Below are positions 1 through 48,633 of a DNA stretch of 48,633 bases, in pieces. The position numbers were made by a program, and so were the translations under genes. The DNA is from Ignavibacteriota bacterium (GTDB lineage Bacteria; Bacteroidota; Ignavibacteria; UBA10030), in NCBI GenBank assembly GCA_963727825.1, contig CAVSHO010000002.1:1-48633 (forward strand), in the 5' to 3' direction. The stretch's first letter is position 1. Every line of letters starts with the position of its first letter. The notes beneath the pieces were generated by a model that saw only the letters and a program-made list of their open reading frames with translations, was not told the DNA's origin and searched no databases.

Positions 1-618
1 TTCAATGGGCAGCATATTATGAATGGTGATTATGTCTTGCCGAATCCAACAATCGTAATAACGATTTATGACAGCAGCCCGTTACCAATGCAAAATCCTT
101 CGCTTGTCAATCTGACTTTAGATGACCGCAGGATTATGCTTGGTGCACAGCCGGATAGTTTATTCGAGACTAAGTCTGCGGGATCTGAAAAAGCAGTCGT
201 GACATTTAGACCGACATTAAAAGGAAGAACTGATCCGTATAAACTTATGCTGCAAGTTACAGATTCGACAGGGAACGAGGAAAATTTATCTAATCCTATA
301 TATTTTGTAGTTGACTCTGTTTGGGGGATAAGAAATGTATTTAACTATCCTAATCCGTTTGCACAGGAAACATATTTTACATTTATACTTACAGATTATG
401 CTGATCAAGTAGAGATAAAAATCTATACAATTAACGGCAGACTTATTCAAGATATTTTCTTGCCGTCTCAATCAGAAAATGCTTACTATAAAGTGTACTG
501 GGATGGCAGAGATCGTGACGGCGACGAAGTGGCAAATGGAGTATATTTTTATAAAATTATTGCAAAAAGTAATGGATTAACAAAAGAAGTAATACAAAAA
601 TTAGCTAGAATCAGATAA
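1..618 (+). CDS. C-terminal part of a large T9SS-secreted protein (Ig-like domain plus FlgD-like/T9SS type A sorting domain); 5'-truncated by the window edge
   Basis: Frame is open from base 1; NYPNPF...WDGRDRDGDEVANGVYFYKI...KLARIR C-terminal sorting-domain pattern. Confidence 0.8.
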   Translation, partial: FNGQHIMNGDYVLPNPTIVITIYDSSPLPMQNPSLVNLTLDDRRIMLGAQPDSLFETKSAGSEKAVVTFRPTLKGRTDPYKLMLQVTDSTGNEENLSNPIYFVVDSVWGIRNVFNYPNPFAQETYFTFILTDYADQVEIKIYTINGRLIQDIFLPSQSENAYYKVYWDGRDRDGDEVANGVYFYKIIAKSNGLTKEVIQKLARIR

Positions 619-627
619 AGCAAAAAA

Positions 628-1362
628 ATGGAATTCTCAGTAATTGTGCCGACATATAATGAAGAAAAACACATCGAACAATGTCTGCAATCGATTCTTC
701 ATCAAAATATAGATCGAGCAGAATTCGAGATAATAGTTTCAGATGGCGCTTCTTCAGATAAGACCTGCACAATTTCGGAAAAGTTAGTTGACAAAATAGT
801 TGTAAATGAAAAAAAGGGAGCTTCTTTTCAACGTAATTACGGTGCTCACTCTGCAAAAGGAGAGATACTGGTTTTCATAGATGCCGATACAAATCTTGAC
901 AGCAATTTTCTCGCTGTGCTAAAGGAAGAGTTTAGTGATAGAAATATTGTGGCCGTATCAGGTATTGCATTTCCATCTGATGGGAAGTTACCGCAGCGTT
1001 TTGTATATCGAGCAACATATTTATTGATGCAAGTATTACATTTTATAAATCTTTCGCTTTTCCCTGCTATGTGCGTTGCTTACCGAAAACGGGCTTTTGA
1101 GAATGTAGGGGGTTTTCGAGAAGATTTTACGACTTTAGAAGATTTGGATTTGAGCAAGCGAGTTTCAAAAATAGGATTTACAAAAATTGCGACACGTGCT
1201 CATGCATTTTCTTCCACTCGTCGCATACATAAGCATCTTGTATCAACAGTTGCATATCATATATTCTGCGATATTCGATATTTATTAACTGGAAAAGGCC
1301 CAAGGCGTTATCCAAAAGTAGAAGAATTACAATCATGGAGGGATTTGTGGAAATCGATATAA
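628..1362 (+). CDS. GT2 glycosyltransferase
   Basis: SVIVPTYNEE, SDGASSD, FIDAD and LEDLD motifs. Confidence 0.9.
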   Translation: MEFSVIVPTYNEEKHIEQCLQSILHQNIDRAEFEIIVSDGASSDKTCTISEKLVDKIVVNEKKGASFQRNYGAHSAKGEILVFIDADTNLDSNFLAVLKEEFSDRNIVAVSGIAFPSDGKLPQRFVYRATYLLMQVLHFINLSLFPAMCVAYRKRAFENVGGFREDFTTLEDLDLSKRVSKIGFTKIATRAHAFSSTRRIHKHLVSTVAYHIFCDIRYLLTGKGPRRYPKVEELQSWRDLWKSI

Positions 1363-3089
1363 CGAAACCTGCACATAACTGCTTTTGTTATTCCCGACAT
1401 ATAGTTCTTGTTTTGATACTCACACTTATTGCCAGTAGCGGTTTACATTTATATGCCCAGTCAGTATATGTCCCGCTAGGACATGAGGCGTATGATTTCC
1501 TAAAGAGGATGGAGGCACGTCAATTATTTACCGATTATAAGGATGCGGCTCTACCGCTTTCAAGAATGCAAGTAGCAACATATTTGGATGCACTTGAAAC
1601 AAAGGTAAATGATATGTCCCGTGTAGAACGTGAAACTTTCGAGTTTCTCAAAACGGAATTCAATTATGAAATAATGAAGCTTGCAGGTGATCCAGAGCCA
1701 ACAGAGACACGCTGGCATATTTATTCGTACGAGTTTGAACAAGGAGCGGCAAACTTTGATATCAATTACGGCATTTCAAGATCATTTGCAGATAAAGATG
1801 CTACCACCGATAGGGCTGTGGGATTCAAAACCTATGGATATGCTTTTAACTCACTTGGCTTTTATTTAAATCTGGATGATAACTCAACCAATGGCGATAA
1901 TCTAAATTACAGCAGGTTAAATGATAGGCAGCTTGATAATTGCACATGGCTTTCTGCTGCGGATCGAGATTATTACAAGCGTGTGAAAACACCTGACCGT
2001 GGTGTTATTCCGTCGCAAATGGATGGACCAAATCAATTTCAATTCAATGAGGCAAATGCACAATTCAGCTGGCAAGTCGGCAAGGTTACTTTATCACTTG
2101 AAAAAATGAATAATGCATGGGGATACGGCAGAAATGGAAATGTTATCTTCTCTGATAATGCTCCATCATATCCACAAATTAAAATGCGTGTTCCGATTAC
2201 AAAAAATATTGAATTTGTATATTTTCATGGCGAGCTTAACTCAAATGTCGTTGATTCGTCTCAATCGTATACCGTTACATATAGCAATCCACAATTTCAA
2301 ACATTCCGAGAAGTTGATCATCAAAAATATATTGCCGCCCATCAATTAGAAATGTATTTATGGGATGGTGTCGATTTTTCAATCGGTGAATCTATTGTGT
2401 ATTGCGATCGAGGTCCCTTGCTCATGTATTTAATTCCTGTGATGTTGTTCAAATCAGGAGAATGGTACAATAACGATAAGGACAATTGTCAGATTTTTGG
2501 AAGTCTTGATTTAAACGTTATAAAGAATGTCGATGCCTATTTGTCTCTTTTTATTGATGAGCTAAACACAGATGAATTGTTTACTAACTCTTATTTAGCG
2601 CGTGAACAGATAGCATATTCTACTGGAATACGTGTTTTTGATTTTCCGGCAACTAATCTGGATATGAATCTTGAATATACACGTGTCAATCCCGGTACAT
2701 ACAATCATAAATATCCTGCCGCCACATTTACGAATAATGGCTTTGTACTTGGGAACTGGATGGGGCAAAATGCTGACAATCTATTTCTAGAAATGGGATA
2801 TACGCCCATACATGCATTGAGGGTTACGACTTTTGGTGAAATATATCGTAAGGGTGGAACGTTGCCTATTGCGGATCAATACAAGAGTGATGAAGGGAAA
2901 ATGCCATTCTTATTCGGTCCGCTTCATGTGGAACGTTCATTTGGTATAACAACCAAGTATCAACCAATTCGAGATTTGTTTGTAAATTTTAAAGCGCGAA
3001 TTCATAGAATTGAAGATGAAGCAGACCCGACACAGAACCGTTCACATCAATTTGAATTTACCCTCGGCGCAAGCCTTGGTATATGGTAA
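1335..3089 (+). CDS. Outer-membrane beta-barrel, capsule assembly Wzi-like
   Basis: Signal peptide ending AQS; N-terminal VPLGHEAYDFLKRM helix; WGYG..G..IFSDNAP; AAHQLE; terminal aromatic residue (LGIW). Start uncertain. Confidence 0.65.
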   Translation: MEGFVEIDITKPAHNCFCYSRHIVLVLILTLIASSGLHLYAQSVYVPLGHEAYDFLKRMEARQLFTDYKDAALPLSRMQVATYLDALETKVNDMSRVERETFEFLKTEFNYEIMKLAGDPEPTETRWHIYSYEFEQGAANFDINYGISRSFADKDATTDRAVGFKTYGYAFNSLGFYLNLDDNSTNGDNLNYSRLNDRQLDNCTWLSAADRDYYKRVKTPDRGVIPSQMDGPNQFQFNEANAQFSWQVGKVTLSLEKMNNAWGYGRNGNVIFSDNAPSYPQIKMRVPITKNIEFVYFHGELNSNVVDSSQSYTVTYSNPQFQTFREVDHQKYIAAHQLEMYLWDGVDFSIGESIVYCDRGPLLMYLIPVMLFKSGEWYNNDKDNCQIFGSLDLNVIKNVDAYLSLFIDELNTDELFTNSYLAREQIAYSTGIRVFDFPATNLDMNLEYTRVNPGTYNHKYPAATFTNNGFVLGNWMGQNADNLFLEMGYTPIHALRVTTFGEIYRKGGTLPIADQYKSDEGKMPFLFGPLHVERSFGITTKYQPIRDLFVNFKARIHRIEDEADPTQNRSHQFEFTLGASLGIW

Positions 3090-3114
3090 ATGGCAGTTTT
3101 TCGCATATTTCGGT

Positions 3115-3142
3115 TAAACTTTAGCAAAATTAAACTGTCAAA
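3115..3142 (+). promoter_or_regulatory. sigmaE-type ECF promoter, probably autoregulatory
   Basis: TAAACTT-N16-TCAAA, 22 bp upstream of the ECF gene; matches the GGAACTT-N16-TCAAA pattern. Confidence 0.6.
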
Positions 3143-3164
3143 TATTTGAAATAACTTGGTATAG

Positions 3165-3722
3165 ATGACTAACTCCAATGACCTTGAACTTGTTGAATTG
3201 TTCCAAAAAGGGAATGAGACAGCTTTTAACGAATTGGTTGGACGATATCAAGAAAAAGTGTATTGGATTGCGCGCAGGTTTGTGAACGATCATGATCAGG
3301 CGGACGATATCGTTCAAGAAGTTTTTGTAAAAGTGTATAGAGCATTAAAAGAATTTCGCGGAGAATCAAGTGTCTATACATGGCTGTATAGGATTACAGT
3401 AAATGTAGCGCTGAATGCCCTTCGGAAACAGCGCATTAGAGATTTTATCCGAATTGACGAGTTCTTTGAAACTGCTGACGATGAAAATGAACAACCTGAT
3501 GCCATATTTGAAAAAGATGAACAACAGAAACTGATAGAAGAAGCAATAGCAAAACTTCCGGAGAAACAAAAAGCTGTCTTCATCCTTAGGTATCATGAAG
3601 AATTGTCGTACGATGAAATATCATTAATTCTAAAAACATCAGTAGGTGGACTCAAAGCTAATTACTTTCATGCTGTAAAAAAAATTGGAGAATATGTAAA
3701 TCGTGCACACAGAACACGTTAA
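3165..3722 (+). CDS. ECF RNA polymerase sigma factor
   Basis: Region 2 ADDIVQEVFVKVY...FRGESSVYTWLYRI; region 4 LPEKQKAVFILRY..ELSYDEI. Confidence 0.95.
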   Translation: MTNSNDLELVELFQKGNETAFNELVGRYQEKVYWIARRFVNDHDQADDIVQEVFVKVYRALKEFRGESSVYTWLYRITVNVALNALRKQRIRDFIRIDEFFETADDENEQPDAIFEKDEQQKLIEEAIAKLPEKQKAVFILRYHEELSYDEISLILKTSVGGLKANYFHAVKKIGEYVNRAHRTR

Positions 3723-4335
3723 TTATGATTTGATGGACTATGTCACAAACCGATTAAGTGCACAAGAGCGCAAAAGAGTAGAGCAGCATCTACAGAAATG
3801 CTCTAAGTGCAATAATCAGTACAATGAATTGTTAACGACAGATGCGGTTTTAAAAAAGAATCCTTTTCCAGGACCAACGTCTGTTTATTATTCTACTATT
3901 CTTCCACGACTCAGAAGACGTCTTGTTTCTCATCGCCGATCTGATTTCGGCTACAGTTATGGTACAGCGATTATTCTTCCACTTGCAGTATCTATCTTAG
4001 TTGTATTTTTCTTAATTAGAATACCTACAGAGTCTTCATCTGAAGCTGCACAAACTGAAGCGTTGCATCAAGCGGTAAAGGACTTAAACGAAGAGGAAAT
4101 AGTGCAAGCTATTGAAAAGGAATACACTGGATTAGTGCTTTCACCCAATCAAGAAATTGCCGCCGCTGGTGTTGAAGAACATCTACAAGGAGATCGATTT
4201 CTAAAATCGGCTATATCTATGCAAATCGATAACGAAGAAGTAGCAGAAATGGATATTGAAGGAATGATTTCTGATTTAAACGGAGAACAGGTTGACCAAT
4301 TGTTATCGGGACTTTCTAAAAGGAATATACTATGA
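3703..4335 (+). CDS. Zinc-finger (zf-HC2/ZAS) transmembrane anti-sigma factor
   Basis: HLQKCSKC (Hx3Cx2C), one TM helix, overlaps the sigma gene. Confidence 0.85.
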   Translation: MHTEHVNYDLMDYVTNRLSAQERKRVEQHLQKCSKCNNQYNELLTTDAVLKKNPFPGPTSVYYSTILPRLRRRLVSHRRSDFGYSYGTAIILPLAVSILVVFFLIRIPTESSSEAAQTEALHQAVKDLNEEEIVQAIEKEYTGLVLSPNQEIAAAGVEEHLQGDRFLKSAISMQIDNEEVAEMDIEGMISDLNGEQVDQLLSGLSKRNIL

Positions 4336-4817
4336 AATATATTCATGTAGTTTCTATGACTCTATTCTTAATACCAGTAGTATGCCTAAATCTTGTTGCT
4401 CAAGATAGACCCCAGATGAGGGGGCCCGCATCAGAACGCATTGAACAATTCAAAAAAGTGCGACTCATGGAAGTGCTTAAAATGGATGAAGAAACTTCGA
4501 TTCGATTTTTTACTCATTATGATAAATATGAAGAGACTCTGCACGCTATCCAAAAGGATCATAATGCATTTATCGATCAACTTCAAAAATTAATAAAATC
4601 TAGTGCTAATAATTCAGATATAGAGCAGGCATTAAAAGATATCGGAATGAGTGAAGAAAAAATCGCAGAGACACGCTTAAAATTTCTTGAAGAACTTAAG
4701 AGCATTATTTCAATAAAACAGGTTGCTGAATATGTAGTGTTTGAACGGGATTTCAATAAAAATCTTAGAGAAATAATGCGGGATATAGCGAAAGATCGTT
4801 GGAATAGACAAAAATAG
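4332..4817 (+). CDS. Periplasmic helical protein, Spy/CpxP-like
   Basis: Signal peptide, charged all-alpha sequence, ATGA overlap with the anti-sigma gene. Confidence 0.6.
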   Translation: MKYIHVVSMTLFLIPVVCLNLVAQDRPQMRGPASERIEQFKKVRLMEVLKMDEETSIRFFTHYDKYEETLHAIQKDHNAFIDQLQKLIKSSANNSDIEQALKDIGMSEEKIAETRLKFLEELKSIISIKQVAEYVVFERDFNKNLREIMRDIAKDRWNRQK

Positions 4818-4826
4818 AAAAAAGAT

Positions 4827-5762
4827 TCAGAGTGAATCGTTGAAAAGAGCATATGCGGTTTTTATCACAATGCCATAGCGTAATCCGCGATCACTCACCG
4901 TTATTTTTGACAAGTTCACTTTCCTCAATATTTCTCTAAGAATAATAATTCCTGCCAGAAGAATATCTGCTCGTGATGGATGTATTTGTGGATAATTATG
5001 TAGTTGATCCAATGTCAACGGTCTGAGTTCTTGAAATATTCTATCTATAGCATTTATCGTAAGTACATGCCCGTTTATCAGATGTCTGTCAAACTCTGGA
5101 ATCCGAAGATCAAGCGCGACTAATGTAGTTAAAGTGCCGGCAACGCCAATAATCTTTGTTATGGATGAAAGAGGAAAAATATTCTTAAGATGTTTTCGAA
5201 CAAGCTGAGATGCGTTTTCCAACGCGAGATTGCTTGGAGGACAATTTTTTAAAATCCTTTCAGTAAGCCGCACACTTCCAATATTGAGACTGATAGATGA
5301 TGTTACCTTTTCTCCCGAACCTATCACAAATTCAGTGCTACCGCCTCCGATATCAAGTACCGCAAAGTTTTTAGAACTGGCTTTTATTAGATATTCAGAA
5401 ATAGCGCCAAGATATGTTAATTCTGCCTCTTCATTTCCTGAAAGTATTCTTATTTCAAACCCGAGCTTTTCCCTTATGAAATCAATAAACTCTTGACGAT
5501 TTTCAGCATCACGGAGTGCACTTGTCCCACATACTGAAAGATGCTCGATGCCAATAGAGTCAGCAATGCTTTTGAGCTGTGAAAGAATATCATGGACGCG
5601 ATGGAAGGTCTCCTTTAGGATGACTCCATGTTCATCGACACCTTTGCCGAGCCGACCGATAAAATGTTCGTCTCTCACAACCTCAAGAGAAGCATCTCTA
5701 TGAACATCAGCAACAAGCATCAAAATTGTGTTTGTTCCTATGTCTATGGCTGCAAGACGCAT
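4827..5762 (-). CDS. ppx: Ppx/GppA exopolyphosphatase family
   Basis: MRLAAIDIGTNT, TSALRDA, EEA, DIGGGSTE, GLRYG; start moved to ATG at 5762, just after the prmA stop. Confidence 0.92.
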   Translation of the reverse strand: MRLAAIDIGTNTILMLVADVHRDASLEVVRDEHFIGRLGKGVDEHGVILKETFHRVHDILSQLKSIADSIGIEHLSVCGTSALRDAENRQEFIDFIREKLGFEIRILSGNEEAELTYLGAISEYLIKASSKNFAVLDIGGGSTEFVIGSGEKVTSSISLNIGSVRLTERILKNCPPSNLALENASQLVRKHLKNIFPLSSITKIIGVAGTLTTLVALDLRIPEFDRHLINGHVLTINAIDRIFQELRPLTLDQLHNYPQIHPSRADILLAGIIILREILRKVNLSKITVSDRGLRYGIVIKTAYALFNDSL

Positions 5763-5764
5763 TG

Positions 5765-6628
5765 TCACATTCGACGCAGTGCTATAGAAGTCCATTCGTT
5801 CTCAATGACAGTTTCTATTGGAACGAGTGCATTCTTTGTAAATAACTTGAGTAATATAGGCAGATCGCTTGTAAGAATGCCAGAAAGAATTATTATACCT
5901 TGCTTTCGTACACGTGCGGTAAGCGACGAGATAAATCGCGAGATAGCACGGAAATCTATATTTGCGACAATAAGGTCATAATTACGTTTTGGAACAATGC
6001 TGATACTTCCCAATTTAACGATCATTCTTTTTTGAACATCATTCCTTTTAATATTTTCTTTTGTGTTTTCAATTGCCCATTCATCATTATCAATTGCAAA
6101 TACTGATTCTGCTCCCAGTTTAAGACAGGCAATACCCAGAATACCTGTGCCAGTCCCGAAATCAAGTACCTTCATCTGAGGTTCGAGAAATCGTTCAAGT
6201 AAATTAAGACTTAAGCGAGTTGTTTCATGATGTCCAGTTCCAAAAGACATTTTAGGATCAATATGAAGAATTAATTTCTTGGAATAGCGCTTCGGTAGTA
6301 TTTTCCAGGATGGCTTTATAATAATATTAGTTGTTGCCTCCACAATGCCTGTTTGATTTTCCCATTTCTTGTTCCAGTTTTCTTCGTGTACTATTAAACC
6401 AGAATATGAAAGATCAAGGGAAGGAAATTCGATCTTAAATTTTGCAAGTGTCAAATCGAATTTACTTTTGAAAGCATTATTCCATTTATGCTTAGGAACA
6501 ATGCATTTAAGCAACTTATCTTCCTGAACGAAGCCCGTAAAACCAATCGGCGCCAGAAGCCCAACAAGTAAATCTTGATATTTTTCATCAATCCGAATAG
6601 CAGCCTGAAACCAGTTATGCTTTTTCAT
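5765..6628 (-). CDS. prmA: Ribosomal protein L11 methyltransferase (C-terminal part of ORF 5765-7303)
   Basis: EENWNKKW, IDPKMSFGTGHHETT, VLDFGTGTGILGI, VANI, LSGIL; internal ATG at 6628. Confidence 0.92.
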   Translation of the reverse strand: MKKHNWFQAAIRIDEKYQDLLVGLLAPIGFTGFVQEDKLLKCIVPKHKWNNAFKSKFDLTLAKFKIEFPSLDLSYSGLIVHEENWNKKWENQTGIVEATTNIIIKPSWKILPKRYSKKLILHIDPKMSFGTGHHETTRLSLNLLERFLEPQMKVLDFGTGTGILGIACLKLGAESVFAIDNDEWAIENTKENIKRNDVQKRMIVKLGSISIVPKRNYDLIVANIDFRAISRFISSLTARVRKQGIIILSGILTSDLPILLKLFTKNALVPIETVIENEWTSIALRRM

Positions 6629-7303
6629 GAAGCAGTACTTTATCTTTGAAAGTGCATATTTTTTTAAAAGATCCTGAATAAGGTCTTCATTCATTTGCAG
6701 CCAGAATATTTGATCCTGATAGTTCTCTTGCATTTTCCGATCGGCTTTGTTGTATTTGACATTCAGAAGATAAATCAGCCAGATAAGTATGCAAAAAGAA
6801 ATTAGGCCTTGTTGGTCCATAAGCGCGGAGCCCGTAGCAGTATGAATTGCAAGACAAATGAGTGAAACAATAGCAAACCAAAATGATGTTCGGCGTATTT
6901 GAATCATAATATGATATACTGTACCGAAGAAAAACACTTTCTCATGAAATGCAGATGGAATAAAATGATTCAAAATATAAAAATACATCTGGCGAGCTTC
7001 AGATTCGTTCAGCATAAGGTTGGCAGAGTTACGACGGGCAATAGCTTGAAGATATGCACTTGGTTGATTTTCGACAAAGGCACGACGTCGTTTAGTTGTT
7101 TCCTTTGCATACATCGTTAATCCAGAAACTGTTACAAGGAATAAAAACAGAATAATTGAATTACCAAGACCAATTGAAAGAGGAATATACCTATATACAA
7201 AAGTGCAGAATAACAAAGAGCATAAAGATGCAAAATAGAAGCCGGGAATAAGAATACGGGTTGCCTCGTACAATCCAAATGAGGATGAGTTCGATTGATT
7301 CAT
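6629..7303 (-). CDS. Uncharacterised membrane protein (about 4 TM), in frame with prmA as assembled
   Basis: Two pairs of hydrophobic segments in aa 1-225 of the 512-aa ORF. Confidence 0.65.
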
Positions 7304-7369
7304 AGTTTTACTCGTCTATAAAGAAAGATGAATTGAAAAAATATATTATTTGAAAAACTAATTGTATGT

Positions 7370-8956
7370 TTATTTTGTAAAATCTTTTTGAGCGATCACA
7401 GTTCTACTGAACCCTGCAAGCAAAGATCCTATTTTATCTTGTGATTTACGGTAATCAGAAGCAGAGGTAATAAAATTCTGCATCATCATAGAAAATGCCA
7501 ACATCTCACCATCACGTGTTTGAACATATCCAGATAAACAACTGACACCGATAAGAGTTCCTGTTTTTGCGTGCAGATTATTGGCAGCGAGACAGTTACT
7601 CATTCGATCTGCTAATGTTCCGTCAACACCGGCAATAGGCAGGGAATTATAAAAAATACTGAACAATCGCGGCTGTTTCTTGATTGCGGTAAGAAATTGG
7701 ACAAGTTGATCAGCACTCAGTAAATTATATCGAGAAACACCTGATCCGTCAACAATACAAAATTTTGTAGTGTCCATTCCCAGGTTGGAAAGGAATCTTT
7801 TTTCTATAGATAGCCCTTTTTTTGCAGAGCAGGGAATGCTATTATTTAAAGCTCCGATGACTTTAAGCGTGTTTTCCGCGGAAAGATTATCGCTTTGCTT
7901 ATTCATGTTTTCGATTACTTTTTTGATTGGCTGGAAGTGCTGCGCAATTTCATAAATACTGTTTGGTACTGCACCGCTAACAACGTCTCCAGAAATAGAA
8001 ATGCCAGCGTGCAATAACGATTCTTTGAACAAGTTACCTGTATAGAACTTGGGATAACGGAGAGGTAGTTTCTGTGAAACTTGGCTGTAAGGACAGATAT
8101 CTCCTTCAACGACGATAGTATTGGTATTGTTTAAAGAAAGACATTTAATATTTAATGGTGTGCGGATGCTATCAGGAACAATTGTCGCTTTGTTTATGAT
8201 TGTGACAGAATTTGTGTTTGGCTCGATAGAAACTGAAATGTTTTTTAAATCTGTTATGATATTTACCCTGATGCAATTCTTATTAACAGAAAGCGCATCA
8301 ATGAACGGTGCATCAGGATCAGATTCGTCGTCCCAAGTCCAGCCTGATCCCCAATAGTTATCATCAAAAAAAGAATCATCTATAATAATATTATCAATAG
8401 TCTTGATCCCAAATCGACAAACAGCAAATGCCAGCGAATCCAGATCAGAACTTATTAAATTCGGATCACCGTATCCTTTCAGATAAATATCTTGGGCGAC
8501 ATCGTCGTCTGTTGTAGTATCTTTAACAAATACAGAAGTTTTAAACTGGTAATTAGTGTCAAGCAATAACAAAGCAGCGGCAGATGTAATCAATTTAATG
8601 TTTGAAGCTGGATTCATCAATGCCTTGCTCTCACGTTCATACAGAACATCTCCGCTATTGAGTGATACAATCTTGATGCTGGCATGTGCAGGTACGAAAA
8701 GAGAATCTAAAAGAACAGAGTTGATATTGTTCTGCAACTGCTTCAATGGATCTGGATGAGATATAACTGAATGAAAGATAACTGGACGAGTTGCTACACA
8801 ACCAAGTAATGAGGCTGCAAGAACAAGTATTAGAAAATAAATCCGGTTAGAATACTCACGAGATATATCAAATAATATGTTCGAGAAATATAGTATAACC
8901 GTACTACAAATCGAACAGTATTTTCTAGTAAGATAAATTTGTTTTTTGTTGTTCAT
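7370..8956 (-). CDS. dacB: D-Ala-D-Ala carboxypeptidase/endopeptidase (PBP4, peptidase S13)
   Basis: PASNIK (SxxK), SDN, DGSGVSRYN, AKTGT; lipobox-like LLGC; start uncertain. Confidence 0.92.
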   Translation of the reverse strand: MNNKKQIYLTRKYCSICSTVILYFSNILFDISREYSNRIYFLILVLAASLLGCVATRPVIFHSVISHPDPLKQLQNNINSVLLDSLFVPAHASIKIVSLNSGDVLYERESKALMNPASNIKLITSAAALLLLDTNYQFKTSVFVKDTTTDDDVAQDIYLKGYGDPNLISSDLDSLAFAVCRFGIKTIDNIIIDDSFFDDNYWGSGWTWDDESDPDAPFIDALSVNKNCIRVNIITDLKNISVSIEPNTNSVTIINKATIVPDSIRTPLNIKCLSLNNTNTIVVEGDICPYSQVSQKLPLRYPKFYTGNLFKESLLHAGISISGDVVSGAVPNSIYEIAQHFQPIKKVIENMNKQSDNLSAENTLKVIGALNNSIPCSAKKGLSIEKRFLSNLGMDTTKFCIVDGSGVSRYNLLSADQLVQFLTAIKKQPRLFSIFYNSLPIAGVDGTLADRMSNCLAANNLHAKTGTLIGVSCLSGYVQTRDGEMLAFSMMMQNFITSASDYRKSQDKIGSLLAGFSRTVIAQKDFTK

Positions 8957-9018
8957 AGACTAAGTGAATTTCATCTTAAAAGGTCTAAAATGCAAGAACT
9001 GAGGCAATTTGCCTTACC

Positions 9019-9047
9019 TTGCTATCTCATCGAAAAAAGAATATATT
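9019..9047 (+). promoter_or_regulatory. sigma70-type promoter for secA
   Basis: TTGCTA-N17-TATATT. Confidence 0.55.
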
Positions 9048-9081
9048 GACTATGAAAATGTAATATTATTCGGATGAAAAT

Positions 9082-12000
9082 ATGCTGCAATTCTTTAAAA
9101 ATCTATTTGGTTCTAAACACGAACGTGATGTAGAGGATTTATATCCCGTAGTTGATGAAATTAATTCACACATGGCCTCGATTCAAAAGCTTACTGACGA
9201 AGAACTTCGGGAAAAAACCACAGAATTTCGCCAAAGAATACACGATCGTACAAAAGATATTGAAGAAGAAATTGCTCAGATAAAAGAAACGCTGAAGCAA
9301 TCGAAATCTTTCGAAGAACATGAATTACTATATACAAAGATTGATGAACTGAATAAACGACTTGACGAAGAGATTGCAACAGTCCTGGATGAAATTCTCC
9401 CAGAGGCTTTTGCAGTCGTAAAAGATACTTGCAGGCGGCTTGTAGGACAAACATGGGATGTCGCGGGTACTAAAGTTGTTTGGGATATGGTGCCGTTTGA
9501 TGTACAGCTCATGGGCGGTGTTGTTCTACACAAGGGAAAAATTGCAGAAATGGCAACTGGTGAAGGGAAAACTCTAGTAGCCACAATGCCGACATATCTT
9601 AATGCACTATCAGGACGCGGCGTTCATATTGTCACCGTAAACGATTACCTTGCGCTCCGTGATAGTTTGTGGATGGGAAAGGTGTTTGAATTTTTAGGTC
9701 TAAAGGTAGCCTGCATTCTACAAAACATGGATCCCCACCAGCGGCGCATTCAATATGCAGCTGATATAACATACGGCACAAATAATGAATTTGGCTTTGA
9801 CTATCTGCGCGATAATATGGTAGTAAATGCAGAAGAAATGGTTCAGCGCCCCTATAACTACGCCATAGTAGATGAAGTTGATTCGGTGCTGATTGACGAA
9901 GCACGAACGCCTCTTATTATTAGCGGGCCTGTTGCTAGCGAAGATCACAAGTTTGATGAAATGAAACCGTATGTCGAACGGTTAGTCAGAGCACAGCAGA
10001 ATTATGTTGCTAAGATTACAGCTGATGCAGAATTATTCTTGCAGCAAAACAGAGTTGAAGAAGCAGGCGTTCAAATGCTACGCGCGCAGCGTGGTTTGCC
10101 GAAGAATAAGAAACTTTTAAAACTTTTTGCCGAACCATCTAACAAAACGCTCACACAAAAAACTGAACATGAGTATATGCAGGATCAAAGTGCAAGAATG
10201 CACGAGATTGATGATGAATTGTATTTTAGCATCGATGAAAAATCTCATCTTGTTGATCTTACCGAAAAAGGAAGAGACTTTCTCGCGAAGGAGTATCCCG
10301 GCAATAATAAAGATTTGTTTGTCATTCCAGACATAGGAACTGAATTAAGTATGATAGAAGGCGACACATCGCTTTCTGTCGAAGAAAAGCAGAAACGAAA
10401 AGACGACGCAAATAAATTATTTGCAGATCGGAATGATCGAATTCATACAATTCATCAGCTTCTGAAAGCATACGCACTTTACGAGAAAGACGTTGAGTAT
10501 GTTGTATCCGAAGACGGTAAAATTATGATTGTGGATGAATTCACAGGCCGTCTTTTATCTGGAAGACGATATTCAGAAGGATTGCATCAAGCGATAGAAG
10601 CAAAAGAAGGCGTTAAAGTTGAACGTGACACTCAAACATTGGCAACTGTAACACTTCAAAATTATTTTAGAATGTACAAGAAACTAGCCGGTATGACAGG
10701 TACTGCCGAAACCGAAGCAGGCGAGTTCTTTGATATCTACAAGCTCGATGTAGTTGTTATTCCGACAAATCAACCGATGATTCGTGAAGATCATGATGAT
10801 CAAGTCTACAAGACTAGACGAGAAAAGTATAATGCAGTTATTGCTGAAGTTGAAGAAATGCGAAAAATTCAACGGCCTATATTAGTTGGAACAACAAGCG
10901 TAGATGTTTCAGAAACCATCAGCAGAATGCTTAAGCGTAAAGGCATCCCGCACAATGTGTTGAATGCGAAACAGCATCAACGTGAAGCAGAAGTAGTTGC
11001 ACACGCCGGTTTGCCAGGCGCTGTAACAATATCTACAAATATGGCTGGACGCGGTACAGACATCAAGCTTGGTCCGGGAGTTAAAGATATCGGTGGATTG
11101 CATATTTTAGGAACCGAACGTCACGAAGCACGACGCATTGATAGGCAATTGCGCGGACGTGCAGGACGTCAAGGCGATCCGGGTTCATCACGTTTTTATC
11201 TTTCACTGGAGGACGATTTAATGCGTTTGTTCGGAAGCGAACGAATTGCAAAAATTATGGAGCGGATGGGCTTGAAAGAGGGAGAGGTTATCCAACATCC
11301 GATGATCACACGATCTGTCGAACGGGCACAGCGAAAAGTTGAAGAGAACAACTACGGCATCCGGAAGCGCTTGTTGGAATATGACGATGTGATGAACCAG
11401 CAGCGCGAAGTAATTTATGCCCGTAGGCGTCATGCTTTAATAGGCGAACATATACGAGATGATATTTTTGATATGCTGCGTGATTCTGTTGACAAATTGG
11501 TGCAAGCATATTATTCCGAAGGTGACATTGAGGAGCTGCGAAATGAAGTTCGTGCACGCTTCCTTACCGATTTGAAAATGACACCGGAACAGTTCCAATC
11601 ACTTGGCGAAACAGGTGTCGCAGATGAAATCATAAAAGCTACAGAGGAATTTTATCTCCGTAAAGAGGAACAAATTGGCGCCGAATTCATGACGATGCTC
11701 GAAAAGATGGCGATGCTACAAGTGATTGATAATAAATGGCGCGATCATCTTCGCGAAATGGATGACCTTAAGGAAGGTATTCACTTACGCGGTTATGGAC
11801 AAAAAGATCCATTGGTTGAATACAAAAGTGAAGCCTTCAAAATGTTTATTGAGTTGATGGAATTTATTGCGTCCGATGTGTTAAATATGGTTTTCAAATT
11901 ATATCCAGAGCGACCTGAGCAGATGCCAATGCAGCGCGGACGACGGCAAACACGCCGCGAAGATATGGTATTAACTCATGATTCCGCCGCAGGTGCGGGA

Positions 12001-12168
12001 TTTGCAGCGAATAAAGAACCTGCTGCTTCAGGTGACGGGCAACAAAGAGCGCAGCAGCCACAAAGCAGTCAAAGAGTGCAGCAAATTCGTGTTGGCCCTA
12101 AAATTGGAAGAAATGATCCTTGCCCATGTGGAAGCGGCAAGAAGTATAAGAATTGCCACGGCGGATAA
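9082..12168 (+). CDS. secA: Preprotein translocase ATPase SecA
   Basis: [41 protein letters not shown]-terminal [13 protein letters not shown]. Confidence 0.99.
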
Positions 12169-12250
12169 TTGAAAATTAAAGAATGATGTGGAAATGCCGT
12201 GTGATTTTTATGAGTCGGATCGATAAATTAATTAAAAAATGTGTCATTTT

Positions 12251-12285
12251 AGCGTTCTGTCAGTAAATTGACGGAGCGCTTTTTT
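12251..12285 (+). terminator. Rho-independent terminator-like hairpin between secA and era
   Basis: AGCGTTCTGTCA-GTAAAT-TGACGGAGCGCT (12-bp stem with 2 G-U pairs) followed by a T run. Confidence 0.7.
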
Positions 12286-12295
12286 GTCAAGAAAT

Positions 12296-13207
12296 ATGGA
12301 AACAATAAAAGCAAATTATAAAGCCGGTTACGTTGCTATTGTTGGTGAACCAAATGTTGGGAAATCCACGCTTCTAAATGCCTTATTGGAGCAAAAGATT
12401 TCAATCGTTACAAAAAAACCACAGACAACCCGCCAGCGTGTGCTCGGAATTCTCAGCAGGGAAGATGCACAAATTGTTTTTTTGGATACACCCGGATTAC
12501 TTAAGCCAAAATATCTTCTGCATAAGGAAATGGTTAAGTGCGCCGAAAGCGCTCTTGCGGAAGCAGATGTTGTTCTCGTTATGACACAAACATCATGCGG
12601 GACTGAATTGCCAATCGAAGTTAGCGAACGTATTATTCCGCTATGCAAAACAAAGCCTGTGCTTCTAATAATTAACAAAGCGGATAAAATCAATAAAGCA
12701 GATCTATTGCCGATTATAGAAACATTCGCTAACCAAAATTATTTCAAAGAGATTATTCCTATTTCAGCTTTGCGGCATGATAATATGGATGCCGTAATAC
12801 AATCGTTAATTAAGTACTTACCAGAACATGAAGCTTATTATCCGCAAGATATAGTCAGCGAGTCACCAGAGCGGTTCTTCGTTGCAGAATTAATTAGAGA
12901 GCAGTTGTTTGAAAAGTTTAGTGAGGAGATTCCGTATTCCACAGCAGTGGAGATTCATGAATTTAAGGAACGAGAGACCGGTAAAACTCTAATTAGTGCC
13001 GACATTATTGTAGAGCGTGAATCACAAAAGGGAATCGTCATCGGCAAAAAAGGAGGAGCACTTAAAAGTGTCGGAACATCTGCGCGAATACAAATCGAGG
13101 AATTATTGCAGCATAAGGTGTTCCTGGAACTTCATGTGAAGGTACGGGAAAAGTGGCGGGAGAGCGAAGCTATGCTGCGCCAGCTTGGTTATAACAGTCA
13201 GAAATAA
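12296..13207 (+). CDS. era: GTPase Era
   Basis: GEPNVGKS, PQTTR, DTPG, NKAD, KH domain EEIPYS...SQKGIVIGKKG; ATG at 12296 preferred over TTG at 12284. Confidence 0.97.
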   Translation: METIKANYKAGYVAIVGEPNVGKSTLLNALLEQKISIVTKKPQTTRQRVLGILSREDAQIVFLDTPGLLKPKYLLHKEMVKCAESALAEADVVLVMTQTSCGTELPIEVSERIIPLCKTKPVLLIINKADKINKADLLPIIETFANQNYFKEIIPISALRHDNMDAVIQSLIKYLPEHEAYYPQDIVSESPERFFVAELIREQLFEKFSEEIPYSTAVEIHEFKERETGKTLISADIIVERESQKGIVIGKKGGALKSVGTSARIQIEELLQHKVFLELHVKVREKWRESEAMLRQLGYNSQK

Positions 13208-13219
13208 TTAGATCAGCCA

Positions 13220-14137
13220 ATGTCGCTTCGACTGAAAGTATTGTTTGGTTTTGTTGTCATCTGCCTAATCTGGGGATCATCTTGGGCAGCAGTAAAAATT
13301 GGTATTGAGTCTGTCCCGCCGCTTCTTTCTCTTGGAATTCGTTTAACTCTAGCAAGCGTTATCCTCGGATTAATTGTTTTAAAGAAGCATTTCGCGGTAC
13401 CAAAAGGGAAAAAGTTCTGGATGCTGGTACTTATTATGTGTTTGGCATCGTTTACAATTCCATTTGTACTTATCTATTGGGGGCAACTTAAAGTAGGTTC
13501 CGGGCTTGCCTCTGTTCTCTTTGCTACTTATCCTTTTTGGGTTGCAATAGTCTCGCATTTCCTACTTCCCAACGAAAAGATCAAGCTTATTAGAATAATT
13601 GGAATAGTGATCGGATTTCTTGGTGTGATTTTTATATTTAACAATGAATTTTATATAGTCAATCTCAGAATGTTTTATAGTATGGCCGCTATAATCGTAG
13701 GTGCAATCATTCAGGCTTTTGGTTTAGTATATTTGCGGCGGTTAGGCGAAGATGCACATCCTGTAACGCTAAATTTCTGTTCTATGTCTTTAAGTGCCTT
13801 GCCATTATTTGCTGCAAGTATGATCTTTGAAGATTATTCAAATATAATTTTCAACGTACAATCTATCGGATCTATTCTATATCTTTCAATATTTTGTACT
13901 GTAATCACATTTGTAATTTACTTTTGGTTAGTAAAGCACGTTGAAGCCGTTATTCTATCTCTTTCAGCATTCATTACACCAGTCATTGCTGTTGTTATTG
14001 GTGTTATAGTAATGGGAGAAAAAATCACAAACGATGTGTATATAGGATCAGCACTTGTCTTGATCGGTGTTGCATTTGCATCAATAGGTGATATCTTTGC
14101 TTTATATCGACGAGAAGTTGCAAAAGAGTATCGGTAA
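13220..14137 (+). CDS. EamA/DMT family transporter
   Basis: IWGSSW, about 10 TM helices, duplicated EamA pattern (PNEK / MGEK). Confidence 0.9.
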   Translation: MSLRLKVLFGFVVICLIWGSSWAAVKIGIESVPPLLSLGIRLTLASVILGLIVLKKHFAVPKGKKFWMLVLIMCLASFTIPFVLIYWGQLKVGSGLASVLFATYPFWVAIVSHFLLPNEKIKLIRIIGIVIGFLGVIFIFNNEFYIVNLRMFYSMAAIIVGAIIQAFGLVYLRRLGEDAHPVTLNFCSMSLSALPLFAASMIFEDYSNIIFNVQSIGSILYLSIFCTVITFVIYFWLVKHVEAVILSLSAFITPVIAVVIGVIVMGEKITNDVYIGSALVLIGVAFASIGDIFALYRREVAKEYR

Positions 14138-14212
14138 GCTATCAATTATTTAATGGCATTATTTTAGAATAAATTTTCGCTATATCATCATAATTTATTT
14201 ATATCTGATAAG

Positions 14213-16072
14213 ATGGCTAATTCATCGATCACACTTTCTAATGTAGATCTCTCATTGATTGAAAAGATCGAAGCACTCCCAACTAAACCAGGTGTGTATC
14301 AGTTTAAGAATAATGATGGTAGAGTTATATATGTTGGTAAAGCGCAAAACCTACGAAATCGTGTTCGGCAATACTTCCATGAATCTCGACAGGTTGATCC
14401 ACGAATCGATGCCATGGTTTCTAAAATAGTCGATGTTGAACTCACAGTTACGGATAGTGAAATCGAAGCACTTATTCTTGAAGCTAATTTGATCAAGCAG
14501 CTCAAACCGCGTTATAATGTCCTTTTGAAAGATGATAAAAGTTATCCTTATATTGCTATTACAAAAGAGCCTTTCCCACGTGTTTATGTGACCCGTCGCA
14601 AAACATCAGCTGCTTATTACTTTGGTCCTTATACTGATGTAAAATCTATGCGAAATGCGCTTAAAACAGTGCGATCTCTTTTTATGGTTCGAAGTTGCAA
14701 TCTCGATTTGACCGAAGAGTCAATCAAGAAGAATAAATTTAAAGTGTGTCTTGATTATCACATCATGAAATGTGAGGGCCCATGTGAAGGATATGTTTCA
14801 CAGGGGCATTATAATGCGTTAATTGATCAGGCTGCACAAGTTCTTCGTGGAAGAACAAAAAGCGTAATTGAATCATTAAAAAAAGAAATGGATTCTCTTG
14901 CCGATGCATCACAATTTGAAAAAGCGGCTATAGTTCGGGATCGCATGAATGCTCTAAGCGTGTATTCAGAAAAGCAAAAGATAGTGGATTCAACAGAAGC
15001 AGATCGTGATCTCATTGCTCTTGTTTCTAAAGAAGATGATGCTTGTGCAGTCATTTTCAAGGTGAGAGAGGGTAAAATGATTGGGAGTCAGCATATTTAT
15101 CTCTCAAATACATCTGGAAAGCCTCTTAGTGAGCTATTAGAGGCTGTCCTTGAGCGTTATTATCTTGAACAAGAAGATATTGCCCCTGATTTGTTTTTAT
15201 CAGCTGAAATGAGCAATAAAGAGATAATTCAAAAATGGTTAGAAAATAAGAGCGGTCATTCAGTTAATCTGCAATTTCCAAAATCGAGTGAAAAAGAAAA
15301 ACTTATCGCGCTGGTGCGTACAAATGCACAGTTTTGGTTAGATGAATTGGAATTAATGAGACTCAAGCGCGGGGATATTATACCTAATTCGCTCAAAGCA
15401 CTTCAACGGGATCTTCATTTATCTGCACCGCCTCGAAGAATTGAATGTTTTGATATTTCCAATATTCAAGGGTCGGACACTGTCGCTTCACTTGTCGTAT
15501 TTGCAGATGGAAAACCAAAGAAAAGCGAATATCGAAAGTTCAGAATCCGCACGGTTGAGGGTCCAAATGATTTCGCTAGCATGCAAGAAGTCGTTGAGCG
15601 AAGATATGCAAGACTGCTTCAGGAGAAGAACATCTTGCCTGATCTCATAATGGTTGATGGAGGAAAAGGCCAACTCTCTAGTGCAATTGAAGTACTGTGC
15701 AAATTAGAATTAAGTACGGTGCCGATTATTGGTTTAGCAAAACGGCTTGAAGAAGTATTTCTGCCTAACCAGAACGAACCAGTTCAATTGCCCCGGACTT
15801 CATCGGGACTCCGGTTGATGCAGCAAATTAGAGACGAGGCTCATAGATTCGCAGTAACATTTCATCGCTCTGTACGAGAAAAGAGAATAATTCAAACGGA
15901 GCTTGATTTGATTGACGGCGTTGGAAAAAAACGGGCTGAAAAACTCCTGAAAACATTTAGCTCTATACAAGGTGTTCAAGTTGCGACAGAAGAACAACTC
16001 ATCGCAATTGTTGGCAAAACGATTGCCATGAATATTTTAAAATATTTTAATGATTTAAAAAGCAACACATAG
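14213..16072 (+). CDS. uvrC: Excinuclease ABC subunit C
   Basis: GIY-YIG (PGVYQF..IYVGKA), RIECFDISN, DGGKGQL, RDEAHRFA, HhH. Confidence 0.98.
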   Translation: MANSSITLSNVDLSLIEKIEALPTKPGVYQFKNNDGRVIYVGKAQNLRNRVRQYFHESRQVDPRIDAMVSKIVDVELTVTDSEIEALILEANLIKQLKPRYNVLLKDDKSYPYIAITKEPFPRVYVTRRKTSAAYYFGPYTDVKSMRNALKTVRSLFMVRSCNLDLTEESIKKNKFKVCLDYHIMKCEGPCEGYVSQGHYNALIDQAAQVLRGRTKSVIESLKKEMDSLADASQFEKAAIVRDRMNALSVYSEKQKIVDSTEADRDLIALVSKEDDACAVIFKVREGKMIGSQHIYLSNTSGKPLSELLEAVLERYYLEQEDIAPDLFLSAEMSNKEIIQKWLENKSGHSVNLQFPKSSEKEKLIALVRTNAQFWLDELELMRLKRGDIIPNSLKALQRDLHLSAPPRRIECFDISNIQGSDTVASLVVFADGKPKKSEYRKFRIRTVEGPNDFASMQEVVERRYARLLQEKNILPDLIMVDGGKGQLSSAIEVLCKLELSTVPIIGLAKRLEEVFLPNQNEPVQLPRTSSGLRLMQQIRDEAHRFAVTFHRSVREKRIIQTELDLIDGVGKKRAEKLLKTFSSIQGVQVATEEQLIAIVGKTIAMNILKYFNDLKSNT

Positions 16073-16148
16073 CAAAGATACCACAATATTAATACAGCTT
16101 TTTCAATAAATTGCGATTCGGACGATTTAATCGTACGTTAAAAATACT

Positions 16149-17981
16149 ATGAGTCCTTCAACAACTTTTCTGCGCATCCTGAAATATTTTTTCAAGTATA
16201 AATGGCGCGTTTTCGCCGGTTTGTTATCCGTTGCGATCATGAGCTCTGCCGATACTGCTTCAGCATTTCTTTATGCAAGATTTATCAAAATTCTTCAAGA
16301 AATCAGCCAGCAGGTGAGTGCAGTTCGGGAAATAGATATTCAAGGCACTCTTGATTTCTTCAACAAAACGATTTACGCGTTCGCGGTTCACGGAAAACAA
16401 GAGAGTTTTGAATTGATTTATAAATTTGCACTTGTGGTTATCATAATCATTATGATAAAGGTAATTTTTGTTTATGTGCGTGAATATCTCATGAGTTCTG
16501 TTCAACAAAAGATAATGATGCGGTTTAGAATTGAATTGTTCGGACGTATTGTAGTTCTGCCGATTAAATACTTCGACGAGAATAAGACCGGTTATATCAT
16601 GTCCCGCATCACGAACGATGTGAACAATATCGAACAGTCAATCATGCTTATCGTCGAAATGGCGCAGAACATTGTCTATACATTTATATATACCGTGGCA
16701 TTGTTTTATACAAACTGGCCGTTGACAATTGTGACAATTCTTATTTTTACTTTTTCCGGGGAGATCTCGCGCAAATTTGGCGATAAGATTCGTTCGTATA
16801 GCCATTCACTCACGAACACACTGGCGGAAATCTCTGCGTTCATCCAGGAACGAATATCAGGAATACGCATAGTGAAATCTTTCACGAGAGAAGAAAAAGA
16901 AAATAAATCTTTTAAACAGAAAGTGGAATCCAATTATCATTATTCAATGAAAATAGTTCGTGTCATAGCATTGCTGAGCCCAACGAATGAATTATTCAAT
17001 ACAGCAGCTACTTCATTGCTTGTGATATTCTGCGGCTATCTTTTTGTTCAAGGAACAATGACCATTGAGACGATGATTGCATTTCTTATTTTAGTAAATT
17101 TTGTTGCAAAACCTGTAAAAGCTTTGGGCGAGAGTGTGGCAAGGATTCAAAAAACCATTGTTTCCGCAAGCTATATATTCGAAATCCTTGATCTGCCAAA
17201 GGAATCTGACCAGAAGACAACCCATCCCATTACGATTGCTAACGGGGCAGTAGAATACCGAAATGTGTCATTTTCGTATAACAATGATATTCAAGCATTG
17301 AAAGACATCAATGTTCAGGTGAGAGGCGGCGAAAAGATAGCGCTTGTTGGGCCAAGTGGGGGTGGGAAAAGCACCTTCGTCAACATGATACCCAGATTCT
17401 ATGAAGCTCAAAAAGGGAATATTTATATTGATAGAATTGATATACAGGACGTGGACCTATATTCACTAAGAAGTCAGATAGCCATTGTTCCACAAGATGT
17501 AATTCTTTTTTCGGGAACAGTATTTACTAATATTCAATACGGTAGATTAGAAGCGACAAGAGAAGAAGTGTTGCGAGCTGCACGAGACGCTAATGCGCAT
17601 GATTTCATTGAAAAACTAGAAAAAGGATATGACACAGAGGTAGGTGAGAGAGGGCTGCAACTTTCCGGCGGCCAACGACAGCGTATAGCTATCGCACGGG
17701 CAATCCTTCGCAACCCGCGAATCTTATTATTAGATGAAGCTACATCATCATTAGATACAGAATCTGAATTAATGGTGAAAGATGCATTAGATCGACTTAT
17801 GGAAGGACGGACTTCTTTTGTCATTGCTCACAGACTTTCAACTATTGCTAATTGTGATAGAATCATCGTACTTGACGCAGGCAGAATTGTTGAAATAGGA
17901 ACGCACGAGGAACTTCTTTCTAAAGAAAGCGGATTATATCGACGCCTTCACACACTCCAATTTGATGAAAATCCTTCTTGA
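16149..17981 (+). CDS. MsbA-like ABC exporter (fused TMD and NBD)
   Basis: GPSGGGKS, LSGGQRQR, LLDEATS; heads the LPS gene cluster. Confidence 0.88.
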   Translation: MSPSTTFLRILKYFFKYKWRVFAGLLSVAIMSSADTASAFLYARFIKILQEISQQVSAVREIDIQGTLDFFNKTIYAFAVHGKQESFELIYKFALVVIIIIMIKVIFVYVREYLMSSVQQKIMMRFRIELFGRIVVLPIKYFDENKTGYIMSRITNDVNNIEQSIMLIVEMAQNIVYTFIYTVALFYTNWPLTIVTILIFTFSGEISRKFGDKIRSYSHSLTNTLAEISAFIQERISGIRIVKSFTREEKENKSFKQKVESNYHYSMKIVRVIALLSPTNELFNTAATSLLVIFCGYLFVQGTMTIETMIAFLILVNFVAKPVKALGESVARIQKTIVSASYIFEILDLPKESDQKTTHPITIANGAVEYRNVSFSYNNDIQALKDINVQVRGGEKIALVGPSGGGKSTFVNMIPRFYEAQKGNIYIDRIDIQDVDLYSLRSQIAIVPQDVILFSGTVFTNIQYGRLEATREEVLRAARDANAHDFIEKLEKGYDTEVGERGLQLSGGQRQRIAIARAILRNPRILLLDEATSSLDTESELMVKDALDRLMEGRTSFVIAHRLSTIANCDRIIVLDAGRIVEIGTHEELLSKESGLYRRLHTLQFDENPS

Positions 17982-19089
17982 ATGAGAGACTCATTTTTAA
18001 AGCGCATTGAAATACTGTTACGCCGATTCATAATTATTATGCTTGGATTCTTCGTGCGTAGACGAAATCTGTCGTCGAATACTATTGATTATAATTCAAG
18101 TAAAATTCTCTTCATTAGACAAGATAGAATCGGTGATGTCCTCATTTCTACTCCAATATTTACCTCAATCAAATCTCATTATCCTTCAGCCATTGTCGAC
18201 GTCCTTTTAAGCGAGAATAACTATTTCGTATTAATGAATGACCCATTAATACGCAAACGATGGATATTATCAAAAAAGGTTGAATAAGATAATTTCATTA
18301 GTGAAATCTATTCGAAAAGAAAAATATGACTTTGCCGTAGATATGATGGATAATCCATCAGTTACATCGACTATTCTTTGCTTGTTATTAGGGGCTCGCT
18401 GGAATGTTGGCATTACCAAGGACAACAATTATGTCTATGATATTAGAGTGCCCATGCTCTCTCGACGTGAGACACATATTGTTAATCGGATCACACAATT
18501 GCTGATTCCGTTTCATATTAATCCGCAAAATGAAAAATTATCCATCCGATATTTTACATCATCGGAATCGGATAACTTTGCAGAGAAGTTTCTTTCAGCT
18601 AATCGATTATGTAAAAATCCATTGATTGGCATAAATATCTCTGCAGGCGGGAAGGCTCGTTTTTGGGGTATTAATAATTATCGTGCGCTCCTTTCTTTTA
18701 TGATAAAGAAATATCCAGAGCTTTGCCCAATCCTTTTGTATCAGCCATCCGATAAAGAGGAAGCAACTAAGATAGTTGAAGATAATAAAAATGTAGTTCT
18801 TTCACCTCTCACTGAAACATTTGATCAATTTGCGGCTTTCATAAAAAGGCTCACATTTCTTATATCTCCTGATACGTCTGCTATACATTTAGCATCGGCA
18901 TTTGGAATTCCATCAGTTGTGCTTTACGTACAATCGAATAAAGGTCTACGAATTTGGGAACCATATAATATTGAATATGAAACACTTATAACTGATATCG
19001 ATATTCTTTCAACCATACCATTGTCAAGCGTTGAAGCAGCATTTGAACGTCTTTTTGCAAGAACAAACAGGCTACATATACATATATAG
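17982..19089 (+). pseudogene. GT9 heptosyltransferase-family gene split by a +1 frameshift near 18266-18277 (likely sequencing error)
   Basis: RQDRIGDVL in ORF 17982-18287; SPDTSAIHLASA in ORF 18280-19089. Confidence 0.85.
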
Positions 19090-19106
19090 AAATAAATGTT
19101 ATAAGT

Positions 19107-20252
19107 ATGTTTAAATTTGTCAAAACATTAGAGTCTGTTTGGCGCCATAAGTTTGTTTACCCCCTGCTTCGTATTTTTATTCATAATCCACAAATTGATG
19201 TGCCAATTGATATATTGTCTATCAAGAAACTCTTGATTTTGCGTTATGACAGAATTGGAGATATGATTATAACTACGCCAATATTCCGAAACTTGAAACA
19301 AATAAATCCTAAACTTAAGATTGGAGTATTCGCAAATAAGATAAATGCAGAAATTATCCATAACAATCCTTACATAGATGCAATTTACATAACGCATACA
19401 AATTGGTTATTGTTGATTAGGGAAATATGGAAAGTCAAATCCGAAGGATATGATGTCGTAATCAATTTCATATTTAACCGAACAACGACTTGTAGCATTT
19501 TAGCAAATATCATCTGCCCATCTGGAATTAAAATAGGAGAGGGGTTTGAAAAACACAAATTCTATTATAACAGGCTATTAAAATTGCCAAGATCATCTGG
19601 ACATATGATTGAAACTCTTATCTTATTTGTCAAAGAAGCTTTTGGGGAAAAAATAGATCCAGACAAGTCGTCATTTGATATATTTGTCGATGACAACACG
19701 AAAAATAAGGTATTAAAGTACTTGCAACAGAATGGTTTGCAATCACGATACCATTTGAATTATGCACTTACTTCCTATATAGTTTTTAATTTATCTGCAA
19801 CTGACAGAGATAGAAGAATATCTGCTGAGCAAGCTTATTCAATCGGGAGTTATCTGGGTTCAAAGGCTTCCTTTCGCACACTTCTTCTTTTTGCCCCCAA
19901 TGATTCTTTGATGCTTTCAGTCAAACAAGAACTTGTTAAGAACACAAAATGCCTATCATTTCCAGAGCAAGGCAATGCCTCTTTACTTGAAATTGCCGCA
20001 CTCATTGAAGGAGCTATTGCAGTGATTACACCTGATACATCTATCATTCATTTCGCATCAGCAACAAAGACTCCTGTTATTGGATTTTATACACAATTAC
20101 AGCGAACACATGAATGGCTGCCTTATCAAGTAAAAAGTAGAATAGTATTTTCTTCTGAAAATGAACCAACAAGCACGATTCCTATCCCTAAAATGATACA
20201 TGCAATTGATAATTTTATTAATGAACTTGATATAGATCTGCTAAATAAATAA
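19107..20252 (+). CDS. GT9 glycosyltransferase
   Basis: RYDRIGDMI and TPDTSIIHFASA motifs. Confidence 0.9.
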   Translation: MFKFVKTLESVWRHKFVYPLLRIFIHNPQIDVPIDILSIKKLLILRYDRIGDMIITTPIFRNLKQINPKLKIGVFANKINAEIIHNNPYIDAIYITHTNWLLLIREIWKVKSEGYDVVINFIFNRTTTCSILANIICPSGIKIGEGFEKHKFYYNRLLKLPRSSGHMIETLILFVKEAFGEKIDPDKSSFDIFVDDNTKNKVLKYLQQNGLQSRYHLNYALTSYIVFNLSATDRDRRISAEQAYSIGSYLGSKASFRTLLLFAPNDSLMLSVKQELVKNTKCLSFPEQGNASLLEIAALIEGAIAVITPDTSIIHFASATKTPVIGFYTQLQRTHEWLPYQVKSRIVFSSENEPTSTIPIPKMIHAIDNFINELDIDLLNK

Positions 20253-20301
20253 ATATATTGCATTAATCTTATTCATTTATACTAAATAAAGAACATCACA
20301 T

Positions 20302-21528
20302 ATGAAACTAATAGCCTATCGCACAACATTGCCAAAGGCAATGAGTTGCTTCGGACTTTATCTTTTTGCATTTAGTATTCCGATTTCGTTTGTTCCTGCT
20401 GAATTTGCCATAGGGATTACCTTTTTAGGATGGCTATTAGAAGGTATATTCAACAAGCATTGGCAGTACTATCCAACAAAATTGTTCATCCCGCTTTTAT
20501 TCTACATAGCTTGGAATATAATTGCATCAAGCCTTTCTCCGAGACCCGGACATAGTCTCTGGGCATTAGCAGATAATGAATGGCCTATGTTTATTATGCT
20601 GTTCATTTATTTTATAGTCGATGATGTCAATTTATTAAGGCGAATATTACATTTATGGCTTTTTTCTGCTTCAGTAGCTGCACTCTATGGCATTTGGCAG
20701 ACATTCTCTGGATATCAATTGCATCGGCCTGATAAACTTGCCCCAATGGGCAACCTTTTTCGTGCAGTCGGTTTCAATGGATTTTATTTGACATTTGCAG
20801 GATTTATTATGTCAGTATTTCTAGTGAGCCTTTGTATCAGTTTTCAATCAGGCGTTGTTAAGAATCGGTGGAAATATATTCTAGTCATGATTGTGAGCTT
20901 TTTAGCAGTGATAGGAACATTCGCGAGAAGTATTTGGTTATCATTCGTTGTTGTTATTCCAATCTTCAGCTATGTAAAAGGAAAACGAATTGGCAGTATT
21001 GTGACGTTAATATTTATAATTTTCGTTCTTTTATGTGTCATATTTATTCCTACAATAAGAGATCGTGCATATTCCAGCATTGTCCCTTCAGAAAATCAGA
21101 CTCGCTTGAATCTCTGGAAGACAACTATCAATATGTCAAAAGACTTTCCGTTGACTGGAATCGGGGAGGACAACTTCGATTATTACATTGATCGATATAA
21201 GGTTGAAGGATATTATGATACAACAGCACATCCTCACAACGATTATCTTACAATTCTTGTTTCATCTGGAATTCCAGGCCTAATCGCTTTCTTATCCATA
21301 TGGTTTATCATTGTACAAATGGGATTCAAGACTCATAAATATTCTTCAAACCCATTTCTTAAAGAACTTGCGTTTGGCAGCACGTTAGCGATTATTGGTT
21401 TTATGATCGGCGGAATTTTTCAGAACTACTATGGAACATTTGCGAATTGCTGGGGATGGTGGCTGATGGCGGGGTTTACGATTGCGTCTTATCGCTTATA
21501 TATGAAAGAAGATAAAATTAAATCATAA
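20302..21528 (+). CDS. O-antigen ligase (WaaL/Wzy_C) family
   Basis: Polytopic membrane protein; TFARS, RLNLW, PLTGIG, HPHNDYL...GIPG. Confidence 0.88.
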   Translation: MKLIAYRTTLPKAMSCFGLYLFAFSIPISFVPAEFAIGITFLGWLLEGIFNKHWQYYPTKLFIPLLFYIAWNIIASSLSPRPGHSLWALADNEWPMFIMLFIYFIVDDVNLLRRILHLWLFSASVAALYGIWQTFSGYQLHRPDKLAPMGNLFRAVGFNGFYLTFAGFIMSVFLVSLCISFQSGVVKNRWKYILVMIVSFLAVIGTFARSIWLSFVVVIPIFSYVKGKRIGSIVTLIFIIFVLLCVIFIPTIRDRAYSSIVPSENQTRLNLWKTTINMSKDFPLTGIGEDNFDYYIDRYKVEGYYDTTAHPHNDYLTILVSSGIPGLIAFLSIWFIIVQMGFKTHKYSSNPFLKELAFGSTLAIIGFMIGGIFQNYYGTFANCWGWWLMAGFTIASYRLYMKEDKIKS

Positions 21529-22382
21529 TATAATTTTTATATTCGCCGATTCTCCATCCGCATTGTGATTCGATAGCATCAAGTAGCTTTTCCTTTAATG
21601 GTTGTTGAACTTTGGTAGGATCGTATTTAAAATTCCAATTTTCGTTGCGAATTCGTTCTGTCATGACAGAAGGGTGCGTACCATCGTATATTGCCAACTT
21701 ACCGCTTTGTTCGTAATTATAATCGCTTACTGCTCCAATATGTTTATCGATCCATTCGTCATTATGCCAGAACTTGTTGAAAGTCTTTTGCTTTAACTGC
21801 TGAATATTCGGTAGTTTCACCCATCCGTAATGATAAATCTCAGCATCTATCAATTTTACATTAAGTTTTTGTCCTTTGATTCTAAATCCTTGAGCATCAC
21901 CCCATGAACGTACTCCGATATTTGGCCGAACAATTCGTATTTCACGGCGATACCAGCGCCGAGAGTCACCAACATATTTATAACTTCCATAGAAATGTCT
22001 ATAATTGAAAAGAAATCCCTCCACCAAACTTATATCCTTATAATATACTAGTGCTTCTTTAATTGTCTGAGAATCTTTTTCATGCAGGTACTTCATCTGC
22101 CTGAAGATATATTCCCCAATCACCATCAATCTGGTCAAGCGCAAGATTTGTCTGTTGTGAAAGAATTGTGCCCCCCTTGCGAATCGATTCATCCCAAACT
22201 GTTTCAAGAATTCTAATTTTGGGCGAATGAAGCGACTGAATTCGCTTTAAAGTATCATCTTCCGACTGACCGACAGCAACGACAACCTCGTCGCATACAG
22301 GAAGGAGAGAGCTAATGGATTCAATAAATGGATAGTCGTACTTAACACCGTTGCGCACGAATGTGAATCCAGATACTTTCAT
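21518..22382 (-). pseudogene. GT2 glycosyltransferase split by a +1 frameshift near 22087 (likely sequencing error)
   Basis: MKVSGFTFVRNG...YLQADEV continues as LHEKD...WGDAQGFR...YHYGWV if one base is removed from GG at 22087-22088. Confidence 0.85.
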
Positions 22383-22395
22383 TCTACATTAAACT

Positions 22396-23286
22396 TCATA
22401 AATTAAAGCCAATCGAAATTAAATGCGAATTTCCAATTCCTAGTGAAAATGGAACATATGCATAATCGAGCATTACAAAACCATAGTGAATTCCAATTCC
22501 AGCTGAGAACCCACGTGTATCAATTCCAGATTGATAGCCAAAGCGAACTGTGAATGTACGATCGTATATGGCTTCTCCACCAATACTGCAATGATTAGCA
22601 GACGTTCCAAAATCTGAACAAAATGCCGTAGCGACACGGAAAGCTATTTCATTCATATTGAATGAATATGTACCGCCCAAGCGAATTTGTGATGGCAAAT
22701 CTGTTCGTTCATTGCGAAAGGCCGAAAGCGAACCGAAATTTGTCAATGAACAACCTATATCAACTCCATCAATAGGTGGTGTGTAAAGTACACCAGCATC
22801 AATTCCATATCCAGTCGTTTCATCAACAAAAATTTTCTCATAGAGATATTTAGGAGCGATGCCAATTCTAATATTTTTTGTTAATTCAACGCCATAATTC
22901 AACTGAAAAGATGTGGATTGCGCATTGAATGTTCCTATGGCGGGGCCAGGAATTGTGCGCAATTCGATTCCGTTTACACTCGTATTCCCTATAGAAAGTG
23001 AAAAAGAGCCAAAATTAGAAGGAGCGGCAATTGATAAATACTCTGTCTGAACATCTTGAATCCATTCAGTATGTGAGAACAGAACTCCGTAATCTTCGCT
23101 AGAAGCAATATTCGCAGGATTGATAAGAATCGACTGAAGTGCGGTTGGATCTGCAACAAAAGATTCACCTGTAGCAGCAACAAACGGAGTTATTGGAAAT
23201 ATTAGACTAACATCACCTCGAGAACTTCCCTGAGAAAACATAAATGAAGTAAAGAGAAGCATCGAAAAAATAATTTTGAGTTTCAT
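22396..23286 (-). CDS. PorV/PorQ-family outer-membrane barrel
   Basis: Signal peptide; NPA motif; SHTEW; DAGVLY; DYAYVPFSLGIGNSHLISIGF. Confidence 0.8.
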   Translation of the reverse strand: MKLKIIFSMLLFTSFMFSQGSSRGDVSLIFPITPFVAATGESFVADPTALQSILINPANIASSEDYGVLFSHTEWIQDVQTEYLSIAAPSNFGSFSLSIGNTSVNGIELRTIPGPAIGTFNAQSTSFQLNYGVELTKNIRIGIAPKYLYEKIFVDETTGYGIDAGVLYTPPIDGVDIGCSLTNFGSLSAFRNERTDLPSQIRLGGTYSFNMNEIAFRVATAFCSDFGTSANHCSIGGEAIYDRTFTVRFGYQSGIDTRGFSAGIGIHYGFVMLDYAYVPFSLGIGNSHLISIGFNL

Positions 23287-24257
23287 TAGAATCTCAGTGC
23301 TAATGAGAGAATATGGATACCACTTGGACTATATGGTTCAAATACATAAGTATAATCAAAAGAAGGAGTCCAATACGCGACTTTTGTTTGTACAGATATT
23401 CCTAAAGAAGGTTTTGCTGGCAAGTCGGCATTCAATGCAATTTGGTCAATTCCGCCACGGATATGAACGCCATCGTACACTTCGATTTCCGAGCCAGCGC
23501 GAACGTATATCGCAGAGCCAATAGATTCGACTTCACTAGCTAATATAATCGGATAGATTTTGGGAATCCAACTTAATCCGATACGTTTTCTCAATGGGAA
23601 ATAATCCGAAGAAGAATTACCAAGTTCTCCATAAAGTTGAGATGTATCCCATTTATATTTGGCACCGATATCCTGCACAACTGCACCAAGTGTAACTTCT
23701 TGTGAAAGCAAATAAATTGCCCCTACATCAATAGCAGCCGTTGTGCTTTTTATTCCTTCAAAGAGAGAGTAATAAAGAATTTTCGCTGTCAAACCAAAGG
23801 AAAAGTTGGAGGTCGGTTTTAACCCAAATGATAATAAAAAAGTGTTTTCTGACGTGCTATAGTTTTCAGTATGAATGCCATCAGCATCGCGGCCATCAAT
23901 ATTTCCGACTCCGGCATTAATAAGGGACAAAGAAAATCCAGCATTCGGTTTTAAACTTTCTGTAAAACTTAAGAAATTAAGTTTTCTATCGAGAGAGAGA
24001 ACTCCATATGAAGCAGCAACAGTCGGATCGGATTCAAACGGAACAATTGCTGGATTGTAGTAGGATTGACCATCGCCGCTAATGACCGCAGTCATCGCAT
24101 TGCCCATTGCCATTCCGCGTGCGCCAAATCCCATACGCATAGGGGCTCCGGCAAGTCCGCCAACGGAAGAACTACTCTCCAGTTGACTCCAAGCATTTAT
24201 TGATATACCGCAAAATATAAAAATGATTGCAACGGCAACACGAGAAAAAGCTTTCAT
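23286..24257 (-). CDS. PorV/PorQ-family outer-membrane barrel
   Basis: GARGMAMGNA..A...YYNPA signature; terminal HILSLALRF; ATG at 24257 overlaps the upstream stop (ATGA). Confidence 0.82.
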   Translation of the reverse strand: MKAFSRVAVAIIFIFCGISINAWSQLESSSSVGGLAGAPMRMGFGARGMAMGNAMTAVISGDGQSYYNPAIVPFESDPTVAASYGVLSLDRKLNFLSFTESLKPNAGFSLSLINAGVGNIDGRDADGIHTENYSTSENTFLLSFGLKPTSNFSFGLTAKILYYSLFEGIKSTTAAIDVGAIYLLSQEVTLGAVVQDIGAKYKWDTSQLYGELGNSSSDYFPLRKRIGLSWIPKIYPIILASEVESIGSAIYVRAGSEIEVYDGVHIRGGIDQIALNADLPAKPSLGISVQTKVAYWTPSFDYTYVFEPYSPSGIHILSLALRF

Positions 24258-25816
24258 CGTAACACCAAGATCTTTCCCCACATTGGTGTTTGGTTACCAA
24301 TTTCTACTCGATAAAAATAAACGCCATTTACAACTATAGAATGATTATCATTTTTACCATCCCAGATTTCATCGTATTCTTTTCCGTTAGTACGCGATGC
24401 ATTTTGTATTAACGTACGGACAGGCAGCATAGCATAATCAAAGATGTGAATTGAAACAGCCTGTGTTCCGGAAGGATCGGCGCTTAAGCTGTAGTGGAGA
24501 CGAACTGGTTCATTATTGGGAGCAAAAGGATTGGGATATGCATAAGTGACCTTTTTTGTCCCGACTTGCTCTGCAGTTCGAAAAATATACCATACTGAAC
24601 CAAATTGCTGTGTGGGTGAATCTATGGTATAGGCAGTTCCTTCAGGTCCGCCAAACCATACTGTATCGCCTTGTACACCTACGCAATCACATTCAGATGA
24701 AACGAAACGTTGAAGATTCGTTGGATCATAAATAGTACCGCTTCTTATCCAACTTTCTCCGAAGTCAGAAGATCTGAATAGCCCGTTGTCAGCCGCAATA
24801 TAAACAATATTACCAGAGTCGTTCACAGCAATATTATGTGCCCATTCACCAAGCAGAGTAGTATTCCATGTTTCACCGCCGTCTGAAGAATAGCTTACAC
24901 CTTTAACTTCATCAGGGTCATTTGCATTTACGGTTGCTGCCCACATAATTCGAAGATTATTCCATCGCTGTTCTTTCAATGCAACAACGAAGTTTCCAGA
25001 GATCGGATGAGCCTGATTTTGATGTGAGAATTTACGCCAGCTAATTCCACCATCAGTAGATTTGTTGATACCCCCAGCCGTTCCCGCCCAGATCGTAGAA
25101 TCATCGCTTGTATAAACAGAGAAAAGAAGGTGATTATTATTTGCAGTGAGCCCTAATAGCCCTGCAGAAGGTGACAGATCAAAGGCATAATTAAGAGAAT
25201 CTGTCGGCCTGATAGAATCAAGATTATCAGGCGGCAGAATAACACGTGTCCATGTCTTTCCGAGATCGGTCGATTTGCGAAGCATACCTGCCCAACTTGC
25301 AATCCATACGGTATTCTTTGTTAGAGCGATGTCAAAAGTTATATTCTGTTGTGGAACTGTAATATCTAAAGCGAGTATCTTGTTATTGCCATATAGCAAA
25401 GTGTCTACTGTACCAGAGTCTATTGGCTGAGGTATAAAAAACCAAGTTGAGCCACGGTCAATTGAATAATCCAACCCGCCGCCTGTTTGCACTGATTCAC
25501 CATTTAGAGTTGTAGAATATCCTATAGCGACCCAGATGAAATCGTTATTGATTGCAATAGCCGAGATAGCTTTGTTATCGAAAGTGCCGGTATTTGAGAA
25601 ATTCGTCCAGCTTATTCCATTGTTTGTTGTTAAACTCAATCCACTTTCAGTTCCCAACCAAATAGAATCATGTCTAACCAAAATATAGTCGACGGAATTA
25701 CTCAATGGCAACGAAGAATTAGGGATGGAATTAAGGCGATAAGTTTTCGGAAGTTGGGCGAAAGCACTAACCCCAGAAATATAAATTCCAATAATTACAA
25801 AAATTACTTTATTCAA
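24254..25816 (-). CDS. Secreted BNR/Asp-box beta-propeller protein with T9SS/FlgD-like C-terminal domain
   Basis: Six Asp-boxes (TTNNGISW, SIDRGSTW, STDLGKTW, STDGGISW, SSDGGETW, SSDFGESW); YAYPNPF...WDGKND...NGVYFY. Confidence 0.85.
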   Translation of the reverse strand: MNKVIFVIIGIYISGVSAFAQLPKTYRLNSIPNSSLPLSNSVDYILVRHDSIWLGTESGLSLTTNNGISWTNFSNTGTFDNKAISAIAINNDFIWVAIGYSTTLNGESVQTGGGLDYSIDRGSTWFFIPQPIDSGTVDTLLYGNNKILALDITVPQQNITFDIALTKNTVWIASWAGMLRKSTDLGKTWTRVILPPDNLDSIRPTDSLNYAFDLSPSAGLLGLTANNNHLLFSVYTSDDSTIWAGTAGGINKSTDGGISWRKFSHQNQAHPISGNFVVALKEQRWNNLRIMWAATVNANDPDEVKGVSYSSDGGETWNTTLLGEWAHNIAVNDSGNIVYIAADNGLFRSSDFGESWIRSGTIYDPTNLQRFVSSECDCVGVQGDTVWFGGPEGTAYTIDSPTQQFGSVWYIFRTAEQVGTKKVTYAYPNPFAPNNEPVRLHYSLSADPSGTQAVSIHIFDYAMLPVRTLIQNASRTNGKEYDEIWDGKNDNHSIVVNGVYFYRVEIGNQTPMWGKILVLR

Positions 25817-26640
25817 TTTGATTGAATCACATTTATTATAACAATAGTCTTTGTTAATATATTGCTTGTGTCATTTGATTGATCAACTGCGCAAAACCGG
25901 AATAAATAAGAACCAAGACTTGGTGAAGGATTCAGGCTTACTTGTTCTCCATAAATGCTATCATTTATAGCTTGTAATTGGAATATTTTGCCGCTTGGTG
26001 TGAATCTTAGAACAGACTTGATATCATCTTGTCCATCGGGATCGAGAACCTTTAAACTTTCATTAAATGTTGATGTAGTCGAAAGATTGATCGTATCAGG
26101 GGCAACAAGGTCAGAAATGATGGGAGGATGGTTTAACCGAACAATTTGCAGAGGAAGTATTATTGTGTTGCTCTTATATCCAGTTGCACTTTCACTCCAT
26201 AGATTTATTGTAAATGTTCCTATAAAACTTCTTAGGATTTGAAATTCAATGTATCCAGAATAAACACTATCATTTAATTTAGCATCTGGAAATACACCAT
26301 CATCGTGCAATGTGCCTTCTGCCAATGAAGACGAAAAATTATAATTGTTTACTGAGAATCTAACTATAGGAATTTCTTTTTCGTCAGCGAAAGAAGTAGT
26401 TTTTACTTTTGCAATTCCTATAATTGTCAGGGTATCAGTCGGACTTCGCAGTAATTGCCCTGTAATGTTAATCGTATCGGTATTTACAGTAGAGATAGAA
26501 AAGTAAGCGTCTTTTATTGCTGGCGCACTTCCATAAGAATCGACAACGGTGTTATATTTTTTCTCACATCCAGAAATACAAAGCAAAACAAGGACTATTA
26601 AGAATAGGAAGAAATTATTTTTGAGAAGAAGCTGACGCAC
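25813..26640 (-). CDS. Lipoprotein with Ig-like domains and a DDG...D...D(G/S)VYSG motif (choice-of-anchor X-like)
   Basis: Lipobox ISGC; LHDDGVFPDAKLNDSVYSG; NHPPII Ig-domain start. Confidence 0.65.
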   Translation of the reverse strand: MRQLLLKNNFFLFLIVLVLLCISGCEKKYNTVVDSYGSAPAIKDAYFSISTVNTDTINITGQLLRSPTDTLTIIGIAKVKTTSFADEKEIPIVRFSVNNYNFSSSLAEGTLHDDGVFPDAKLNDSVYSGYIEFQILRSFIGTFTINLWSESATGYKSNTIILPLQIVRLNHPPIISDLVAPDTINLSTTSTFNESLKVLDPDGQDDIKSVLRFTPSGKIFQLQAINDSIYGEQVSLNPSPSLGSYLFRFCAVDQSNDTSNILTKTIVIINVIQSN

Positions 26641-26807
26641 AGATTGCTTTCGTATTTTCTATTGTTTGGGACTAAAAATAAATAGCAATCGTCTATCGCG
26701 CAGCCCTTATAAGTGGAATTGTTTGTTCAATTGTATATAAGATATAAAGGATTTCTGAAAAATTCAACATTATAAATTTAGGATGCAGAAGTATATTCAA
26801 ATATCTA

Positions 26808-27869
26808 TTAGCCTATCGTAAATGGGTTCAACGAAAAAGAAAGGAAGAAGATAACTATACAGAACCAACCAATTGTCATTCGACGACTATCTAAAGGTGT
26901 CTCGTCAGCAACGGGTGGATGGATTAATTTTACAACATAAAGAGCTATTATCGCCCATAAAAACCAAGCAGACCAACTATATTGAGCGAACGGAACAATT
27001 TGTCCTACGTCCCGCTTATAAACAAACCCTAAAAATGTTCTTAGCAGTGCATCAGAAATTGAGGGTGCACTTAGCGCGATAAGACCGTAGAAAGATATGC
27101 GAGCAATCTGTTTGTGAAATTTACCAAACATCGCGTAGATTAAATGACCACCATCAAACTGCCCCATCGGAATTAGATTGAGTGCTGTAACAAACAATCC
27201 AAACCAACCGGCACAAAGAAACGGATAATGGTAAATCTCGCTTAAGGGTGGAACAAATTTTAATGAAGGATTAGTTAACAAATGTTGTAATGCCGAAAAT
27301 AGAAGTGTATTTCCAAAGGCAAGCGATACGCCATTTGCAGTTGCAGATGCATTCAGGGTAAAATCATAATCAGGATGAATTGAGAGTATAAAATTGGGGG
27401 ATGGAAGATGAAGAAATCCATAAGTCAGCACTAAAAGCGAAGCAAAAAACCCGGCAATCGGACCTGCAACCCCAATGTCGAACATAGCTTTTTTTGATGG
27501 AACAATTGACTTTGTTCGGATAACTGCTCCAAATGTACCAAAATTCAAAAATAGTTGAAGGAGAACTGGAATTGGTGGGAATGGAAGAAAGTATGGCAAA
27601 GTGGCATCCACATGATGATAACGTGAAGCAAAAAAATGCCCGAATTCATGACAGGCAAGAATGAACAGGATGGAGGCTGCATAAGGAATGCCAAGAGGAA
27701 AATTGTTAAGCTCAAATGGATCCTTGTTCAGCCATAAGACCCCTGCAATCGTTGTCGTGAAAAACGTCAACAAAAATAAACCTAAGTGCAATAGCCATCG
27801 GAGCACCATAGTTATATTCAAATTCTTCGCATTTAAATTATTAACTAACAAATCTTGATTGAATTTCAT
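26808..27869 (-). CDS. Site-2 protease (M50) intramembrane metalloprotease
   Basis: HEFGH, AGPIAG, LNLIPMGQFDGGH. Confidence 0.93.
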   Translation of the reverse strand: MKFNQDLLVNNLNAKNLNITMVLRWLLHLGLFLLTFFTTTIAGVLWLNKDPFELNNFPLGIPYAASILFILACHEFGHFFASRYHHVDATLPYFLPFPPIPVLLQLFLNFGTFGAVIRTKSIVPSKKAMFDIGVAGPIAGFFASLLVLTYGFLHLPSPNFILSIHPDYDFTLNASATANGVSLAFGNTLLFSALQHLLTNPSLKFVPPLSEIYHYPFLCAGWFGLFVTALNLIPMGQFDGGHLIYAMFGKFHKQIARISFYGLIALSAPSISDALLRTFLGFVYKRDVGQIVPFAQYSWSAWFLWAIIALYVVKLIHPPVADETPLDSRRMTIGWFCIVIFFLSFSLNPFTIG

Positions 27870-27892
27870 TGTTCACTTAAAAAGCAAAGTTT

Positions 27893-29530
27893 TCACTCTC
27901 GTATAAACCAGATAGGATTCGTTATGCAAAAATGCTGCTTACCATCACTTGAATCCAAAGATGAAGTCCAAACTTCGGCTCGAATATAACAATCACATTC
28001 AACTTCAAATGAAAATTTTCGTTCTTCCTTAAAACTTTTAAGATTCTGTTCTGAAATTAATTCTGCTTCCTTTTGGCCAATGTTACCTTTTAAGACTTTA
28101 AGCGAAGCAATTGAACCATATTCAGTTGAAGAAAGTATCTCAAGAAAAACTGTGTGTTTCATCCCAGTAAAACTACAACCAATTGAACTCATTTGGCTTG
28201 CTGAAGAAAGTGTACAGAGATTCGCAACGGGTCCGTCTGTAATAATTGACTTTCCTGAACGAAGCGAATCTAAAATATTACTTTCGGAAAGGAAATAAAG
28301 AAATATTCCTGTCCTCATTTTACCGAATATTTGAGACTCCATCTCATGAATTTTCAAAAACGGAATGCCAATCTGCCTAAACCGATTGAAGTTTCCATGT
28401 GCATCATTTCCTGCTATTACGAAAAGTCGTTGACCCTGCAGAAGTGCTTTGATCCATTGGCGATATCCCTCCTTAAATCCATTTGATAATTGCCCATTAG
28501 CAAATTGAGTTCCAGACAATTTTGGATATTCAATGTCTTGTTTATGCCACTTACCGCGATGTAGAAGCATTCGTTGGAGGAATGAAACACGCTCGCGTGG
28601 GTGAGCAGCATACGCAAGAGTAGACAATTCTTTTTTTTCAAGGACTTCTGTGCTAAAATATTCACTTCGCGTCTTGAGCCATTTTTCGGCTCCATCTCCA
28701 GTGCCAGCAAAGAATCTTTTATTGCCTAGAAGAAGTAAATGTACATTCTGACCTAAATAATTGCGGCATGTCACTTCTTCGCCTTTGATAATTGCAAAAT
28801 CAAAAAGTGTTGAATTTAGTTTATCAACTTCTTGTTGCAATTGTTGCCATTTCAGCAAATTGGGATCATTTAATAAGTAATTATCAATATTGTCATCTAA
28901 ATCGTACGAATGATCCGCGACACAAAAAAAAGATAATCCAAGCGATTGGCATAATTGAACTGATGCTCTTAATGGTGAACCAAACTCTACCTGATCATCG
29001 GTATAGTTAGAATGTGAATGGCACTCTCCAAAAAATAAATGTTCGAACTTAGGGAGTGCAGTTGACGAAATAAATACTTTTAGTGGAAGATGTGAAGATG
29101 TTCTATGATTGTCATTATGATAAAAGCGTTTTTGATTATTGGAGTTAAGTTCAAATACAACATCACATTCGATATTTCCACTTAAACCCTTAACTGATAT
29201 ATTAAAAACTTGCCACCATAGTTTTTGATTTATTTCTATAGGTTCATGCAAGAGGGTCTTTTCAAAAACAATCGATCCATTTGTCCGAATAATAAAATTG
29301 ATTCCATCTAATTTTGCAGGGAAGAGATGAGCATCTTTCACAATGATTAAAATTGGCAAAGAAGAATTCGGCTCAAGACGATGAGGAGCATCAGCAATTA
29401 TTTCCGGTTCACGCTTTCTGAGAAAACTCAAGAAATACCGAAATCGATAATGTGTTTCAGCATAAAGAAAAATCGGAATAAAATGCCAGATAAAGGACGG
29501 AAGATGAATCAAAATTCGCGTCCTTTCCAT
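27893..29530 (-). CDS. PHP-domain metallohydrolase (CehA/McbA-like)
   Basis: HSHS..TD, ADH, GEE, AHP, GNDAH; C-terminal YIRAE...TNPIW. Confidence 0.8.
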   Translation of the reverse strand: MERTRILIHLPSFIWHFIPIFLYAETHYRFRYFLSFLRKREPEIIADAPHRLEPNSSLPILIIVKDAHLFPAKLDGINFIIRTNGSIVFEKTLLHEPIEINQKLWWQVFNISVKGLSGNIECDVVFELNSNNQKRFYHNDNHRTSSHLPLKVFISSTALPKFEHLFFGECHSHSNYTDDQVEFGSPLRASVQLCQSLGLSFFCVADHSYDLDDNIDNYLLNDPNLLKWQQLQQEVDKLNSTLFDFAIIKGEEVTCRNYLGQNVHLLLLGNKRFFAGTGDGAEKWLKTRSEYFSTEVLEKKELSTLAYAAHPRERVSFLQRMLLHRGKWHKQDIEYPKLSGTQFANGQLSNGFKEGYRQWIKALLQGQRLFVIAGNDAHGNFNRFRQIGIPFLKIHEMESQIFGKMRTGIFLYFLSESNILDSLRSGKSIITDGPVANLCTLSSASQMSSIGCSFTGMKHTVFLEILSSTEYGSIASLKVLKGNIGQKEAELISEQNLKSFKEERKFSFEVECDCYIRAEVWTSSLDSSDGKQHFCITNPIWFIRE

Positions 29531-30603
29531 TTCACTTTTCCACCAAAGAATACTAAAAATGGAAGAAATAAGACGTAGAGCATAAAATAGATTTCAAACC
29601 AATAAAACCAACGTAGGTCTTCTTTTCGTTCAAGGCGGGAAAGAATTTGATACAAAAACACATAATCAGCGATAAATTTAACCATTAACGCTGAAGCTGT
29701 TTGCAATATACCACCACAGATTAGCATTACAAATGGTGAAAGATGCATAGAAAACCCGATTATCATTATTGCCAGTCCAAGGGGTTTCATATCAAGTCCA
29801 CCTTTGCCCCATCTGTGTTTTTGGCGGATAAGCGATTGAAAATCTGCGCATGATTTACTTTCGACAAGATGGTTTAAATCGATAGGATATATATAGTTCC
29901 ATTTGTGTGAACTAACAATCGCTTGAACAACTACATAATCTTCAGTCACACTGAATTTCAATTTTCGATACCCACCAACTTGATCATATGCTGACCTTCG
30001 AAATGATAAATTATTTCCAATACTGCCAAGCGGATGCCCTAAATTGGCGGATGCTGCTGACATACCTAGTATAAATGTCCAGTCTAATGATTGCATCCCT
30101 TCAAATGGCGTTGTAGCTTTTTGAAGTGTGAACCCACCTATAAGCCCAACTTCAGGATCATATCGTTTTGCTGTATGCTCTACCCAAGTTCTTGGAACTG
30201 TGCAATCCGCATCTGTGATAAGAATTATATCTCCCGTGGAAGCTTCAATACCTTGTGCCAAAGCATTTGCTTTGCCGCGAATAATTTTATCATCTATTAT
30301 TTCAATTTTTTTAATATTCGGATATAGTTTAATAAATTCATTACATATCCTTTCAGTACCATCAGTTGAACCGTCATTGATAATAATTATTTCATATAAT
30401 GAGATAGGATATGTTTGATTCGTAACGGATTCGAGACAATCATGAAGGTTAGCTTCTTCGTTCCTTGCCGCTATAATAACTGATATGGTTAAATTCGTTG
30501 GACTTTGTAATTTGTTCCGATTACATTTCAGACCAATTAAAAATATTCCTATCTGACAAAGATATAGAATCGTTACAATAAATAAAATAGTTTGGAAAGT
30601 CAT
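29509..30603 (-). CDS. Membrane GT2 glycosyltransferase (D,D,D,QxxRW type)
   Basis: AARNEE, TDADC, TEDY, QKHRW, terminal WKGR. Confidence 0.9.
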   Translation of the reverse strand: MTFQTILFIVTILYLCQIGIFLIGLKCNRNKLQSPTNLTISVIIAARNEEANLHDCLESVTNQTYPISLYEIIIINDGSTDGTERICNEFIKLYPNIKKIEIIDDKIIRGKANALAQGIEASTGDIILITDADCTVPRTWVEHTAKRYDPEVGLIGGFTLQKATTPFEGMQSLDWTFILGMSAASANLGHPLGSIGNNLSFRRSAYDQVGGYRKLKFSVTEDYVVVQAIVSSHKWNYIYPIDLNHLVESKSCADFQSLIRQKHRWGKGGLDMKPLGLAIMIIGFSMHLSPFVMLICGGILQTASALMVKFIADYVFLYQILSRLERKEDLRWFYWFEIYFMLYVLFLPFLVFFGGKVKWKGREF

Positions 30604-31223
30604 ATCGTTAACTTCTTGAAAATAAATCCTTTGCTAAGTAAAGCATCGAGAATAACTGGAAGATAAGTTTGAATTTTAAGTGAAGTTTCTACGTTATCAT
30701 GAAAGAGAAGTATAGAGCCATTTATGGTATTTTTCACTATGCGGTTTGAAATATTAGAAAATAGATTCGACTTGTAATCTTTGCTATTAATACTCCAGAG
30801 AACACATTTCAGATCTAGTTCGCGGAGCACTTTCAAAGTCGTCCAATCGAAATAACCATAGGGCGGACGGAAAAAATGAGAGTGTGAACCTATGGACAAT
30901 TCCAGAACTTCCTTTGTTCGTAGAATTTCATCCTTTAAGAATGCTTTATTCTTGAAAAAGAGGTTTGTGTGCGTAAAAGTATGATTTCCGATTAAATGCC
31001 CATTATTACGAATCTGTTGCACTAGATCAGGAAATTTCTGCACATTCTGCCCGAGAAGAAAGAAAGTCGCCTGAATATTGAGCTCCTTTAATTTATTAAG
31101 AACGAAAGGAGTTGCAACAGGATGAGGTCCGTCATCAAAAGTCAGATGAATACCTTTATCACCCTCAATGTTGAAAAGAATTGATGGAAAAAGTCCTTTT
31201 AATATCTGAATATCCCAGCTCAT
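30600..31223 (-). CDS. Polysaccharide deacetylase (CE4/NodB)
   Basis: TFDDGP, GNHTFTH, FRPPYG, ILLFHD. Confidence 0.93.
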   Translation of the reverse strand: MSWDIQILKGLFPSILFNIEGDKGIHLTFDDGPHPVATPFVLNKLKELNIQATFFLLGQNVQKFPDLVQQIRNNGHLIGNHTFTHTNLFFKNKAFLKDEILRTKEVLELSIGSHSHFFRPPYGYFDWTTLKVLRELDLKCVLWSINSKDYKSNLFSNISNRIVKNTINGSILLFHDNVETSLKIQTYLPVILDALLSKGFIFKKLTI

Positions 31224-32350
31224 CGTCTAAGTGTTCGCCCTTTCCACTGCATTGAACTTAATTGTCCAATTGCAGCCGCAATGACAATATACGGAACGTG
31301 TAAAATCTCTGCAATTAGAAAATAGAAAATTGGCACACGCTGGAGAAATAAACGTGCACCTGAACGAAGTGCAAAGTAATCCACAAATGCTTTAATCATA
31401 AGAGCAATAATTACTGGCAGTAAGAGCTTATGTTCTAAGGGAATGAGGGATACTGTTAGCGCAATGCTTAGAAAAAAAAGATATAAAGATATGAGCGTAA
31501 TAAAAATTGATTTGTTTTCATAATGGCCGCGTTTATTTGCCCAACGGATACGCTGTCGAAGAAACAAGGCCATTGTGTTTGATGATCTTGTAGTAATCAC
31601 AGCATCCGATTCGGGAGCAAATACAATTTTGCCAATTTTTCTAAAAATCATTCTATTCATGAGCGATTCGTCGTCGTTAGAGCTGCCATTATTGCCAAAA
31701 CCTCCTACAGCAACAAATGCGTCCTTTCGATAGGCAAGGTTTGCACCGTTGCAAATTATGGGTCTCTCTGAACCTATTAATCCGGCCGCCGTTGTTATAA
31801 GGCCAAGAAATTCCACTTGCTCAAGTTTGGAAAAAAAATCTTTACAATTTTGTTCTACCACAGGTCCAGCTACGAAAACAACATTGTTCTCAAAATGATT
31901 AGTCATAATTTCGATCCATCTTGGCGGGGTAATGCAATCGGCATCTGTTGTAAGAATGATTTCTCCTTCAGCTTGATTAATACCTTCAGCAATTGCCAAT
32001 GGTTTGCGGCCGGATTCGCGCTCTAAGCCAACCGGCAAAGAAAGAAGATGGATATTTGGATATCGTTCAGAAAAGGATCTTACGATGGAAGCAGTTTTAT
32101 CTATGGAACCATCATCTACGACAATGATTTCATATCTATTTGTTGGATAGGTTTGTTGAATAAGCGATTGAAGACATTGGGCAATTGATTTTTCTTCGTT
32201 TCGGGCTGCCACGATAACAGTAGCAATTGATCGAATTTTTTTTGAGGATGCAACCTGAAGCTTTAGCAAACCCTTACGAACATATGTGATAAAATAGGCG
32301 TAGTAGATCGTAAAAATAGTGAGCAGTCCAAGTGTAATAGTCTCAATCAT
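31220..32350 (-). CDS. Membrane GT2 glycosyltransferase
   Basis: AARNEE, TDADC, NGANLAYRK, NDDE, QRIRW, WKGR. Confidence 0.9.
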   Translation of the reverse strand: MIETITLGLLTIFTIYYAYFITYVRKGLLKLQVASSKKIRSIATVIVAARNEEKSIAQCLQSLIQQTYPTNRYEIIVVDDGSIDKTASIVRSFSERYPNIHLLSLPVGLERESGRKPLAIAEGINQAEGEIILTTDADCITPPRWIEIMTNHFENNVVFVAGPVVEQNCKDFFSKLEQVEFLGLITTAAGLIGSERPIICNGANLAYRKDAFVAVGGFGNNGSSNDDESLMNRMIFRKIGKIVFAPESDAVITTRSSNTMALFLRQRIRWANKRGHYENKSIFITLISLYLFFLSIALTVSLIPLEHKLLLPVIIALMIKAFVDYFALRSGARLFLQRVPIFYFLIAEILHVPYIVIAAAIGQLSSMQWKGRTLRR

Positions 32351-32362
32351 CGTATTGTTGTG

Positions 32363-33352
32363 TTATTTTTTCCAAAATTTTAATTGCTTAAATATAGAAA
32401 GTTGTTGATGTCTTATAAAGTATGTTCCTATTGTACTTGGAATAAATATATTGATAAAAAAAAGTAACAATGATGCATTCAAAGCGGCGGCTTGTGAAAT
32501 GCCGTAAGTTGAAAAGAAAAATATCGAACCTGCCTCTCGAATACCAAGATCACCTATAGAAATCGGGAGCAGAGATTTTACAAACATCATAGCACTTGTT
32601 CCGATGAATGCATGCATTAGACTGATTTTGGAGAAACTATTAACAAGGCAAAACATTTGCAGAATTAGAACGCAATGAAAAACAAGTGTGTATACTAGGG
32701 TAATGAACAATTGCTGTAGATTGAGAAGATTAAAACCATCAAGAACTCTCGTTAGCCATGGTTTCTGTAAAAAAGAAGCGTTAAATCGGTGCCCGAGTGT
32801 CGCAATCGTTCCCAAGCGCATGACAAAAACACTCGAAAGGAATACGATAATAATCGTCACTAATATTATAATCAGAAGATTGTTAAATGTTAAACATGCA
32901 AGGCTTACGATACCAGCACAGCTTGTAACAATAAATATCTGCGCTTTATCCAATAGTGTCAACCCAACTAGATGAGATCGTTTTACATCAGTAACATGCA
33001 AGGCACGGCCCGCAAATTCACCTATTTCGCCTGGTGTAAATGAACCGAGAGAAATTCCAAGCATAAACGAACCGAACGCCTCTTTAAAAGTTGGCTTTTC
33101 CTTAATTGAGCATAGCATTGTGCGCCATTTACAAACGCGCACGCCTATATTAACAAATAAAAGCGAAGCCGCAATAAAAATATAACGGCCGTCAGCAAAC
33201 TCATAAGCGACAATAACATTCTGCCATTGTACCAAGGAAATAATAAAGTATAAAACTATTGCACTGACAATAATACGAGTTACAATAGAGATCACTTTCT
33301 TCCACGGCCACCCAGATTTGCCCGCATCTATTTTGTTAAACTCGGTTTCCAT
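32363..33352 (-). CDS. Flippase-like membrane protein (lysylphosphatidylglycerol synthase TM / UPF0104)
   Basis: KW; FTPGEIGE; PISIGDLGIRE; polytopic. Confidence 0.85.
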   Translation of the reverse strand: METEFNKIDAGKSGWPWKKVISIVTRIIVSAIVLYFIISLVQWQNVIVAYEFADGRYIFIAASLLFVNIGVRVCKWRTMLCSIKEKPTFKEAFGSFMLGISLGSFTPGEIGEFAGRALHVTDVKRSHLVGLTLLDKAQIFIVTSCAGIVSLACLTFNNLLIIILVTIIIVFLSSVFVMRLGTIATLGHRFNASFLQKPWLTRVLDGFNLLNLQQLFITLVYTLVFHCVLILQMFCLVNSFSKISLMHAFIGTSAMMFVKSLLPISIGDLGIREAGSIFFFSTYGISQAAALNASLLLFFINIFIPSTIGTYFIRHQQLSIFKQLKFWKK

Positions 33353-34480
33353 GCAAATTTTCTGAAAATACCCAATGGCCCGATAAGGGAATTATAAAGA
33401 ATGTATAAGATTTCCATAAGAATAAATGAAGAACGAAAATTATTTGTGTCAAATGTTCGATAAGAATATTTGAATAAGACGATGTCACCCAATAATTTTG
33501 AACAAAATACTGCAATTACTATAGGCAGAGATAAGACATTCATCAGGAACAGAAAAGGAGAGATCAAGAGCAACAAATTTGATGCATGATACAAGAAAAA
33601 AAATGACATCAATGGCAATGTGAAGAACTTAGCGGCTGAAAAATGTCGTTTCCGCTGTTCTATAAACGACCAGAGGTTCATTGGCGGTACCGTTGGAACA
33701 AAACTTTCTCGCGTTTTAATATAATTAATCTTCCAGTCTGTTTGCCTGCGCACAAGTTGTAGAAAAAGGTCATCATCACCACTAATGGACATTTTAATTT
33801 TTTCGAAATCCATCCACTTCGTCATATACTTTTCTTCTGTACGCAAGATTTCTTCCTGTACAGAGCCATCCGACATTCCAACCAATCGAACCAGCCGCCC
33901 ATATTGCAGCACGAAATTCCTCATAACCAATGAAATTGAAAAATAATTTATTAAAAAATGCGGCTTTAGATATCTGGCTATTCGGAATTCGATATGGCGA
34001 ATAACCAGCCACAAGTCCTACGTTTGGTTTAAAGGATTTCACTAGTTCTTCAACCCAATTAGCGGTTGGGAAGCAATCTGCATCCGTAAAACATAGAATC
34101 TCTCCTTTGCTTGCTTCAATACCGGCTCTAAGAGCATTTTTTTTAGCTGGCATATCATCTTGAAAACCTGTGATATTAATATGCGTGATATTTGAACAAT
34201 CCTTCTGGAAGTCGGAAACTAATTGAGCTGTTTTATCTGTAGAACGATCATTTATAATGATAATTTCGCATTGCGAGTATGTTTGATGAGTAAGACAATG
34301 AAGAAGCTGGCAAATATTTTTTTCTTCGTTGCGCGCTGCTACAATAATGGAAACAAAAGGTTGTTCATTGCTTATAGAATCATCTAACCTTCTTATACCT
34401 ACGATCAGACCAAAATGAACAAGTAGATAGAAAGCAGCCGCAAGTAATAGAAAAAGATTAATAATAATTGCAATCTCCAT
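33328..34480 (-). pseudogene. Membrane GT2 glycosyltransferase split by a +1 frameshift near 33798-33808 (likely sequencing error)
   Basis: AARNEE, TDADC, GRNLAYR..VDGF joins EKIKMSISGDDDLF...QRKRH. Confidence 0.87.
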
Positions 34481-34564
34481 AACAATATCATAATCGGAAA
34501 TAATGGGTTCTTATGCAACGCCCAATACACGCTAAAATAGAAACGTTGAATTATGCAAACACAA

Positions 34565-34593
34565 TTGAAAATCGCACATCTTCCATATATATT
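34565..34593 (+). promoter_or_regulatory. sigma70-type promoter for udk
   Basis: TTGAAA-N17-TATATT. Confidence 0.55.
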
Positions 34594-34628
34594 GCGATAA
34601 GTTATTCCACAATCATTAAGAGAAATAA

Positions 34629-35270
34629 ATGAAACCACTTGTCATAGGATTAGCAGGCGGCACCGGCTCTGGAAAGACTTCGGTTGCAAATAAAATTTTG
34701 AATCGGCTCGATAGAAATCATATCGTGGTTCTACAACACGATTCTTATTATAAAGATCTTGAAAAATTTGGAGGACTTACTCCGGATAAAATCAATTTTG
34801 ATCACCCGGACTCTCTTGAAACGGACATCTTAATTCAGCATATCAGGCAGCTCTGCGATGGAAAGACTATCTATCAACCTGTTTATAATTTTGCTACAAA
34901 CCGCCGAATGGTTGAGACCCAGCAAATTGTCCCTAAAGAAATTATCATCATAGATGGCATTTTAATCTTTGTTGAAAAGCGCCTTCGCGAGTTGATGGAT
35001 ATAAAAATATTTGTCGATACCGATGCAGATGAACGCCTTATTCGGAGAATACGACGTGATATTCTTGAGCGCGGGCGTTCTGTAGAAACGGTAATGAACC
35101 AATATCTCAGTACGGTAAAACCGATGCATCTTGAATTTGTGGAACCAAGCAAACATTGGGCAGATATTATCATTCCTCGCGGCGCAGATAATCTTGTTGC
35201 GGTTGATATGGTAGTGACAAAAATAAAATCGATGATTGCAGCAAAAGGAACAATTGCCGAATTATCATGA
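34629..35270 (+). CDS. udk: Uridine kinase
   Basis: GGTGSGKT, DSYYKD, NFDHPDS, RRIRRD..ERGR, VKPMH. Confidence 0.97.
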   Translation: MKPLVIGLAGGTGSGKTSVANKILNRLDRNHIVVLQHDSYYKDLEKFGGLTPDKINFDHPDSLETDILIQHIRQLCDGKTIYQPVYNFATNRRMVETQQIVPKEIIIIDGILIFVEKRLRELMDIKIFVDTDADERLIRRIRRDILERGRSVETVMNQYLSTVKPMHLEFVEPSKHWADIIIPRGADNLVAVDMVVTKIKSMIAAKGTIAELS

Positions 35271-35338
35271 TTACATTTAAACATTCTTATTTTTGCATGG
35301 TGATTGATGTACTCATTTAGCGCTACTTTTTGCATTTC

Positions 35339-35367
35339 TTGACTCTCCGTCAAAAATGCGATATCTT
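35339..35367 (+). promoter_or_regulatory. sigma70-type promoter for the M16 peptidase gene
   Basis: TTGACT-N17-TATCTT; supports a GTG start at 35423. Confidence 0.55.
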
Positions 35368-35422
35368 CCTCATAGAAAATATTTTCTATCAAAGTTCTTC
35401 ATTCGTTTATCATCAGGACTCT

Positions 35423-36753
35423 GTGAATCAACAACAAAAGCTTAAAACCATAAGACGAGCAGTATTGCCTTCTTCTATACATAAAGTTGAATCGACTTAT
35501 CAAAAGTCCATTCTTCCTAACGGTGTTCGCATTGTTACGGAAGAAATCCCACATGTACGGTCACTGTCATTGGGTTTTTGGATCGAAACAGGATCACGAG
35601 ACGAGTTTCCTGCGAATAATGGAATATCACATTTCATCGAACACATGGTATTTAAAGGAACGAAAAAGAGAAATGTTAAGGAAATAGCTCAAAGTATCGA
35701 ATCAGTTGGCGGCTATCTAAATGCCTTCACAAGTAAGGAACACACTTGTTACTATGCACGAGTTCTCGATGAACATCTCGAATTGGCAACAGATGTATTG
35801 AGCGATATGGTGTTTCAACCAACATTTCCGGAGAAAGAATTTAGTAAAGAAAGAAATGTTATTCTTGAAGAGTTGAAGCAAGCTGAAGATGATCCGGATG
35901 ATATTATCCAAGATTATTTTGAGAAAGCAATTTATCAAAACCAATCCGCTTGGAATGCCGGTTATAGGCACGGCGAAATCGATTTCTTCAATTACACGCA
36001 AAGATCTTATTCAATATAGAACAGAGCAGTACACCTCTTCGAAACTTGTTGTTGCAGCAGCCGGCAACCTTAGACATGAAGATGTCGTGGAATATTCTAA
36101 GCGCTACATCCAAAAGAGTACCTGATAGTACAAGTAAAAAAGTAGAACACGATCTATCTGTTTTTGAAGAACCGAGTTCTGTGTTACACGAATACTACAA
36201 GCCGATTCAGCAAGCCCATATATGTCTGGGAACAATCGGTTTCCGAGTGCACGATGAAAGACGTTTCTCGATGCAGGTACTTAATACATTGTTAGGGGAT
36301 GGAATGAGCTCGCGGTTATTTCAGAACATTAGGGAAAAATATGGATTCGCTTATGCAGTATTCAGTTTCAACAATATGATGGAGGAAACAGGCGCTGCCG
36401 GTGTGTATATCGGTACCGATAATTCTCATGTTCAACAATGCATTGATCTTGTGTGGAAAGAATTAAAATCATTGCGTACGCAAGGCATCACAAAACAGGA
36501 ACTTGCACGCACAAAAGCACAGTTAAAAGGAAATATGATGCTGGGAATGGAAAACATACCCAACAGAATGATACGTTTAGGTAGCTCTGAATTGTATTTT
36601 GGAGAATTAATCGCACTTGACACGATTATCAATAAAATTGATGCTGTAACACGGGAAGATGTGCAGCAGATAGCGGAAGAATTGTTTAAGGAAGATCGTT
36701 TCGCAACAGTTATCTTCCATCCTAATGGCAAACACGAGACTACGACAAAATAG
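35423..36753 (+). pseudogene. M16 (pitrilysin-family) zinc peptidase split by two +1 frameshifts (about 35937-35940 and 36110-36115; likely sequencing errors)
   Basis: GSRDE, HFIEH (HxxEH), NAFT; middle piece PLGMPVIG...VAAAGN; C-terminal GDGMSSRLFQNIREKYGFAY. Confidence 0.9.
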
Positions 36754-36776
36754 TATAATCACCAATAAATAACTTT

Positions 36777-38009
36777 ATGGAATCATCTGATTCACATAAC
36801 GCAAAAACTGCACTTCTAATTTCTCGAAGAGGGCGAGAAGTACAAGGATCTCCTATTCGAAAACTTGCGGCCATTGCAGATGCCCGCAAGAAGGAGGGAA
36901 TCCATGTCTACCATTTGAATATCGGTCAGCCGGATTTACCGACACCCTTACCCGTGCTTGAAGTGGTGCATAATATTTCACGTCGGACAATTGAATACGC
37001 ACCATCCAACGGTTTACCGGAATCACTAACAGCATGGAAAAAATATTTTAATCATTTCGGAATTTTCTTTGAGGAAAGTGAACTTATTGTTACAACTGGC
37101 GGATCCGAAGCAATTACTTTAGCAATGTGTGCTGTCTGCGACACAGATGATGAGATAATAGTGTTCGAACCAACATATGCAAATTACAATGGTTTTGCAG
37201 GTATCGCGAATGTAAAAATCAGGGCTGTTTCTACATCGATAGAAAATGGCTTCCATCTTCCAGCGGAAGAAGAGATAGAAGCCTTTGTTACTAATAGGAC
37301 ACGAGGGATCCTTTATTGCAGTCCATCTAATCCTACCGGCACAATTTATAGTCGAGAAGAAATTCAACGGCTAGTCAATGTGGCGACAAAGCATGGATTA
37401 TTTATTCTCTCCGACGAAACATATCGCGAGTTTGCGTACGAGAAAAAAGCAATAAGCATTGCGGATTTTCCACAGATGCGAGATGGCGCAATTGTGCTTG
37501 AAAGCTGTTCAAAAAAATTCAACGTATGCGGCGTTCGTATCGGTGTGCTTGCAAGTCACAACAAGGAAATTATTTCTACAATATTGAAGTTTTGTCAAGC
37601 ACGGCTTTCAGTGGCAACGATTGAACAATTAGCTATGGTCCCGCTTCTTGAAAATCCGGAGCCGTACACGCAGCCCATCGTTGAAGAATTTAGGAAACGA
37701 CGTAACGTAGTATGTGAAGAGTTAAAATCTATTCCTGGTGTTACATTTTACAGACCAGAGGGAGCATTTTATATCACTGTAGGTCTACCTGTTCAAGATT
37801 CTGAACATTTCTGCAAATGGCTTATTGAAGAATATGAAGATGAGCGTGAAACTGTCCTTTTAGCACCAGCACAAGGATTTTATTCCACGAAGGGCAAGGG
37901 AATGAATGAAGTTCGTTTAGCGTTCATGTTGAAGGTCGATGATCTTAAGCGGTCACTCATAATACTCAAGAAAGCACTCGAAGTATATCAGCATAGAATA
38001 TTGCAATAA
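36777..38009 (+). CDS. PLP-dependent aminotransferase class I/II
   Basis: HLNIGQPD, PSNPTG, DETYREF, SCSKKFNVCGVRIG. Confidence 0.93.
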   Translation: MESSDSHNAKTALLISRRGREVQGSPIRKLAAIADARKKEGIHVYHLNIGQPDLPTPLPVLEVVHNISRRTIEYAPSNGLPESLTAWKKYFNHFGIFFEESELIVTTGGSEAITLAMCAVCDTDDEIIVFEPTYANYNGFAGIANVKIRAVSTSIENGFHLPAEEEIEAFVTNRTRGILYCSPSNPTGTIYSREEIQRLVNVATKHGLFILSDETYREFAYEKKAISIADFPQMRDGAIVLESCSKKFNVCGVRIGVLASHNKEIISTILKFCQARLSVATIEQLAMVPLLENPEPYTQPIVEEFRKRRNVVCEELKSIPGVTFYRPEGAFYITVGLPVQDSEHFCKWLIEEYEDERETVLLAPAQGFYSTKGKGMNEVRLAFMLKVDDLKRSLIILKKALEVYQHRILQ

Positions 38010-38025
38010 AAAGATATGTAACGTA

Positions 38026-39705
38026 ATGATAAAGATTAAGATTGACGGAAAAGAATTAGAAGTTGATCCGAAACTGACGATCATTCAGGCAGCATTTCAG
38101 AATGGAATTGAAATTCCGCATTTCTGTTGGCATTCGAAACTCTCCGTCTCTGGTAACTGCAGGATGTGTCTCGTAGAAATTGAGAAAATGTCGAAATTGG
38201 CGATCGCTTGTGCAACTCAAGTTGCAGAGGGCATGGTAATCAAGACAAAGAGTGCGAAAGTTGTAAAAGCTCGTAATGCTGTCATGGAATTTTTACTGAT
38301 TAATCATCCGTTGGATTGCCCGATTTGCGATGAAGCAGGTGAATGTAAGTTACAGGATTACACATATAACTACAGTGTTGGTTCAAGCCGATTTCAGGAA
38401 GACAAAATCCATAAACCCAAACGTGTAGAACTTGGTCCGAATGTAATGCTGGATGTTGAGCGATGCATTTTGTGTTCTCGATGTATAAGGTTTTCCGAGG
38501 AAATTGCTCATCAAAAAGTGCTTGCATTCACTGGGCGTGGTGCGCATATTATTCTTACAACTTTTCCCGGGACTCAATTAGACAATCCCTATTCAATGAA
38601 TGTAGTTGATATCTGTCCTGTTGGAGCATTAACAAGCCGTGATTTCCGATTTAAAGCGCGTGTATGGGAAATGTCTTCGACAGAAAGTATTTGTATCGGC
38701 TGTGCTCGAGGATGCAATACGAATGTGTGGATACGCAACAACGAAATCTTACGACTCACTCCAAGAGAGAATGAAGATGTGAATTCTTCTTGGATGTGCG
38801 ATGAAGGCAGAGTGAATTCATTCAAGTTCGTCTCGAGCGAGAATCGTATTAATGGACCACTGATCCGAAAAGACGGTGTGCATGTGGAAGTCGGCTGGGA
38901 TGAAGCAATTTCCAAAGTCGTTTCAGAGCTACACACATATCGCAAACATGAAATAGCCGGCATCGGATCTGCCTATTGTACGAATGAAGACAACTATATC
39001 TTCGCTAGATTTTTCAAAGAGGTTATTGGAAATAAAAACCTGGGTTTTTTAAAGCACATAAAACTCGGGAGTGAAGATGACTTGTTGATCCGTGCTGATA
39101 AAACGCCAAATAGTCTTGGCGCATCCATCGTTGGCTTAGTAGCAGACAATAAAATAGACGGCATTGATCATATCCTTAAAGGAATTTTAAGCGGCACTAT
39201 CAAAGTGCTTTACGTACTTGAAGATAATATCGCAGCAGATTCCAAGATAGCTGAAATTCTAACAAATCTTGAAATGTTGATTGTCCACTCGTCAACAAAG
39301 AATGAAACTACGAAACGAGCTGATGTTGTTCTGTCTGCTTCGACTTTTGCGGAAAAACATGGAACGTATACAAATTTCAATGGGCGCGTTCAACGTGTCC
39401 GACCTGCAGTTGCAATGATTGAACAAGAGCGTGCGCCCGATGGAATGGCAATGAGCCGTTGGGATAAATTTGCAGCGCGAAATGATTCTTGGGGAAAAGG
39501 GACCAAACGCGATGCACGTTCGACTTGGAGGATAATTGCAGCAGTCGCTTCTGCAATGGGCGTGAAAATGAAGTATGCTTCTGCAGAAGAAGTATTTAAG
39601 GAGATGGCAGAACGTGTTCCTGCATTCAAAGGGTTATCGTACTCAAAAATTGGAACTCAAGGAGCATACCTTAAAAAAGAATTCATCAATATGGGTAAAG
39701 TATAA
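38026..39705 (+). CDS. nuoG: NADH-quinone oxidoreductase subunit G (short form)
   Basis: FCWH...GNCRMC, HPLDCPICDEAGEC, CILCSRC...CPVGAL, CIGCARGC...CDEGR. Confidence 0.9.
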   Translation: MIKIKIDGKELEVDPKLTIIQAAFQNGIEIPHFCWHSKLSVSGNCRMCLVEIEKMSKLAIACATQVAEGMVIKTKSAKVVKARNAVMEFLLINHPLDCPICDEAGECKLQDYTYNYSVGSSRFQEDKIHKPKRVELGPNVMLDVERCILCSRCIRFSEEIAHQKVLAFTGRGAHIILTTFPGTQLDNPYSMNVVDICPVGALTSRDFRFKARVWEMSSTESICIGCARGCNTNVWIRNNEILRLTPRENEDVNSSWMCDEGRVNSFKFVSSENRINGPLIRKDGVHVEVGWDEAISKVVSELHTYRKHEIAGIGSAYCTNEDNYIFARFFKEVIGNKNLGFLKHIKLGSEDDLLIRADKTPNSLGASIVGLVADNKIDGIDHILKGILSGTIKVLYVLEDNIAADSKIAEILTNLEMLIVHSSTKNETTKRADVVLSASTFAEKHGTYTNFNGRVQRVRPAVAMIEQERAPDGMAMSRWDKFAARNDSWGKGTKRDARSTWRIIAAVASAMGVKMKYASAEEVFKEMAERVPAFKGLSYSKIGTQGAYLKKEFINMGKV

Positions 39706-39735
39706 AAAGCATATTCGATTTAATAAGAGTATTCA

Positions 39736-40782
39736 ATGGATTTAATCTCAATATTCATTCTTCTTGTAAAAATTGCAGTTATTATGCTTTTTGTTTTGAT
39801 TTTCGGTGCCGCAATGGCTGTTCTAGCAGAGCGTCGCATCAGCGCATTTATTCAAGATCGACTCGGTCCTAATCGCGTTGGTCCTGGGGGAATCATTCAA
39901 CCGTTCGCCGATGTGGTAAAACTGATGATGAAAGAAGATATTGTCCCTTTGCAGGCAAACCGTTTCATTCACGATCTTGCACCAATCGTTTCGATTAGTG
40001 TCGCCCTCAGCACCTTTGCCATTATTCCATTCGGCAATACAATTGAATTACTCGGACGGCAAATAAAACTTATCATCGCAGATGTAGATATTGGAATATT
40101 GTATCTTCTTGCTCTTACTTCAATCGGTGTTTATGGTGTTAGTCTTGCGGGGTGGTCATCGAATAATAAGTATTCGCTGTTGGGCGGATTGCGTTCATCA
40201 GCACAGTTGATCAGTTATGAATTATCAATGGGATTATCGATCATCGGTGTAATAATGATTTGTGGCACACTTCGCCTTGATCAAATTGTTCTCCATCAAA
40301 CAGAGTACTTCTGGGGCATTATACCGAAGTGGAATATTTTTCTTCAGCCGCTTGGTTTCATTACGTTTTTAATTGCATCGTTTGCGGAAACAAATCGTCT
40401 TCCATTTGATTTACCTGAAGCAGAACCAGAATTAGTCGGCGGTTATCACACAGAATATACTGGAATGAAGTTCGGTCTTTTTTTTCTTGCCGAATACGCA
40501 AATGTTATTACATCAAGCGCGGTAACAGTTACATTGTTTTTTGGGGGGTGGCATCTTCCATATATCGAATATTTAGGTTTATCACCATTTGTGACAAGTC
40601 TTCTGCAAATATTAACTTTTCTTTTAAAAGTTATTTTGCTCGTTGTGTTTTTTATCATCGTACGATGGACTATTCCGCGCTTTCGCTATGATCAATTAAT
40701 GCGGATTGGATGGAAGGTAATGCTGCCAATTTCAATAGCGAATTTTTTAATCACTGGTTTAATGATATTATTCCTTCAATAG
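39736..40782 (+). CDS. nuoH: NADH-quinone oxidoreductase subunit H
   Basis: ERR...QDRLGPNRVGP, AETNRLPFDLPEAEPELV.GY.TEY, PRFRYDQLM. Confidence 0.97.
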   Translation: MDLISIFILLVKIAVIMLFVLIFGAAMAVLAERRISAFIQDRLGPNRVGPGGIIQPFADVVKLMMKEDIVPLQANRFIHDLAPIVSISVALSTFAIIPFGNTIELLGRQIKLIIADVDIGILYLLALTSIGVYGVSLAGWSSNNKYSLLGGLRSSAQLISYELSMGLSIIGVIMICGTLRLDQIVLHQTEYFWGIIPKWNIFLQPLGFITFLIASFAETNRLPFDLPEAEPELVGGYHTEYTGMKFGLFFLAEYANVITSSAVTVTLFFGGWHLPYIEYLGLSPFVTSLLQILTFLLKVILLVVFFIIVRWTIPRFRYDQLMRIGWKVMLPISIANFLITGLMILFLQ

Positions 40783-40796
40783 TGACGAATGAAAAT

Positions 40797-41297
40797 ATGA
40801 GTTCTTACAGTCAAATAATCCGCAAGAAAGATCTCAACATTTTGCAGAAAACATATATTCCGGAAATTCTTAAAGGACTTGGGATGACGATCAGGCAAAT
40901 GTTTAGACCTACGTTTACGTCTCAATTTCCAGAGGAACGTTTTAAACCTGAATCATCATTTCGCGGAAGGCCTGTGCTTGTTGCTGAAAATGGTGTCGAA
41001 CGCTGTGTCGCTTGCGGGCTTTGCGCGCGCGTATGTCCTGCACTTGCTATTGAAGTGCAGGCTGCAGAAACAGAACTTGAAAAAGAACGTTATCCGATAA
41101 AATTTGAAATCAATATGGTACGATGTATTTTCTGCGGATTTTGCGAAGAAGTCTGTCCGGAGGAAGCCATTGTAATGAGCAACGAGTATCTACTGGTATT
41201 TTCGAGCCAAGAAGAAGCTTTATTTGGCAAAGAGAGACTCCTTAAATCAACGGAGGAATTGAAGGAGCGTTTAGAATATTTACAGAATCACAGATAA
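40797..41297 (+). CDS. nuoI: NADH-quinone oxidoreductase subunit I
   Basis: CVACGLCARVCP and CIFCGFCEEVCP; start moved to ATG at 40797, after the nuoH stop. Confidence 0.95.
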   Translation: MSSYSQIIRKKDLNILQKTYIPEILKGLGMTIRQMFRPTFTSQFPEERFKPESSFRGRPVLVAENGVERCVACGLCARVCPALAIEVQAAETELEKERYPIKFEINMVRCIFCGFCEEVCPEEAIVMSNEYLLVFSSQEEALFGKERLLKSTEELKERLEYLQNHR

Positions 41298-41374
41298 AAG
41301 ATACTAAGACTTTATTTAACACATGTTAAATGGCTTGAAACAATTAACTTTCTAACAAGGAACTACCTACTATC

Positions 41375-42916
41375 ATGTTTTCACAAATCTTTAGCGCGGC
41401 TACATTTGGAGTTGATGCTTATCTGGTGGAAGTTGAAACACATCTTGATCTCGGGTCTCCAAAGTTTTTCATGGTGGGCTTGCCTGATAATGCAGTGAAA
41501 GAAAGTATCCATCGCGTCACAGCTGCAATTAAAAATTCTGATTTTAAATTTCCAAATCGAAAGATGACTATAAATCTTGCGCCTGCCGATGTGAAAAAGG
41601 AAGGATCTTCGTACGATTTACCGGTAGCGCTTGGTATTCTTACTGCGTCAGATCAACTTAAATCTGATGTACTAGATAAATTTGTTGTGTTAGGCGAACT
41701 AGCGCTCGATGGCGCTTTGCGCCCGGTACATGGTGCTCTGGTAATCGCGTTAGAAGCTAGAGCGAAAGGGAAGCACGGTATTTTGCTGCCCGAAGAAAAT
41801 GCGAGAGAAGCTGCAATGGTGGAAGGCATAGAAGTCTATCCTATGCGGAATTTACGCGAATCGATTGAATTCTTTGCGGGGGAACATCGCTTGCTCCAGC
41901 CATTTCGTGTGGACATGCATGAAGTGTTTTCTGAAGATCAACACTACACTGTCGATTTTGCCGATGTAAAAGGACAAGAGAGTGTGAAACGCGCGATGGA
42001 AGTGGCTGCTGCCGGCGGGCATAACATATTGCTCATTGGTCCGCCTGGTTCTGGAAAGACGATGCTTGCAAAACGTTTGCCGACCATTCTCCCACCTATG
42101 ACATTTGAAGAAGCGTTGGAAACAACCAAGATTCATTCTGTGGCAGGAATTCTGCCGCTAAATTCTGCACTCGTTTCTGTGCGCCCTTTCAGGTCACCGC
42201 ATCATACAATTTCAGATGCAGCTTTAGTAGGTGGCGGTACGATCCCGCGGCCGGGGGAAATATCGCTTTCACATCATGGAGTTTTATTCTTAGATGAATT
42301 ACCGGAATTTGACCGGAGTGTTCTTGAAGTGATGCGACAGCCACTGGAAGACAGTCATGTTACAATTAGCCGTTCTAAAATGTCAATAGACTTTCCAGCA
42401 AATTTTATGTTAGTTTGCGCAATGAACCCATGCCCTTGTGGCAATTATGGAAATTCTGCCGTGGAATGTACTTGCAATACTGGGCAAATTCAAAAATATG
42501 TCGGTAAGATCTCCGGCCCGCTTTTGGATCGTATTGATATTCATGTAGAAGTTCCAGCTGTCAAGTACAACGAATTAGCATCAAAGCGAACTGGAGAGAA
42601 TTCAAATGTAATTCGCAAGCGCGTAATAGCTGCACGTACTATGCAAGCAAATAGATTCAATGGACGAAGAGGATTGTTTAGCAATGCTGATATGGATTCA
42701 AAAGAAATCAAAGAATTTTGTCAAATAGATCAATCGGGAGCTGATCTATTGAAGATGGCGATGAGCCATCTGGGACTTTCTGCTCGTGCATATGACCGTA
42801 TTCTCAAAGTATCTCGTACTATTGCCGATCTCGATGGAAGCGTTGACATTCATCCGGAACACTTAAGCGAGGCAATCCAGTACCGAAGTCTCGATAGAAG
42901 TTTCTATGCGGTGTAG
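41375..42916 (+). CDS. comM: YifB/ComM family Mg-chelatase-like AAA+ ATPase
   Basis: VGLPD, INLAPAD..KEG, GPPGSGKT, FRSPHH, LFLDELPEF, MNPCPCG, SGPLLDRID. Confidence 0.93.
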   Translation: MFSQIFSAATFGVDAYLVEVETHLDLGSPKFFMVGLPDNAVKESIHRVTAAIKNSDFKFPNRKMTINLAPADVKKEGSSYDLPVALGILTASDQLKSDVLDKFVVLGELALDGALRPVHGALVIALEARAKGKHGILLPEENAREAAMVEGIEVYPMRNLRESIEFFAGEHRLLQPFRVDMHEVFSEDQHYTVDFADVKGQESVKRAMEVAAAGGHNILLIGPPGSGKTMLAKRLPTILPPMTFEEALETTKIHSVAGILPLNSALVSVRPFRSPHHTISDAALVGGGTIPRPGEISLSHHGVLFLDELPEFDRSVLEVMRQPLEDSHVTISRSKMSIDFPANFMLVCAMNPCPCGNYGNSAVECTCNTGQIQKYVGKISGPLLDRIDIHVEVPAVKYNELASKRTGENSNVIRKRVIAARTMQANRFNGRRGLFSNADMDSKEIKEFCQIDQSGADLLKMAMSHLGLSARAYDRILKVSRTIADLDGSVDIHPEHLSEAIQYRSLDRSFYAV

Positions 42917-43111
42917 TAACTCTAAGAGTTGTCTTGTTCGCTCACATAGTTCTCCTCTTTCTGTGGTTTATCCACTTTTATGTCAACCTATTTCAGGACA
43001 AGACAATTTTTCTGGTGCAATGTTATGTACGAAATTATAAGAGTAAAAATCTTAAAACTCTGAGACTTGTTACACTTTCATCTGTACGGATTGACTGCCC
43101 GCAACGTAATG

Positions 43112-43160
43112 GTTTAGTCTTGATGTAAAAAACCTGTGAGGTTTTCATCCAAGACCGAAC
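43112..43160. terminator. Long imperfect hairpin between convergent genes (possible bidirectional terminator)
   Basis: GTCTTGATG..AAAACCT-GTG-AGGTTTT-CATCCAAGAC. Confidence 0.5.
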
Positions 43161-43178
43161 TGATATCTTATAAAAACA

Positions 43179-44591
43179 TTAATTCTGAATGAGCTTCACA
43201 TTTCCAGATGTTGTTTCAATACTGATCGAACCATCTCCGCCTCCTATTTTCCCAACAGCACAACAACCGTCTCCGAGTGATTTCACTTTCACAGGAAGAT
43301 TGCATTCTATCTTGCCATGCGATGATTCTAATGCAACCTCGCCAGTATAACCGTGTGGCATAGTCACCGTCGCAGATCCGTCCTCGTTTTTAATTTCAAG
43401 ATGTTTGGGAAGTGATTTTAGCTCTAATTCGATTGGGTTGCTTCTATTTGTAAGAGCTATAGACTGCCCATAAATATTTGAAATAGAGAAAGAAGAATTC
43501 TCGGACTCCGATTTCCAATCACCTCTTATTTCGTTTGCCTTAACATCCGAACTTCTTGTATAAAGAGTTACATTTCCTTTAATATTTCTCAAATCTATGG
43601 ATGTATATTGACTTTCAATTTTCAAGTCTCCGGCAATATCTTCCAGCGTCACCTTATCACCAGATATTCTTTTAGTATCAAAGGGATTCGGAATATAAAG
43701 AGAGTATGTGTGTTTCAGATTATACTTCTTTTCAAGCTCTTCTTGCTCCTTTGTCCGAGCCTCTTCCAGCGTCAACTTATCTCTTCGTCCTTTGATATCA
43801 AGAGTCCCCCCAACTCGTTCCACATTGATCGTAGAATAGGTAGCGTCGATTAAGACGTTTGCCCGTGCATCTTCCACATTTACCATTTCGCTACCCTTCG
43901 ATTTGATCGTGAGATCTTTCTTTATTTTCTGCACCATAATTTTTGAGTAATTTCCATTGATGATGCCGCCGCCATCAAATTCGTCAATAGAAATGGTCGA
44001 GTTTACGGCCGAAAGAACAAAATTTCCACCGCATTGTTCCAGTGTTGTCGTTCCGTAATTGTTTTTGATCTCTTGTATGGAAGCACATTGTATGAGAACG
44101 AGATGATTGCTAGAACCGCGAAGTCGAAGATCTCCCTTCATTTTTTCCAATTTGATAGAACTAGAACTCGCATCGGTTATTAATGAGTTAGACCGTGGAA
44201 CAATAATCTCTCCGGACATAGAACGTATTATATGATCATATCGAAAAATAGCTTTGAGTATGCCCCAGAATGATAGTAATCCCGGCCATTCTTTCTGAGG
44301 ATATTTAAATGTGACGACCAAAGATGAGTCCGTACGAGATTCTTCAATTGTCGTTTCATTCACATATTTCTGTTCAAACTCTTTATCAGAGCAGTCTATT
44401 TCAGTATGTATACGTATAAACACTTCATTCTTATCCCATGAGGAGAATCGGATGTCTGAGCTACTAAAACCCCGGATATCGATTACTTGGGATGGATTTG
44501 TGGGAAATCGCTTTTCAATATCAAGCTGTTCACCGGCAATACCCAAGCTAATACAAAAGATTATAGAGAGAATCAATGTTGGTGTTTTCAT
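43179..44591 (-). CDS. Secreted DUF4097-like beta-strand-repeat protein
   Basis: Signal peptide; repeated short beta units; C-terminal VTMPHGYTGEVALESSHGKI...ISIETTSGNVKL. Confidence 0.78.
   Translation of the reverse strand: MKTPTLILSIIFCISLGIAGEQLDIEKRFPTNPSQVIDIRGFSSSDIRFSSWDKNEVFIRIHTEIDCSDKEFEQKYVNETTIEESRTDSSLVVTFKYPQKEWPGLLSFWGILKAIFRYDHIIRSMSGEIIVPRSNSLITDASSSSIKLEKMKGDLRLRGSSNHLVLIQCASIQEIKNNYGTTTLEQCGGNFVLSAVNSTISIDEFDGGGIINGNYSKIMVQKIKKDLTIKSKGSEMVNVEDARANVLIDATYSTINVERVGGTLDIKGRRDKLTLEEARTKEQEELEKKYNLKHTYSLYIPNPFDTKRISGDKVTLEDIAGDLKIESQYTSIDLRNIKGNVTLYTRSSDVKANEIRGDWKSESENSSFSISNIYGQSIALTNRSNPIELELKSLPKHLEIKNEDGSATVTMPHGYTGEVALESSHGKIECNLPVKVKSLGDGCCAVGKIGGGDGSISIETTSGNVKLIQN
43639..43781. 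repeat. 20-bp direct repeat (1 mismatch), copies 123 bp apart, inside the DUF4097-like gene
   Basis: TCTTCCAGCGTCACCTTATC at 43639-43658 and TCTTCCAGCGTCAACTTATC at 43762-43781. Confidence 0.9.
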
Positions 44592-45103
44592 AATTCAATA
44601 TCTCCCTGTTCGATCATCTTTTGAAGAATTTGTAATTTTATACTATACAGATTACGCAAGCGCGCTTGTTTTAATAAAGACCAATCATTGTGATTTGTCT
44701 CGATTCTCAATTCTTTGATCGCATTGTCCAATAGTTTTAATTGCTCTTCCCATACTTTTTTTCGACCGAGAGATTGTTGAGATTGTGTCACTGCCGGCGT
44801 CGAGATTGGTATCACACGCTCAAATTCCATAATTGCAGATGTATACGCATTATCAATCCGGACAACTGGTGGCTGTGAGCGTTCTAAAAAATCGATTGCC
44901 AAATGGTATATACCAACCGAAGAAAGATAGATGAGAATTGATGCAGCTATGCCGTATAAAAAACTTCGTCGATCTGGAATCATAAAGAGTGTCCGCTTTG
45001 CAGGATGAATTTCTTTTTGTATCTCATTCCACATCTTGTTTTGAGTCTTACTATCCGGCATATCGTCTTGGGAATAATATTTTTCCGGTCCGATCATAAT
45101 CAT
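44588..45103 (-). CDS. Putative single-TM anti-sigma factor
   Basis: MWNEIQKEI, GIAASILI TM, helical C-terminus; AGGAGG RBS and ATGA overlap with the sigma stop. Confidence 0.72.
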   Translation of the reverse strand: MIMIGPEKYYSQDDMPDSKTQNKMWNEIQKEIHPAKRTLFMIPDRRSFLYGIAASILIYLSSVGIYHLAIDFLERSQPPVVRIDNAYTSAIMEFERVIPISTPAVTQSQQSLGRKKVWEEQLKLLDNAIKELRIETNHNDWSLLKQARLRNLYSIKLQILQKMIEQGDIEL

Positions 45104-45636
45104 TTTACCTCCTTCTTCCATCTCTCTTTAAGGTTTTGCTTAGCCCTCGCTAAAATTGTTCTTGAAGTACTTTCACCGAAACCAAGCATTTCAGCAATTT
45201 CGGAATGAGAATAACCTTCAACTTCATATAATAAAAAAACCATTCGCTTATTTTCATCGAGTTCACCAAGCCACGTTTTCATCATTGTATCCCAAGCGAA
45301 TAGTTCCGCATCGTGTTCTTCAGTCGGCAAATCTTCAATTTCAGAATTATCAATTTGCAGAATTGCGGAACGCCTTCGATCCATTTTCATCTCATTCAAT
45401 CCTAACCGAAAAAGCCAAGAAGAAAATTTTGCATCTCCACGAAAAGATGGCAGATGCTCATATGCTTTAATAAAAGATCGCTGAACCCATTCTTCTACTT
45501 CAACCGAATTCTTCGAAAATTGTTTCATAAATCGAAAGAGCGAAACGACATTGGCATCATACAGCATTTTGAACGCTTTCTGATCGCCTTTCTGCGCGCG
45601 ATGTATTATAAGGATTTCGTTATCAATTATTTTCAT
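45100..45636 (-). CDS. ECF RNA polymerase sigma factor
   Basis: GDQKAF..LY, SFRGDAKFSSWLFR, VFLLYEVEGYSHSEIAEMLG...TSRTILARAK. Confidence 0.94.
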   Translation of the reverse strand: MKIIDNEILIIHRAQKGDQKAFKMLYDANVVSLFRFMKQFSKNSVEVEEWVQRSFIKAYEHLPSFRGDAKFSSWLFRLGLNEMKMDRRRSAILQIDNSEIEDLPTEEHDAELFAWDTMMKTWLGELDENKRMVFLLYEVEGYSHSEIAEMLGFGESTSRTILARAKQNLKERWKKEVK

Positions 45637-45654
45637 AAAGTCGATTCATAAATA

Positions 45655-45682
45655 AGATGCATGAGAACATTCAACCGCTACA
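45655..45682 (-). promoter_or_regulatory. Candidate ECF promoter for the second sigma operon
   Basis: Minus strand TGTAGC-N17-CATCT, 18 bp before the ATG. Confidence 0.45.
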
Positions 45683-45757
45683 GAATACATAGAAATTATG
45701 TAAAAGACGCATTCAATTGATGATAGAAAATCATCCAGTGCAGGAGTGTAGTGTAAT

Positions 45758-45781
45758 GCTTCTTGATATGTTCACCCCAGG
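45758..45781. repeat. 24-bp direct repeat, copy 1
   Basis: GCTTCTTGATATGTTCACCCCAGG; 23/24 identical to 48610-48633. Confidence 0.95.
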
Positions 45782-45854
45782 TTTGTGGGTTTTGTGATAT
45801 TTTCGTAGGTTTTAGAGCGGTCAGAGTGATCTTGCAGAATGGCAACGCAAGGAT
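45758..45854 (-). pseudogene. 5' remnant of an XRE double-HTH gene
   Basis: Translates to ILALPFCKITLTALKPTKISQNPQTWGEHIKK, then diverges; shares WGEHIKK with the copy at the window end. Confidence 0.7.
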
Positions 45855-46048
45855 GATTGTTCGGGATGACGAAGAACACTAATGTTGAATGTATAATTTC
45901 AATTAAATCCGCCTATTTAAATTTCCTCGTAACAAAAATCACTACAAGAGATTTAATAAAATACGACATCCCGCAATATTAGAATATACTATATTAAAAT
46001 GGGGTGGTATATATATTAAAATAAATTCTATAACAGGAAATTCCTCAG

Positions 46049-46077
46049 TGTAACTTCTTAGTCAGAAAGAGCGTAGT
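46049..46077 (+). promoter_or_regulatory. Candidate ECF promoter for the hydrolase gene
   Basis: TGTAAC-N17-CGTAGT. Confidence 0.5.
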
Positions 46078-46123
46078 ACTTTATAATTATTTTTGCAAAG
46101 ATTGAATAATTAAGGAATCAAAA

Positions 46124-47908
46124 ATGAAAACTAAGAACCTTCTTTTCATTATTTTTTTTATTTACAGTTATACTACTGTTGTATTTTCACAAATTAATAA
46201 TGAATCCCAAATTATTGGAAAGATTACTAATGCTCATGAAAAAATAATACGAATCGGAGAAAATACCATCCCTGTTTCTGAAACAGGAATATTTACTTTT
46301 ACAGGTAAGATAAAATATCCGATGCTGTACAATGTTTCCTATGGTAAATTAACTTGGGTTGTCTATTTAGAACCCAACAGAAAAACGGAATTAAAAATAA
46401 ACTCCGATGATTTATCGTCACTCGAATATAACGGTGATTTGATTTCTTCAAATAACTTTCTAAAAAAGACAAGCATGTTAAACCAACCTGTAAATGATTC
46501 CTTTTTTAAACTTGAAAACATTGTGCTGCTTTACAGTAAGGATAAGGTAAGCTTTATCTCGACAATTGATTCATTAAGAAAGGTTTATCTGAAACCTCTT
46601 TCCTTGATTGGGGAAGATAACGCACGATTGCCAGACACTTTTATTGACCTCTTTAAAGCTGATATTGATTTCAAGATTAACAACCTATTTCTCCTTTTTC
46701 CATTTCGACATTGGTGGGTGGGGATTACACATGAAAAAGTCATTTTAAGCAAGTCTGACCTGGATGGCATTAATTCCGAGACAATAGATAATATTGCATT
46801 GTTTGATTTATCGAGTTACAAAGAATTTTGTAAAACGTGGATTGATTATAATACTGAAAACCTGGCAACTAAAAACATCGACCATAAGAATTATTACCTT
46901 AAAAAAATGGACGCTGTTTTAGAATATCTTCCCAAAATATTCTCAAATTATGAACTATTAGACTATTGGTTATCGGAATATTTGTCGGATTTCATTCAAA
47001 AAAACGGAATGGCAAATAGTGAAAAATATGTCAAAGATTTTTGTGCAAGCTGTAAAACGGAAGTCTATAGAGCCAGGATTGAGAAACAATGCAGTTCGAT
47101 ACTTGAAGGTCAGAAGGATCACATTGTAAAAACGTACAAGATGATAAACGGATATAATTTGCAGGCACATATATTCTATCCCAATGACTTCAAAAAAGGT
47201 GAAAAACGACCGGCAATTTTAGTCTTTTTTGGAGGGGGATGGGATGATGGAAACGTTACATGGGCTTTTGGCAATGCAAAACAATATTCTAATCTGGGTA
47301 TGATTGGAATAGCGGTCCAATACAGACTTTCAAACTTACATAGAGACATAACTCCCATTGATGCTATGCAGGATGCAAAAGATTTAATGATTTGGTTAAG
47401 GATTAATTCCGATTCATTAGGAATAATAAGTAATAAAATTGCAGGATCAGGTTGGTCTGCCGGCGGACATTTGATAGCATCATCTGCTGTTTTTGCAGAT
47501 ACATTGGTTGACAAAAAAATAAATTCAATGCCCGATGTCCTTTTATTAACGTGTCCGGCTTTAGACGCAGGTCATGATGAAGCATTTAATAAACTTTTAT
47601 CTGAAACTGGTGTAGATCCTTTAAGTTTGTCTCCTGTGGAGCACGTTTATAAAGGATTACCTCCTACAATTATCTTTGCGGGTAGAGAAGATCATGTAGT
47701 GCCTTTAAAAGGAGTTCAGTTATTTCATGATAAAATGGTGGCCGATGGAAATTATAGCGAACTATGTATTTACGATAATGTCGGCCATTTGTTTACACCA
47801 TCTTATTTAGATGACAGAGGCTGGCCAAGACCGGATAAAGAAATTCAAAAACAAGCGGATGTAAAAGCTGTTGAGTTTTTAAAGAAGTTTGGATTTATAA
47901 GTGAATAA
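46124..47908 (+). CDS. Secreted alpha/beta hydrolase (esterase/lipase) with a large N-terminal extension
   Basis: Signal peptide; FFGGGW oxyanion loop, VQYRL, GWSAGGHL nucleophile, GREDHVVP, GHLF. Confidence 0.88.
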   Translation: MKTKNLLFIIFFIYSYTTVVFSQINNESQIIGKITNAHEKIIRIGENTIPVSETGIFTFTGKIKYPMLYNVSYGKLTWVVYLEPNRKTELKINSDDLSSLEYNGDLISSNNFLKKTSMLNQPVNDSFFKLENIVLLYSKDKVSFISTIDSLRKVYLKPLSLIGEDNARLPDTFIDLFKADIDFKINNLFLLFPFRHWWVGITHEKVILSKSDLDGINSETIDNIALFDLSSYKEFCKTWIDYNTENLATKNIDHKNYYLKKMDAVLEYLPKIFSNYELLDYWLSEYLSDFIQKNGMANSEKYVKDFCASCKTEVYRARIEKQCSSILEGQKDHIVKTYKMINGYNLQAHIFYPNDFKKGEKRPAILVFFGGGWDDGNVTWAFGNAKQYSNLGMIGIAVQYRLSNLHRDITPIDAMQDAKDLMIWLRINSDSLGIISNKIAGSGWSAGGHLIASSAVFADTLVDKKINSMPDVLLLTCPALDAGHDEAFNKLLSETGVDPLSLSPVEHVYKGLPPTIIFAGREDHVVPLKGVQLFHDKMVADGNYSELCIYDNVGHLFTPSYLDDRGWPRPDKEIQKQADVKAVEFLKKFGFISE

Positions 47909-48205
47909 ATACTGAGAAGAAATATCCGAACGCAAAAGAAGTCGAGGGAGAAAACTTGGTCATCTGTTGAGCAAATAGGAGCCCTTCGCTATGAATGGTC
48001 TGGCTTTAGGAACAATCGTCGAAATGGCTGACAATGAGAAGATTTTATATAAAATCAATTCTCCCTCCAAACAATTTGACATCCGACGGTGTTCCTCCAT
48101 TATTTCTTTTGTAATTGCCACCATCGTAAGCTCAAATTCATATGAATCGTTAATTCGCATTTTCTCAGTTGTAAGGTTTTGATTAGCTCATTCCTCTCAA
48201 AACAC

Positions 48206-48235
48206 GAAACCCCCATGATTTTACAAGGGGTTTTC
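48206..48235. other. Inverted repeat/hairpin next to the tRNA fragment
   Basis: GAAACCCC-CATGATTTTACAA-GGGGTTTTC. Confidence 0.6.
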
Positions 48236-48244
48236 ATTTTCGCT

Positions 48245-48271
48245 CTTGACCCTGAATCTAGCGCGTCTGCC
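48245..48271 (-). mobile_element. tRNA-Leu(CAG) internal fragment, putative att-site scar
   Basis: Minus strand GGCAGACGCG-CTAGA-TTCAGGG-TCAAG: 3' side of the D-arm plus an anticodon stem-loop with CAG; no acceptor stem or T-arm. Confidence 0.72.
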
Positions 48272-48633
48272 GAACCACAAGATAATTGATAAAGGACTGA
48301 ACTCTCCTAAGTAGATCGCCTTCAGGTTTGAACTCATCCCGTTCCCAACGTCCGAGTGTAGATGGATCGACTCCTAATCGATGAGCTAATTCTTTTTGTG
48401 TAGTTCCTTTCATCAGACGGTATGCTCTTATCCTTTGGCCAAGACTTTGAACCATAGATAAGTCAGGTTCATATCCTAAAAACTCGAGGATCTTTGGTAT
48501 TACCCATAACATAGGTTCACTATGATGTTTCTCCCAATTAGTTATCGTGGATGTGTGATGCCAATAACCTTAGCGACGACGGACTGATAGAGTCCAAGTT
48601 CTAGTCTTCGCTTCTTAATATGTTCACCCCAGG
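48258..48633 (-). pseudogene. XRE-family protein with two tandem HTH domains; 5'-truncated by the window edge, one base missing near 48556
   Basis: WGEHIKKRRLELGLYQSVVAKVIGI / TSTITNWEKHHSEPMLWVIPKILEFLGY..LGQRIRAYRLMKGTTQKELAHRLGVDPSTLGRWE. Confidence 0.85.
48610..48633. repeat. 24-bp direct repeat, copy 2 (cut by the window edge)
   Basis: GCTTCTTAATATGTTCACCCCAGG. Confidence 0.95.

Follow-up and report, generated by a model that had tools for sequence, protein, structure and literature searches.

A probable composite island at comM

The right-hand part of the window, a stretch of 48,633 nucleotides that is the entire contig C2 of an Ignavibacteriota genome (G000), very probably carries a decayed composite island of two units (42431–48633), built at one site in comM by recombination of the large serine recombinase (LSR) family and itself without an LSR gene. 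The repeat within it marks a known kind of mobile DNA, and here the recombinase gene is split by its own insertion. The features of the region are as follows.

41375–42916 (+): intact comM (Mg-chelatase-like, 513 aa; Pfam Mg_chelatase, ChlI and Mg_chelatase_C)
42431–42432 (+): TG, the first two bases of the comM Cys353 codon; putative crossover dinucleotide and left boundary of the island
43159–45735 (−): cargo block A, three genes (Pfam)
43179–44591 (−): DUF4097 protein of block A (Pfam)
44588–45121 (−): 177-aa protein of block A, without a Pfam match; ‘anti-sigma’ would be a guess from position alone
45100–45636 (−): ECF sigma factor of block A (Pfam)
45758–45845 (−): XRE-A remnant; TTG start at 45843–45845, first 29 codons (MPFCKITLTALKPTKISQNPQTWGEHIKK), then unrelated sequence
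45841–45855 (+): P arm of the recombinase site and inner unit junction; GGCAACGCA at 45841–45849, 4-nt spacer, TG core at 45854–45855
45856–46123 (no strand): AT-rich stretch in which a displaced comM 3′ fragment would be expected; weak same-register likeness remains
46059–46087: promoter-like TAGTCA-17-TATAAT ahead of the hydrolase gene
46124–47908 (+): cargo B, a secreted-looking alpha/beta hydrolase of 594 aa (Pfam BD-FAE, Abhydrolase_3)
48210–48229 (−): terminator-like hairpin downstream of XRE-B
48251–48271 (−): tRNA-Leu(CAG)-like 21-mer, overlapping the XRE-B stop codon; 20/21 to tRNA positions 17–38
48258–48633 (−): XRE-B, a double-HTH gene with its 5′ end cut by the contig end

The initial annotation had reported that the same XRE sequence occurs twice in one orientation, 2852 bp apart, and this is confirmed: GCTTCTTGATATGTTCACCCCAGG at 45758–45781 returns at 48610–48633 with one mismatch (23/24) and a spacing of 2852 nt, and two matches were found in none of 100 dinucleotide shuffles. 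The repeat is the 5′ end of a double-HTH XRE gene and the only significant repeat in the window, the inverted repeats being weak. As had been supposed, the match ends at the window edge, because the window is the whole contig, and extending it to the right yielded no continuation among the 13 other contigs of the genome. One Logan contig from run X1, which may be the source sample, reads from 48617 into 45766 (16 letters fit both sides, and the shorter side is 48), and the resemblance of the right XRE copy to the left therefore extends over at least about 32 further bases.

The contents described for the interval between the copies are also present: one AT-rich cargo gene (the hydrolase, whose region has a GC content of 0.27–0.37 compared with about 0.39–0.43 around it), the hairpin (48229–48210), and the tRNA-Leu(CAG)-like 21-mer, accompanied by an 11-mer of the same tRNA, TCATGGGGGTT. 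The right copy is a double-HTH protein, as annotated, with two HTH_3 domains by Pfam (E = 4.9e-15 for the second and 0.0071 for the cut first domain); compared with the G005 orthologue, one nucleotide is deleted near 48556/48557, and the resulting frameshift is either that of a pseudogene or an error. The candidate promoter of the cargo gene exists as a sequence match, but such matches are no commoner than in shuffles (9 found, 11.6 expected).

Islands and stacks in related genomes

In relatives within the Ignavibacteriota, islands inserted at the TG of comM Cys353 end with the XRE gene. In G005, G018 and G020, islands of ∼1.7–8 kb separate an intact comM from a displaced fragment (query residues 349–513), with XRE as the last gene and no PF00589 integrase nearby among the matches listed. 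We searched 401 genomes, of which 39 were XRE-positive, and found same-strand stacks of two to five XRE copies, mostly spaced 3–10 kb, on about 14 contigs of these, which bears out the earlier proposal that the units are stacked serially in one orientation. At 20 array loci, with four duplicate short matches dropped, the XRE start stands head-to-head against a displaced comM 3′ fragment in 19 of the 37 scored copies; no comM fragment adjoins the other 18, and two more copies lie at an edge. The comM fragments inside one array are 78–98% identical, and clear stacks of XRE right ends bounded by comM fragments occur in G319, G338, G073, G329 and G273. A locus search with a four-row XRE alignment gave five loci, four of them already known. 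The window has two same-orientation XRE right ends, but no comM fragment between them, and the outer (right) junction is past the contig end, beyond the assembled sequence.

The cargo is variable across loci, as the initial annotation anticipated, and in the stacked islands includes regulators, glycoside hydrolases, metal efflux and defence-like genes. Cargo block A is 81% identical to a segment of contig C14 of genome G008, where the context differs. The DUF4097 gene is present in one and the hydrolase in four of 15 same-genus genomes, the G005 hydrolase copy showing 86% nucleotide identity across the coding sequence only, again in a different context. No homologues of the window cargo genes were found in the other comparison loci.

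The recombinase, its attachment site and the XRE module

The LSR of this family has Resolvase and Recombinase domains and a weak Zn-ribbon match. It adjoins comM residues 1–355 at the other island end in G287, G135 and G073, and residues 65–351 in the IMG/VR locus L108; comM is simply truncated in all four of these LSR-adjacent cases. Nine LSR–XRE pairs lie on the same contig and strand in the expected order, five of them 24–35 kb apart and four 52–95 kb apart, and a close LSR match co-occurs with XRE in 11 of 12 genomes. No LSR match was found in 28 of the 39 XRE genomes, G000 included. The earlier statement that no integrase is visible in the unit holds, and the family LSR is found neither in the window nor anywhere in genome G000, where there is only one small resolvase, in a 200-aa open frame on contig C8. 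Because the LSR is absent from the window and present in relatives (G287, G135, G073, L031 and 14 metagenome contigs), we class the window as an LSR-less derivative. The description of the units as non-autonomous, comprising cargo plus XRE, is borne out in that they have no recombinase of their own, and the suggested recombinase acting in trans may be this LSR, which in relatives stands at the other island end or, in the attP form, beside XRE.

The attP form, with LSR and XRE on either side of a palindromic motif, GGCAACGCA-N4-TG-N4-TGCGTTGCC, occurs on 14 of 30 palindrome-bearing metagenome contigs and on the genome contig L031. In six of the 10 cases examined, the reading frame runs on from the LSR C-terminus into XRE; the fused open reading frames contain Resolvase, Recombinase and two HTH_3 domains, and PF00239 and PF01381 occur together in 45 of 54 database matches. 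XRE is either a C-terminal module of the recombinase or a gene downstream of it. Since fused LSR–HTH genes are found on contigs of up to 795 kb, the attP form is not always an excised circle, and none of 12 short contigs has the terminal overlap of a circular molecule.

The junctions preserve half of this motif. GGCAACGCA-type motif, four nucleotides and TG are found in 24 of 27 distinct junctions, and the window junction, GGCAACGCA-AGGA-TG at 45841–45855, is one attP half-site joined at the fixed central dinucleotide. Positions 45758–45855 are identical to the right end of the G005 island at 91 of 98 positions, with the likeness ending exactly at the TG, and in the attL/attR pairs of G287 and G135 only the TG is common with attB.

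In the mechanism that we propose, the LSR gene of the unintegrated form would run through the palindromic attP into the double-HTH XRE module, fused or overlapping. Crossover of the attP TG with the TG of the comM Cys353 codon would leave the LSR on the comM-5′ side, and XRE, whose start would now be the TTG within the P arm, would face the displaced comM 3′ end on the far side. The inner right end of the window (45758–45855) would then be XRE-A, cut to 29 codons with P arm and TG kept, and the outer right end would be XRE-B, running off the contig, each preceded by its own cargo (the ECF-sigma operon and the alpha/beta hydrolase, respectively). Lacking a recombinase and the comM fragment expected between its units, and with XRE-A truncated and XRE-B frameshifted, the island appears to be a decaying, non-autonomous remnant, and its remaining movement would require an LSR in trans or homologous recombination. 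The site, the anatomy of the junctions, the linkage of LSR and XRE, the stacks of relatives and the allele without the island are observed, whereas the order in which the units were inserted and their mobilisation in trans are inferred.

The comM locus with and without the island

A second contig of the same bin, C14, has the comM locus without the island, with C14:1–6407 corresponding to C2:36503–42909. The two contigs have 10 mismatches upstream of 42439 and dense mismatches from 42457 on, identity switching at the TG of Cys353 (42431–42432) from 99.8% in the 5′ part of comM to 86.5% in the 3′ part. On C14, comM is followed directly by a 135-aa gene, which in G005 follows the displaced comM fragment. 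The 3′ end of the C14 comM is 88.0% identical to that G005 fragment, compared with a between-species baseline of 87.5–87.7%. Both the occupied (C2) and the empty (C14) allele of the target were found, in one metagenome bin with 6.55% contamination and possibly of mixed strains; the empty site may be another strain's.

The position of the switch suggests that the last 485 nt of the window comM are an island-borne replacement 3′ end (‘c3’), and the gene would stay whole because the island supplies this foreign end. In genome G000 we found no displaced comM fragment besides the C14 allele, and tblastn gave no comM match in 45856–46123, between the window units. The DNA after the inner TG matches the start of the comM 3′ part in the same register at 7 of 20 positions, which is not significant (46% of TG sites equal that), and over 40 nt at 18 of 40 (empirical p ∼0.017, a weak signal). 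As no comM fragment lies between the units, a history of two insertions needs a later deletion or a secondary site.

We know of no mechanism that gives an LSR-less unit a seamless, full 485-nt replacement comM 3′ end. Four routes to its gain were considered: an aberrant excision, homologous insertion of the Campbell type, illegitimate recombination facilitated by homology, and an attR that acts as an attP. Of these, a homologous insertion into a host like C14 is disfavoured, since the divergence sets in at the att site.

Alternative explanations

That the window holds a single island with a locally duplicated XRE 5′ end, for example through an insertion or rearrangement that brought in the hydrolase, and not two insertions, is improbable. 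The near identity of the copies (23/24, and likeness for at least about 32 nt further), their common resemblance to the G005 type and the missing comM fragment between them are consistent with such a duplication, as is the mosaic nature of the segment, which follows from the hydrolase homology to G005 being confined to the coding sequence. However, the P arm is complete in the left copy, whose end coincides exactly with the core TG, as at a junction made by a recombinase and unlike what a random duplication should give; P-arm/TG junctions followed by unrelated DNA recur elsewhere (L062, L066, L069 and L074), and stacks with separate, diverged comM fragments are common.

The initial annotation had proposed an integron-like array lacking attC, in which an unseen recombinase captured small XRE-plus-cargo cassettes serially at a tRNA-Leu-derived site, and this we consider very unlikely. 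The 20/21 match to tRNA-Leu(CAG) with its 11-mer, just downstream of XRE-B, is not readily expected by chance (∼2e-4 by our own estimate, for a match of this type to any of 45 tRNA genes in the region), and the units are indeed stacked and without a recombinase. However, the fragment comes from the interior of the tRNA (positions 17–38) and not from its 3′ end, occurs as a single copy and is absent from 96 other loci searched; no tRNA genes or tRNA-Leu-like stretches were found in the loci scanned for them. ARAGORN found no tRNA gene in the window, and an Rfam scan of 44000–48633 (E ≤ 1) gave no match; the intact tRNA-Leu(CAG) is on another contig, C9. The features of a tRNA-targeting island, an intact tRNA gene at the boundary and a repeat of the tRNA 3′ part, are absent, and no PF00589 match is among those listed on C2 or C14. 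The unit boundaries are instead the comM TG, in the Cys353 codon, and the P arm. Attachment at a tRNA-Leu-derived site is thus largely refuted by the comM site, the P-arm junctions and the absence of the fragment elsewhere, and the integron-like array fails in that the locus has no IntI-type gene and no attC, the repeat being the coding 5′ end of XRE with a serine-recombinase attP arm.

An assembly artefact, in which the end of C2 is a strain chimera of the contaminated bin and the repeat a collapsed or misjoined variant, would fit with the 6.55% contamination, the duplication of 6.4 kb of C2 by C14, the end of the contig inside the repeat and one X1 contig that departs from the window at 45637, but is highly improbable given that other X1 contigs cover 45815–46016 (across the P arm/TG junction) and 48419–48570 (in XRE-B) without differences, that contigs of X2, possibly the same sample, match parts of the ECF operon, the hydrolase and 47903–48209, within a Logan cover that is patchy (run X3 being nearly empty), and that the junction anatomy equals that of independent genomes base for base.

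A possible role for the XRE module

The initial annotation had suggested that the double-HTH protein could be a regulator or a recombination directionality factor (RDF). Returning to the composite LSR-built island, we favour, at about even confidence, a function of XRE as a DNA-binding module by which the recombinase is regulated or given its direction; an RDF-like function is rather doubtful. Complex prediction for LSR and XRE gave scores of 0.20 and 0.23 relative to a mark of 0.32, and is counted neither way. On a tentative reading, the attP palindrome would itself encode the linker GQRN..PALPFC, and the LSR–linker–double-HTH protein might be made only while attP is intact, with integration into comM severing the HTH part and so switching activity or direction. 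By our reading, the P and P′ half-sites and the comM-3′ side half-site, B′, have TGYG at an equal distance from the TG, and the comM-5′ side half-site, B, is shifted by 5 nt. With three of four half-sites sharing this spacing, attR may act like attP and attL like attB; recombinase-less [comM-3′–cargo–XRE] circles could then be excised and re-inserted in trans. If true, this would account for the seamless comM replacements and the integron-like stacking, and would make the system a natural and simple platform on which insertions can be repeated at a single safe site, with a defined attP/attB pair for LSR engineering.

Comparison with known systems

Integrons are arrays of promoter-poor, variable cargo at one site by a conserved gene, with many units lacking a recombinase. 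The comM islands similarly accumulate variable cargo units at one site, mostly without a recombinase of their own. They differ in having no IntI, attI, attC or Pc, in units that are kilobases long with their own regulation, and in a boundary consisting of a coding gene start and an LSR half-site. In SCC/SCCmec elements at rlmH (orfX), the LSRs CcrAB or CcrC drive insertion into the 3′ end of a conserved gene, whose function is kept, and composite islands in tandem include pseudo-SCC elements that have no ccr and are mobilised in trans. The comM islands share the functional conserved gene and the tandem islands without recombinase; the recombinase clade, host phylum and target differ, and SCC has short direct repeats and is not known to have a split recombinase gene.

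LSRs that target comM-type genes have been reported as common: of the LSRs predicted to be site-specific, 12.4% target the Mg-chelatase/ATP-dependent-protease (comM-type) gene, and LSR targets are enriched in competence genes (Durrant et al. 2022, PMC10083194). The recombinase class and target gene family are the same here. Compared with the elements in the available part of that paper, most islands here have no LSR and leave comM whole through a foreign 485-nt 3′ end, the islands form stacks, and the attP site is found within the LSR gene or at its end, where a double-HTH module follows.

The ssrA-specific islands of Dehalococcoides are tandem, downstream of a single-copy conserved gene; the 3′ end of the DsiB LSR overlaps attL, 16 of 31 islands have an integration module, and the authors suggest that the recombinase is perhaps complete only on the circular element (McMurdie et al. 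2011, PMC3146451, which also mentions SCC elements). The tandem islands, an LSR 3′ end at the att site and many units without an integration module resemble the present case. The target differs, being ssrA with a 20-bp repeat there and a protein gene with a 485-nt replacement here; the available part of that paper describes no XRE/HTH module across attP, and a second, small serine recombinase, DsiA, is not seen here. In the SSV-type ‘suicidal’ tyrosine integrases of archaea, the recombination site is inside the integrase open reading frame (PMC7253208), and integration cuts the recombinase gene in two, as here. In those archaeal tyrosine recombinases, as far as the available part of that source describes them, the catalytic protein is destroyed, whereas here the serine core is whole and only the C-terminal double-HTH part is severed.

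In the literature searched, we did not find an attachment site in the linker between a recombinase and a double-HTH module, a position in which insertion splits the gene, nor mostly recombinase-less comM islands with a foreign 3′ end (as in the 401 genomes sampled here), nor stacked comM islands with highly variable cargo, on which the supplements of PMC10083194 may bear. For annotation, orphan ‘XRE’ genes beside comM fragments can be read as island ends.

Repeat structure of the right end of the window

The window comprises the entire contig C2 of a 14-contig metagenome bin (G000), and its right end carries two copies of an XRE (double-HTH) gene sequence in the same orientation, as the initial annotation had described. 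The repeated 24 nt (45758–45781 and 48610–48633, 2852 nt apart) are identical at 23/24 positions, had no equivalent among 100 shuffles, and lie on the minus strand inside the 5′ part of the gene. The right copy (XRE-B) encodes two HTH_3 domains and, compared with its closest orthologue, lacks 1 nt near 48556/48557. The left copy (XRE-A) is reduced to a TTG start and 29 codons (MPFCKITLTALKPTKISQNPQTWGEHIKK), after which the sequence is unrelated. Between them, as the same annotation listed, are a low-GC α/β-hydrolase gene, a terminator-like hairpin and a tRNA-Leu(CAG)-like 21-mer (20/21). We read this end of the window as two units:

Unit A
42431–42916, apparently foreign 3′ end of comM
43159–45735, ECF-sigma operon block
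45758–45855, XRE-A remnant (minus strand) and P arm (the XRE-side half-site)
Unit B
AT-rich stretch
46124–47908, hydrolase gene
hairpin, then the tRNA-like piece
48258 to past 48633, minus strand, frameshifted XRE-B, leaving the contig

A single Logan contig from sequencing run X1, which may itself be the source sample, passes from 48617 back to 45766, so the right copy stays like the left for at least ~32 nt more. X1 sequence also matches the ECF sigma gene to its start codon (window 45637) and then continues for 251 nt unlike the window, placing the ECF operon in a second context in the sample.

Both cargo blocks belong to the accessory genome: 4/15 same-genus genomes carry the hydrolase gene, the copy in the relative G005 being similar over the coding sequence only and in a different context; the DUF4097 gene of the ECF operon occurs in 1/15, and the operon block is 81% identical to that of G008. 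The tRNA-like 21-mer, present in a single copy, corresponds to an internal part of a tRNA. A chance match is improbable (rough expectation ~2e-4 for such a match to 45 tRNA genes in the region), but the 21-mer is absent from 96 other loci, and a further locus scan found nothing similar. The piece is not a trait of the island family.

comM is the insertion site

A tRNA-derived attachment site had also been proposed; comparison of two alleles within the bin places the site in comM instead. Positions 36503–42909 of C2 are duplicated in positions 1–6407 of a second contig, C14, with 98.9% identity overall across the nuo–comM region, which suggests that two strains or a close relative were co-binned (bin contamination 6.55%). 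There are 10 differences upstream of 42439, and mismatches become dense from 42457. Identity is 99.8% over the 5′ part of comM and falls to 86.5% over its last 482 nt, the switch being located in the codons for CPCGNYGN. In C14, comM is directly followed by a 135-aa gene, which in G005 comes after a comM 3′ fragment that has been displaced. Identity between this fragment and the C14 3′ end is 88.0%, the same level as the 87.5–87.7% found when the comM 5′ parts of the two species are compared. C14 therefore looks like the empty site, and the C2 island carries a foreign comM 3′ end of its own.

XRE homologues (60–71% identity) are present in same-genus genomes, and the relatives with islands are named as Ignavibacteriota or Bacteroidota metagenome-assembled genomes. 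In G005, G018 and G020, XRE lies at the end of a 1.7–8 kb island with a complete comM on one side and, on the other, a displaced piece of comM that starts at query residue 349; G009 yielded no comM 5′ part and G015 no displaced fragment. The cargo is as variable as had been anticipated, differing in every relative compared: a histidine kinase with a LytTR regulator and GH10 and GH8 enzymes; an RND pump with a cation-efflux protein; a 23S-rRNA-IVP protein; a cNMP-binding protein. In G005 (L004/L022) and G018 (L008/L025), the XRE frame is open for ~60 codons further upstream, antisense to the displaced comM fragment, which makes the ORFs 206 and 208 aa long; the extension could be fortuitous or could encode a longer product in integrated islands.

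Anatomy of the attachment sites

The island ends on the comM-5′ side (attL) and comM-3′ side (attR) of G287 and G135 share with comM only a TG, positions 1 and 2 of the Cys353 codon. The XRE-side arm reads GGCAACGCA-N4-TG, with the TTG start of XRE within its reverse complement, and the full palindromic attP reads GGCAACGCA-N4-TG-N4-TGCGTTGCC. Of 27 distinct junctions, 24 have TG at +5/+6 after the motif; the other three, from ~25-kb elements with a different target, have a common alternative core. Elements of ~24–26 kb at L090–L093 and L096 (G135:C2, G048:C3) carry XRE and a large serine recombinase (LSR; ~64% identical) at opposite ends, with the junction GGCAACGCG-ACCT-AA-CCCATTCAATCC and no comM nearby. 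They form a sister lineage directed at a different target, and one has a second gene for a putative serine recombinase of 601 aa.

In the window, the motif lies at 45841–45849 and TG at 45854–45855. The left copy is identical to the G005 island end at 91/98 positions, the likeness ending exactly at 45758 and at TG. No comM fragment was found after this inner TG, where there is a weak same-register likeness to comM (18/40, p ~0.017; translation ..G...N.NVEC versus CPCGNYGNSAVEC).

Three half-sites have TGYG at +5 to +8 relative to the core; on the comM-5′ side it lies 5 nt further out. This spacing suggests that attR may behave as attP and attL as attB, an equivalence that would let LSR-less circles move in trans.

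Two junction types stand apart. At L043 (G143:C2, 400–1923), a 507-aa ORF joins comM residues 1 to ~355 in frame to a full XRE module via TG-N4-TGCGTGGCG on the same strand, apparently an opposite-orientation insertion yielding a ComM–HTH chimera. At L066 (G048:C3, ~113.5–114.3 kb) and L049, head-to-head XRE genes flank a complete palindrome, motif-N4-TG-N4-TGCGTGGC, which simple insertion does not predict.

The recombinase and its fusion to XRE

No tyrosine integrase was found near the islands among the matches listed. In G287, G135 and G073, an LSR with Resolvase and Recombinase domains adjoins comM residues 1–355, convergent with comM; in G135 an XRE remnant and comM 3′ part lie 25.6 kb from it on one contig. 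Use of the comM site extends well beyond this class: on an IMG/VR contig from a GC-rich organism (L108, 5929–8329), an LSR sharing 53% identity with the family adjoins comM residues 65–351.

Across 401 genomes of the class, an XRE-family HMM was positive in 39 and a close LSR match was present in 12, of which 11 also have XRE; the LSR match was absent from 28/39 XRE genomes, G000 among them. Nine LSR–XRE pairs lie on one contig and one strand in the expected order, five 24–35 kb and four 52–95 kb apart. On a 6.6-kb contig (L031), the LSR stop overlaps the XRE start. Scanning metagenome contigs for the palindrome yielded 30, with LSR and XRE on opposite sides in 14, XRE only in five and neither in 11. 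In 6/10 attP-form loci parsed (five others were left out), XRE is read in one uninterrupted frame with the LSR C-terminus (...CYLP..GQRN..PALPFC...), and 4/6 of these frames include the catalytic domain. Two fused ORFs (663 and 646 aa) each contain Resolvase, Recombinase and two HTH_3 stretches, and 45/54 database proteins matching the C-terminal part have both PF00239 and PF01381. Five fused proteins (P0019, P0027, P0036, P0044 and P0046) are encoded on contigs of 183–796 kb, two being Patescibacteria MAG proteins by name, so the intact attP form can reside in chromosomes; such long contigs fit tandem elements with attP internal.

Beside the LSR at L082 (G287:C8, 1–3219), the cargo has putative P-loop kinase-like, radical-SAM-like and 249-aa exonuclease-like proteins, which by their sequences would resemble a defence module.

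Literature on comM with serine recombinases, split integrase genes, and Ignavibacteria with serine recombinases yielded no closer parallel, and the comM island is thus a variation on known LSR islands. SCC composite islands and the self-disrupting SSV-type integrases of archaea (PMC7253208) are further parallels. According to Durrant et al. (2022, PMC10083194), 12.4% of predicted site-specific LSRs target a Mg-chelatase/ATP-dependent-protease gene. McMurdie et al. (2011, PMC3146451) describe tandem Dehalococcoides ssrA islands whose attL is overlapped by the 3′ end of the LSR gene; an integration module is present in only 16/31 of them.

Stacking and decay of islands

In each of the four cases with an LSR (4/4), comM is simply truncated; without the LSR, comM is complete and has a foreign 3′ end. 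In G073, the LSR element lies inside a comM whose earlier 3′ end was by then the start of an older unit, so repeated insertion at the comM-proximal site is an observed route to stacking. The step that first gives a unit a comM 3′ end was not seen. Capture of units one after another, as initially proposed, is supported by the stacks in relatives, at a site in comM and not at a tRNA-derived one.

The window island is a decaying, non-autonomous remnant, since no LSR of the family was found in its genome, in line with the recombinase-less unit first described, XRE-A is cut short and XRE-B is broken.

Same-strand sets of 2–5 XRE copies occur on ~14 contigs from the 401 genomes, mostly spaced 3–10 kb, and many of the matches extend from residue 1 no further than ~80–100. 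Among 20 fetched array loci, 19/37 scored copies are head-to-head with a comM 3′ fragment start and 18/37 are not (two further copies lay at an edge; four duplicate short hits were dropped). The comM fragments inside one array are 78–98% identical, and so were not copied in place. Class-wide, N-terminal-only XRE matches (70–100 residues) number ~24 versus ~4 C-terminal-only, an excess that reflects either preferential retention of 5′ ends along with the P arm or the existence of single-HTH variants.
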